From the NCBI GenBank assembly GCA_038087875.1, contig CM075987.1, forward strand, positions 24,244,001-24,308,000: a stretch of 64,000 nucleotides of DNA, in the 5' to 3' direction. Under the pieces are notes generated by a model. The model was not told the origin of the DNA, searched no databases, and was given only the letters and a program-made list of their open reading frames with translations. Below are positions 1-64,000 of the stretch, one piece after another. This DNA is from Malacoraja senta. Taxonomy: Eukaryota. The first letter of the stretch is position 1; every line of letters starts with the position of its first letter. The translations under genes were made by a program, and so were the position numbers.

Positions 1-408
1 GTTGTTGGGAACACTGAAACTGCAGAGGAAAAGTATCCAATTCCCCAGCGCCTTCTCAGGCAGTAACTTTACTTCCAACAAAATCATATTTCAATTTTTG
101 CAGCCTCTTGTCATGGGCCAATTGACTTTAAACACAATAGCCTTGAAAGCGGAAGAGAAAAATAAACATTTGCACCTTTTTTGTAACGCGCAAACCATGC
201 ATACAGAGTGTTTTGTGCCTGTTTTGCAATGTTTGTTCTCATTTCCTGTTGAAGTCCTGCGAATCAGGAAATTGGCCCGGTTAGTTCTTGCCATTATTCA
301 TCCTGACACGTGTCAGCTCCCTGTTATATGTTACATGGGTAATGTAACATGTAACAATACGTGCCACGTGTGTCTTCCGAATTCCTGGCAGAAATTGGGA
401 CCTCTGTG

Positions 409-1026
409 GGAGCAGGGAGGTTCTACTGCAGTTGTACAGGGTCTTGGTGAGACCACACCTGGAGTATTGCGTACAGTTTTGGTCTCCAAATCTGAGGAAG
501 GACATTATAGTCATAGAGGGAGTGCAGAGAAGGTTCACCAGACTGATTCCTGGGATGTCAGGACTTTCATATGAAGAAAGACTGGATAGACTTGGCTTAT
601 ACTCGCTAGAATTTAGGAGATTGAGAGGGGATCTTATAGAAACGTACAAAATTCTTATGGGGTTGGACAGGCTAGATGCAGGAAGATTGTTCCTGATGTT
701 GGGGAAGTCCAGGACAAGGGGTCACAGCTTAAGGATAAGGGGGAAATCCTTTAAGACCGAGATGAGGAAAAACGTTTTCACACAGAGAGTGGTGAATCTC
801 TGGAACTCTCTGCCACAGAGGGTAGTTGAGGCCAGTTCATTGGCTATATTTAAGAGGGAGTTAGATGTGGCCCTTGTGGCTAAAGGGATCAGGGGGTATG
901 GAGAGAAGGCAGGTACAGGATACTGAGTTGGATGATCAGCCCTGATCATATTGAATGGCGGTGCAGGCTCGAAGGGCCGAATGGCCTACTCCTGCACCTA
1001 TTTTCTATGTATCTATGTATCTATGT
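409..1026 (+). mobile_element. CR1/HER1 LINE 3' fragment (ORF2 C-terminus, 3'UTR, (TATCTATG)n tail)
   Basis: ORF 432-926 RPHLEYCVQFWSP..LGLYSLE.RRLRGDLIETYKI..FTQRVVNLWNSLP, followed by the shared 3'UTR and a short tandem tail. Confidence 0.93.
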
Positions 1027-1990
1027 AAGTTCATAAGTTGCTGGAGCAGAATGTGGAGGGTTTAGCGGTTTGAGAAACGACTACTGGAGTTTCAACCAAA
1101 AACTTGATTCGAAAGTAAGTTGCAGTACACAGGTTTGTCAAACACGTCTGACCACATCGGTGGTCAGCACTGAACTAACTCGCGCCAAGGGAAAACCGTG
1201 CGAAAACAACGGCCCCTCCCGGATCACGTGACCGCGGCTTCCGAACGCCGGGTTCGATATCTGCGTGCGCTAGGTGGCGCCGCTACAAGGGTGACGTTTC
1301 GAGTTCAGACATGCTGGTACTCCAGCATTTTGTGTCTATCTTCTTTTTTGATACAGTTTAGTTGCTTTTATACAGCTTTAAAATCCTATTACATCAATTT
1401 ACCCATCAAAACTCTTACTTATTTTAACCATATCCAAATTAATCTGCCATTACTGATTATTAATTTATTGTACTATTGATTATTGTTCATAGTAAGTTCA
1501 TACGTTCAAGGAGCAGAATTAGGCCATTCAGCCCATCAAGTCTACTCCGCCATTCAATCATGGCTAATCTATCTTTCCCTCTCAAATTCATTCTCCTGCC
1601 TTCTCCCCATAACCCCTGACACCCGTAACAATCAAGAATGTCAATCTCCGCCTTAAAAATATTGTGTCTTTATTTGTGTTATTGTATTAATGGGCTTGAA
1701 AAGCTACATTTCCAAGGCAAAGACTTTGTGTTCTCTTGTCACTGTCTTGAACAAAACTGTTCAAATCATTCTGATGCCAAGTTAAACCAGACCATTTATT
1801 CACATCACTCCAAAGCCTGCCTATTCTGTCTCTATATCTGATTCCACACTTATCTTAATTGTTCTACTCCCATAGTCTACATTCGCGATCTTTAGATTGG
1901 ATTATTGCTATTCGGTCTCCCTTATATCGTGCTCTTAAACTTGAGGTTATCCAAAATTCTGCCCAACTAACTTACAAGTAACCCTGAACT

Positions 1991-2321
1991 GGGCGGCACA
2001 GCGGTAGAGCTGCTGCCTTACACCGCCAGAGACCACGGGTTCGATCCTGACTTGGGGCGCTGTCCGCACAAAGTTTGTACGTTCTCCCCGTGACCTGCGT
2101 GGGTTTTCTCCGAGATCTTCGGTTTACTCCCACGCTCCAAAGACGTACAGGTTTGCAGGTTAATCGGCTTGGTACAAATGTATAAATGTAAAATTGTCCC
2201 TAGTCGGTGTGGGATTGTGTAAGTGTACGGGGATGGCTGGTCGGCATGGACTCGGTGGGCCGAAGGGCCTGTTTCCGCGCTGTATCTCTAAACTAAACTA
2301 AACTAAACTAAAGTAAACTAA
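1991..2321 (+). mobile_element. HE1-type tRNA-derived V-SINE. Representative copy; others at about 3971-4284-, 10453-10733+, 14680-14980-, 16627-16945-, 19125-19335-, 32453-32720+, 33636-33945-, 43675-43900-, 45913-46225-, 48222-48525+, 49367-49665+, 51645-51962-, 55891-56217-, 57733-58055-, 63416-63740+
   Basis: tRNA-like head (GCAGCGGTAGAG..GGTTCGATCC), V-domain (GTTCTCCCCGTGAC.GCGTGGGTTTTCTCC), CR1-like tail GGGCCGAAGGGCCTGTTTCC and (TAAAC)n end. Confidence 0.88.
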
Positions 2322-4363
2322 ACATCCATCGCCCTAGTTCTTGCTGACATCATGAGAAGCAACACTTTGATTTTAAAATTCCATCCTTGGTTTCCAAATC
2401 CCCTCTGCCTTGCCCCTCCCTTGTAATCTTGCATGTAATAAATACAAAAAATATTCCTTCCAATGCAAGGATTAAAGCTGTCCAGCAGTTGATTCATTCA
2501 ACAGATCAATATTAATTCCAATGATATATTGGGTATCTTTTATATATTTCACATCCTGTTTTTCACAGGTTTGAATAGTTTTACTGCTCCAATGTCCTCG
2601 GTTGCCGTCACAGCCTAATATTTTGCAGGCCATGTTCATTTTTCCATATAAGGTTCACATTTTCCATACTGACTACAACGTTACCACATCAAAGCAAATG
2701 AGACACTGGAAATATCCATTCATAAAATCACCAGCTACCTCAAAGTATCCTCAAGTCACTTGTTCCGATACATATCATGCTCGTGAAACGTGGTCTCCGT
2801 TTCAGACTGCCAAGAAAACAATTGTCAGGCCACCGAGCTGAAGAAAGAACTATCTCCTCCAACAACTACCACCCAGCTTTCCAATTACTTTCATTAATAT
2901 TACAAGTGGATTTGAAGGCAGCGGCTTTAATTCAGTAGTTGAACGTCAATGGTGATGTTTGACAATTTGTAGCCTGCAGGTAGATTGTGTAATTGCGATG
3001 GTTCAGACTCTCAGATGCCACCAGGGATTTTAGTGCAGAAGATGAGGTGGCCAGACTTCAGCCTGCATTGTAAGTATGGGCATTTATAGGATGCGTCTAG
3101 AGATTTTACACTGCATCAAATCTTCCGCTCAACCACATGGTCTGCCCCTTTGGTACCTTTGTAGCCAGAGGGTGCAAGCAGCAAAAAAAAAAATGTCTGC
3201 TTGCAAATCACACAAGAAATGGGAGACGGATTGACAGCCATAGCACCAGAATAGTGGGCGTTAAGATCCCAATATCACCACCAATGCCTTTATTCATAGA
3301 ACAAAGGAAGTCTTTGCCCAAATATTAATTCTTAACCAATGGTACTAAGTTGGTTAGTTTTAGTTGGTTTATTGTCAAGTGTACCGAGGTACAGTGAAAA
3401 GTTTTTGTTTCGGGCTGACCAGTCAGCGGAAAGACAATACATGATTACACTCGTGCCATTTACAGTGAATAGATACACGATAAGGGAATAACGTTTAGTG
3501 CGAGGTGAAGCCAGCAAAGTCCGATCAACGATAGTCCCAGGGTCACTAAAGAGGTAGATAGTAGCTCAGCACTGCTCTCTGGTTGTGGTAGGAAGATTCA
3601 TTTGCCTGATAATAGCTGGGATGTCACAGCTAATGCCTTTATTCATAGAACACAGGAAGTCTTTGCCTAAATATTCATTCTTAACCAATAGTACTGAGTA
3701 GTTCAGTTTAGTTTAGTTTTAGTTGGTTTATTGTCACGTGTACCGAGGTACAGTGAAAAATGTTTGTTGCGTGCTATTCAGTTTGTGGAAATACAATATA
3801 TAATTACAATCATGCCATTCACAATCTACAGATACATTATAAAGGGAAATAACGTGAAAATCGCAAGATAAAGTCCAGTAAAGCCCAATCAAAGATAGTC
3901 TGAGAGTCTTCAATGGGGTAGACAGTAGCTCAGGACTGCTCTGTAATTGTTGGTAGACTCCCAAGTAGTGTTTAGTTTAGCTTAGTTTATTTTAGAGATA
4001 CTGTGCCGGAACAGGCCCTTTGGCCACTGAGTCCGCGCTGACTAGCGATCCCCGTACACTACCACTATCCTACACGCTAGGGACAATTTACAATTTTCAC
4101 CCCAAATTAATCTACAAAACTGTACGTCTTTGGTGTGTGGGAGGTAACCAGAGCACCCGGAGAAAACCACCTGGTCACAGGGTGAATGTACAAACTCTGT
4201 ACAGCCAGCACCTGTAGTCAGGATCGAACCTGGGGCTATGGTGCTGTTAGGCAGCAACTATACCACTGTGCCACCATGCAGCCCAACAGTGTGAGAATAT
4301 TGTACACAGCCTCTTAAACTCATTCTACACTCATTCTTCTAAATTCTCAGTGTTAAATCAGCG

Positions 4364-4760
4364 TTTAGAAAGATGAGAGGGATTCTCATTGAAACATATA
4401 AGATTGTTAAGGGCTTGGACACGCTAGAGGCAGGTAACATGTTCCCGATGTTGGGGGAGCCCAGAACCAGGGGCCACAGTTTAAGAATAAGGAGTAAGCC
4501 ATTTAGAACGGAGACGAGGAAACACTTTTTCTCACAGAGTGGTGAGTCTGTGGAATTCTCTGCCTCAGAGGGTGGTGGAGGCAGGTTCTCTGGATGCTTT
4601 CAAGAGAGAGCTAGCTCTTAAAAATAGTCAGGGGATATGGGGAGAAGGCAGGAACGGGGTACAGATTGGGGATGATCAGCCATGATCACACTGAATGGCG
4701 GTGCTGGCTCGAAGGGCCGAATGGCCTACTCCTGCACCTATTGTCTATTGTCTATTGTCT
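4364..4760 (+). mobile_element. CR1 LINE 3' fragment
   Basis: RMRGILIETYKIVKGLD..RTRGHSLRIR, the same 3'UTR and a (CTATTGT)n tail. Confidence 0.88.
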
Positions 4761-6727
4761 AAATCCCGTGCGGTGATCAGCCTGTCGTACCAGTTTATCT
4801 TTGATCTCCGTGAATCTTATGCTATCCTCCTTCCTAGCTGTTAAAATTGCTACAAAGCTTTAACGAGGTTGCATTGAAATCATACTCACAATTGTAACAT
4901 GATCCAGCTAAGTCATATAAATCACAAGCAGTGGCAGTCCCAACAATTACTACTGAGTATTCTGAGGTAAAATAATCTGAAAAAAACTGGACCAACTACA
5001 ATTGCTCTTCTGTTCCTCAGTATATTTCATGTCATTCATTTGCTGCTCCTCTAATATTAAAGGTTACAATTTTTGCCAACAAACTTATCGTAGTTTATCA
5101 AACCTTTGGGTGTGAGTGGATTAGTATGGGAGGGTCAAGGAAAGAGCGTTCATGTCGCGGCCCTGTTTCCACCAATCTTTCCGTCACTATGCACAAGCAC
5201 AAGAAGCGCAAGATGCCATTGTACGCAGATGCCGAGAAGTGTGTTCAGCTCTGGCTGAACAATTTCTAATCTTGTGATGTGGACTCGATAAGAAGAAGAG
5301 GGATGTGGAGGCCAAGTCAATGGATACTTTTGAGGTGGAGGTTGATAGATTCTTGATTAGTACGGGTGTCAGAGGTTACGGGGAGAAGGCAGGAGAATGG
5401 GGTTGAGGGGGAAAGATGGATCACCCATGACTAAATGGCGGAGTGGGCCAAATAGCCTAATTCTGATCCTATGACTTATGAAGATGGACTTAGTCCTTAT
5501 ATGCAATACATCAGCTATCATCCAACCAACCTTTCTGTTATGTTGTCAAAAGAACAATCATAACAATGAGCATGAAGAAACTGCAGATGCTGGTTTACAC
5601 TGACGATAGTCACAAAAAGCTGGAGTAACTCAGCGGGTCAGGCAGCATCTCTGGAGAGAAGGAATGGACGACGTTTCGGGTCGTGACCCTTCTATCTAGA
5701 AATGTTGCCTATCCCGTTGAGTTACTCCAGCTAAACTAAACTAAGCTTTTTGTATAAGAAAGAACTGCAGATGCTGGTTTAAATTGAAGGTCGACACAAA
5801 ATGCTGGAGTAGCTCAGCAGGTCAGGCAGCATCTCTGGAGAGAAGGAATGGACGATGGTTCGGGTCGAGACCCTTCTTCAAACTTCTTCAAACATTTTGT
5901 ATGTACTTTGGCTCCATGCTGAATTATGAATCTAATATGAATCTGGTATGGTCCCTTGTCTTATTTCATTTTAACCTCTATTTCGACCCCCTGCGGCTGC
6001 CTCAGATACCTTTCCTTACTTCATCGTGCAGATATGTCTGTTCTGTAGCCAAACCATCTCTGAAGGCCTGACATTGCTAAGTTAATATTTTACCTGCCAA
6101 CCATTGATTCCAGGTCCCTTATCAAATCTATGAAACTTGCTCTGTCCTGGGTAGAAGGTTTCCACAATTGATTTTTTTCTTTGTCTTTCTGCGACTTTAA
6201 ATCGAACGATATTGAGTTTCCCGAATAGTTTCTCACTGAAAGACACTTTCTGTCACTCACTTGGGTTTGTTGGTTTAGAGATGCAGCGTGGAACCAGACA
6301 TGTCAAACTAAAGTCCAACCAAACCTAGGTCGACAGTAGATCACAGTTACTGAGGTAGGGTTGTAGTTAGTGCACAAATGATCAAATTTACAACACTACC
6401 TAATAAACTACTAGAGCTGACCATCTGAACCAACTTGATACTCATAATGTGTAGGTAGGAAGTGCAGATGCTGGTTTATACCGAAGCTAGACACAAAATG
6501 CTGGAGTAACTCTGTGGGTCAGGCAGCATCTCTGGAGAAAAGGGTCGGAACCCTTCTTCAGACACATTAGTCATACTCATACTCTGATACTCATACTTGC
6601 ATGAGAATCATTTAATAAATACACTGATACAATTTTAGAAAGGAATTCTAACTGACTAAATATGTACGAAGGAATTGAAGATGCTGGTTTACACCAGAGA
6701 TAGACACAAAGTAACTCAGCGGGTCAG

Positions 6728-7922
6728 ATTCCTCAGATTTGGAGACCAAAACTGTACGCAATACTCCAGGTGTGGTCTCACCAAGACCCTGTACAACTGC
6801 AGTAGAACCTCCCTGCTCCTATACTCAAATCCTTTTGCTATGAATGCTAACATACCATTCGCTTTCTTCACTGCCTGCTGCACCTGCATGCCTACTTTCA
6901 ATGACTGGTGTACCATGACACCCAGGTCTCGTTGCATCTCCCCTTTTCCTAATCGGCCACCATTCAGATAATAGTCTACTTTCCTGTTTTTGCCACCAAA
7001 GTGGATAACCTCACATTTATCCACATTATACTGCATCTGCCATGCATTTGCCCACTCACCCAGCCTATCCAAGTCACCTTGCAGCCTCCTAGCATCCTCC
7101 TCACAGCTAACACTGTCCCCCAGCTTCGTGTCATCCGCAAACTTGTTGCATTCAATTCCCTCGTCCAAATCATTAATATATATTGTAAATAGATGGGGTC
7201 CCAGCACTGAGCCTTGCGGTACCCCACTAGTCATTGCCTGCCATTGTGAAAAGGACCCGTTTACTCCTATTCTTTGCTTCCTGTCTGCCAGCCAGTTCTC
7301 TATCCACATCAATACTGAACCCCCAATACCGTGTGCTTTAAGTTTGCATACTAATCTCTTATGTGGGACCTTGTCGAAAGTCTTCTGAAAGTCCAGATAT
7401 AACACATCCACTGGTTCTCCCTTATCCACTCTACTAGTTACATCCTCGAAAAATTCTATAAGATTCGTCTGACATGATTTACCTTTCGTAAATCCATGCT
7501 GACTTTGTCCAATGATTTCACCACTTTCCAAATGTGCTGCTATCCCATCTTTAATAACTGACTCTGGCAGTTTCCCCACTACCGATGTTAGACTAACTGG
7601 TCTGTAAATCCCCGTTTTCTCTCTCCCTCCCTTTTTAAAAAGTGGGGTTACATTAGCTACCCTCCAATCCTCAGGAACTACTCCAGAATCTAAAGAGTTT
7701 TGAAAAATTATCACTAATGCATCCACTATTTCTGGGGCTACTTCCTTAAGTACTCTGGGATGCAGCCTATCTGGACCTGGGGATTTATCGGCCTTTAATC
7801 CATTCAATTTACCTAACACCACTTCCCGGCTAACCTGGATTTCACTCAGTTCCTCCATCTCATTTGACCCCCGGTCCCCTGCTATTTCCAGGCAGATTAT
7901 TTATGTCTTCCTTAGTGAAGAC
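6728..7922 (-). mobile_element. CR1-clade (HER1-like) LINE ORF2 fragment, reverse transcriptase domain
   Basis: ORF 6716-7858 has KSPGPD, YRPVSLTSVVGK, QHGF, YLDFQKTFDKVPH, GVPQGSVLGP, KFADDTKL and RPHLEYCVQFWSP. Truncated at both ends. Confidence 0.95.
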
Positions 7923-9241
7923 TGTAGATGATATATGCATGTGCCTTTAATATAGTGACCTCATCACAACTAACCACTCCCCATATCACAAGTATAACTA
8001 CAACCTCCCCACCCACAGATCGCTCTCTAGTTCCTGTGACAGACCACGTACAGCTAGTGCAATATGTAATGCTCCAGTATGAATAAAGATAGTAAAGTAA
8101 CGATGTGTCGTTATAGCATCTTTACATGGTGTCAGAAGTGGGAGCTGAACCCACTCCATCCCACTTCTGAAAGTAAAAATAAAAAAAAAATTTAAAAAAG
8201 CCCGTCAGCCTGATGTGCTCATTTTCGATTCAGACATTGCCCATCGATGGGATGTCTTCAAACGTGACTTTGACCACTATGTCACGATCGCTCATCCTGC
8301 CGCCACCCCAGAGCTCACAGCCTCTCTGCTTCTCAACTTGGCTGGTCCCGAGGCCCTGGCTCGCTCAGACTTCTTTGTCTACGCTGAGGGAGAATCTGCT
8401 CGGGACCCGGTATGTCTGGTGGCTAAGTTTAATGCTATTTGTGACATTCCAACAAACTGCATCTTAGAACGTTTTAAACTGTTCGCGTGGCGTCAGCTCC
8501 CTGGGGAATCTGCAGAGAACTATGTCGCTACCGTCATCGGCTCTGCGGGGTCGCCCAGGTCTTATCTCGTCGGCCATGCGGGAGCCATTTACCGACGGTC
8601 CCGCCAGCACTTTCGGCTCGTCAACGAGCCGCAGCCGCCCGCCGCGGATCCCTTTGCTCCCCCACTGCCGTTTCCGCGTCCGGGCGATGCTCTGCCCGTC
8701 CTTCCTAACATGCAACGGTCTACACCACCTCAACTCCTTCCGTCCCACCCTACTCCGGCTAGTCCTCGCTCGCCTGCCCGCGCTCTGCCCGCTCCTGATC
8801 CCGCATCACCTCCGGTTCTGGTGCCGCCGTCTCCTCCGTCTCCTCCCGTTTCCCCCTTTCCGGTTCGTCTGTCCCCATCGGTGCCTCTTCTTCCTGCCGG
8901 AAGGGAGGATGGCGAGATGCGAACCCGGTCAGGATGTCTTGTCAAACTGCCTGTCCGCTATGGCGATTTTGTCCTAGCGCATGAGCCGTGGTCGCCCTGT
9001 CACTATGGTATTTGCCTGTCGTTTCCAAGGGGAAGGATGTAGATGATATATGCATGTGCCTTTAATATAGTGACCTCATCACTACTAACCACTCCCCATA
9101 TCACAATTATAACTACAACCTCCCCACCCACAGATCGCTCTCTAGTTCCTGTGACAGACCACGTACAGCTAGTGCAATATGTAATGCTCCAGTATGAATA
9201 AAGATAGTAAAGTAACGATGTGTAGTTATAGCTTCTTTACA
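7923..9241 (+). mobile_element. Complete miniature (internally deleted) Ty3/Gypsy-type LTR retrotransposon
   Basis: 204-bp TG..CA LTRs at 7923-8126 and 9038-9241 (4 mismatches). 5-bp TSD AAGAC (7918-7922 and 9242-9246). PBS TGGTGTCAGAAGTGGGA (tRNA-Leu) at 8127-8143. PPT AAGGGGAAGGA before the 3' LTR. AATAAA in the LTR. Confidence 0.95.
8215..9042 (+). pseudogene. Gag N-terminal fragment fused in frame to the integrase C-terminal tail; no ATG at the Gag start, no PR/RT/RH/IN core
   Basis: PDVLIFDSDIAHRWDVFKRDF..LLLNLAGPEALAR..ERFKLFAWRQLPGESAENYV is Gypsy Gag-like. It runs into SPRSYLV..YRRSRQHF, a Pro-rich stretch and RTRSGCLVKLPVRYGDFV, typical of Gypsy Pol C-termini. Confidence 0.75.
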
Positions 9242-12200
9242 AAGACTAAACTTCGTTTTGAAGAAGTGGCAACTTCACCAAAGACGTTTTAAGTTCCCAA
9301 AAATCCTTTGGTCATATTTCTTACGGATCTTGCTGTAATGCCAAATGTGGATGTGTTGTAAATAATTTAAGGAATGGGGACTAGTGGTTGTTACCAGGGA
9401 TGAATGCAGAGTGGGGAAGTGCAAAGAATTCATTGTCTTCTGCTTCGATGTCAGCATCTCATCCATTTGAGAATGTATGAAATAGTCGGCCAAATGGCCT
9501 CTCCCATTGAGTCCATGCCAAACATCCATCTCACAGATGAGGAGGAATGTCTTTAGTCAGAAGGTGGTGAATCTGTGGAATTCATTGCCACAGACGGCTG
9601 TGGAGGCCAAGTCAAGGCATATTTTTAAGGTTGAGATTGTTAATTTCTTGATTAGTACAGGTGTCAGGGGTTATGGGGAGAAGGCAGGAGAGAGAAAGAT
9701 AGATCAGCCATGATTGAATGGCCATTCGGCCCATCAAGTCTACTCCACCATTCAATCATGGCTGATCTATCTCTCCCCTTTAACCCCATTTTCCTGCCTT
9801 CTCCCCATAATCTCTGACACCCGTACTAATCAAGAATCTATCTCTCTCTGCCTTAAATGTATCCACTGCTTTCTGTGGAAAATAATTCCACATATTCACC
9901 ACCCTCTTTAAAGCTTCTTCCTAATTCCTTTCTCCCTGATAGATCAGTTTAAGTCCCTCTATGCAGCACTGGTTAAACTCCAACTTACTGCAAGGATATT
10001 GATCCCAGCCGTGTGAAGGTGCATCCTGTGTACAGAACTGCTCCTAATATCTCCTTGAACCTCTCCCTCCACCAGCACTTCCCAGCCATACATTAACTTG
10101 ATTTATCCTGTGCTTGGATATGTGACCTTTACCGCCTGCTATATACATAAGTGATCTGGATGTGAATGTAGGAGTTATGATAAGTATGATCTGTGGAGAC
10201 ACAAAAATGTCACGTCCATTCCTTTCACAGATGCTACCTGATCTGCTGAGTTACCCTGGCGCTTTGCGTTTTACTTATTCAGCAGCACAGTTATGCCTCT
10301 GACTCCGCAATTCATCCTCTTTTGGGGCAATGTTCCTCTTTTTCTATGTTATTATGCGGATTATATGTCTGGAAAAGGTTTGTGTGTCCACATGATATTA
10401 ATATATAATCGGTTCCTATTTCCTTTTTATAATTTCTCTTGTATACTACATAGGGCAGCAGCGGCAGAGACCCGGATTCGATCCCGACCACGGGTGCTGT
10501 CTGTACGGAGTTTGTACGTTCTCCCCGTGACCGCGCGGGTTTTCTCCGAGATCTTCGGTTTCCCCCACATTCCAAAGACGGACAGGTTTGTAGGTTAATT
10601 AGCTTGGTATAAGTTGTAAATTGTCCCTAGTGTGTGTAGGATAGTGTTAATGTGTGGTGATCGTAGATCGATGCAGACACGGTGGGCAGAAGGTCCTGTT
10701 TTTGCGCTGTATCTCGAAAATAAACTAAACTAAACCTTTTGTATGTACGTTGGTTCTCTGCTGAATTATGAATCTAATGTGCTTCTAATATGGTCCCATG
10801 TCTTATATCATTTTAATCTCTATTTCTATCTCCTGCCTCAGATACTTTTCCTTTCTTCATCCTGGGGATATGCCCTGTAGCCCAACTATCTCCACTTCAA
10901 AGGCCTGGCATTCTTCACGAGAAGGATCCCAACCCGAAACGTCACCTATCCATGTCCTCTGGAGATGCTGCCTGCCCCGCTGAGTTACTCCAGCACTTCG
11001 TGTCTTTTTTTTTTGTAAACCAGCATCTGCTGTTCCTTGTTTCTTCAATCCGTAGTCTCTTTTGCAGCTGCTGAAACTCTGCAACCTTAAATCTATCTGT
11101 AGCATTGATTGCAAAGATCACAACATCAGCCATTTCCCCTACTGCGCAAGATATTTTTTTCAAGCATTCAGTAATGTCCCAGAGCTGAGCACCAGGGAGC
11201 CGGGTCACTATGCAAGACCGAAGCAGAAAATAGTGGAAACACTCAGCAGGTCAGGCAGCCTCTGTGGAAAGAGAAACAAGGTTAATCTTTCATTTCCGAG
11301 ACCCTCGGTCAGATTTCAAACACATGGAGTTCTTTTGATTTTCACATCACGTGAGGTTTGTACTGATAGTTTCAGAAACACCTGATAGGATAGGAGAGGT
11401 TTAGAGGGATTATAGGCCAAACGCAGACAGGTGGGACTAGTGTAGCTGGGACATGTTGGTCAGTGTGTGCAAGAGGGGCCGAAGGGCCTGTATCCATGCT
11501 GTATCACTCTATGGCTCCATAACGCTATTACACCGCTCTATCCTCTTGAAAGTTAATTCTCCTATAATACATTTACAAATATATTTCATTTGGGTAGCTT
11601 ACAACCCAATGGTATGAAATTTGATTTCTCTAACTTCAAGTAACCCTTGCTTTCCCTCTCCCTCCATCCCTCCTCACCCTAGTTCTCTGACTAGTTTCAC
11701 TGTCCTTCTGATTAATATTACTGATTGCTCACCTCATTGTCACCTTCCCCTCAGCTAAAAATTAAACCATTCTACATTTCCTTATCGTCGTCTGCTTTGA
11801 TTTGACGTTTTCGCACCTTGCCCTTAGATATCTCCAGACTCCCTCTCCCCTGACTCTCAGTCTGAAGAAGGGTCTCGACTGGTCTGCTCGCGTCCGGCTC
11901 CGCTGGCTTGTGTGTGAGAGAGAGAGAGAGGGAGCGGGTCTTTGTGTAGTGCCGTAATACCATGTGAAGGGTGGCGTGCACATATCTGGTGATGGTTATA
12001 AATGGCATGAATTAATAAGGGTCAATCTACAGAAACGTCACCCATTCCTTCTCTCCAGAGATGCTGCCTGTCCCACTGAGTTACTCCAGCACATTGTGTC
12101 TATCTTTGGTGGACTGTATAACCAGCATCTGCACTTCATTCCAATACATTTATGGACTTTGGTTTGATTTGATGCACGGTAGTGTGAAGGTGCTTTAAAC

Positions 12201-12379
12201 TGCAATCTGTTGTGAAGCAGCAGTTCTTACCACTGTGTTACTGGCTTTATTTAAACCAACTTCATTTACCAGTAGACCCAATGATATGATGAATAGATTT
12301 AACTGTTTTAATTAATTTAAATGAAGCAGGAACAAAACAATTATTTTAAACAGTTCGATAGATTCACTGGAGAAGGAGA

Positions 12380-12765
12380 TCCTGGATATAACATATAACA
12401 TTCTTAAGGGATTGGACAGGCTAGATGCAGGAAAAATGGTCCCGATGTTGGCGGAGTCCAGAACCAGGGGTAACGGTTTAAGAATAAGGGGCAGGCCATT
12501 TAGGACTGAGATGAGGAAAAACATTTTCACCCAGAGAGTTGTGAATCTGTGGAATTCTCTGCCACAAAAGGCAGTGGAGGCCAATTCACTGGATGTATTC
12601 AAGAGAGAGCTAGATATAGATCTTGGGGCTAATGGAATTAAGGGATATGGGGAAAAAGCAGGAACGGGGTACTGATTCTGGATGGTCAGCCATGATCATA
12701 TTGAATGGCGATGCTGGCTCGAAGGGCCGAATGGCCTACTACTGCACCTACTTTTGATGCTTCTC
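12380..12765 (+). mobile_element. CR1 LINE 3' fragment
   Basis: DRLDAGKMVPM..FTQRVVNLWNSLPQKAVEA plus the 3'UTR. Confidence 0.88.
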
Positions 12766-12935
12766 ACTGAATGATTGCAGAAAGAAAGACATTTGTGTTA
12801 ATTACTTCAAGAATCAAGAGAGTTTCATTGTCATGTGTCCCAGATAGAACAATGAAACTCTTACTTGCAGCAGCACAACAGAATGTGTAAACATAGGACA
12901 CTGTAAACAATATAATAAGCAAGAGAAAAAAAGTT

Positions 12936-13125
<190 letters not shown>

Positions 13126-14063
13126 AACAAGAGAAAAAAAGTTCAGTATGTGTGTATGTACAGTACATATACACAAACACGCACATATACATATAAACAA
13201 ACAATACAAACAATAATAGTGTAAAAGTATTTGCAAAGTAATGTCCAGATTAACTGAGGAGATTTCACAGATTCATCCATGCGTGTGCTGTGATTGTTTT
13301 TGAATAAGCTGTGACCAGCAATTCTCTAAAATGAATTGTAGATTTTGCTATTTTATTTTATTGTGTGTCCGTTAACATGCAGATAGCTTATTAATGAATA
13401 TAAAATTAGTTATTACCCTGTAGCATAAGTGTGTGCAGGATGTTTAGCTACAATTTTGGCTTTGGGCTTGGTTTTCTTGCTTGATCGCTTCCCCTGGTTC
13501 GATAGCACGAGTACTTTGTGTTTTAACAGTAATGTTACTTAATGTTTTCTTTTCCATGTTTTTATTGATCAGGTTTCAGGGTTTCAATTAATTTACACCC
13601 GAAACGTCACTCTTGGAGTAGTTTTGACTCACGGGAAAAACTTTTGTCATGTTCAAATTTCATTCTGCCTGTGAGACATCAATATCCTTTTGGTTTTCCG
13701 TGACTTCAGCTTTATTTGAAGAAGAATTTGCATCTAAAACTCAGCAATTCCTTTTAAAAATGTTGAAAAAAAACACAAACTGGCCGAGTGTTTCCATAGT
13801 CCCTTTACCAGCTTAAACTTTAGATGTATGATTCAGTTTCTCGTCCAAAGAAAATCCTTTGAAGATATATCTGTGATTTATTCTCAGCAAGCTCTATAGC
13901 ACCAGTCAGTAGAAATAGTTATTTGCTAGTTTCCCCGAACAAGAGCAATTTGCTGAAAGGAATGCTTTGGTCAACAAAGACGTTTCCATTGATACTCCTT
14001 GCTTTGCAAAGAATAAGGTGAGAAATCTGTAAAAGATGCAGTGTTCCATGGTCAGATTGATTG

Positions 14064-14210
14064 CACAGTGAATGGGTGGAACATAGGCATCATTCAAAGT
14101 CAATGGGTGGAATTTTCCTCTCCATTCAAAATCAATGGATGGAATTTCTCACTATTCATCGTCAATGGTGGAATCTACCCTTCCATTCACAGTCAAAGGT
14201 AGAATATTCC
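14064..14210. repeat. Degenerate tandem repeat, about 5 units of 31-32 bp (ATTCA.AGTCAATGG.TGGAAT..)
   Basis: The motif TCAATGG(G/A)TGGAA recurs at roughly 32-bp spacing. Confidence 0.7.
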
Positions 14211-16954
14211 TTGAAGTGACAATAGGAAGTTTGTGAACCCTGAATTCCAAGCCGACCCTCTTGTTGTATTTATTTCCCATCATCAATGCACCTTATCTAC
14301 CTCCACCACGATTCTTCAATCCATTACCAGACAATCTCCAGATTACCAGAAGCGCCACTTAATGGCAACCATCTTACAATGTTAAATTGAGACAGTCTTG
14401 CAGTTTTTTATTCCTTAATTCCCCTCCTGCGAAATTTAAATTGTGATATTACCAAATATTATCTAAAAGAATATATGATGTCAATGAAAATTGAGAAGGT
14501 GCTGTGTTCAGAACCCCCAATAAATACATTTTAGCACAAGAGTGAATTTCCTCAGCAATTATTTTGATATGTAATGTTATCTCACAAGCCACAATTAATA
14601 TCTGTAATTTTTACAGCCATTTTCAACATTCAACATGAACCGTAGGTTAACGACACAATACATTATTTAAAGATCATTTAGTTTAGTTTAGTTCAGAGAT
14701 ACAGAGGGGAAACAGGCCGTTCGGCCCACCGAGTCCGTACCGACCAGCTATCCCCGCACACTAACACACCAGGGACAATTTACATTTATACCAAGCCAAT
14801 TAGCTTGCAATCCTGAACGTCTTTGGAGTGTGGGAGGAAACCCGAAGATCTCGGAGAAAACCAAAGCAAACCGCGGGGAGAAGGTACAAACTCCGTACAG
14901 ACAGCACCCGTGGTCAGGATCGAACCTGGGTCTCCGGCGCTGCAAGTGCCGTAAGGCAGCAACTCTACCGCTGCGCCACCGCATCGTTCTAAGGGACAAA
15001 TCATGTACCAGTTTTGTTTATTGTCACGTGTACCGAGGTACAATGAAAAGCTTTTGTTGCGCGCTAACCAGTCAGCGGAAAGACCAAACATGATTACAGT
15101 CGAGCCATTCATGCTCGAGCAAAGCATGCAATCGGGCAATGGAGCAAATCATGGCCGCATCATTAAATGCACTGATTGAGATGAGTCTCAGAATAAAACT
15201 ATAAATTTATCTTATGTGCATCCATTTGCAAATAAACCACCTGCCCATCCCATCGAGAATCTTCCTCCCCAATTATGTCGAGGTTGGTTACCATTCTGTT
15301 CAGGACTACAAAATTGAGGTGAAAATAAAGGATTCTCTATCCTGGTGGACTGCCTATAAGGACGAGGACTAATGCAGTGATTAATTTGAATACAAAAAAT
15401 CACAAAAATGATGAGAGGTGTATAATATCATGTGAGGAATTGATCATGTAGATGCACAGAGTCTCTTGACCTGAGTGGAGGAATCGAGAACCAGATGACA
15501 TAGGGTGAGGGGGGAAAGAATTAATGGGAACTTGAAGGGTAACTTTTTCACACAAAGGGGTGGTGGGTGTCTGGAACTTGCTGTCAGAGGAGGTAGTTGA
15601 GACAGGGACTATCCCAAGGTTTTAGAAACATAGAAACATAGAAAATAGGTACAGGAGTAGGCCATTCGGCCCTTCGAGCCAGCACCGTCATTCAATATGA
15701 TCATGGCTGATCATCCAAGATCACTACCCTGTTCCTGCTCTTTTCCCCATATCCCGTGATTCCGTTGCACTTCCGTTCCATTCCGGAAAGCCTTGAAACA
15801 GTTAGACAGATACATGGATAGGACAGAATTAGAGGGATATGGACCAAACGCAGGCAAGTGGGTCTGGTGTGGCTGGGACTTGTTGGGCAGTGTGGGCAAG
15901 TTGGGCCAAAGGGCCTGTTTCCACACTGTATTACTCTGTGAGTCTATGACTCTAAAAGGTGCTGGTTTGCATATAACAGTTATTGGCTGCTGATATCAAT
16001 CAAGGTTTTAACTTTTTAGAGGTGTTGACACATCAGTGCATAGCGTCACAAAACAAAGCATTGGACAAATGTATTATATGTCTATCATTTGACTGGGAGT
16101 TGGAATTGGCAGAAATCAGAGTAGTCTGCGTTCACTTTTGCAATTGCATTTGAAAGTTTTTTCTTAAGAAGTATTTAATGCTATTCCAATTGGATCTGGA
16201 TTTCAACTGCAATGAGCCATCACAATCCACCATTTCCACTTTGAAACATTTCTGGTGCTTTTGAGCAGATTTTGCACCATACTAAACAATAGTTTGCAGA
16301 ATCTTTCAGTCTAAAATCTGTGATATTCATCTATACCTACAGTGTGTGAATAAGGAGTTTACAAATTGTCCTAGTTGCATTATTTGTGTTTTGAAATCCA
16401 CATATGACTATATTAATGCTTCCTGTCTAAATAGATAACTGAGATGTTACAGACTGAAGATGCACTTTGCATTCAGTTATATTAATATTGATTAATTTTA
16501 AAAGAAATGTAGTAATGAGATGATGTGAAAGGTAAAACAATAGTCTTCTGAATGGGCAAGTAGAATTTTGCAGCCAACACATAGTGAAGTGGAAGATAAA
16601 GATGATGTGGAATATTCAGCAGCATTTAGCTTAGTTTAGTTTAGTTTAAAGGTACAGCGCGGAAACAGGCCCTTCCATCCACCGAGTCCGCGCCGACCAG
16701 CGAACCCCGTACATTAACACAACCCTACACACACTGGGGACAACTCTACATTTATACCAAGCCAATTAACCTACAAACCTGTATGTTTTTGGAGTGTGGG
16801 AGGGGACCAAAGATCTTGGAGAAAACCCACACAGGTCATGGGGAAAACGTACAAACACCGTACAGACAGCACCCGTAGTCAGGATCAAACCCGGGTCTCT
16901 GGCGCTATAAGGAAGTAGCTCTATCACTGCACCACCATGCCACCCTTTTTGAAT

Positions 16955-17011
16955 GGGGATTGAACCCGCCACCTTGGCGTTATTAGCACCACGCTCTAAC
17001 CAACTGAGCTA
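16955..17011 (-). pseudogene. tRNA-Ile(AAU) pseudogene core lacking a proper acceptor stem
   Basis: Minus strand TAGCTCAGTTGGTTAGAGCGTGGTGCTAATAACGCCAAGGTGGCGGGTTCAATCCCC matches the vertebrate tRNA-Ile-AAT D, anticodon and T arms. The GGCCGGT/ACGGGCC acceptor is absent. Confidence 0.85.
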
Positions 17012-18663
17012 TTCAAGCCCACTTTGGCAAAAGGAGATTTTGTTGGTGAAAGTGGACATGTTTGATGGTGGACGAAATGTTCGGCAGGCACAGTTTTAGA
17101 GTAAAGGACAGCAATGTAGTACACTATTGAATTTAGCCTGAGCAGGCATCCAGGATGAGGGATGGGAATAAGTCCAAACAGATGGTTTTGATTTGACCAA
17201 TGTTGAATCGCACAAAGTTCTGCCTCATGCATGACTTGAAATCACACGGGAAATACAATAAATTAGGCAAATATTTGAGTACAAGACAACTAGGTTTTAA
17301 AACAAGCACATTCAAGGTCTTATCAACTCTTCGGAAACAGTGAGACTAGTTTCGGCTCTACAACAATAAATGCCCAATGATCAAGCATGTCTGATCTTCT
17401 AATGTTCTTTGGCATGTGCCGCGTTCACAAAAGGTGTTACGTGAAGAAAGTCTTTTCATTTTCTCCCCTTTCTTTGAATATTATCTACCTACTACAGTTT
17501 TTAATTTGGCTACACACACAAACATTCTTGTTCTTCACCCTTTAAGTCATTTCAGAACCAGCAGGAAACTCTTTGAAGAATAAAACCATGCCATCCAAAT
17601 GGAAACACTTCACAATAACACTTTTTAAAAATATATAACTGTAAAGAAATCTCCTTTTTGATGCATTCCAGTTAGGAAGTTTTAAGATAAAACCCCAAGA
17701 AGTCAGATTTACTTCTGATTGTGGAAGTGAAATTCATATATGTGCAGTTTCTGGATGTGAAGTGAATGATTGGTGTCAATTCACAATCCTCGAGATATGG
17801 CCTTTAACTAATCCAGTTCAGAGGAACAAAGGCGATACAACTCCTTTGAAGCTGAGGCAATTTTTAAGTCATTTCAGAGGCAAGTTACTAATATAAAAGG
17901 CAACATAATGTTTAGATTTGTGAACAGCGACTGTCTTGATTTTTAGCCACAAAGGTAATCCCATCCTCAATCAACAATAATGCCTGTGTTCTTGGCACTG
18001 AGGGAGTTGAGAATAAGTAGAAATGCTGAGTTCTTCAAAGCTCAGAAATGATGAAATATGCCACTCCATTTCTTGTGTACATTCAGTACTTATACCTGGG
18101 ACCCTCTTACTCTGTGGGTCTCGGTTGTGTTAAGAAACCTAATATTTTGCATGTGTATATACTCTTGAAATTATGCAGCTTCAATGTTTCACTGCTCTTA
18201 CTTTCTTTGTCACCTCAGCTTGTGGTGTTACTAGTGACTGCATAGTGTCTTCATGTTATTCCTATAGTTGGCAAACTGCTGCTTCTAATGCACAAGCTCT
18301 CGATATGATACAGAGGTTTGAAAACACATACCCCACCGGATTCAGGAACAGTTTCTTCCCAGCTGCTAACAGGCAACTAAATGATCCTCCCATTAACTTG
18401 AGTTGCTCTCCCATCTACCTCAATGGAGACCTATGAACTATCTTTAATCGGACTTCAATGTTATATCTTTGTACGATATGTTGTACCCTTGATCCTTAAA
18501 CTGTGCGCTGTGGGTGGTTTGATTGTATTCATGCATAGTCTTTCCTTTGATTGGATAGTATGCAAACAAAAATAATTCACTGTTCCTCCGGTACACATGA
18601 CTATAATAAACTAAACTGAACTAAGTATTGCAGGTTTATTCTGAAGAATGATATTGCTCACTT

Positions 18664-18804
18664 CTTCTTCTTCTTGCGTATGGCGTGCACAGCCTAAAGT
18701 TGTAGGACAACTTGTTCTATTTGATCTTATTTGATTGTGCACGCCAGGTTGATTGCATTCGTCGAAACAGGGCGGACCACGTGAAGGTTGCAATCTCCCA
18801 CCCC
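18664..18804 (-). mobile_element. Short non-autonomous retroposon (Vingi/RTE-like 3' end, (AAG)n tail) headed by an HDV-like ribozyme
   Basis: Flanked by the 11-bp direct repeat ATTGCTCACTT (18653-18663 and 18805-18815). The minus strand ends GCCATACGCAAGAAGAAGAAG. No tRNA A/B boxes. Confidence 0.8.
18751..18804 (-). ncRNA. Minimal HDV/CPEB3-like self-cleaving ribozyme (54 nt)
   Basis: Minus strand parses as P1 GGGGUGG, J1/2 GA, P2 GAUUGCA, P3 ACC, L3 UUCACGU, P3' GGU, P1' CCGCCCU, GU, UUCGA, J4/2 CGAA, P2' UGCAAUC. All helices pair and the G1-U wobble is present. Confidence 0.8.
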
Positions 18805-20786
18805 ATTGCTCACTTAATTAAATTACACCAATTTCATTTTTTAAATTCAGTTTGATTTCAATCCAAATAAATATGGACTGTTATTGATCCAGCCAAATTC
18901 TTTTTTGCAGTTGAAAAGTTTGTCATCCATTTAAACTGGAAACACACCAATGGATTCTTTTTCAGGTGGAGATCAACAGATTCTTGATTAGTACGGGTCC
19001 TGGGGTTATGGGGAGAAGGCAGGAGAATGGGGTTGAGAGGAAAAGATTGATCAGCCATGGTTGAATGGTGGAATAGACATGATGGGCCGAATGGCCTCAT
19101 TCTGCTCCTATAACTTATGAACTTTAGTTTAGTTTAGTTTAGAGATATAGCGCGGAAACACGCCCTTCGACCCACCGAGTCCGCGCCGACCAGCAATCTC
19201 CCAGTACACTAACACTATCCTACACACACTTGGGATAATTTACAATTTTACCAAGCCAATTAACCTACAAACCTGTACGTCGTAAGGAGTGTTGGAGGAA
19301 TCCGGAGCACCCGGAGAAAACCCACACAAGTCACTTATGAAACTTTGAATGTGTTCAAGGTCAGGCAAAAAAAAGATAATGTGGGAGAATGAAGATTATA
19401 CTTATAAAAGCACAAGGTGAGATCCTAAAAGTCAATTTATTCAGTACAATTAAAATAAATCATTTTATTATAAATTATAACAATTTTGTCGCAGAATGTT
19501 CTCTGTACCTGAATAATTCAATCCCACTATAGCTCGCTTCATTTCTATGTTTGTTTACCACAGCAAACACTTGTGTTGAAAGAACATCTCTGGATAAAAG
19601 GAATAGGTGCTGTTTCCGGTCGAGACCTTTCTTCAGACTGAAAATTCGGAGTCTGAAGAAGGGTCTCGGCCCGAAGCGTCACCTATTCCTTGTGCCCAGA
19701 GATGCTGCCTCACCCGCTGAGTTACTCCAGCATTTTGTGTCTTATCTTCAATTTAAACCAGCACCTGCAGTTCTTTCTTACACATAAAATAAATCATTAC
19801 CATTACCACATATTTTAAAAAAGTTGTGAAATTATAATAATCTGAAACTGGTAATATATCTCTCGACATGAATTCAACGCAAAACCCAGCCGTTTTCATT
19901 AGGGATACATTGCTTGTATCCTGCCTGGAAGAAGTTTTATAAATTGATTTTCACAGCTTCACAATTCAGCACTACGACAATTTCCAGGTCAGGCCCATCA
20001 TGCAGTGTTCTGCAAAACACATCCATTATTTGTCAATGGCCCATTTAAATCGTGCCATCTCACACACACACCTTGAAGCTCCGGAGGATATAAGGGACGA
20101 TATAAACACAAGTGTGGTGTGGGAAGGAACTGCAGATGCTGGTTTAAATTGAAGATAAGACACAAAAAGCTGGAGTAACTCTGCGGGTCAGGCAGCTTCT
20201 CTGGAGAAAAGGAATAGGTGACGTTTCGGCTCGAGACCCTTCTTCAGGGTCCGAATTTTCAGTCTGAAGAAGGGTCTCGACCGTAAACAGCACCTATTCC
20301 TTTTCTACAGAGATGTTCTTTCAACTCAAGTGTTTGCTGCAGTAAACAAACATAGAAATGAAGCGAGCTAAAGTGGGATTGAATTATTCAGGTACAGAGA
20401 ACATTCTATGGCAAAATTATTGGACATACTATTCAAGACTTTAGAAAAAACATGTACAGGTTTGAATCTTTTTTCTCTTATGTTATTGGACAACTATCTT
20501 CAAACTCATCTGTCTGTATTCTAATCTATTACTTTACAAAATTGAAATTATAATTCAATTTATAGACACAAAGAACTGCAGAGGCTGGTTAGGAAAGAAC
20601 TGCAGATGCTGGTTAAAATCAAAAGTGGACACAAAATGCTGGAATAACTCAGCGGGCCAGGCAGCATCTTTGGAGAGAAGGACTGGGTGACTTTTCAGGT
20701 CGAGACCCTTCTTCATACCCTTCTGCAGATGCTGGTTAATACACAAAAGGACACAAAGTACTGGATTAATCCAACTGGTCAGGCAG

Positions 20787-21556
20787 CATCTCTGGAGAAC
20801 ATGGATAGATACATCTCTGGAGAACATGGATAGGTACATCTCTGGAGAACATAGATAGGCACATCTCTGGAGAACATGGATAGATACATATCTGGAGAAC
20901 ATGGATAGGTACATCTCTGGAGAACATGGATAGGTACATCTCTGGAGAACATAGATAGGCACATCTCTGGAGAACATGGATAGATACATATCTGGAGAAC
21001 ATGGATAGGTACATCTCTGGAGAACATGGATAGGTACATCTCTGGAGAACATGGATAGATATATCCCTGGAGAACATGGATAGGTACATCTCTGGAGAAC
21101 ATGGATAGGTGCTTCTCTGGAGAACATGGATAGGCATATCTCTGGAGAACATGGATAGGTACATCTCTGGAGAACATGGATAGGTGCTTCTCTGGATAAC
21201 ATGGATAGGCACATCTCTGGAGAACATGGATGGATACATCTCTGGAGAACATGGATAGGCACATCTCTGGAGAACATGGATAGATACATCTCTGGAGAAC
21301 ATGGATAGGCACATCTCTGGAGAACATGGATAGGCACATCTCTGGAGAACATGGATGGATACATCTCTGGAGAACATGGATAGGCACATCTCTGGAGAAC
21401 ATGGATGGATACATCTCTGGAGAACATGGATAGGCACATCTCTGGAGAACATGGATAGATACATCTCTGGAGAACATGGATAGGCACATCTCTGGAGAAC
21501 ATAGAAAGGTACATCTCTGGAGAACATGGATAGGTGCTTCTCTGGAGAACATGGAT
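20787..21556. repeat. 25-bp minisatellite, about 31 units (CATCTCTGGAGAACATGGATAGRYA)
   Basis: Direct tandem array. The unit equals an internal piece of the Penelope tail. Confidence 0.95.
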
Positions 21557-24500
21557 GCTGCCTGACCTGAGTTACCCCAGCACTTTGTGTCCTTTAAAAA
21601 AAAAAAAGGTCTCCTGTGCACTACACTATGCCGTTGCCAAAGGGACAAGGAGACCTCTTCATTTATATATTGTTCTATCGGCAAGCAAGCAGACTTCAGG
21701 AGGGAACAGGGGAACCGTTTCAGCGCTGTAGTCAGTGTCTGTCGATGGGTGAACAGCCAAGATCGTTTTAATGCAAGTCATTCCACATTCGGTTTGCGTG
21801 TGAATATTTTTAAACTGATGTTAAGATTATTAATACAGTTTGGATTTTTTGGGGGATCTGCAAGTTTTACTCGAAGACCGGTTATCCGAGAATGTCTGTC
21901 ATGAAAAAACAACAGCCTTGTAAAAGCTACTGTGTTTTTATTACGTGCGATTATGTTATCTGTACCTTAACTTTACCTCTCTCATTTGTGTTCAATTATA
22001 CAACTGATTTTAAGAGCCTGCCCATTATTACTGCAATTGGAAAAGTCGTATTTGCTCTTCAAATGGTGCATCAAACTTCCTTCAAATGTATTCGTCAACT
22101 AATCAATCTTGCTCATTTTTATTGAAAAATCAATGTAGGCTTCAGCATCAACCGAACACAGGCTGCTAAATAGTTAAGTTATGAGGCCGCTTCGGTTGAC
22201 ATATATTGGTCTAATCCATTTAATTTTGCCACACTAAATCTTAAAAGACCAATCTACCAATTGATCCGATTAGCTGGTAAATGGTTCAATGCTTTTTCTC
22301 TACCCCCCCCCCCCCTCTTCAGGTAATGCTCTATATATATATTTAATATATTTCATTGCGTCAGTTTTTCAGAAAGAGCTGTATCAGAATGTGTAGGCTA
22401 GGAAGGAACTGCAGATGCTGGTTTACACCGAGGGCAGACACAAGAAGCTGGAGTAACTCTTCTTGCGTGTGTGACCTATAGGTGGGAATAAGGGTCGGAC
22501 TCATTGATAGGGAGGGACACAAAAAGCGGGACAGGCAGCATCTCTGGAGAGAAGGAATGGGTGACGTTTCGGGTCGAGACCCTTCTTCAGCCAGAATGCA
22601 TGTGCAAATGTAGGGAATTGCGTGAACAAACCACTCAGTGCGATCGATATTAACACTGATCATCCAAGGGGAAAAATAGGCTTCCTTTACGTCATCTTTT
22701 GAAATACTTAGTAACAAACTATGTGGCCGAACACCCTTTTAAACAACATACTTTTTTCCCCCGTCCAACCAGAATTAGTGTGTGATGCTCCCAAATCTGT
22801 TCCCTATTTTCTTGCGCATATTTTCTCAGCTTCCCAATCTTTTAAATATTATGGTACTTATTGGTCTGGTACATCTTTGTCACATGTACAGTGAAATTAA
22901 TTTTGTGTACAGTTATTATTGTTCAGTTTTTGTGTGTGTACGTATGTGTGTGTGTGTGTGTGTGTTGTGGGTGTGTGTGAGTGTGTGTGTATTTGTGAAT
23001 ATGTGCATATATCCACACACTGAACTCCCCCCCCCCCCCCCCGTTTATTACTTTGTATACAGTGTCCCATGTTTTACATATTCTGTTTTGCTGCTGCAAG
23101 AATTCCATAGTTCTATCTGGGACACATGACAATAAAAAACTCTTGACTCTTGAAGTGACTAACACAAAGTTTCTTTAATTCCGCAATTCCCATGCGAAAT
23201 TATAATCAATATTTTTTATCGTCAATTAGCTTTTGAAGAGAAGGGGTGTTCAAATGGTTACTCCCTACTCGGCCAAACTTTCACGTGAAATTGGGAACCG
23301 GTTCAACCAATTTACGCGGAGTTTCCAGTCCATCGTCAGTCTTGGTTTAAGAGATTTTATGTTTAAGAAGTAACTGCAGATGCTGGAAAATCGAAGGTAG
23401 ACAAAAGTGCTGGAGAAACTCAGCGGGTGCAGCAGCATCTATGGCGCGAAGGAAATAGGCAACGTTTCGGGCCGAAACCCTTCTTCAGACCCGAAACGTT
23501 CTTCAACCCGAAACGTTGCCTATTTCCTTCGCTCCATAGATGCTGCTGCACCCGCTGAGTTTCTTCCAGCACTTTTGTCTACCTTGGTTTAAGAGATGTT
23601 TTCTGTACAGTGTCTCTCGACGCCGCATTGGATTTAAAGTCGGCGTTGGGATCAGTGGCTTAAGCGGCGCTGGGAGGGGAAGTGACTTATTGAAAATGTT
23701 TAATAAAAAGGACAATTTGCTCAGGAGATAAATGGAAACGCGCACAGTTCAGAAAGCAATTTCAAACCAGTTAGGCCTATGAGCCGAAGGTCGACCACAA
23801 AATGCTGGAGTAACTCAGCGGGACAGGCAGCATCTCTGGAGAGAAGGAATGGATGACATTTCAGGTGAAGGGTCTCGACCCGAAACGTCACCCATTCCCT
23901 CTCTCCAGAGATGCTGCCTGTCCCGCTGAGTTACTCCAGCATTTTTGTGTTGTGTCTACCTCCGGTTTATTCCAGCATCTGCAGTTCTTTCCTACACATT
24001 TAGGCCAACGAGCCAGTGAGGTGCTACAACCCAGGGTAAAAAAACACCCCATCTCTTAGCGCAGCTCTCTCCATTAGAAGCAACCGCGGTCGCAGGGGAA
24101 ACAAGCTCAGAAATTACGCCGCTGGGGAACGCCACCCTTGTGTCCGGTTAGTTCGTCAGGTGATTAATTAGTTGGGGATCCAGACCTCCCTCGTTAACAG
24201 AGCACTGACGGAAAACTGTCAAAAGTTGCCCTGACTTTTCAGCAAAGCATGAAGCAAGCACCGTGATGGCCCTCGATGCAGATGATTCACACTGCGGTTT
24301 GCAATTTTCTTCATATGTTCTCATCGATGAAACGTTTTACCAATTGAAGGAATATTGAGAGATAACAATATTCATCATGGAAATGGCTCAATTGAAGGAC
24401 TTGCCCATCCTCACTAAATACTTTCGCTTAATCGGACTCTGGCATTTGATATGAGGTAAGCCAGTTACTCCAGCGTTTTGTGTCAACCTTCTGTATAAAG

Positions 24501-26549
24501 CAGCATCTGTAGTTCCTTCCAACACTAACCCGGGACCGGGACTTCCAACATGTGAATCGGACTTGGGGGTGTTCTTTTCCCCCTCTTTTTTTTCTTTGTA
24601 ATAATATTTTTAAGGCAAAAGATTGACATATTAATGATTACAATAGACAATACACAATAGGTGCAGGAGTAGGCCATTCAGCCCTTCGAGCCAGCACCGC
24701 CATTCAATATGATCATGGCTGATCATCCCCAATCCTGCCTTCTCTCCATATCCCTTAACTCCGCTATCCCTAAGAGCTCTCTCTAACTGTGTCAGGGGTT
24801 ATGGGGAGAAGGCGGGAGAATGGGGTTGAGAGGGAGAGATAGATCAGCCGTGATTGCATGGCAGAGTAGACTTGATGGGCCGAATGGTCTAATTCTGCTC
24901 CGAGAACTTCTCAATGTATGGAAAGGGCGCCGAAATATGGTGACAGTGCCTTTGTGGGTCGTGCAAAAGAGTTTTGTGCTGTGCACACGTGACAATAAAG
25001 AACCATTGAACCATATGTGACTATTATTCGTGTTATTTTGAAATATCAAATATTGAGGGAACTCCCAATCTAAAGACCCAAATTGTGCAATGAAATACCA
25101 GGCGCATCGGAGCCATTGGTGAGAGGGCATCTTTGCTGATGCGGTTTTCAACTGCGAGTCTCAGCAATAGGCACAGGTATCAACTCTTCTCCGTTTTACT
25201 GACAGGGACCAGGCGTCCATGGGCGACACCCTGCGCGTCAAATTCATTCGTAAACAGTAAGTGACGAAGGGAAAATAAATACGAACTTTTTTTTGTTTTG
25301 TTTGCAATTTCCACTCCAAAGGAAAGGTGTAAGTGGGTGGATGCGATAATATCGCGGACAGCCTTTCCAGCGTCAGAATGAATAGTCAACGTTACTGATG
25401 CCCTCTGAAGTAGCACGATGAGCTAGCTGCGCGAAAACGCGTGAACGAAGCACATTCTTCACAAGCTGGGATTTAAAGTGCCGCGCTTGGTCGCATGGAG
25501 TTGCTTGAAGTTCTGCGCTTCCAGAACCTTCTTGCGTGTGTGACCTATCGGTGGGAATAAGGGTCGGACTCATTGATAGGGAGGGACACAAAAGGCGGGC
25601 CAGGCAGCATCTCTGGAGAGAAGGAATGGGTGACGTTTCGGGTCGAGACCCTTCTTCAGATTCTGACATTGGGATACCCTCGGACTATCTTCGACGGGAC
25701 GTTACCATAACACTAAACGTTATTCCCTTGATCTCGCATGTACACTGTGAATGGGCTCGAATGGAATCATTTCGCGGACTGGTTGGCGCGCATCAAAATT
25801 ATTTTCACTGAACCTCGGTGCACGGGCAATAAATTAAACTCAAAACTCTTAAGAGAGCAGGACCTCCTGGTGCGCGTCGGGGACAGAAATGATTGAAATC
25901 AGCATTGCTTGGAAATTGAACTAACGACTTTGTGCACATTCTGAATGAAACCGTCAACAGCTGATGCCACCGTGTTGAAATACTCTGGGAATTAAAGTAA
26001 GGGTAACCAATTCATTATAGATGTTAAACTTAACTTAGGTTCCTAAAGGTTATTTCGAACATGGTTCTAAAGAGAGTTCACCAAATTTCTTGACCGCAGC
26101 AGCATTGGACCATAATGACCACCTCACGACTTAAGGAAGCAGCACCTTGCTTTCGTTGGTGTTTAAGAAGGAACTGCAGATGCTGGAACAATCGAAGGTG
26201 GTCAAAAATGCTGGAGAAACTCAGCGGGTGAGGCAGCATCTATGGAGCGAAGGAAATAGGCGACGTTTCGGGTCGAGGCCTATTTCCTTTCGCTCCAGAG
26301 ATGCTGCCTCACCCGCTGAGTTTCTCCAGCATTTTATGTCCACCTTTGCTTCGTTGGTGGGTGGTTCAATCTATTGGCAACGAAATTAGTTCCAAGCAAT
26401 GTGTAGGAAGGAAGTGCGGATCCTGGTTTACACCGAAGCTGGAGTAACTCAGCGGGGCATATAGCATCTCTGGAGAGAATGTCACTTATTCCTTTTCTCC
26501 AGAGATGCTGCCTGACCCGCTGTTGCTCCAGCTTTCGGTGTCTATCTTA

Positions 26550-28773
26550 GTTCCAAGTAACGTTTTACTGGGGCAGCGGTATAACTAGTTTTCACACAGG
26601 GAAAAAAAAGGGGGTGGGCAGGAAAGCGTGCGTTTAGTGTATAACTAGTCTTTGGCTCGTTCTTAAAACGGTTCCTCTGCCGCCGCTGTTAAATAAAGCT
26701 CATCACCCGTTTGCTCCTTCGCGGTAGCGGGGGTGGGAGGGGAGGGGGGGGGGCGGCGATGTGACGCCGTTCTCATTGGCTTTCTATAATTTTCCTTTCA
26801 ATGCTCCGTGTGTATTGGAGGTTGGCGGTGTGGGAGGAACTCGGCTCGGACCAATACAGCGCCGGAGGTCCCGAAAAAGGTTCTTTTAACATCACAGGGC
26901 CTCCACAGATCTTAATTCCACACAACCTAGTGGCGGGTCTCAGCCTCTCCCGTTGCTCTGCAACTCGTTGCAAAGTCCCGCTCTTTGCGACTCGGAAGAG
27001 AGTGAGACTCAGCGCTCCCAGAACAATCAGCTCTGCGTTTAAATCAATCTTTCTTTTCTGCGGGTGGGGGGGGGGTGATTTGCATTTAGTTGCACAAGTC
27101 ATCGGTTGTGGAGGACACATCTTTTGTCATTCGGCTTTAAGATAAACCACGATTGTTTATTCTTTATTCATCCCCACTCGCTTTCACCTCCACTCGCTCG
27201 CCGGTAATCGGACACCTCGCATTGAAAATAAAACCGTATCGTTTACCCCCCCCCCCCCCACCCCCCATAGTTCAATCTCACCAGTTTGTATAAATGAAAT
27301 AGAGATTCTGCAAAATAAATGCAACATGTTCAGGTGGGGGTAAAGTACTAGCTGTCTGGATCCCACCCGGAGAGCGCTTTCGCTTTCAGCGTTAAGGTCA
27401 AATCAAGCGAAGCGCTCACTCAGTGAAAAGCGCCTTTCACCGAAAAGGAAACCCAAATATTTCTGATCGAGATCTCCCTTTTACTCTCAGTCCCGGGACT
27501 TGTTCCCGGTCGGATGAAAGCTCTCTTAGACGGGGCTTGGTTCGGCGCGTTTGAAGAAGTGAAATTTCCAAGGGAATTGCATCTGGAGCCGCTGACGTGC
27601 ACGTTAAAAGCGCCCCACACGCCCCCCCCCCCCACCCCAGTCCCACACGCTCCACTCCAGCCAACAATACACACCGGGAAGCCGCTGCCTGCCTCCCTCA
27701 CGGGTACCTGTGGCTAAAACTCGGTTAGAAACCACACAGACACACAGAGACACACAGAGACACAGACTCACACACACAGACACACACACACACACAGACA
27801 CACTAACATACACACACACACACACAAGGCACACGCACTCACACACACACACAGACACAGACACAGACACAGACACACACAGACACACACAGACACACAC
27901 ACACACACAGACACACTCACAGACACACTAACATACACATACACACACACACAAGGCACACGCACTCACACACACACACAGAGAAACGGACACACGCACA
28001 CTCTCACACAGACAGACACACACACTCTCACACAGACAGACACACACACTCTCACACAGACAGACACACACACACACTCTCACACACACAGTCCCATACA
28101 TCGAAGTGTGAAGCGTTTAAAGGCATAAGTACAACAATAATGAGCAAAAATAACAGAGACAAAGCAACAAACAGCACACTAATGAGAAACATCGCCCGCT
28201 CTCTCCTTCTCTCACTTGTCGCTCCAGTATGCACCGTCATGTGAGATTATATTTATTTCAATAAACGCAATAATGCAACTTTAGAGGGAGATTCGCCAGC
28301 CCGCCTCTCGGTTCAAGACGGTGACCGAATCTTGCGTTGGAGTGTGTCACACGTTCCAACACCAGCCCAAACCACGTCTCCCTGACTTGCTCGGGGTACC
28401 TCGGGCCAGTCCGTGGAGGGATAAAAGTAGGGACTGATTGAATGATGAGTGTTACTAGAACCCTCTCAATGGGGACACTAGGAAGGTGCGCTTTCGCTGG
28501 TGCGGGCTGATAAATTAGCATATCCTTGTTTACCCATCTCCGGTCCGTGCGTATTTGAGAGGGGGGGGGGGGAGGCAAGAAAGGGGGTCGTGTCTTATTA
28601 AGAAAAAAGGTTCTGTGTAACGGGATCATTGTGTTTGAGGCGGTAGAAGAGGAAAGTCGTAAGCGAGAGAGAGAGAGAGAGAGAGGGAGCGAGAGAGCGA
28701 AAGAGAGAGAGAGAGTCAAAGAGAGAAGGGGGGGGAGTGAGTGAGAGGGACACAGAGGAGGCAAAAGATTGTA
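26550..28773 (+). promoter_or_regulatory. CpG-rich, transposon-poor PAPPA promoter / 5'UTR region
   Basis: CpG density is visibly raised. CCAAT motifs near 26775, 26814 and 26851, G-runs, an octamer-like ATTAGCAT near 28515 and a GA-repeat leader (28663-28745) just before the ATG. The TSS cannot be determined from sequence. Confidence 0.55.
27733..28090. repeat. CA/CAGA-rich compound microsatellite upstream of PAPPA
   Basis: Seen directly, with an internal duplicated block. Confidence 0.9.
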
Positions 28774-29022
28774 ATGAAGATGAAAGTTTGGAGTTTGCTG
28801 TCCACTCTCTGTATCTTAGCCCTGGCTATGGGTCGGAGTGCGACGGGCCACAAGACAGGTCAGCCCCAGCGCTCCAAGCGTGCGCTCCGGCTGGCTGTGG
28901 ATCACCGGGCTGGCCCCGGGACCGACCCAACCGGCTCGTGTGGCACCAGGGTTACCCGCGGCTAGCGAGCGGTGCCCCGGCCGCGCTCGGACCATCCACT
29001 CAGGCAGATGCCGCCTTCATAT

Positions 29023-29063
<41 letters not shown>

Positions 29064-29219
29064 GTCAGCCCGCGACCGCAACCCGGGCAAATTGCTCTAC
29101 TTCGCCGGCACCGGCAACCAGCTGCGACTACGGACTACACCGAGATCCCCCGCAGCGATTCACCCTGGAAGTCAGGGTGAAACCAGAAGGAGGGCAACGT
29201 TCGCCAGCTGTCATTGCAG
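28774..29219 (+). CDS. PAPPA: PAPPA (pappalysin-1) coding exon 1: signal peptide, propeptide and start of the laminin-G-like domain; reading frame disrupted as assembled
   Basis: ATG at 28774 opens MKMKVWSLLSTLCILALAMG (signal peptide), then RSKR and SCGTRVTRG (cf. human TCATRAARG). Later come LLYFAGTGNQLRLR, EIPRSD and FTLEVRVKPEGGQRSPAVIAG (cf. human ALYFSGRGEQLRLR..ELPRDAFTLQVWLRAEGGQRSPAVITG, recalled), split over three frames. TAG at 28963-28965. Donor GCAG|GTAAG at 29219/29220, phase 1. Confidence 0.88.
29023..29061 (+). repeat. (CAG)13 trinucleotide repeat inside the PAPPA propeptide coding region
   Basis: 13 consecutive CAG counted directly. Confidence 0.95.
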
Positions 29220-29270
29220 GTAAGGTGCCAACTAGCCAACTAGCAAAGGTGAATTATAACCACGCACAGA

Positions 29271-29470
29271 NNNNNNNNNNNNNNNNNNNNNNNNNNNNNN
29301 NNNNNNNNNNNNNNNNNNNNNNNNNNNNNNNNNNNNNNNNNNNNNNNNNNNNNNNNNNNNNNNNNNNNNNNNNNNNNNNNNNNNNNNNNNNNNNNNNNNN
29401 NNNNNNNNNNNNNNNNNNNNNNNNNNNNNNNNNNNNNNNNNNNNNNNNNNNNNNNNNNNNNNNNNNNNNN
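29271..29470. other. Assembly gap (200 N)
   Basis: Fixed-length N run starting 52 bp after the last base of PAPPA exon 1. Confidence 0.99.
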
Positions 29471-30681
29471 GTGGAGGTGGTTGAGGCTGGGACTATCCCA
29501 ACGTTTAAGAAACAGTTAGACAGGTACATGGATAGGACAGGTTTGGAGGGATATGGGCCAAATGCAGGCAGGTGGGACTAGTGTAGCTGGGACATGTTGG
29601 CCGGCGTGGGCAAGTTGGGCCGAAGGGCCTGTTTCCATGCTGTATCACTCTATGATTCTATGCCACAGTCTAATCTGCAGGCTTTCATTATTTGTCCTTC
29701 TTGCTTCTCTGTCAGCTTGGAGCAGGATCTCTCAACACTCAGGTGGGTTGGTTCCCTCAGGTGCTTCCTTCATCCTTTCAAAAACAACGCACTGGTGCAC
29801 TTGCACGCACACACACACACACACATCTACTCATTCTTCCTCGGGCAATTTTCCTGCCCTCCTGTCCATTGGAGGTGGTGTCAGAGTAATCGGTTCATGG
29901 ACAACTGACTCACGCGAAGATGCGAGGAATGGAAAAAAAAGATCAGTGGAACCTCTGCACCTTAAGCAGCTGGTAACGGCATGACAGCATATTTTATGCA
30001 TGTCAGACCCGTGTGAGCCCACAGCGTAGTGTTGGCATTACACATATGTGGAAATCAGTCCGCACTCATTTGTAAGCTCTCAAAGTAATTTGTTTCAGAG
30101 TCTGCCACTATGTCTGTTATGAATCCAACTATTTATACTATCTAGGTCAAGCAAACTACAATGATATCACAACTGAGAAAACAGGTTATTTATAGCGATG
30201 ACATATTCCACACAGGAGGTGCCACCTAAGTGCGTGTGTTACTATGTGCTTCTTTTGGACAAGTGATATCAGACTTTACTGCTCCAGTGGGATGAGTGTT
30301 CACTGTAGGCGACCAGCAGGCCAGATTTCCAGACAGAGGTATCGATGCCTACTCTGTTTCCAGTATTAAATCTCCTTTGATAGATACACAATGCTGGAGT
30401 AACTCAGCGGGACAGGCAGCGTCTCTGGAGAGAAGGAATGGGGGATGTTTCAGGTTGAGACCCTTCTTCAGACAACACTGGGAGGAGGGAACATGAGCCA
30501 CTGTTCATAAGGTCATAGGTGATAGGAGCAGAATTAGGCCACTCGGCCCATCTAGTCCACTCCGCCATTCAATCATGGCTGATCGATCTTTCCCTCTCAA
30601 CCACATCCCCCTGCCTTCTCCCCATAACCCCTGACACTGATCCTGGTCCGGATCACACAGAAGGTGATATTTGTCAGGAAA

Positions 30682-31813
30682 AGTGTGTGTGAGAGAGTGT
30701 GTGTGTGTGTGTGTCTGTCTGTGTGTGCATGAAAGAGTGTGAGTGTGTGCGTGTGGGAGTGTGTGTATGTGTGCGAATTGTGTGAGTGTGTGTGAGAGTG
30801 TGTGTGAGTATGTGTGAGAGTGTGTGCGTGTGTGCGTGTGAGAGTGTGTGTGAGTATGTGTGAGAGTGTGTGAGAGTGTGTGCGTGTGAGAGTGTGTGTA
30901 TGTGTGTGAAGTGTGTGTGAGAGAGATTGAGTGTGTGTGAGTGTGTCAGTGTGTGTGAGTGTGTGTGCATGTGAGAGTGTGTGTATGTATGTGAGAGTGT
31001 GTGTGTGAATGAGAGAGAGAGAGAGAGTGTGTGTGTGAGGGTGAGGGTGTGTGCGTGCGTGAGAGAGAGTAATAGCGTGTGTGTGTGAGTGTTTGTGTGC
31101 GGGTGTGTATGTGTGTGAGAGTGTGTGCGTGTGTGAGAGAGTGAGAGAGAGAGAGTGTGTTTGTGTGTGAGTGTGTGTGAGTGCGTGAGAGAACATGTGT
31201 GTGAGGGTGTGTATGTGTGTGAGAGTGTGTGTGAGAGAGAGTGATAGCGTGTGTGTGTGAGTGTTTGTGTGTGAGAGTGTGTATGTGTGTGAGAGTGTGT
31301 GTGAGAGAGAGTGATAGCGTGTGTGTGTGAGTGTTTGTGTGTGAGGGTGTGTATGTGTGTGAGTGTGTGCGTGCGTGAGAGTGAGCGTGTATGTGAGTGT
31401 TTGTGTGTGAGGCGTGTGCGTGTGTGAGGGCGTGTGCGTGTGTGAGTGTGTGCGTGTGTGAGAGTGTGTATGTGTGTGAGAGTGTGTGTGAGAGAGAGTG
31501 ATAGCGTGTGTGTGTGAGTGTTTGTGTGTGAGAGTGTGTATGTGTGTGAGTGTGTGCGTGTGTGAGAGTGAGCGTGTATGTGAGTGTTTGTGTGTGAGGG
31601 TGTGTATGTGTGTGAGGGCGTGTGCGTGTGTGAGTGTGTGCGTGTGTGAGTGTGTGTATGTGTGTGAGAGTGTGTGTGAGAGAGAGTGATAGCGTGTGTG
31701 TGTGAGTGTTTGTGTGTGAGGGTGTGTATGTGTGTGAGTGTGTGCGTGCGTGAGAGTGAGCGTGTATGTGAGTGTTTGTGTGTGAGGGCGTGTGCGTGTG
31801 TGAGGGCGTGTGC

Positions 31814-31844
<31 letters not shown>

Positions 31845-31858
31845 TGAGTGTGTGTGCG
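30682..31858. repeat. 1.2-kb GT/GA compound microsatellite with higher-order repeats in PAPPA intron 1
   Basis: Recurring GAGAGAGTGATAGCGTGTGTG and GTGAGCGTGTATGTGAG blocks. Confidence 0.92.
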
Positions 31859-34319
31859 CATATCGGATTAGGACAGTAATTCACCAATCTCTGTTGCTTC
31901 CCCACTTTGCAACATAACATCTCTACCAACCCCAACCTCCTTCCCTGCCCCCACCATGGCTGAATAATCCCACCATAGAGCCCAGTGTTGGCAACTGCAG
32001 TAGCTCAATGAATTGGTGTCCAGCCCCTATCTTTCACACAGAGTCCAGCTGCAATCAGTCCCTTAAAACAAAGAGAGTGAGAGAATTGGAACAAGGAAGA
32101 AGTTGACTCATTAAATGCCACGGGATTTATTCTTGAAAGCTGTATTTAGACGTTCTGGTGATCATCAAAGACACACAGAGGAATGTTTGTTTTTTCTATG
32201 TAATGGTCTCTCGATGAAAAACATTTAAACAAATGTTGGTGCCATATGCACCACCAGGCCCTCTCAACTTCCCACTATTGCTTAACTCTTGGAAATCTGG
32301 AAAAGTGCATTATTTTCTTGCAAATGGCCAAAAGCTCTACTGTTGGACATTGTACAATTTCTATAGCAAAAATGCTAGCCACATGTTTCAAGGTATGTCT
32401 TTTAAAATGAGCTCAGCGCAAATTGTTTTTGAATTGGCTGGCAAAGATGATACCGTGGCGCAGCGGTAGAGTTGCTGCCTCACAGCGCCAGGGACCCGGT
32501 TTCGATCCCGACTACGGGTGCTTGTCTGTACGGAGTTTGTACGTTCTCCCCGTGACCTGCGTGGGTTTTCTCCGAGAACTCCCACACTCCAAAGACGTGC
32601 AGGTTCGCAGGTTAATTGGCTTGGTATAAATGTAAAGATTGTCCCTAGTGTTAATGTGCGGGCGATCGCTGGTCGGTGCGGACTCGGTGGGCCGAGGAGC
32701 TTTGTTTTCGCGCTGTGTACCTCGCAACTAGACAAAGAATCAGTGCGGATCTGAGTGGAAGGAGGAATTGTTAATGGTGAAAGCCGTGACTTCATGAGGA
32801 AGTTCCAGCTCCTTGCGAACGATGCCTTCTAGGTGCAAATCTTTCCGTTTAAACTTCCAGAAATAGTGCAACAATGATTGTCACTGGAGTGTTTACATGG
32901 GCTGTGAAGCTGTTGGAAAGCATTTGACACTGTGTAAAATGATGGAGTGGAACTCACTGGTTTACAGGCTGCAGATAATCTATTTCATTTGTAATCGCCA
33001 GTCTCGTTTGGTCTTCACATTCATTTGCAGTGTTTGACAAACACTTTCTCAACTTCATTGACTGATTCTGGAATTCACACGCAAATCTAGCACGTCTGAA
33101 GCTAAAGTAAGCATTTTTCACCTGTACTATATGAGGTCACTCCAAACAGTCTGCCAAGAAAAGTCAGTAAAACGCTGAACTGGTTTTATTTGTAGTGGAA
33201 GCTATAAAACGCAATAGGGTGCAATTAGTAGAGCATACTTAGTAAAGAATTGGGGTGGTAGTGCACCTATTCCTAGGTCATTACAAGTGGACACAGTGCT
33301 TTGAAATGGTTAAGAAGGAACTGCAGATGCTGGAAAATCGAAGGTAGACAAAAGTGCTGGAAAAATCGAAGGTCGAGTCTGAAGGAGGGTTTCGGCCCGA
33401 AACAATGCCTATTTCCTTCGCTCCATAGATGCTGCCTCACCCGCTGAGTTTCTCCAGCACTTTTGTCTAGCTTTGAAATGGTGTTGTGGTGCATGTGTGG
33501 GGAAAAGCATGTCGGGTACCACTCTGGTGAGAGAGGTATTGTTCCCATGTTGTATGTCTGAAGGAAGGATGGCGTGCTGAAAGAACACAACGTTATTTAG
33601 TGAAAGTGCTGCCATTTTAACACTAATTTGACCGTTAGTTTAGTTTAGACAAACAGCGCTGAAACAGGCCCTTCTGCCCACTGAGTCTGTGCCGACCAGC
33701 GATCACCCGGTACACTAACACTAACCTACACACACACTAGGGACAATTTACAATTTTTACCGAAGCCAATTAACCTACAAACCTGTACGTCTTTGGAGTG
33801 TGGGGTTTAAACCGGAGCACCCGGAGAAAACCCACGCAGGTCTCGGGGGGAACGTCCAAACTCCGTACAGACAGCACCCGTAGTCAGGATCAAACCCGGG
33901 TCCCTGGTGCTGTAAGGCAGCAACTCTACTATTACACCACTGTACTGAACTTTAACGATGTGTTGAACAAAGGACTGCCATCAATGATGTTCAAAGCTAC
34001 CAAGAACTAATACACACAAGGACACAACGTGCTGGAGTAACTTAGGCGGGTCAGGCAGCCACAAAGCATTAGAACAAAATATCTGCGTGTGCCATAGTAT
34101 GTTCCAAGCGGTGCAGCTGGATTCACTGGAGGTGGTCTTGGCTAAGCATCCTGGACAATACAGCTCACCCCCGCCATGACACACGGGTCAACTTGAGGAG
34201 CACCTTCAGCAACAGACTGGTTCCACCAAGATGCAGCACAGAACGCCACAGGAGAATCCTTCTTCCCTGTGGCTATCAAACTGTACAGCTCGTCCCCCAT
34301 CTGTCATGGGGTAGACTGA

Positions 34320-34680
34320 AAGGGGTGGAGATGGGAAGATGTGGCCAGTGGTGGGATCCCGCTGGAGGTGGCGAAAAGGTCAGAGGATTATGTGCTGTAT
34401 GCGACGGCTGATGGGGTGGAAGGTGAGGACAAGTTACAACTGGGGGAGGGGGAGCGAGAGCGCACCTGCGGGATATCGAGAAGACACGAGTGAGGACCTC
34501 ATCTATGATGGAGGAGGGGAAGCCCCCCTGTTCCCTAAGGAATGAGGACATCTCCAATGTCCTGGTATGGAACACCTTATCTTGGGTGCAGACGGAGGAA
34601 TTGGGAGTTGGGGATAGTCTTTATAAGAGGCAGGGTGGGAAGAAGTGTAGTCTGGATAGCTGTGGGGAGGCAGAGGTTTA
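34320..34680 (-). mobile_element. Penelope-like ORF fragment (region after RT); related inverted pair at about 53600-53930 and GIY-YIG piece at 59690-59792 (-)
   Basis: FHTRTLEMSSFLREQGGFPSSIIDEVLTRV and LTFHP-like stretches typical of PLE ORFs. The 53760-53930 + piece repeats the same sequence. Confidence 0.7.
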
Positions 34681-36261
34681 TTGGAGGTAGATGGGAGGTC
34701 AGTACTGTGCTGTAGCTGGTGAGAACATGGTGGGACAATCAGTTGATGTTCGATGTTGAGAATCATTGACAAAATGGTCACGTGTGTGAAGAATTAGTAG
34801 GCAGTCAGTGGTCTTGCAAATGCATCCATTGGGATGATATAATGATTTTAACATAAAAATAATTTAATTAACTCCAATCCAGTTGGCAACCGGCAGGATT
34901 GGTTGCCTTATCTACGTCAATGCTGTCAGCCAGCATCCTACCGAGTGGATGAGGTTAATACAAAATATGACTTTTGTGGATTTTATTTATCGCCAGCAGA
35001 GATTCCTGGCAGCACTTTCCGTTTTTTACCCTTCATCAGAAGGGCGTGTTTGCATTGCAAGTTTAACAAAGCTGCAAGTCCTTTCCCAACTCAAAATCTA
35101 CGTTAGCAACCTACGCTTCACTACGTGACCCGAGATGGGCGAGAACGTAAGTGCCTCCACAGTAGGAGCATGAAGAGGTGCATTGAGCCTTTTCATTGAG
35201 TCAGCAAGATCCAGAATTTCATTTTGTTTCCCAGGTCTTACATAGAAAATAGGTGCAGGAGGAGGCCATTAGGCCCTTTGAGCCAGCACATTAGGCCCTT
35301 TGAGCCAGCAATCAGCCATTCATTGCGATCATGGCTGATCGTCCCCAATCAATAACCCGTGTCTGCCTTCTCCCCATATCCCCTGACTCCATCAGCCCCT
35401 AGAGCTCTATCTAACTCCATACTGGCTTTCTCCAGTATATCTGTGCTCTCAAAGCACATTAATATTCTTCACACTGGAGTCCTATCAATCTCATGCGCTT
35501 TTGATACCACTCATTACTATACTCTGGAGGAACTGTTTACAATAGAACATAGAACGATACAGACAGAGATAAAAAGCTGGAGTAACTCAACGGGACGGGC
35601 AGCATCTCTGGAGAGAAGGAATGGGTGACTTGCTTTCCCTCTCTCTCCATCCCCTCCCCCTTACCAGTTCTCCGACCAGTCTTCCTGTCTCCCACTCCAT
35701 TTATCTCTGTTGGCTTTGTTGTTACCTTCTCCCAACTAACAATGATCTATTCTACATTTTCCTCGATCTCTATTCCCTTTGTCCTGTTTTCACACCTTAC
35801 ACTTCCTTATCTATACACTTCCTTATCTATACACTTCCTTATCTATGTACCGCCCACTCCCCTGACATCAGTCTGAAGAAGGGTCTTGACCTGAAACGCC
35901 ACCCATTCCTTCTCTCCAGAGATGCTGCCTGTCCCGCTGAGTTACTCCAGTTTTATGTGTCTATCTCCGATTTAATCCGGCATCCGCAGTTCCTTCCTAC
36001 ATAGAATGATACAGTGCAGGAACAAGCCCTTCAGTCCACAATGACCATGCCGAACATGATGCCAGGTTAATCTCCTCTGCCTGCACATGTGATCCATATC
36101 CATCCATCCCACCCTATCTAAATACTTCTTCAATGCCCCGATTGTATCTGCCTCCACCACCACGCCTGGCAGCCATTGGAACCTTTGGCAGCAGTTCAAA
36201 TCTCTGGCAGCATCTTCCGGCCCCTGCCAGAGCGTTCCATCTCCTGTTAGCGCTTTCCAAT

Positions 36262-36682
36262 ATTATTCTCCCTTCCATTGACTCCATCTATACGTCACGC
36301 TACCTTGGCAAGGCTACCAGCATAATCATGGACAAGTCTCACCCCGGTCACTCCTTCTTCTCCCGCCTCCCATCAGGCAAGAGGTACGGAGATTTGGAAA
36401 TGCATACTTCCCGATTCAGGGGCAGTTTCTTCCCAGCTGCTATCAGGCAACTGAACCATCATCCCACCAGCTAGAGCACGGTACGGGCCTCCATCTACCT
36501 CGTTGTGACCTTTCAACAATCTTTACTCGGCCTTTAACTTGCACTAAATGTTGTGCCCATTATCCTTCACCAGTACATGGTGGGCAACTCATGTATAGCC
36601 TTTCCGTTGACTGAACAGCACGCAACAAAAAGTTTTCCACTGTACCTCAGTACACATGACAATAATAAGCTAAACTGAATTA
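36262..36682 (+). mobile_element. Rex1/Babar-clade LINE 3' fragment (shorter tails at about 3355-3620-, 3715-3955-, 18310-18620+, 34110-34315+, 62085-62250+, 62720-63010+)
   Basis: LPSIDSIYTSR..DKSHPGHSFFSRLPSGKRY..TSRFRGSFFPAAIRQLN, then a 3'UTR ending TGTACCTCGGTACAC.TGACAATAAA(CTAAA)n. Confidence 0.75.
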
Positions 36683-38224
36683 AGTGACATGTGTATTTTC
36701 CGATTTGCGGACAAAAATCAATTTATGAACTCTATGATAGACGTCATCCTACCACAACCAGAGAGCAGTCCTCATTGTCTACCTCATTGGTGATTCTCGG
36801 ACTATCCTTGATCGGACTATGCTGGCCTTACCTTGCACTTGAAGTTATTCCCTTATCATGTGTCTATACCCTGTAAACGGCTCAATTGCAGTCATGTAGA
36901 TAAAGATGCTGGAGAAACTCAGCGGGTGAGGCAGCATCCATGTAGCGAAGGAAATAGGCGACGTTTCGGGTCGAGACCCTTCTTCAGGCATGTGTTGTCT
37001 TTCCGCTGACTGGATAGCAGGCAACAAAAGCTTTTCACTGTACCTGTACGCGCGACAATAAACTAAACTGTTAATTGCCTACAATGGTGTTACAAACATT
37101 CCAAGTATAGTTCTTGCACCTTGCTGTCCCTGCCTCTGTCACTAATTCCTCAAATGCATTCTATAACCTCAACCCTAGTTTGTAAAGAAAGTTCTCAATT
37201 TTCAAGAGTGCAGCATATGATATCAATAACAAACAAACGGACATCTAATATTGTAGGACGTGGGGGGATCGCTGGTCGGTGTGGACTCGATGGGCCGAAG
37301 GGCCTGTTTCTGTGCTGTATCTCTAAAACTAAAAATGAAATGAGCTCCAACCCTGAGCTTTGCTCAGCTAGGCGATCAAAGGCCACAATATGAAGACTTC
37401 CTCCAAATGTTCAAACTTTGTGGGAGACTTTGGAATGTGAAATTGAAATTGTATGGAAACATGGGAGCTAAGCATAGAATGTAACAACAATTATTCCACG
37501 TATTCCATCTATTCCCAAAATAGATGATTCTAACAAAATATGCGATTAATTTGCTTCATAGAATAAGCCCAACGACACATGCGGAACGATGTTTCGAAGT
37601 AAGGAGAATTTCATCTGTGACCCGAAACGTCAGCTAACCACGTTCTCCAGAGATGCAGCCTGACCTGCTGAAGCACATCCACAAAGGCTACGTAATCTGT
37701 AAAAAGTCCTTCAACCGTTGCACCACTGTGCTGACGAATATTGTGACAACTGCATCAATAAATTCATAAATGGAGAGATGATGTGGCCTTTGTCAATGTG
37801 CTTGAGCTAAGTTTATGAAGAATGTGGCAAGTTGGTCAGGAGCAGTCCGACAGATATTAAATGATGAAATGCTTTTCGGCAGTTAATGAGAGAAAAGGAA
37901 CAATTTCCCATTCAATTTTTCCCACATTCAAGGTCTGAACCTTTCGCATTTTCTCTGCTGACTCAGGTTTAGTTCAGTTTAGCTGAGAGACACGGTGCGG
38001 AAACAGGCCCTTCGACCCACTCCGACCAGCGATCCCCGCACATTAACACTATCGTACACGCAAGGGACAATTTTACATTTACACAAAGCCAATTAACCTA
38101 CAAACCTGTCCGTCTTTGGAGTGTGGGAGGAAACCGAAGATCACAGGGAGAACGTACAAACTCCGTACATGCAGCACCCGTGGTTGGGATCAAACCCGGG
38201 TCACTGGCGCTGCAAGCGCTGTAA

Positions 38225-38554
38225 AAGCCCTGTCTCACGGTACGAGTTCATTCCAAGAGCTCTCCCGAGTTTTAAAAAAATCAAACTCGTGGTAAGCACG
38301 GAGAATGAAGGTAGCAGGTACGTCGGAGCTCGGGTACGTCTCTTCGCGACTCGTAACGCTAACGGCAGGTACTCGGGAAGACTCGCTAACGGCAGGTAAG
38401 CACGGGAAGACTCGTGAAGATTTTTCAACATGTTGAAAAATGTCCACGAGAGCCCCGAGTACCGACGAGTGGCCATTACCGTAAATCTCCGAGTTCGAAT
38501 CAGGGCAAACTCGGGAGAACTCTTGGAATTAACTCGCACCGTGGGACAGGGCTT
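38225..38554. mobile_element. PIF/Harbinger-type MITE inserted in an HE1 SINE
   Basis: Long imperfect TIRs AAGCCCTGTC(T/C)CACGGT..ACCGTGGGACAGGGCTT and TAA TSD (38222-38224, 38555-38557). Removing it restores the SINE's GCGCTGTAAGGCAGC. Confidence 0.88.
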
Positions 38555-40211
38555 TAAGGCAGCAACTCTACCGCTGCGCCACCGTGCCACCCAAGTCAAT
38601 ATACCTACAAACCTGCACGTCTTTGGAGTGTAGGAGTTAACCGGAGCACTTGGAGAAAACCCACACAGGTGTCTGGCACAGATAGCACCCGTGGTCAGGA
38701 TCGAACCTGGATTTATTTTTATTAAATGTGCTGAGGGTCACTACTTCCACTCAATGAGACAGTGAATTCCAGACCCCTTCTGCTCCTTCACTTCCCAGCA
38801 AACCTTTAATGAATTAACTTCAATCCAAGTTGCCTAGTTATTGACCTCTGTGCTAAGGGAAATAGGTCTTTCCAGTTCACGGAGCCTGGGCCTCTCATAA
38901 TTTTATAAACCTTAAGAACATTATATGGTCTAAAAATAATAATGACAGAAACCAGAGGCATTGCAGAAACCCACACCAAAAAACATATTGGTGTCACGTT
39001 GAATTTCGCAGTCCTTGGTACAAGAGGTGACAAATGCTTGCGTGCCGTAATGCTAAGAATGTGAGGAAAAGTTAAGATGACAGTTCTCTTCTGTTGACTT
39101 TCCCCTTGAAATGCCTCTGAAAAATGAGTTGGCGGAGCAATTGAGTTGACGGAAGCTTACATTCCATCACTCCAGTCTTTGAAATGTATTCTATTCAACA
39201 GTATAGAATTGTATTCAGTGTACTTAATTGGATATTTATAAGCTGGCATTTACTTGGTCAATTTTACTCCGTGAGGAAAATTAGCGCAAGGATATGAATG
39301 GTTATTTTTAAATCTGAGACAGATTTAAATGAGATTTTGGCTCACTGGGCATTTTAACACAACTATGCCTAAATGGATCAAAGACGTTAACATGTGTATG
39401 CAAGGGCTATATTTGAAATTGCCCAGACAAACATTAGCTCTCTTGCAGTCAATATTCCATGTTTTTTTTTAAACCAGTGTACTTGAATTTTTTTTCTTGA
39501 TTGTACGAAAAGTTTCCTTCACATGTACAAACACATTACCTTCCTGAACTTGACATCTGCTTTCCAAAGGAAACAGGAAAAAGGGAATTTTAGAGCCCCT
39601 AGGATAATAACATTTTGCAGAATGTACCATTTTGATTTTCTCTTTCCCATTAGTGAGGTAAATTTCGAGAAAATATGGTGAAATATTCACGTAACCTTGA
39701 CTCTATTGACATTAGACCATAGTACTAATGACTGATTGTTAGCAGATGGCCTCTCTGTTACTTAGCAAGAAGTGACTTGCTTGCAATAATAAAAAATTGC
39801 ATTCAGAAATTAAACTTAATTAAACAAAATCCAGTTTGCTTTCTGGCCTATTCCTACTTTTGGCTTTCGTAAAACAACCTGCCTCTCTGTACAGCAAGTG
39901 ATTCAGATGATATCAGCACACATCACCAACAATTTGCAACAGATATTTTTTCAATATTGGATCTATTTCCAAAGATAGATTTACAAAGATCATTGAATGT
40001 CTCCCTTGTATGTTATGCCATGCAAGTCTGCAGCAGCACTTTGTTTAACTGCTGTATTTCAGGTTCAAGAAATGTTATGTGTAGGAAGGAATTCCTGCCG
40101 CTGTTTTAAACTGAAGACAGACACAAAAAGCTGGAGTAACTCAGCAGGTCAGGAAGCATCTCTGGAGAGAAGGAATACGTGATGTTTCGGGTCGAGACCC
40201 TTCTACAGACT

Positions 40212-40650
40212 CTGGGTATGGTAACATATGATGAGCATTTGACGGCACTGGGCCTGTACTCGCTGGAATATAGAAGGATGAGGGGGTACCACATTGAAAC
40301 TTATGGAATAGTGAAAGGCTTGGATAGGGTGGATGAGTCTAGGACTAGAGGTCACAGCCTCAGAATTAAAGGATGTCACTTTAAGAAGGAGATGAGGAGG
40401 AATTTCTTTAATCAGAGGGTGGTGAATCTGTGGAATTCTTTGCCACAGAATTCTGTGGAGGCCGTCAATGGATATTTTTAAGGCAGAGATAGATAGATTC
40501 TTGATTAGTATGGGTGTCAGGGGTTATGGGGAGAAGGCAGGAGAATGGAGTTAAAAGGGAGAGATAGATCATCCATGATTGAATGGCGGAGTAGACTTGA
40601 AGGACCGAATGCCCTTATTCTGCTCTGATCACTGATGACCTTATGATCTG
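40212..40650 (+). mobile_element. CR1 LINE 3' fragment nested in a Penelope-tail palindrome (about 40079-40800)
   Basis: YDEHLTALGLYSLEYRRMRG..QRVVNLWNSLPQ, flanked by inverted Penelope 3' arms. Confidence 0.82.
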
Positions 40651-40907
40651 AAACGTCACCTAAACGTCGTCTATATCTCTTGTTCCCCTTATACCTAACC
40701 AGTCTGCTGAAGGGTCTCGACCCATAACGTCATCCATTCCTTCTCTCCAGGGATGCTGTCTGACCCGCTGAGTTACTCCAGCTTTTTGTGTCTACCTTCA
40801 AGAAATGTTATGCCGCATGAAATGAGAACTAAGTCGTAGTAACGTTAAGATATTTGAAAACCTTTCCTTCGAAACATCTCACAGACTTTTATGTTTCTTG
40901 GATGTAG

Positions 40908-41964
40908 GACTTTACGACAAATGCCCTTGCACATTGCGGGACAGAGGATGGGGAGTTGGCATCCAGTCGGCGGACGGCTTGGGCAAGAGGGACCCGCGGT
41001 TCTTCTTCAGCCTGAGGACGGACAGAGCTCGGAAGTTGACCACCATCATGACCCAGCAGAAGTACCAGGCCAACCAGTGGGTCCACTTGGCCGCCAGCTA
41101 CGACGGGCGGGAAATGAAGCTCTACGTGAACGGAGCGCAGGTGGCCAGGAGCAACGAGCAGGTCGGCGACATATTCAGTCCCCTCAGCAAAAAGTGCAAG
41201 GCTCTCACCCTCGGGGGAAACTTTCAACATCAGAACTTCCGTGGCTACGTCACCGACTTTAGCTTGTGGGGCGAAGGCAGAACTCAGCAGGAGATAATCC
41301 AAGATATGAAACACCACGCTCACGATACCAATGGGCCGGTCCTTTATGACAACTTTGAGGATGTGAAGAGGCACTGGCTCACTGTGAAGGACAGCAAATA
41401 CCCTCGAGCAGAACTGAAGCATTACGTCGACTGGGTATCAAGCACTAACCTGGAACCTCCACCCTGTGGCCAAACTGTGTGTGACAACATGGAAGTCACG
41501 TCGAGCTACAACAACCTCTTCAACTTTCGCAAGGTGAAGACAGTTCGCTACAGGGTGGTCAACATCTGCGACGACAACCGCCAGAAGACGACCGTTACCA
41601 GAGAGCAGATCCAACTTCAGCACCGGCACCTAAACAGCGCCTTCGAGCGGTACAACATCACCTGGGATATTACAGTTTTGGACGTGAAGAATTCCTCCCT
41701 GAGGGACCGTCTTATCTTGGCCAACTGCGATATCAGCAAAATTGGGAACGGGGACTGTGACCCCGAGTGTAATCACACGCTGACCGGAAACGATGGCGGC
41801 GATTGTAAACCACTCAGGCGCTCACCTCTGTTAAAGAAGAAAGGAAATGGGGTGTGTGATATGGAATGCAATGATGAACTGTACAACTTTGATGATGGTG
41901 ATTGCTGCAATCCAGCGGTGACTGATGTAACAAAGACATGTTTTGACCCCAAATCACCCTACAG
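40908..41964 (+). CDS. PAPPA: PAPPA coding exon 2 (LamG-like domain, N-terminal part of the metalloprotease domain, LNR1-2 repeats)
   Basis: Uninterrupted 1057-nt frame: GLYDKC..RDRGW..DPRFFFSLRTDRA..LEPPPCGQTVCDN..LILANCDISKIG..CDPECNHTLTG.DGGDC..GVCDMECN..TCFDPKSPY. Acceptor TAG at 40905-40907, donor AG|GTAGCA. Phases join exon 1 (G|GA = Gly) and exon 3 (AG|G = Arg). Confidence 0.97.
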
Positions 41965-43053
41965 GTAGCATTAACAATATTTAATCATTGAATGATTAGC
42001 ATGAGATATACTTAACAGGAGGACACACAGTGCCTGAGTAACTCAGTGTGTCAGGCAGTGTCTCTGGATAACAAGCATGTTCTACAGAGATGCTGCCTGA
42101 CCTGCTGAATTACTCCAGCACTGTTCCCTTTGGCATATTGAGCAGCATTTGCAGTTCCTTATTTCTATACTTAACAAGGATAAGTTCAAATAAAGGCCTC
42201 TCGAGGTGAATATTTGAACATAATACTATTGAGAGTGCGGGGTGGTGCAGCCTTTCTTACTGCCACCTCACACCTACTCAATGCTGTCTGTGTGGAGTTT
42301 GCAGGAGCTTCCTCTTTGTTGTTCTTGTTACCTTGTGCCCAAGCAGGTTAATTGCCACAGACAAAGTGTTTAAGAAGGAACTGCAGATGCTGGAAAATCG
42401 AAGGTACACAAAAGTGCTGGAGAAACTCAGCGGGTGCAGCAGCATCTATGGAGCAAAAGAGATAGGCTCCTTCGCTCCATAGATGCTGCTGCACCCGCTG
42501 AGTTTCTCAAGCACGTTTGTGTACCTAATTGCCACAGACAGCTGTGGAGGTCAAGTCAGTGGATACATTTAAGGCAGAGATAGATAGATTCTTGATTAGT
42601 ACTGGTGTCAGGCGTTATTGGGAAAAGGCAGGAGAATGGGATTAGGAGAGATAGATCAGCCATGATTAAATGGCGGAGTAGACTTGATGGGCCGAATGGC
42701 CTAATTCTGTTCCGATCATTTACGAACATGAACTTATGAATTGGCCAAATGTAGTAGGTGGGAAAAGAATCAAAAAAGGGGAATGAGAGGGCATGTAGGA
42801 GAGAATAATGTTGCAACCTTTCAGGGATATAAGAAGCAAAATCAGACTGAGGGGATAGCTCGTCTAGGAGCCAGCAACAAAATGATGGGCCAAATGTCTT
42901 GTGTTTCAATAAGTATGAAAGAAATGCTTCAATTTCATGCCATCTAATTGCTTTGTGCTTTTCTATTATGGGGTTATGAAGTGGAAATTCGTAGGTCCTG
43001 TTTGAGACAGAGTGCGGTGAGTTTAATGGCACTGTTACTCATCTCGAACCTTA

Positions 43054-43367
43054 TGGGCCTGTCCCACTTTTTCGGCAACTGCCGGTACCCGTCATAGGTC
43101 GTTACAGGTCGCCGAAAATTTTCAACATGTTGAAAATGCAGAACAAGGTACGACTCTTTGGGTGACTACTCACGACCATACAGGCTTCACCTGTCGCAAG
43201 GGTGTCGCCTGTATGGTCGTGAGTCGTCTCCTCAGTCGCCCAAAGAGTCGTAGCGTCTTTCTGGTCGCCGCTGGATTTTCAACATGTTGAAAATTTTCGG
43301 CAACCTGCAACGACCTATGACAGGTGCTGGCAGTCGCCAGAAAAGTCGCGTAAGTGGGACTGGCCCA
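43054..43367. mobile_element. PIF/Harbinger-type MITE
   Basis: TGGGCCTGTCCCACTT..AAGTGGGACTGGCCCA ends, TTA TSD on both sides, near-palindromic body. Confidence 0.85.
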
Positions 43368-44271
43368 TTAATTGTTCTTAATCGGGTAGCAGTCAGCTGA
43401 TCAGTGGGACGTGGGAGGAAACCCATGTGGTCACAGGGAGAAGGTTCAAATGCTATTCCGACAAAGGGCAGGAGGTCAGGAATGTAATGGGTCAGTCACT
43501 GGGGTTGGAGAGCAGCATTTCTACCCTTTACGCTACTGTGCTGCCCTCCCTCACTGCTCACTGCTCAGTCCTTATCATCATTGAACTCAACCAGCAGTAG
43601 ATTGATTTTCAATAAATGTCAACACCAAGTTAACGTCCTTGTTTATTTTGCAGGCTCGCTTCTACAATTCGGTTTTAGTTTCAGTTTGAGTTTCGGATTT
43701 ACAGAGCGGAAACAGGCCCTTCGGCCCACCGAGTCCGCACCGACCAGAGATTCCCGCACACTAACGCTATCCTACACACACACACTAGGGGCCGCACACT
43801 AACACTATCCTACACACACACACTTATACCGAGCCAATTAACCTACAAAGTTGTACGTCTTTGGGGTGTGGGATGGAACCGAAGTTCTCGGAGAAAACCT
43901 GGAGAATTCCTTCCTCAATTCCTAAAGCATGGATTCTACAATCCATGTTTGATATTTTAAAATATTATCCTGAAAATACATGGTTTCACTTCCATCATCA
44001 CCTTATTTTGTTTCAGACTTATCCTTTCACAAAGTTAAAAAATCTCAGTTGTTGTCTTGGGCTCTAGACGTCAAATAGAGGTTTATAGATTCAGTTATGA
44101 AAATAAGGTTTCAATTAAGATTTTTAAATTTTCAGTCTAAAGTTTATTTGGGTATATAAAAGTATGCAACCTCAGAGAATTCTCCTCAATCTGAAACCTT
44201 TCTTGAAGTCAATGGGAAATAAATTTAAATAGATATGGCAGCCTACTTGTATTACACAAGCAGTTTATAAC

Positions 44272-44867
44272 TAAAGTTGCCAACTGTTCCGTATTAGCCA
44301 GGACATCCCGTATATTGGGCTAAATTGGTTTGTCCCACCCTTGTCCCGTATTTGACTGCTACTACTCGGGTCGAGGGGGACTGTCGGGTCGGAGCGCCAC
44401 GTCTGGCCCCGCCTCACCCGCCCTGACGTAGTGCAGCCCATGGAGTGCAGCAGCAGCAGCAGCAGCAGCGCCTCGCCCGTGGCCCCGTCGGTTGGCAGCC
44501 CGGCCAGCTGTCCGACTTTCAGACCTTCGCTTACCGCCCACACCACCACCCCTCCTTCTCACGGCCGATCATCGGTTCACGAGTTGGACGGGGTGCCGGA
44601 CCTTGCGTGCAGCTGAACACAAAGCCCAGCCGGCGGGCCAGCTGAGGAGTTTTGGCCCGGGCCACGCGGCGTCGCACACAAAGTCTGGTGCCCTGACCCG
44701 AACTCCTCAGCTGGCTCGCCTGCTGGCCTTTGTGTGCAGTCCAGCACCCGGGCCAACTCATCATTCACCCAGCCACGGCCGAGTCGGTCAACGAATTGCC
44801 GACGGGAATTTGTCCCTTGTTTTGACCTTTTGTCCCGTATTTGGGAGTGAGAAAGTTGGCGACCCTC
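44272..44867. mobile_element. hAT-type non-autonomous DNA transposon
   Basis: TAAAGTTGCCAACT..AGTTGGCGACCCT ends, subterminal TGTCCCGTAT repeats and an 8-bp TSD TTTATAAC/TTCATAAC. The empty site is visible in the paralogous segment near 46565. Confidence 0.78.
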
Positions 44868-44881
44868 TTCATAACATTACC

Positions 44882-45466
44882 AATCACAGGCTCCATGGTC
44901 GTTTCGCTGAACACCTCCGCTCAGTTTGCCTAAACCTACCTGATCTCCTGGTTGCTAAACACTTCAAGTCCCCCTCCCATTCCCACGCTGACCATTCTGT
45001 CCTGGGCCTCCTCCATTGTCAGAGTGAGGCCCAGTGCAAATTGGAGGAGCAGCACCTCATATTTTGCTTGGGCAGCTTACACCCCAGCGGTATGAACATT
45101 GACTCCTCTAACTTCAAGTAACCCTTGCTTTCCCTCTCTCTACATGCCTCCACCTTCCCAGTTCTCGGACCAGTCCTACTGTCTCCGACTACATTTTATC
45201 TCTGTTTGCTTTGTTGTTACCTTCTCCCAGCTAACACTGATCTATTCCACACTTTCCTTGATCTCCATTCCCTTTTACCCTGTTTTCACACCTTACACTT
45301 CCTTATCTATCTATCTCCCTCCCCCTTGACGTCAGTCTGAACAAGGGTCTCCACCCAAAACGTCACCCATTCCTTCTCTCCAGAGGTGCTGCCTGTCCCG
45401 CTGAGTTACTCCAGCATTTTGTGTCTATCTTCGGTTTAAACCAGCATCTGCAGTTCCTTCCTACAT
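44882..45466 (+). mobile_element. Penelope-like element 3' portion (end of GIY-YIG endonuclease plus pLTR/3' tail)
   Basis: RFAEHLRSVCLNLPDLLVAKHFKSPSHSH..LEEQHLIFCLGSLHPSGMNIDSSNFK* matches the end of PLE GIY-YIG domains and runs directly into the abundant CTGAAGAAGGGTC..GAGTTACTCCAGC..CATCTGCAGTTCC tail. Flanked by ATAACAT(T/C)ACC. Confidence 0.85.
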
Positions 45467-48400
45467 ATAACATCACCCTGTATTGTACATAGCAAGGTTG
45501 AATATTTTTGGATGAACTATAGGCTGATCTTTGTGTAAATCTACATGCTGCAGTGGTAATTTTATTTGATATATTTTCCCACTCCACATGTGTTTTCATG
45601 GAATTGTTATCAGCTAACCACAAAGATAATAAGTACGGTATCAAAGATCTATACAAGATTGTAGGATTCACCGGAGACCACTTAAAACAATTAGCGATAA
45701 GACCATGATAGCAAAGAGCTGACTGATGACAATGTGCCTCGAACCAGTAAATGTGCAGTTGAACCCCCCCCCCCCCCCCCCCCCACTCAGAGAGAGATCA
45801 TTTTGTGAAAGGGCAAAGTTTGATTGAAGACTTCAGTCGTCTTTCCCTTATTGTTTTACATGTTATCGGTAACATTGTGTGGTCTCGGCAACAGTTTATT
45901 GATTTTACGCAAGTTAGTTGAGAGATACAGTGCGGAAACAGGCCCTTCGGCCCACCGAGTCCATGCCGACCAGCGATCCCCGCACACTAACACTATCGTA
46001 CACACACTAGGGACAATTTTGCACATGCACCAAGCCAATTAACCCACATACCTGCACATCTTTGGAGTGTGGGAGGAAACCGGAGATGCCGGAGAAAACC
46101 CACGCGGGTCACGGGGAGAATCTACAAACTCCGTACAGACAGCACCTGTAGTCGGGATCGAACCGGGGTCTCCGGCGCTGCAAGCGCTGTAAGGCAGCAA
46201 CTCTACCGCTGCGCCATCGCGCCGCAGTGGCACAGCCTTCTGTGGCAACGTTGATTTACCACACGGAATAAACATGGTTATGAGAGAGAGAGAAAAAAAA
46301 ACATTCTTCCCGTATTAGAAAAATTGCTCCATACTTAATTAGTTGCTAAATTTGAAAGTGTCCCTCAGGAGTCAAATAGAGGTTTATAGATTTAGTTATA
46401 AATTTCAATTCAGATTTTTTTAAATTTCAAAGTATCTAAGTTTATTTGAGAATGTAAAAGCTTGCAATCATGGTGAATTCTACTGAATCTCAAACCTTCC
46501 TTGACAGTCAATGAGAAATAAATGTAAGTAGATATGGCAGTCACCTTGTATTGTACAAGGAATCTATAACATTACCTTCATAAGGTCATAAGGGATAGGA
46601 ATAGAATTAGGCCATTCAGTCCATCAAGTCCGCAATTCAATCATGGCTGAGCTATCTCTCCCTCCTAACTCCATTCTGCTGCCTTCACCCCATAACCTCT
46701 GACACCTGTACTAATGAAGAATCTATCTAGCTCTGCTTTTAAAATATCCACTGACATGGCCTCCACAGCCTTCTGTGGCAAAGAATTCCACCTTGTGCAA
46801 GTACATAGTACCTTGTTTTGTATAGCAGAGTTAAATACTTTGTAAGATTTGGTTATCTAAGTGTACCTGTAAAGCACGAGGCACTGCTTTATACTTAGAT
46901 ATTGAGGCGATAACTGCAACAAAGAAAACAAGGACAATTGGAAATATTGACTTGGTCAGGCAGGATCGGTGGAGAGGGAATGTGGAGTGATTGCTCAGGT
47001 TGATAACCCTTTCATCAGAATTAGATGAGGTTAGGAAAAAGCATCTTTCTAATTGCAGAGAAGGAGAGAGCAAGGGAATGCCCGATATACGGTGGCGAGC
47101 AAGAGAGACGGTGAGGCTGATGACGATGATGATGAGGGGGAAGTGAGGTCTTCTTAATTACGGACGATTTGACTGGAGAAGGTGTAAACAGGAGGAGATG
47201 AATGAGGGACAGGGAAAGAGCAATCGCAAGATACCGATCAAAGAGGTTGGAAACCTGAAATCTGAAATAAAAGAGCCTACCACAAATACACCAATGCATA
47301 GGCAGAGGGAAGAACTGAGATAACATGGCAGGTTGCAGGAAAACATACAGAACACAGGTAGACAAAAATGCTGGAGGAACTCAGCGGGTGAGGCAGCATC
47401 TATGGAGTGAAGGAAATAGGCAACGTTTCGGCCCGAAACGTTGCCTATTTCCTTCGCTCCATAGATGCTGCCTCACCCGCTGAGTTTCTCCAGCATTTTT
47501 ATCTACCTTCGATTTTCCAGCATCTGCAGTTCCTTCTTAAACATACAGAACACAGGAACAGGCCATTTGGCCCACAATGTCAATGCCGTACATGATGCTA
47601 AATTCATCTAATCCCTTCTGCCTGCATATGACTTGTATCCTTCCAATCCTTAGCCTTTTAAAATTCCACTTCTACCACTATCCCTGGCAGCATGTTCCAG
47701 ACCCTTAACACTCTCAGTGTAGAAAACATCAGACACACATCTCCTTTGACCATTCATTCTCCCTCTGACCAGCTTTTGGAAAAAATACTCAAATTGAATA
47801 CCCTGTCTATGCCACTCGTAAACTTACAAACTCACTGAGAGTGGTGAGTCTGTGGAATTCTCTGCCTCAGAGGGCGGTGCAGGCAGGTTCTCTGGATGCT
47901 TTCAAGAGAGAGCTAGATAGGGCTCTTAAAAATAGCGGTCTGGGGATATGGGGAGAAGGCAGGAACGGGGTACTGATTGGGGATGATCAGCCATGATCAC
48001 ATTGAATGGCGGTGCTGGCTCGAAGGGTCAAATGGCCTACCCCTGCACCTATTGTCTATTGTCAACCAGTTCTCCCTTCAGCCGCTGACACTTCAGAATC
48101 CATATTTTTCCAATCTCTTCTTTTGGCTGACACCCTCTAATCCAGCCAACATCACGGTCAACCTATTCTGCACCCTCTCTAAAGCCTCCACATCCTTTCT
48201 GTATTGGGGTGACCTGAACTGGATGGCACGGTGATGCAGCGGTAGAGTTGCTGCCTTACAGCGCCAAAGACCTGGGTTCGATCCTGACAATGGGTGCAGC
48301 CGGTAAGGAGTTTGTACCTTCTCCCTGTGACCTCCCAAGGTGCTCCAGTTTCCTCTCACACTCCATGGATGTACAGGTTTGTAGGTTGATTGATTGGCTT

Positions 48401-49019
48401 TGGTAAAGATTGTAAATTGTCCCTAGTGTGTGTAGGATGGTGCTAGTGTACAGTGATCGCTGGTCAGGGCGATCTCGGTGGGCCGAATGGCCTGTTTCAG
48501 AGCTGTATCTCTAAACAAAACTAAATTGCACACAATACTCCAAATGCGGCTTAACCAAAGTTTTATAAAGCTGCCACATGACTTCTTATCCTCAATGCAC
48601 TGACCGATGATTTTTACCACTACATCTGTTTGTACTGTTACTTTCAAGGAGCTATGGACTTGGACCCCAATATCCCTCTGTACATCATATCAATGGCCAA
48701 GTATCAATGGTAGATTTTCCTCTCCGAAGGAAATTTTTACATTCACAATTAATTTGACTGAGATTGGAGTTTTTTCCTCTATTTCTAAAATATTTAAAAA
48801 CTTTAATTTAATTTTAATTAATCTCATTCAGTGATCCATGAATCTGTTTGGCCAGTACCATAACCACTGTGGTAATGTACCATACTCTGACCTCTGGCGT
48901 GGTTGCTAATTACACTTTGTCCCGGTTTTGTTGTTAGGTGAAATCATAGTCAGTGTACAGTCGAGCATCGAGAAAACTGCCATAGATGATTAGGCTAAAG
49001 TATTTGTTGGCTCAATGCA

Positions 49020-49264
49020 CTACCCCCCCTCCCCCTCTACCCCCCCTTCCCTCTCTACCCCCTCTCTACCCCCCTCCCTCTCTAGGGATTGAAGAGGGAG
49101 GGTGAAAAGGAGGAGGAGGGAGTGCCGGGCGATGAGGAGAAATGAGCCACACCTGCGCAGTTGGGGGCTATGCGTGAGTGGTGGAATATTGCGTTGGGGG
49201 AACGGGTGAGTGGTGGAATATTACATTGGGGGAGCAGAACCAACGGGTCTGGACTTGGTCTAGT
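49020..49264 (+). mobile_element. Possible Helitron-like non-autonomous fragment
   Basis: GC-rich block with an internal direct repeat (GTGAGTGGTGGAATATT x2) ending abruptly in CTAG|T. Confidence 0.35.
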
Positions 49265-50711
49265 CACTTACATAAATAATATAATCTGTATTCATTTCAT
49301 CTAAATCAAACATTTGTATGTGAGGACCAGATTGGTAATCTGAATCACTTCTAAACACAACTTAGGATGGCATGGTGGCGCTGCGGTAGAGTTGCTGTCT
49401 TATAGCGCCAGAGAACAGGGTTCGATCCTGACTACGGGTACTGTTTGTACGTAGTTTATACGTTTTCCCCGTGACTGCGTGAGCTTTCTCCAGGTGCTCC
49501 GGTTCCCACCCACACTCCAAAGATGTGCAGGTTTGTAGGTTAATTGGCTTCTATAAATTGTCACTGGTGTAGGATGGAACTAGTGTACGGGGTGATCATT
49601 GGTTGGTGTGGACTCGATGGGCCGAAGGGCCTGTTTCTACGTTATATCTCTAAACTCTCTAAACTAAGAACAACTTATTGAAATACTGGAATAAGCCCTT
49701 CGGCCCACAATGCTTGTGGTGAACAGGATGCCAAGAGACATAACCTTGCTATTTTTCTTCAGACTTCACACTGCAACATACACAGAGTCATACAGTGTGG
49801 AAGCAGGCCATTCGGCCCAACTTCCCCTTGCTGATCAACAGGTCCCATCTACATTAGTCCCACTTTATGGAATCCAGTGTGGGAATGTCAATTTTCCACC
49901 ATTTCCCAGCAATTACGGGAAAATCTAGGAACAAAACAGGCTCACAAGCGAGTTAAAGCTATTTTATATTTTGAATTCATTGAATTAATTTTAATTGCAA
50001 GTAAATTTTTACATTCAAAATACCACGGTTACCATTGTCCACACTCATGGTCCAACCACTTGTCTTCATGCTGCACTTCTTCACAGAGGCTTTCAGCACA
50101 TCCTTGAACCTTTTGGAGACACAAGGAACTGAAGATATTGGTTTACAAAAAAGCAAACTCAAAGTGCCGAAATAACTCCACAGATCAGGCAGCATCTCTG
50201 GAGGACATGGGTCGGCGATGTTTCGTGTTGGGACTGAAGAATGGTCCCGACCAGAAAGGGTCCCAACCAGAGATGTCAGCTGTTTGCAGCTGAAACAGGC
50301 ATTAGCTGTTTCTCCTTCCGCGGATGCTGCCTGACCTGATGAATATTTCTAGCATTTTCTGTTTTTATCTACGAACCTGAGATTAGTCGGCGCCTAGATG
50401 GTCACAAAGTGCTGGAGTAACTCAGCGGGTCAGGCAACATCTGTGGAGAAAAAGGACGGGTGACGTTTCAGGTCAGGACCTGAAGATGTGTCCCGAGCCG
50501 AAACGTTACCCATCCTGTTTCTCCAGAAATGCTGCCTGATCCGCCGAGTTACTCCAGCACTCTGTGTCTAACTTTGATATAAGCCAACATCTGTAGTTAG
50601 TTGCTTCTATATTTAGTATTCGCCTAACCCCTTGGTTCAACTATAACCTCTCGTTCCATCGCATTTCCCTGTATCACAGCATCTCGATTTCTTCTCTCAG
50701 GAAGTACAATA

Positions 50712-51012
50712 GGAGCCACAGTCTTAGAATAAAGGGGAGGTCATTTAAGACTGAGGTGAGAAAAAACGTTTTCACCCAGAGAGTTGTGAATTTATGGAAT
50801 TCCCTGCCACAGAGGGCAGTGGAGGCCAAGTCAATGGATGGATTTAAGAGAGAGTTAGATAGAGCTCTAGGGGCTAGTGGAGTCAAGGGATATGGGGAGA
50901 AGGCAGGCACGGGTTATTGATAGGGGACGATCAGCCATGATCACAATGAATGGTGGTGCTGGTTCGAAGGGCCGAATGGCCTCCTCCCGCACCTATTTTC
51001 TATTTTTCTATG
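50712..51012 (+). mobile_element. CR1 LINE 3' fragment (similar short copies at about 47835-48062 +, 52375-52660 -, 54793-55100 -, 60870-61320 +, 15410-15950 +, 29471-29660 +)
   Basis: Same ORF2 end / 3'UTR consensus (GGGGAGAAGGCAGG..GATCAGCCATGAT..GGCCGAATGGCC) as the longer copies. Confidence 0.8.
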
Positions 51013-53140
51013 TTAGGAGTATGTTCCTCACTGGTTGTTTCAACCAACGCGAATCGAGGAAGGGTTTCTTGAAAAGTGACGGTAGCTATCCTGGAAACGG
51101 ATTATTGCCAGGAGATGTTTGTGCTACTACTTCACATACTAGTCCAAACCTGACCTCCGAAATTATCAGGGGTCAGGTTCAGGGTCAATTATGTTCGCAA
51201 ACAATGCTGATTACGGCCCTGGCACGGAATCAAAATAATGAATTTGGCATAAATACCTTTTTGAAATTAATTTCATTTAATCTCCTCTGAAGCAGTCGCA
51301 GTAGAATTAGATTTGCTTCATTGGCATTTTCCATTGCTAACATGGAGTAATCCTTTAATACAAGTTTAAGGATTAGATACACCGTATTTCATGTTGCTCA
51401 TTTCAGTGTAATTGTGCAATATCATTGAGCTTAGCCACAGCATTTGCATTGCAACCTTTGCTCTGTGGTGTTAAGTCCCAATGCTGGCTTTGATCTGTAC
51501 CCACGTTTGTCGGACGCAATCTTCATTAGCCTTTCTAATGCACTTAGTGAGTAGCAAAGCCAACAAATTACAATAAGATGCTGAGCTCATAATCATCACT
51601 ATCTTTTTTTTTTTTTTTACCAACTGAAGGGATTTTGTGATTTTGTTTGGTTTAGCGTAGTTTAGAGATACAGCGCGGACACCGGCCCTTCGGCCCACCG
51701 AGTCCGCACCGGCCAGCGATCCCCACCCATCAACACTGTTCTGGGCACACACTGTGGACAATTTACACACATACGCCAAGCCAATTATCCCACATACCTG
51801 CACGTCTTTGGAGTGTGGGAGGAAACCGAAGATCTCGGAGAAAACCCACGCAGGTCACGGGGAGAACGTACAAACTCCGTACAGACAAGCGCCCGTAGTC
51901 GGGATCGAACCCGAGTCTCTGGCTCTGAAAGGCAGCAACTTTACCCCTGGGCCACTGCACCGCCAGCTTGTAACAGCTTTTTCCTGGGACACTGATATTT
52001 AAACGCAGATTTGTTTTGATATTGTTGTCAGCCCTGCTTTCTAACCCCACTTCTTGTCTGCTGAGCCCTGTTCAATTCTAGATCTGGGTTCCCGCCCCTT
52101 TTTATCATACAGTGCTATCTATTGTAACCAGACTCAAGCAATTCATACGATACGAATCGATAGAACTTTATTTATTTACAGTCATAAAAGACGAAATAAC
52201 TGAAACATGAAATTCTATGAAGGCTTTTTCTCCTTCTCACCCTCTTATCAAATGTTAGGCGTTGAATGGCCTTCTCTACTAGACAACTGAAACCACCAGA
52301 AAATGAATGCCACAGTCACTGGAAAGAGATTCGAAAGAGTTGAATGGGCAAAGGTTCACACTGACCATTCATATGTTCAGAAGTTCCAGGAGCAGAATGA
52401 GGCCATTTGGCCCATCGAGTCTACTCCGCCATTCAATCATGGTTGATCCATCTTTCCCTCTCAACCCCATTCTCCTGCCTTCTCCCCATAACCCCTGACA
52501 CCCATACTAATCAAGAATCTATCTATCTCTGCCTTAAAAATATCCACTGACTTAGCCTCTACAGCCTTCTGTGGCAAAGAATTCCACAGATTCACCACCC
52601 TCTGACTAAAGAAATTTCTCCTCATCTCCTTCCTCAAAGAACGTCCTTTCATTCTGAATGTGCCAAAGGGCTTGTTTCCGCACTGTATCTCTAAACTAAA
52701 GGTGGCTATTGACACATAGATGTTTCAATGTATGCGGGAGGCTCTGTTCATCTTGATCAGGAAAAAGACTGACGTGTTTTAATGCTGGGAAAATCTTCCC
52801 AACTCCAGCAATACAGATTCATAACTATAATCACAAGATTATCATATGCAGGCTAGTTCATAACCACAGGTTATTTAACACATCACAAGCTAAACCATCA
52901 TTCTCCACCAACAACGACACTTGTGTGCCACTTGGCACACACTACGAGGACATTTAAGATATCCGTAAGGATTTGTGAATAACTCTCAGCTTCAAGTACA
53001 TGTGCCAATGGTGTTTGCTAACAAGGGCTGAAACTTCCCACAGCTACAAGTGAACCTCGGGATTATCTCATAATCTGTGGATCAGGATTTCAATTTAAAC
53101 TGTTTAGCTGAGACGATTTGAATCCAGGCCTTGGACTTAA

Positions 53141-53273
53141 GTCTGAAGAAGGGTCTCGACCCGAAACGTCACCCATTCCTTCTCTCCACAGATTATGCCT
53201 GGCCCGCTGGGTTACTCCAGCATTTTGTGTCTGCGTTTGATTTAAATCAGCATCTGCAGTTCTTTCCTACACA
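53141..53273 (+). mobile_element. Penelope-derived 3' tail repeat with a hammerhead-like core. Representative of dozens of copies, often inverted pairs, e.g. 5575-5885, 23360-23585, 26160-26345, 35560-36000, 47358-47545, 55651-55826
   Basis: Same sequence as the tail following the GIY-YIG fragment at 45330-45466. Contains CTGAAGA-A-GGGTC-TC-GACCC-GAAACGTC. Confidence 0.75.
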
Positions 53274-54091
53274 CCTTGCAATTAAATGTTAGCAGTGCCA
53301 GAACGATGGGTGTTGAAACTATCAAAACTGCCTGTGATATAGTTGGATTTGAAGAGCACAGGAAAACAGAGTAAGTGAAAGAATTGGTTTCCCAAATTGT
53401 TCAAAGAAAATCGGTGCCCCAGGAAGACAATTTATAGTTCAGTTTAGTTTGGAGATACAGCATGGAAACAGGCCTTTCAGCCCATCGAGTCCGTGCCGAC
53501 CAATGATCACCCATACACCAGGTCTGCCCTCCATGCTTGGGACAAACTAAACTGAACTATATATTGTCTTGCTGGGTCACCAATTTTCTGATGGGCAGAA
53601 AGGACTGTTGGGGTCCCTGGACAGAGCCGGGGGAGGAGGTATAAGGACAGGTGCTGCATCTCCTGCAGTTGCAGAGGAAAGTCCCCGGGGAAGGGGTCAG
53701 ATGGGATGAGTTAACCAGGGAGTTGCAGAGGAAACGGTCTTTGCGGAAAGCAGGAAGACAGAGTCCACCATCTCCTCACTTTCCACCCCATCAGCCGTCG
53801 CATACAACACATAATCCTCTGACATTTTCGCCGCCTCCAATGGGATCCCACCACTAGCCACATCTTCCCATCTCCACCCCTTTCCGCTTTCCGTAGAGAC
53901 CGTTCCCCCCGCAACTCCCTGATTAACTGAGGGTCCTGATGTGAAACGTCAGTTCTCCAGAGATGCTGCATTACCCACTGAGTTACTCCAGCACTTTATG
54001 TCTTTTTTTTTGGGTGTCAACCAGCACTTGCAGTTCCTTCCATCTCCTTAGTTAGTTTGGGTGGAGTGTAGTGAAAGAATGTGCTGTCTCT

Positions 54092-54474
54092 CATGGGCCA
54101 CGGAACCAGGGGGGCTGGGGGCGGCGGGGGGGGGGGGGGGGGCTGCAGCCCCTCCACTTTTTTGGCGAGACATGCTTCATAACCTGAAATTATCCAGCCT
54201 GCAGGCGTATTTTTCTCTTCTTCTGAGGACCTCCGACATCCAGAATCTCAGAACAAGCGCACAATGTGCGTGGCAAAACCAAAGAAGATAGAGCGGAATT
54301 CTGCTCCATGATCTTTGGGGAAAACCACGACCAGCCGCGGCAGAAACCGACTGACCCCCCCCCAAAAAAACCCTCCACTCAACGGGCAATCACAGCGTGG
54401 TTCACAGTCGAGATATGGGGCAGTGAACGAGGCGCTGTGATTAGCCGCCGGGCGGAATGGAGGGAGGGTGGGGC

Positions 54475-54515
<41 letters not shown>

Positions 54516-54749
54516 CCCCGAGAGGCAGGGAGGGAGAGAGAGAGAGAGAGGGGGGGAATGGGGGATATATCCCCCCACTTTTTGAGTTGGGGGATGGCCT
54601 GTATTATCCCCCAGTTTTTGGAGGTCGAGCAACAACAAAAAATAACAATAGTGTCACCCTCCCACACCCTCCCTCACCGGGTACCCCAAAGGCCGGTGAT
54701 CAGTGATCGCTCAGCCCCCCCCACTTTCAAAAACCTTCCTCAGCCCCTG
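54092..54749. mobile_element. Probable non-autonomous DNA transposon (hAT-like ends)
   Basis: GC-rich insert with CATGGGCC..GCCCCTG ends and repeated CAGCCCC..CCACTTT subterminal motifs. TSD not clean. Confidence 0.45.
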
Positions 54750-56599
54750 TCTCTTAGTCTTTTAACAGAAAGCAATTCGCAGTCCTTTCAATAGACAATA
54801 GACAATAGACAATAGGTGCAGGAGTAGGCCATTTGGCCCTTCGAGCCAGCACCGCCATTCAATGTGATCATGGCTGATCATTCCCAATCAGTACCCCGTT
54901 CCTGCCTTCTCCCCATATCCCCTGACTCCGCTATTTTTAAGGGCCCTCTCTATCTCTCTCTTGAAAGCATCCAGAGAACCTGCCTCCACCGCCCTCTGAG
55001 GCAGAGAATTCCACAGACTCACCACTCTCTGTGAGAAAAAGTGTTTCCTCGTCTCCATTCTAAATGGCTTACTCCTTATTCTTAAACTGTGGCCCCTGGA
55101 TCTGGACTCCCTGTAAGTTCTTTAACCTTCAAGTAAGAAACAGTAAACCAAACACAAAAAACTGTTTAAGAAACAAGCATGCAAAGAAAATAGTTTCCGC
55201 AAAGACAATCTTTGACAATCAGCCCATAGACTTTGGAATCGTGAAGGAAATATATCTTGGCATACGCCAAATTTTCAGATTTGTGGTTTTCAGTATTTTT
55301 ATAATAAAATTTTAATCCACTCTATTTAAAGATGAAAGGTTAGGGATATTTTATACATATAAAATTTTATTATAACTTGTCTAGCCGACATTGCCAGAAG
55401 CTAAATGACAAGTGATATTTTACAATTTATATTGATTGCAGATCCCTGTGAATGTATTGTAATGTACAGCTGTTCTTTACAGAGCCCCATTATGAACATG
55501 TTGACATTCCCTACAACAGACATGTTTAATTCTTGAGAGCTGGTCAGCTTTCTATCACACCTTGGCAGGTCAGCGTGAGGAATGATGTAATCACATGTTG
55601 TGATCTAAAACTTTCCCATCCAGTGTTGAAATGTCTGGCCTTCCTGTCAGGTAGACAAAAATGCTGGAGAAACTCAGCGGGTGAGGCAGCATCTATGGAG
55701 CGAAGGAATAGGTGACGTTTCGGGTCTCGACCTATTTCCTTCGCTCCCTAGATGCTGCCTCACCCGCTGAGTTTCTCCAGCATTTTATGTCTACCTTCGA
55801 TTTTTCCAGCATCTGCAGTTCTTTCTCTAGCCTTCCTGTCGGCGTCAGTTGCAATAATTCAGACTCTCGGATCAATTACTTTCTATACTTTTAGTTTAGT
55901 CTGGTTTAGTTTAGTGTGGAGATACAGCGCGGAAACAGGCCCTTCGGCCCACCGAGTCCGCGACGACAAGCAATCCCCACACGCTAACACTGCCCTACAC
56001 ACACTGGGGACAATTCTTACATGTAAACCAAGCCAATTAACCTACAAACCTGTACGCCTTTGGAGTGTGGGAGGAAACGGAAATTCTCGGAGAAAACCCA
56101 CGCAGGTCACGGGGAGATCGTAGAAATCCTATACAGACAGCACCCGTAGTCAGGATTGAACCCGGGTCTCTGGCGCTGTAAGGAAGTAATTCCACCGCTG
56201 CGCCACTTTGCCGCCCTATCTTGTGATCGAAAACTTTCCCATCCATTGTCAAAATGTCTAGTCTTCCTGTCAGTGTTAGTTGCAATCATTCAGACTCTTG
56301 AATCAATTAGGATCTATACTGTGGTTGTTTCCAAAAGCCCCTTACCATTTAAAGATAACTGATTATCAAGAGGGCAGTGTTTTGTACCAATGTCCCAAGA
56401 AAGTGAATGGCTTTTGCTGGTAAGTTTAAATTAAATTAAATTAAATTAAATTTCAATCCAATCCAACTAATTCTAAATATATTAAAGGTTTTGTTCTTTA
56501 ATCAATGGGTTCAAAGAAGAACAGAAAGTTTCTGTTCACACCTTTTCATTTGATCTCCTATTCTACCCTTGGGGAATAAATTGGGGCCTGTTGTAAAGG

Positions 56600-57310
56600 A
56601 TGGCATGGTGGCGCAGCGGTAGAGTTGCTGCCTTACAGCGCCAGAGGTCCGGGTTCGATCCTGACTACGGGTGCTGTCTGTACGGAGTTTGTACAGATTG
56701 AGGGGGGATCTTATAGAAACTTACAAAATTCTTAAGGGGTTGGACAGGCTAGATGCAGGAAGATAGTTCCCGATGTTGGGGAAGTCCAGAACACGAGGTC
56801 ACAGTTTAAGGATAAGGGGGAAGTCTTTTAGGACCGAGATGAGAAAAACATTTTTCACACAGAAAGTGGTGAATCTGTGGAATTCTCTGCCACAGAAGGT
56901 AGTTGAGGCCAGTTCATTGGCTATATTTAAGAGGGAGTTAGATGTGGCCCTTGTGGCTAAAGGGAGCAGGGGGTATGGAGAGAAGGCAGGTACAGGATAC
57001 TGAGTTGGATGATCAGCCATGATCATATTGAATGGTGCTGGCTCGAAGGGCCGAATGGCCTACTCCTGCACCTATTTTCTATGTTTCTATGTTTCCCCGT
57101 GACCTGCGTGGGTTTTCTCCGAGATCTTCGTTCTCCACCCACACTCCAAAGACGTGCAGGTTTGTAGGTTAATTGCCTTGGTGTATGAGTAAATTGTCCC
57201 TCAGCGTGTGTGGGGTAGTATTGGTGTGCGGGGGATCGCTGGTCCGTGCAGACTCGTTGGGCCAAAAGGCCTGTTTCCGCGCCGTATCTCTAACCTAAGC
57301 TAAGCTAAGT
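56600..57310 (+). mobile_element. HE1-type V-SINE interrupted by a CR1 3' fragment (about 56697-57090)
   Basis: The SINE breaks after TACGGAGTTTGTAC and resumes at TTCCCCGTGACCTGCGTGGG. The insert encodes GKSRTRGHSLRIRGKSF..GYGEKAGTGY. Confidence 0.88.
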
Positions 57311-58515
57311 GACCTATAGTTTAAACCTGTAATCTCTCTAATGCACTGCCATATCGATCTATATTTCATGGGAAACTGGCTGACAGAAATATGTTGTCAG
57401 GTCTGAAGCATCCAGAACATTTTCCATCAGTGTAGTCCAATTTTGTCTGGTAAAGAAAAAAATTCTCATCCAGTTAAGAATTGTACATTTCAGCGATTTC
57501 TCACCAAAATAGTCCTTAGAGCTTCACACACGACATGCTGAGAAATCATTTTGGAAAAACTCAGCCTTTTTTGTGCTGAATTGCAACAGCTGAAGACCAC
57601 GTTATTCATTTTGCAGTCGGTGACGGCTAATTCAATATCAGAGTGGCTACTGAGTGAAATAATCCCAGGTGGATTGCCTTATCTGGACCTCTGGGCTAAT
57701 ACCTGCTCACCCCCATGGTAGTTTTGTTCTTGGTTTAGAGAGATCAAGCCAGGAAACAGGCCCGATGCCCTCCCCTCCTCCCCGGCTCCACGCTGACCAC
57801 CCATTCACACTTGTTCCTCGTTACCCCACTTTCCCATCCACTCCAGACACACCTGGGACAATTTTACTCAGGGACAATTAACCTGCAAACCCGCACGTCT
57901 TTAAGATGTGGTTGGAGAACGGAGCACCCGGAGGAAGCCCACGCTGCCACGGGAGAACGTGCAAACTCCACACGGACAGCATCCAAGGTCAGGTTTGTAC
58001 CTGGGACTCTGGCTCTGCGAGACAGCAGCTCTACCCGCTGCACCACTGCGCCACCTGCCCAGATGATAATGATCTTTCCGCAGCTGTGCAGGTACCTTAC
58101 AACTTAACTTTCTAACCAAACTACTGCAGTGAAAAAGAAATATGAGTGGGTCATAAAACTCCACAGGGGAATGACTCTACAGTTGTGATTCAGGATGATG
58201 AGCATCCAGAGATGAAGACTATTGATCTGGACAAGTGGTTTTAAATCCCATCATGGCTGCTGAAGAAGTTCATTGCAAATAATTAAATGAAAAGGAAATC
58301 TGAAATATAATGTTTCTCTCACTGACAGTGAACAGCGCTGTGATAGAGTTGCTGCCGTACAGCGCCAGAGACCCGGGTTCGATCCTGACTGGAGCTGCTG
58401 ACTGTACGGAGTTTTCACATATATATAAATATGTGTACACTGAACTTTCATGCTCTTATATCTACTTTCATCCATATCAATCTGGAATGCGCCTCCTGAG
58501 AAACTGGTGGGGTTA

Positions 58516-58716
58516 AGGGCCTGTCCCACATGGCGATTTTATCGGTGACTGCCGACGTCATAAGATTTTCAAATCCCGCGGCGACAAAAAAAATATCGCG
58601 ACACTTGAAAAAACACCGCGTCACGCCGCATCACACCGCAAATTTTTCGGTGACCTTTATACGTCAGTCCATGATGCCGGCAGTCGCTGAAAAAATCGTC
58701 AAGTGGGACAGGGCCT
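58516..58716. mobile_element. PIF/Harbinger-type MITE
   Basis: AGGGCCTGTCCCACATGGCGATTTT..AAAATCGTCAAGTGGGACAGGGCCT with TTA TSD. Confidence 0.85.
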
Positions 58717-59847
58717 TTAGTTATATTATTGAAGCAGTATCTGGACTCGCACTTGAACAGCCAAGTATTGTAGGCTGTGAACTACAGTAAATGCTGATAA
58801 ATGAATTAGTATAGATAACGTATTTAATGGTCAGCATAGACATATTACCACCCACTCCCCAGACATCAGTCTGAAGAAGGGTCTCGTCACCCATTCCTTC
58901 TCTCCAGAGATGCTGCCTGTCCCGCTGAGTTACTCCAGCATTTTGTGTCTTGTCTTGTGTCTGGTTTAAACCAGCATCTGCAGTTCTTCCCCACACATTT
59001 GGACTGAAGGATCTGTATCCACACTGTATGATTCTATGATCTAATAAAAGAGATGGAGGATTTAGACTCCTGCTGGGATAAAGAGGCCAAAATGTTTTGG
59101 TGCTCATGTAGCAAAGATTTCAAGGCTCTCTCTCTCTTTCCCCTCACAAGATGGACTTGTCAAAGCACTAGGACCATAGGCTCAGCTCGCAATGGACACC
59201 TGCAGAGCACAAGCAATCTGGTAGTAATCCTTGTAGTAAGTGTGTTATTCTTCAAGGGTGTTATCGACAGGTTTTTGGAAGGAACAAATTTAAGTGAAAC
59301 AAGGAAAAGGAAATCACCACACCACCATCTGAATCCAATTTACTCACAAGAGAAGCACCTAGAGATTGGACTCAACTAAACCTTTGGAAATAGACACAAA
59401 ATGCTGGAGTAACTCAGCAGGTCAGGCAGCATCTCAGGAGAGAGGGAATGGATGACGTTCCTTCTTCGGTCAAGGGGGGAGGGAAACTAGAGATATGGAA
59501 GGTTTACAAAGAGCATGTCAGGTGTGAAAAGGACAGATCAAAGCAGATGATGTTCAAGGAATTGTACAATGGTTGATTGGTGGCTGAGGGGAGGTGACAA
59601 CGAGACATGCAAACAGTACAAATAATCAGGAGGACAGGAAAAGTAGCAGGACTAGGGTGGGGGGGGGGGGGACGGAGAGAGAGTGGAGGAGGCCCAGGAT
59701 AGAAAGGTCAGTGTGAGAATGGGAGGGGGAGTTAAAGTGTTTAGCGACCGGGAGATCGTGCAGGCCCAGGCGGACTGAGCGAAGGTGTTCACCTTTGGAA
59801 ATGTTAGGTGCAGCCCAGTTCAGTGCAATGGATATTCATTGAACTTA

Positions 59848-60045
59848 AGGGCCTGTCTCACTTGGGCATCATTTGCAAAGATTTTGTACATCCCAAAATC
59901 CTGGGGCGCCGCGCGCGACCGCGCGTCACTGCCTACGTCACCATGCACCATGCGCGTCTAATGCACACCATGCGAGCGTGCGTCGTGATGCGTAAATGAT
60001 GTCGCGTAAATTACACGCAAATGACGCCCATGTGGGACAGGCCAT
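59848..60045. mobile_element. PIF/Harbinger-type MITE (degenerate right TSD)
   Basis: AGGGCCTGTCTCACTTGGGC..GCCCATGTGGGACAGGCCAT with a CpG-rich interior. Confidence 0.72.
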
Positions 60046-61682
60046 CAAAGTTGTGAGTTCCTGCAAGAGAACTGAAAATGACTTGGTATTAGGGTTTGAG
60101 ATCCATTCAGTGGACCCACTCAGGAGCAATGAATGAACTCACTGTTTACACACAGCGTTATTATGGTACAGAACACATAGTCAGTGCATTTAACTCCATA
60201 ATGCAAGTCTGAAGTCCACCGTTTGGTATTTACAGCAATTTGAGCACAATCACGCTCTTCAGCCTCCATTGTAAAGAAAAATCATATGGTAGTTTTTAAG
60301 ATTTTCTTCTGGCAACATTCTCGATAATTATGACAAAAAATTGCTGCATAAATATAACTTAATTCACGTTCTCAGGTCATGCCAAGGCACATTGCAACCA
60401 ACACTGCAATTTGTCAAAGTGCTGCCAAGATTGTAATGTGGTACAAATAAAGACACAAAGTGCTGGAATAACGGGGCTTAAGCGAAGAGAGTTGCAGCCT
60501 GCGTTGTCTCTCTGTCCAGTTACGTATTGTCTTTGCGCTGACTGGTTAGCACGCCACAAAAGCTTTTCGCTGTACCTCGGTGCCCGTGACAATAGACTAA
60601 CCCCGCTCATTAACTCACTAGTCGAACTGAAAGGTCACGATATGATTGGCTCATGCACAAAGATTCTTGATTAGTACGGGTGTCAGGGGTCATGGGGAGA
60701 AGGCAGGAGAATGGGGTAAGGAGGGAGAGATAGATCAGCCATGATTGAATGGCGGAGTAGACATGATGGGACAAATATCCTAATTCTGCTCCTATCACTT
60801 ATGAACTTATGGAAATCGAAGTGTTAGCGCTGAATTCCATGGTCACTCAGGAAAAAGAGAAATGAATAGTAGGGTAGAAAGGGAGAGTGTGATGCAAATT
60901 TAGAAGGATGTTGCCAGGACTTGAGGGAGAGGTTGGGCAGGCTGGGACTTTATTCCGTGGAGTGCAGGAAGCTGATGGGTGATCTGATAGAGATGTATAA
61001 AATCATGAGGGGAAGAGACAGGGCGAAGAACGCACAGTCTTTTACCCAAGGCAGGGGAATCATGAACTAGCAGGCATACATAGAAACATAGGTGCAGGAG
61101 GAGGCCATTCGGCCCTTTGAGCCAGCACCTCCATTCATTGTGATCATGGGTTTATGGTGAGAGTGGAAGAATTGAATACAAACCTTAGAGGCAACTCTTT
61201 CAACACAGAGGGTGGTGGGTGCATGGAATGAGCTGCCAGAGGAGGTAGTTGAGGCAGGTACATTAACAATAGTTACATAGATGGGAAAGGGATATGGGCC
61301 AGACACGGGTAAATGGGACTATCTTAGAGACAGCCAATTTCATCTACATACCTCTATGTCTTTGGACCATGGGAGGAGTCTGAAGATCTCGGAGGAAACC
61401 CACGTGGTCACGGGGCGAACTTACAAACTCCATACAGACACTGTAAGGCAGCAGCTCTGCCGCTGCGCCACCCGTTGTGGCAGCATTTGTATATATATAT
61501 ATCACTCTGACCGCCTTCAGCCACACTGTTACTGCAACAGCTAGGTGTAGAAGATGTTAGTTTAGTTCAGCCATAAGAATGATCATTACTGCTCAGGTCT
61601 ACTTGAAATGGATCCAGCGTCTTACATCAACCGGAGAAAGAGTTTGAGGTGCATTTTCATCGGACTTATGTTTTGATTGCAG

Positions 61683-61828
61683 GGCGTACTTGGATGTCAA
61701 CGATCTGAAGAACATCCTGAAGCTGGATGGTGCAACGCATCTCAACGTATTCTTCGCCAATTCTTCGGATGAAGAGCTAGCCGGGTTTGCCACATGGCCA
61801 TGGAATAAAGAAGCCCTCACACACCTAG
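61683..61828 (+). CDS. PAPPA: PAPPA coding exon 3
   Basis: 146 nt encoding (R)AYLDVNDLKNILKLDGATHLNVFFANSSDEELAGFATWPWNKEALTHL(G), near-identical to the recalled human AYLDVNELKNILKLDGSTHLNIFFAKSSEEELAGVATWPWDKEALMHLG. Acceptor TTGCAG, donor G|GTAGT. Confidence 0.96.
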
Positions 61829-63792
61829 GTAGTTTACGGATCATTTCCAAAGTAACATTTGTTTCTAAAACTACTTTTCTCTTCATCTTGATCATTCATT
61901 TTGCTGACAATCCATTCATCTTGCTCTGCCTCAATAACAAGGCATCCTAAGGGTTTTAGGCAGACATATGAACGAGTAGGAAATTTAAGAGGCCTTTGGA
62001 TAGATACATGTTCATATATCTTTCCTAGAGTCTCTTAAACTCCCTGCTTGTTCATGCATGGCCATGCAAGAATGTGATCTTTGATCCGACTTTGCTGGCC
62101 TTACCTTGCACTAAAGGTCATTCCCTTATCATGTATCTGTACACTGCGAATGACTCGATTGTAATCATGTATTGTCTTTCCGCTGGCTGGTTAGCACGCG
62201 ACAAAAGCTTTTCACTGTACCTCGGTACACGTGACAATAAACTAAACTGATGTGCATGCAATGGAGGAATATGGACCAGATGAAGGCAGAGGAGAATAAT
62301 ATAACTTGGCATCATATTTGGCATGGACATTGTCGGCCGAATGGCCTGTTCCTGTGTCGGGATTATCTATGTTCTATATTCCATAAATTGCCAGGACATT
62401 AAGAGAACAGTATGTGAGAAAAGGCTCAATCAAACATTATTCCAAAGAGAGACACAAAAAGCTGGAGTAACTCAGCGGGATAGGCAGCATCTCTGGAGAG
62501 ATGGAATGGGTGACGTTTCGGGTCGAGACCCTTCTTCAGACCAGTCAGGGAAAAGGGAAACGAGAGATATAGACGGTGATGTAGAGAGATAAAGAGCAAT
62601 GAATGAAAGCTATGCAGAAAAGTAACTGATAAAGGAAACAGGCCATTGCAGTTTGTTTTGATATGACAGCACAGTTTGAGATCAACTTTCACCAGTGCTT
62701 CACCAGTGCTTCACCAGTGCCTCACGCACACCCCCAGATTCAGGGACAGTTTCTTCCCAGCTGTTATCAGGCAACTGAACTATTCCACCAACAACTAGAT
62801 AGCAGTCCCAAACTTCTATCTACCTCATTGGACTATCCTTGACCGGACTTTGTTGTGCTTTACCTTGCACTAAAAGTTATTCCCTTTATCATGCATCTGT
62901 GCAGTGCGAATGGCTCGCTTGTAATCATGTATTGCCATTCCGTTGGCTGGTTGGCACGCAACAAAAGGCTTTTCACTCTACCTCGGGACACGGGACAATA
63001 AACTAAACTGAGAACTGGGAACACCAGCGTGGCTCATGGCAGTGAGCTGACTTGCTGGGTAGACACTTTGGAAAGAGTTGCCGCAACTTTATAAGGCTGG
63101 ATTGTTTTAATGGGGGAAGGGGCCAGTAACCTCATGGAAAGCTGAGAGAGAGAGCGGAATGCTCCTGGGATGTATGAAGTTAGCATTGCAGGCGGCAATT
63201 TGCAAAGAGTCACAGAATGCCATGTGGCAAAGCAACAGATACACCATCCAAAACTTCCAAGTACAGTCAGAGCAGCGAAACAAACGGGAGCCTGGCCGCT
63301 TCCCATCAGCTGATATCCTCCCTGCTGATCTGCCCAATTATTCACAACTTCCTTGCGTTTCTTCACGAGCTGAGATTGAATAAAAAATGGTGACATAAAA
63401 CCGCTAACAGAACAGGGCGGCACGGTGGCGCGCCGGTAGAGTTTTTCCCTTACAGCGCCAGAGACCCGGGTTCGATTCTGACTACGGGTGCTGTCTGTAT
63501 GGAGTTTTGTACGTTCTCCCCGTGATCTGCGTGGGTTTTCTCTGGGAGCTCGGGTTTTCTCCGGGAGCTCCGTCTTCCTCCCACAGTACAAAGACGTACA
63601 GGTTTGTAGGTTGCAGGCAATTGGGTTTGGAAAAATTGTGTGTGTAGGATAGTGTTAGTGTGTGGGGATGGCTGGTCGGCGCGGACCCGGTGGGTCGAAG
63701 GGCCTGTTTCCGCGCTGTATCTCTAAACTAAACTAAACTATACTTTCTGATTGTGCAATCAAGGTGGCATCGTCCTGAATCCTTCGTTCTAC

Positions 63793-63992
63793 NNNNNNNN
63801 NNNNNNNNNNNNNNNNNNNNNNNNNNNNNNNNNNNNNNNNNNNNNNNNNNNNNNNNNNNNNNNNNNNNNNNNNNNNNNNNNNNNNNNNNNNNNNNNNNNN
63901 NNNNNNNNNNNNNNNNNNNNNNNNNNNNNNNNNNNNNNNNNNNNNNNNNNNNNNNNNNNNNNNNNNNNNNNNNNNNNNNNNNNNNNNNNNNN
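63793..63992. other. Assembly gap (200 N)
   Basis: Fixed-length N run. Confidence 0.99.
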
Positions 63993-64000
63993 GCTCCAGT

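What the first reader, a model, noticed from the sequence alone, without database searches (positions are those of the whole stretch)
18653..18815. 141-bp retroposon whose 5' end is a complete minimal HDV/CPEB3-type ribozyme
Seen: the minus strand of 18804-18751 reads GGGGUGG GA GAUUGCA ACC UUCACGU GGU CCGCCCU GU UUCGA CGAA UGCAAUC. This gives the nested double pseudoknot: a 7-bp P1 with G1-U wobble, a 7-bp P2, a 3-bp P3, and a J4/2 CGAA placing the putative catalytic C at 18761. P4 is shrunk to about one pair around UUCG. The predicted cleavage site (before G1, 18804) is exactly the element boundary next to the 11-bp TSD ATTGCTCACTT. The remainder is an 11-bp stem (TGGCGTGCACA/TGTGCACGCCA) enclosing a second hairpin (AAGTTGT/ACAACTT), then an (AAG)n tail. 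Known: L3 UUCACGU, the GU after P1 and J4/2 CGAA are the mammalian CPEB3 ribozyme signature, and HDV-like ribozymes process the 5' ends of R2, RTE and ingi/L1Tc retrotransposons. Inference: this is a promoterless, SINE-sized element that cuts itself out of host read-through transcripts and borrows a Vingi/RTE-type RT. If so, it could scatter active ribozymes across a chondrichthyan genome. Whether the family or its ribozyme is already described could not be checked.
Basis: partly seen in the sequence, partly recalled or inferred. Interest (0 to 1): 0.9.

Follow-up and report, generated by a model that had tools for sequence, protein, structure and literature searches.

The report
Self-cutting ribozyme heads a short retroposon
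A 141-base jumping element, present in thousands of copies in this fish-grade vertebrate genome, begins with a stripped-down copy of the self-cutting RNA known from hepatitis delta virus and the mammalian CPEB3 gene. A full-size jumping gene in the same genome begins with the complete version, which hints at where the mammalian ribozyme came from.

Summary
The minus strand of 18804-18751 fits the HDV/CPEB3 nested double pseudoknot, with P1 7 bp (G1·U), P2 7 bp, P3 3 bp and P4 cut to 5 nt. A generic descriptor hits only this locus in the window and nothing in 125 simulated windows.

The element is a real retroposon. The 54-nt head occurs 5,708 times at 3 or fewer mismatches in the 1.94-Gb genome. 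Target-site duplications abut G1.

The key new result is a 3.1-kb RTE-like LINE in the same genome. It starts with a full-P4 ribozyme that scores 59.7 bits on Rfam CPEB3_ribozyme (cut-off 35). It ends in a (GAA)n tail like the element's tail.

Between the two ribozymes, 8 of 17 helix pairs differ on both sides and none is broken. All 13 core nucleotides are identical. A third family repeats the pattern.

Most likely the head is a minimal, P4-less self-cleaving ribozyme that trims read-through transcripts to G1, and the LINE's enzymes copy the RNA. Cleavage itself is untested.

Ribozyme-headed LINEs and non-autonomous elements are already published. What looks new is the P4-less form in a eukaryote and CPEB3-type ribozymes outside mammals.

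The parts
18805..18815 (-). 5' target-site duplication AAGTGAGCAAT
   Evidence: It is repeated at 18653-18663. Other copies carry different TSDs that end at the same boundary.
18751..18804 (-). 54-nt minimal HDV/CPEB3-type ribozyme; predicted cleavage is 5' of G1 (18804)
   Evidence: There are 5,708 genomic copies at 3 or fewer mismatches.
18798..18804 (-). P1 5' strand GGGGUGG, pairing with 18769-18775
   Evidence: Pairs 5-7 are changed on both sides in the LINE ribozyme.
18789..18795 (-). P2 5' strand GAUUGCA, pairing with 18751-18757 (the pseudoknot)
   Evidence: 7 Watson-Crick pairs. Three pairs are changed on both sides relative to the LINE. Family B carries a third fully paired spelling (read by eye).
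18776..18788 (-). P3 ACC/GGU enclosing L3 UUCACGU
   Evidence: L3 is identical in the SINE, the LINE, family B and the Rfam CPEB3 consensus.
18769..18775 (-). P1 3' strand CCGCCCU
   Evidence: G18773 varies to A in subfamilies, which turns U·G into U-A.
18762..18768 (-). J1/4 GU followed by the 5-nt P4 remnant UUCGA
   Evidence: The LINE has a 24-nt P4 hairpin at this place.
18758..18761 (-). J4/2 CGAA; the putative catalytic C is 18761
   Evidence: It aligns to GCGAAU of the CPEB3 model. Position 18760 varies G/U/A among copies, while 18761 is not listed as variable at 10% or more.
18751..18757 (-). P2 3' strand UGCAAUC
18681..18746 (-). 3' domain: 11-bp outer stem (18746-18736 with 18691-18681) enclosing the hairpin 18713-18697
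   Evidence: MFE -23.9 kcal/mol, z -4.22, 0 of 200 shuffles as stable. Its origin is unknown; it has no similarity to the LINE.
18661..18680 (-). UACGC followed by the (AAG)5 tail; the last AAG overlaps the TSD
   Evidence: Tail length varies between copies. The LINE ends ...ACACGAAAAGAAGAAGAA. An older SINE subfamily ends ...CACACGAAAGAAGAAG.
18653..18663 (-). 3' target-site duplication

Best explanation
The element (minus strand, 18804 to about 18664) is a non-autonomous non-LTR retroposon with three modules.
1. A 54-nt P4-less ribozyme of the HDV/CPEB3 type.
2. An 87-nt stem-loop domain.
3. An (AAG)n tail.

Proposed cycle:
- A copy is transcribed as part of a longer host or neighbouring transcript (inferred).
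- The head folds into the double pseudoknot and cuts 5' of G1, giving an RNA that starts exactly at the element's first base. The fold is supported here; the cleavage is inferred.
- The endonuclease and reverse transcriptase of the RTE-like LINE in the same genome nick TC|A-type sites and prime on the (AAG)n tail.
- The RNA is copied up to G1, leaving 10-13-bp TSDs. The pattern of insertions is shown; which enzyme does it is inferred.

That LINE itself starts with a full-P4 CPEB3-type ribozyme. The head is related to the LINE's ribozyme but is not a recent deletion derivative of that LINE.
For: **Fold.**
- All helices are complete.
- The descriptor is unique in the window, with 0 hits in 125 simulated windows.
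- The two best Rfam hits are both HDV-type, in the same register.

**Comparative support.** The LINE at G000:C1:86602702 starts with a ribozyme of identical architecture: P1 7, J1/2 2, P2 7, P3 3, L3 7, J1/4 2, J4/2 4.
- 8 of 17 helix pairs differ on both sides and none is broken.
- 13 of 13 nucleotides in L3, J1/4 and J4/2 are identical.
- Formal count on P1+P3: 97.5% of cells paired, and 5 of 10 pairs changed on both sides. The covariation score is 0.446 against 0.132 in shuffles (0 of 500 as high), and slid controls give 44-59% paired.
- The LINE ribozyme scores 59.7 bits on RF00622, whose cut-off is 35.
- Family B (680 pattern matches) has the same core with a third spelling of P2 (GGAAAGA/UCUUUCC) and a 6-bp P1 (read by eye).

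**5' end.**
- All 30 best BLAST copies start at G1, one of them with A1.
- 40 of 40 copies taken without regard to their flanks start there. 28 of those 40 have exact TSDs of 6-13 nt ending at -1, most often 11-12 nt. Most of the rest have imperfect TSDs by eye.
- Subfamilies down to about 82% identity start at the same base.
- Contigs from 4 other runs of 4 coded organisms lose cover at the same two ends.

**Partner LINE.**
- EN and RT domains are present.
- It is 3,109 bp long, has a (GAA)n tail and the TSD TCACAACCT.
- Copies are 98-99% alike, so it was active recently.
- The SINE shows TC|A or TCA at the TSD start in 15 of 28 cases. In family B, many of the 100 printed rows start with TCA at the fixed position 15 nt upstream (seen by eye, not counted).

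**Precedent for activity.** P4-less HDV-like ribozymes self-cleave in vitro (PMC10879173, abstract and passages).
Against: - No cleavage assay was done and no RNA data were usable, so activity is inferred.
- The head is below the Rfam gathering score (17.3 against 35) and gave no hit in a 3.5-kb scan.
- Its nested folding energy is no better than that of shuffles (z +0.92).
- A precise 5' end is equally expected from a fixed transcription start.
- The covariation amounts to few independent events: three families in one genome.
- Variation among copies is mostly neutral decay and says little about selection.
- The SINE's 87-nt 3' domain is absent from the LINE, whose 3' UTR is about 30 nt. The two share only about 8 nt plus the tail, so the partnership rests on the tail, the TSD length and the target motif.
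- Searches for a LINE sharing exact ends with the SINE found none.
Confidence: 0.75

Rival explanations
1. The head descends from an HDV-like ribozyme but no longer cleaves, because loss of P4 killed it. The 5' end at G1 would then be set by an internal promoter (pol III or pol II), as in classical SINEs, or as in Pr77 of L1Tc, where promoter and ribozyme overlap.
For: - No activity data exist.
- GUUUCGA at nt 37-43 resembles 6 of 7 letters of a B-box core. The B-box consensus is recalled, not taken from a call.
- Dual promoter/ribozyme heads are published for L1Tc and NARTc (PMC3383444, abstract).
- The head scores below the Rfam cut-off.
Against: - ARAGORN finds no tRNA-like gene.
- By eye there is no good A-box.
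- Family B loses the B-box look-alike (UUCCA CCAA) yet keeps the fold.
- All catalytic-core letters and all 17 helix pairs are intact in the source lineage across subfamilies.
- P4-less HDV-like ribozymes are active in vitro (PMC10879173).
Confidence: 0.15
2. The match to the HDV fold is a coincidence in an ordinary SINE head.
For: The nested folding energy is not exceptional. Rfam scores are sub-threshold.
Against: - 0 descriptor hits in 125 simulated windows.
- 13 of 13 core letters are identical to a LINE-borne ribozyme that scores 59.7 bits on the CPEB3 model.
- Compensatory changes occur in all three helices.
- The motif starts exactly at the element's first base.
Confidence: 0.02
3. The element is a SIDE-type internal-deletion derivative of a LINE that shares both its ends, and that LINE, not the one found here, is the true partner.
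For: The head-plus-tail layout is that of R2 SIDEs (PMC3414825, abstract). The origin of the 87-nt 3' domain is unexplained.
Against: - Genome-wide pattern searches found no element that joins the exact 27-nt ribozyme 3' half to other sequence. They gave only deletion variants and one solo locus.
- None carries the exact 3' domain without the head.
- These searches needed exact 25-31-mers, so a diverged or lost parent would be missed.
Confidence: 0.08

Closest known systems
Mammalian CPEB3 ribozyme (Rfam RF00622)
   Same: L3 UUCACGU, CCCUGU after P3/P1, J4/2 CGAA, the G1·U wobble and the helix order all match (consensus printed). The LINE version also shares P3 GCG/CGC and AGAAGCG...CGAAUUCU, and it passes the family cut-off at 59.7 bits against 35.
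   Different: The SINE head has no P4, uses other spellings of P1, P2 and P3, and scores only 17.3 bits. It sits at the 5' end of a multi-copy retroposon rather than as a single intronic copy. The genome is non-mammalian: the window's PAPPA exon is about 58% identical to human pappalysin-1 (my count on the alignment). [quoted passage not shown]
HDV-like ribozymes at 5' ends of RTE, Baggins, R2 and L1Tc retrotransposons (Ruminski et al. 2011, Eickbush & Eickbush 2010, Sanchez-Luque et al. 2011)
   Same: The ribozyme lies at the very 5' end, the cleavage site coincides with the element boundary, and the proposed role is release from co-transcripts. See passages of PMC6765202 and the abstracts of PMC3185411 and PMC3774820.
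   Different: Those ribozymes have a P4, and most are on autonomous elements. This one is a 54-nt P4-less form on a 141-bp element. Ruminski 2011 was not held, so I could not check whether it covers a vertebrate or SINE case.
Non-autonomous elements with ribozyme heads: R2 SIDEs and NARTc
   Same: Each is a short element that keeps the LINE-type 5' ribozyme and a 3' end used by the LINE's protein (abstracts of PMC3414825 and PMC3383444).
   Different: SIDEs and NARTc share long stretches of sequence with their LINE. Here BLAST finds no similarity to the LINE. Only the ribozyme core, about 8 nt before the tail, and the tail repeat are shared.
Minimal P4-less HDV-like ribozymes (drz-Mtgn, theta ribozymes of gut phages)
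   Same: These are double pseudoknots without a P4 domain, and they are active in vitro (PMC10879173, abstract and passages).
   Different: That paper states that nearly 99% of those ribozymes lie in Caudoviricetes phages, where they process tRNAs. This one is in a vertebrate retroposon and carries the CPEB3-type core.

Membership tests
HDV-like (delta-like) self-cleaving ribozymes, defined by structure | Nested double pseudoknot in the order P1-P2-P3-L3-P3'-P1'-J1/4-P4-J4/2-P2' | tested here: met
   P1 is 7 bp, P2 7 bp and P3 3 bp, with P4 reduced to 5 nt.
HDV-like (delta-like) self-cleaving ribozymes, defined by structure | G1·U wobble at the base of P1, and a C in J4/2 followed by NAA | tested here: met
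   G18804·U18769 and C18761-G-A-A.
HDV-like (delta-like) self-cleaving ribozymes, defined by structure | Helices supported by covariation among relatives | tested here: met
   8 of 17 pairs are compensatory relative to the LINE, none is broken, and there is a third spelling in family B. The number of independent lineages is small.
HDV-like (delta-like) self-cleaving ribozymes, defined by structure | Site-specific self-cleavage 5' of G1 that depends on the J4/2 cytosine | not testable with these tools
   This needs an in vitro transcription and cleavage assay.
Rfam RF00622 CPEB3_ribozyme | Score at or above the gathering threshold of 35 bits | tested here: not met
   The SINE head scores 17.3 bits. 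The LINE ribozyme in the same genome scores 59.7 bits and does meet it.
Rfam RF00622 CPEB3_ribozyme | Single copy in an intron of the CPEB3 gene of a mammal | tested here: not met
   There are 5,708 dispersed copies. This copy lies near a PAPPA exon, and the genome is at a non-mammalian distance from human.
Classical SINE (pol III head derived from tRNA, 7SL or 5S) | tRNA-like or other small-RNA-derived head with A and B boxes | tested here: not met
   ARAGORN finds none. Rfam shows no tRNA, 7SL or 5S match over the element. There is only a 6-of-7 B-box look-alike, judged by eye against a recalled consensus.
SIDE / NARTc-type deletion derivative of its LINE | 5' and 3' ends collinear and sequence-identical with the autonomous element | tested here: not met
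   No BLAST hit between the SINE and the LINE loci. No longer element shares exact ends.
LINE-dependent non-LTR retroposon | TSDs, a 3' simple-repeat tail of variable length and dispersed copies | tested here: met
RTE clade (for the partner LINE) | About 3 kb, one ORF with an N-terminal AP-endonuclease and an RT, very short UTRs, and a short repeat tail | tested here: met
   Phylogenetic placement of the RT was not done, so 'RTE-like' rests on architecture. The clade's features are recalled.

The most novel reading that the evidence does not exclude
CPEB3-type ribozymes are not a mammalian invention. On this reading they are the standard 5' processing module of an RTE-like retrotransposon lineage that is still active in a fish-grade vertebrate.
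- The mammalian CPEB3 intron ribozyme would be a domesticated 5' end of such an element. This would supply the outgroup that PMC8233481 says is missing.
- The 141-bp element and family B would show that evolution has pared the module down to a 54-nt P4-less core.
- That core would still work in a eukaryote and would have sown thousands of potential self-cleavage sites into host transcripts.
Probability: 0.4. Interest if true: 0.85.

Novelty: new variant of a known kind. Interest (0 to 1): 0.68.

Why it matters
**Origin of the CPEB3 ribozyme.** Its origin is an open question. A 2021 study could not root its history because no copy was known outside mammals (PMC8233481, passage). A LINE-borne ribozyme that passes the CPEB3 model in a non-mammalian genome makes a retrotransposon origin directly testable, and two pared-down relatives add to the material.

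**P4-less ribozymes in eukaryotes.** Natural P4-less HDV-like ribozymes have so far been reported almost only from phages (PMC10879173). A vertebrate family with thousands of copies would widen their range and give a natural minimal CPEB3-type core for mechanistic work.

**Effects on host transcripts.** The perfect 54-nt head occurs at 100 or more places, and thousands more copies are close to it. If they cleave, they could cut host pre-mRNAs wherever they lie in the sense orientation. That can be tested as an orientation bias within genes.

Tried and rejected
- **Ultra-short element.** I suspected family B was a roughly 75-nt retroposon made of a ribozyme plus a tail. One search rejected this: a conserved body follows the internal CACAAGAAG repeats.
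- **'AT' preference before G1.** It showed but was an artefact, because my BLAST query included the window's own TSD. In 40 copies chosen by the head alone it is 8 of 40. A milder bias remains at -1: T in 21 of 40.
- **A LINE sharing exact ends with the SINE.** Searches found only deletion variants and one solo head (L031) followed by unique sequence.
- **RT fragment in the window (6716-7900).** It belongs to a different LINE, with 29% identity to the partner's RT.
- **RNA evidence.** No RNA holder is listed. The four runs laid are contigs of uncertain type ('RNA?'), so nothing can be said about expression or about RNA 5' ends.
- **Protein atlas.** It gave only generic RT clusters and no useful taxon.
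- **Earlier findings of this scan.** There was nothing for this sequence or genome. The HDV notes from other genomes are nearly all about phage and virus ribozymes, plus one DNA transposon; none bears on this element.
- **Papers not held.** Ruminski 2011, Webb 2009 and Webb & Luptak 2011. They may already describe vertebrate or SINE cases.
- **Literature searches.** Searches found no paper on HDV-like ribozymes in cartilaginous or other fish retroposons, and none on CPEB3-type ribozymes outside mammals.
- **Other copies of the LINE.** LINE TSD and tail data therefore rest on one copy.
Full report
**The observation**

The head, starting at G1 = 18804, is GGGGUGG GA GAUUGCA ACC UUCACGU GGU CCGCCCU GU UUCGA CGAA UGCAAUC.
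- P1 has 7 pairs, with G1·U at its base and one internal U·G.
- P2 has 7 Watson-Crick pairs and P3 has 3.
- Where HDV-type ribozymes carry P4 there are only 5 nt.
- The C of J4/2 is 18761.

The rest of the element is an 87-nt domain followed by a tail.
- An 11-bp stem encloses a 7-bp hairpin. The domain is far more stable than shuffles: -23.9 kcal/mol, z -4.22, 0 of 200.
- UACGC and (AAG)5 follow.
- AAGTGAGCAAT flanks both ends. Its first AAG cannot be told from the tail, so the TSD is 8-11 bp.

**Is it more than chance?**

- A generic HDV descriptor that I wrote hits this locus alone in both strands of the window. It requires a G1·U wobble, a 7-bp P1, a 3-bp Watson-Crick P3, L3 of 6-8 nt, a G in J1/4 with a C in L3, a P4 region of 3-60 nt, C-N-A-A, and a P2 of 6-8 bp.
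- The same descriptor hits nothing in 125 simulated windows with the same dinucleotide content.
- Rfam found nothing over 3.5 kb. On the 76 nt alone its two best families of 4,227 are CPEB3_ribozyme (17.3 bits, E 0.01) and HDV-F-prausnitzii (14.4 bits). Both put G1 at the cleavage site, and both are below their gathering scores.
- The printed consensus confirms that UUCACGU, CCCUGU and CGAAU are CPEB3 letters.
- The nested MFE of the head is exactly P1+P3, but its energy is ordinary (z +0.92). That is expected when a third of the pairs form a pseudoknot.

**It is a large, young retroposon family**

- The window lies in a 1.94-Gb eukaryotic assembly.
- The 54-nt head occurs 2,860 + 2,848 = 5,708 times at 3 or fewer mismatches, against 0 for the reversed control. 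All 100 listed rows are perfect matches.
- The 40 scored whole-element BLAST matches are 95-100% identical, and the 30 of them fetched as loci all start at G1, one of them with A1.
- That sample suggested 'AT' before G1. This was an artefact of my query, which included the window's own TSD. In 40 copies chosen by the head alone, AT is 8 of 40.
- In those 40 copies, 28 have an exact TSD of 6-13 nt ending at position -1, most often 11-12 nt. Most of the rest show imperfect TSDs by eye, and two are cut short by another repeat.
- Older subfamilies, down to about 82% identity, begin at the same base and also have TSDs.
- Contigs from four further runs, labelled as four different coded organisms, hold the element in hundreds of contigs. 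Their cover falls away at the same two ends, and the flanks beyond differ from contig to contig.

**A LINE with the full ribozyme**

A pattern for the CPEB3-type core with a real P4 gave 208 matches against 27 in the control. Besides mutated SINE copies, it revealed a second family.
- Three of its loci read GGGGAUC AA GGUAGAA GCG UUCACGU CGC GAUCCCU GU, then a 24-nt P4 hairpin, then CGAA UUCUACC. An ORF follows about 30 nt later.
- Rfam scores this 73-nt stretch at 59.7 bits on CPEB3_ribozyme, E 2.5e-16, against a cut-off of 35.
- The ORF carries endonuclease (Exo_endo_phos, Exo_endo_phos_2) and RVT_1 domains. The fetched copy has frameshifts.
- The element is 3,109 bp long. It ends ...ACACGAAAAGAAGAAGAA, about 30 nt after the stop codon, and is flanked by the TSD TCACAACCT.
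- At least 190 candidate copies exist, and the 40 that were scored are 98-99% identical.
- Single ORF, size, tiny UTRs and a repeat tail are the architecture of RTE-clade LINEs. That is my recollection of the clade; no RT tree was made.

**Comparative test of the fold**

- Parsed with one descriptor, the SINE and LINE ribozymes have the same architecture apart from P4.
- Of 17 helix pairs, 8 differ on both sides (3 in P1, 3 in P2, 2 in P3) and none is broken.
- All 13 nucleotides of L3, J1/4 and J4/2 are identical.
- The tool count on P1+P3 over 8 sequences gives 97.5% of cells paired and 5 of 10 pairs with changes on both sides. The covariation score is 0.446 against 0.132 in shuffles (0 of 500 as high). 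Slid partners give 44-59% paired.
- MAFFT did not put the P2 3' strands in the same columns, so P2 was counted only in my script.
- A third family, B, gave 680 pattern matches. By eye its commonest spelling reads GGGGUC AA GGAAAGA GCG UUCACGU CGC GGCCCU GU UUCCA CCAA UCUUUCC. It has the same core, a minimal P4 like the SINE's, a 6-bp P1, and a third fully paired spelling of P2.
- These are few independent lineages in one genome. Even so, conserved loops with covarying helices, including the pseudoknot helix, are what a functional fold predicts.
- Within the SINE family, the sites that vary at 10% or more in the head are 18760 and 18773. At 18760, the base after the putative catalytic C is G, U or A. 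At 18773, U·G becomes U-A.

**Is the LINE the partner?**

For:
- The tails are of the same kind.
- An older SINE subfamily ends CACACGAAAGAAGAAG, close to the LINE's ACACGAAAAGAAGAAG.
- TSD lengths are similar.
- TC|A or TCA stands at the start of 15 of 28 SINE TSDs and at the start of the one LINE TSD. In family B, many of the 100 printed rows start with TCA at the fixed position 15 nt upstream (seen by eye, not counted).
- Both families are young.

Against:
- BLAST finds no similarity between the SINE and the LINE.
- The LINE lacks the SINE's 87-nt domain.
- Searches for any element sharing exact ends with the SINE found only deletion variants.

The SINE is therefore not a recent SIDE-type deletion of this LINE. 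Trans-mobilisation by it is the best available inference, not a result.

**Rivals**

- A pol III head is unlikely. No tRNA-like gene is found, there is no small-RNA family hit, and only a partial B-box look-alike exists, which family B lacks.
- A dead ribozyme relic combined with a promoter cannot be excluded without a cleavage assay. A precise 5' end fits both readings.
- Activity without P4 is plausible, since P4-less HDV-like ribozymes cleave in vitro (PMC10879173, abstract and passages).

**Comparison with what is known**

- HDV-like ribozymes at the 5' ends of R2, RTE, Baggins and L1Tc elements are published, as is their use by non-autonomous elements. I read passages of PMC6765202 and the abstracts of PMC3414825, PMC3383444 and PMC3185411. 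The kind is known.
- Two things appear new. First, the CPEB3-type sequence occurs outside mammals. [quoted passage not shown] Second, a P4-less form occurs in a eukaryote. PMC10879173 reports nearly 99% of minimal forms in phages.
- The genome is not mammalian by distance. The window's pappalysin-1 exon (40826-41968) is about 58% identical to the human protein over 354 residues, by my count on the alignment.
- Five searches of the held library found no description of such elements.
- The key papers Ruminski 2011, Webb 2009 and Webb & Luptak 2011 were not held, and Repbase and Dfam could not be consulted.

**Verdict**

- I put 0.75 on a working, or very recently working, minimal self-cleaving ribozyme that defines the 5' end of a LINE-dependent retroposon.
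- It is a new variant of a known kind.
- The most interesting by-product is the LINE-borne CPEB3-family ribozyme, which makes the origin of the mammalian CPEB3 ribozyme testable.

Noticed in passing
G000:C1:86602702-86605810 (loci L110:1482 onward, L131, L132:1-43): A 3,109-bp RTE-like LINE whose first 73 nt score 59.7 bits on Rfam 'Mammalian CPEB3 ribozyme' (cut-off 35). It has a (GAA)n tail and the TSD TCACAACCT, and at least 190 candidate copies are 98-99% alike. This may be the first CPEB3-family ribozyme seen outside mammals.
   Followed up: partly
Own genome, e.g. G000:C1:6644467-6644581 and 679 other pattern matches: Family B is another multi-copy element. It starts with a minimal-P4 CPEB3-type ribozyme (P1 6 bp, P2 GGAAAGA/UCUUUCC, J4/2 CCAA), followed by CACAAGAAG repeats and a conserved body. 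Its length, 3' end and partner are unknown.
   Followed up: partly
L031 / L032 (G000:C2288, head at about 64620-64673): A solo copy of the 54-nt head with 2 differences, both in unpaired positions. Sequence that is unique in the genome follows it, and about 45 nt upstream lies a GAAG|GUAAGU splice-donor-like site. It could be a truncated copy or a head sitting inside a transcribed intron.
   Followed up: partly
Position -1 of SINE copies and of family B copies: The base just before G1, which belongs to the TSD, is T in 21 of 40 SINE copies and G in only 2 of 40. By eye T is also the commonest base there in family B. This may reflect second-strand cleavage or microhomology at the 5' junction. 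It is unexplained.
   Followed up: no
window 40826-41968 (+): A long exon encoding the Laminin_G_3 and LNR part of pappalysin-1 (PAPPA), about 58% identical to the human protein. The SINE copy lies 22 kb upstream on the opposite strand.
   Followed up: partly
window 6716-7900 (-): An RT ORF fragment (RVT_1, E 8e-29) of a different LINE family. It is 29% identical to the RTE-like LINE's RT.
   Followed up: partly
window 16952-17012 (-): A tRNA-like match (Rfam tRNA 34.4 bits, truncated model 7-64). It is probably the head of a tRNA-derived SINE.
   Followed up: no
window 19615-19672 and 20213-20302: Two near-perfect long hairpins share the arms GGUCGAGACCCUUCUUCAGAC. They gave weak chance-level miRNA-model hits and look like copies of a palindromic (MITE-like) repeat.
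   Followed up: no
L075, L076 and C2:193369339: Several SINE copies break off after about 70 nt and continue into the same other repeat (ATAGACAATAGG...GGCCATTCGGCCC...). This suggests repeated insertion into, or chimeras with, that abundant element.
   Followed up: no
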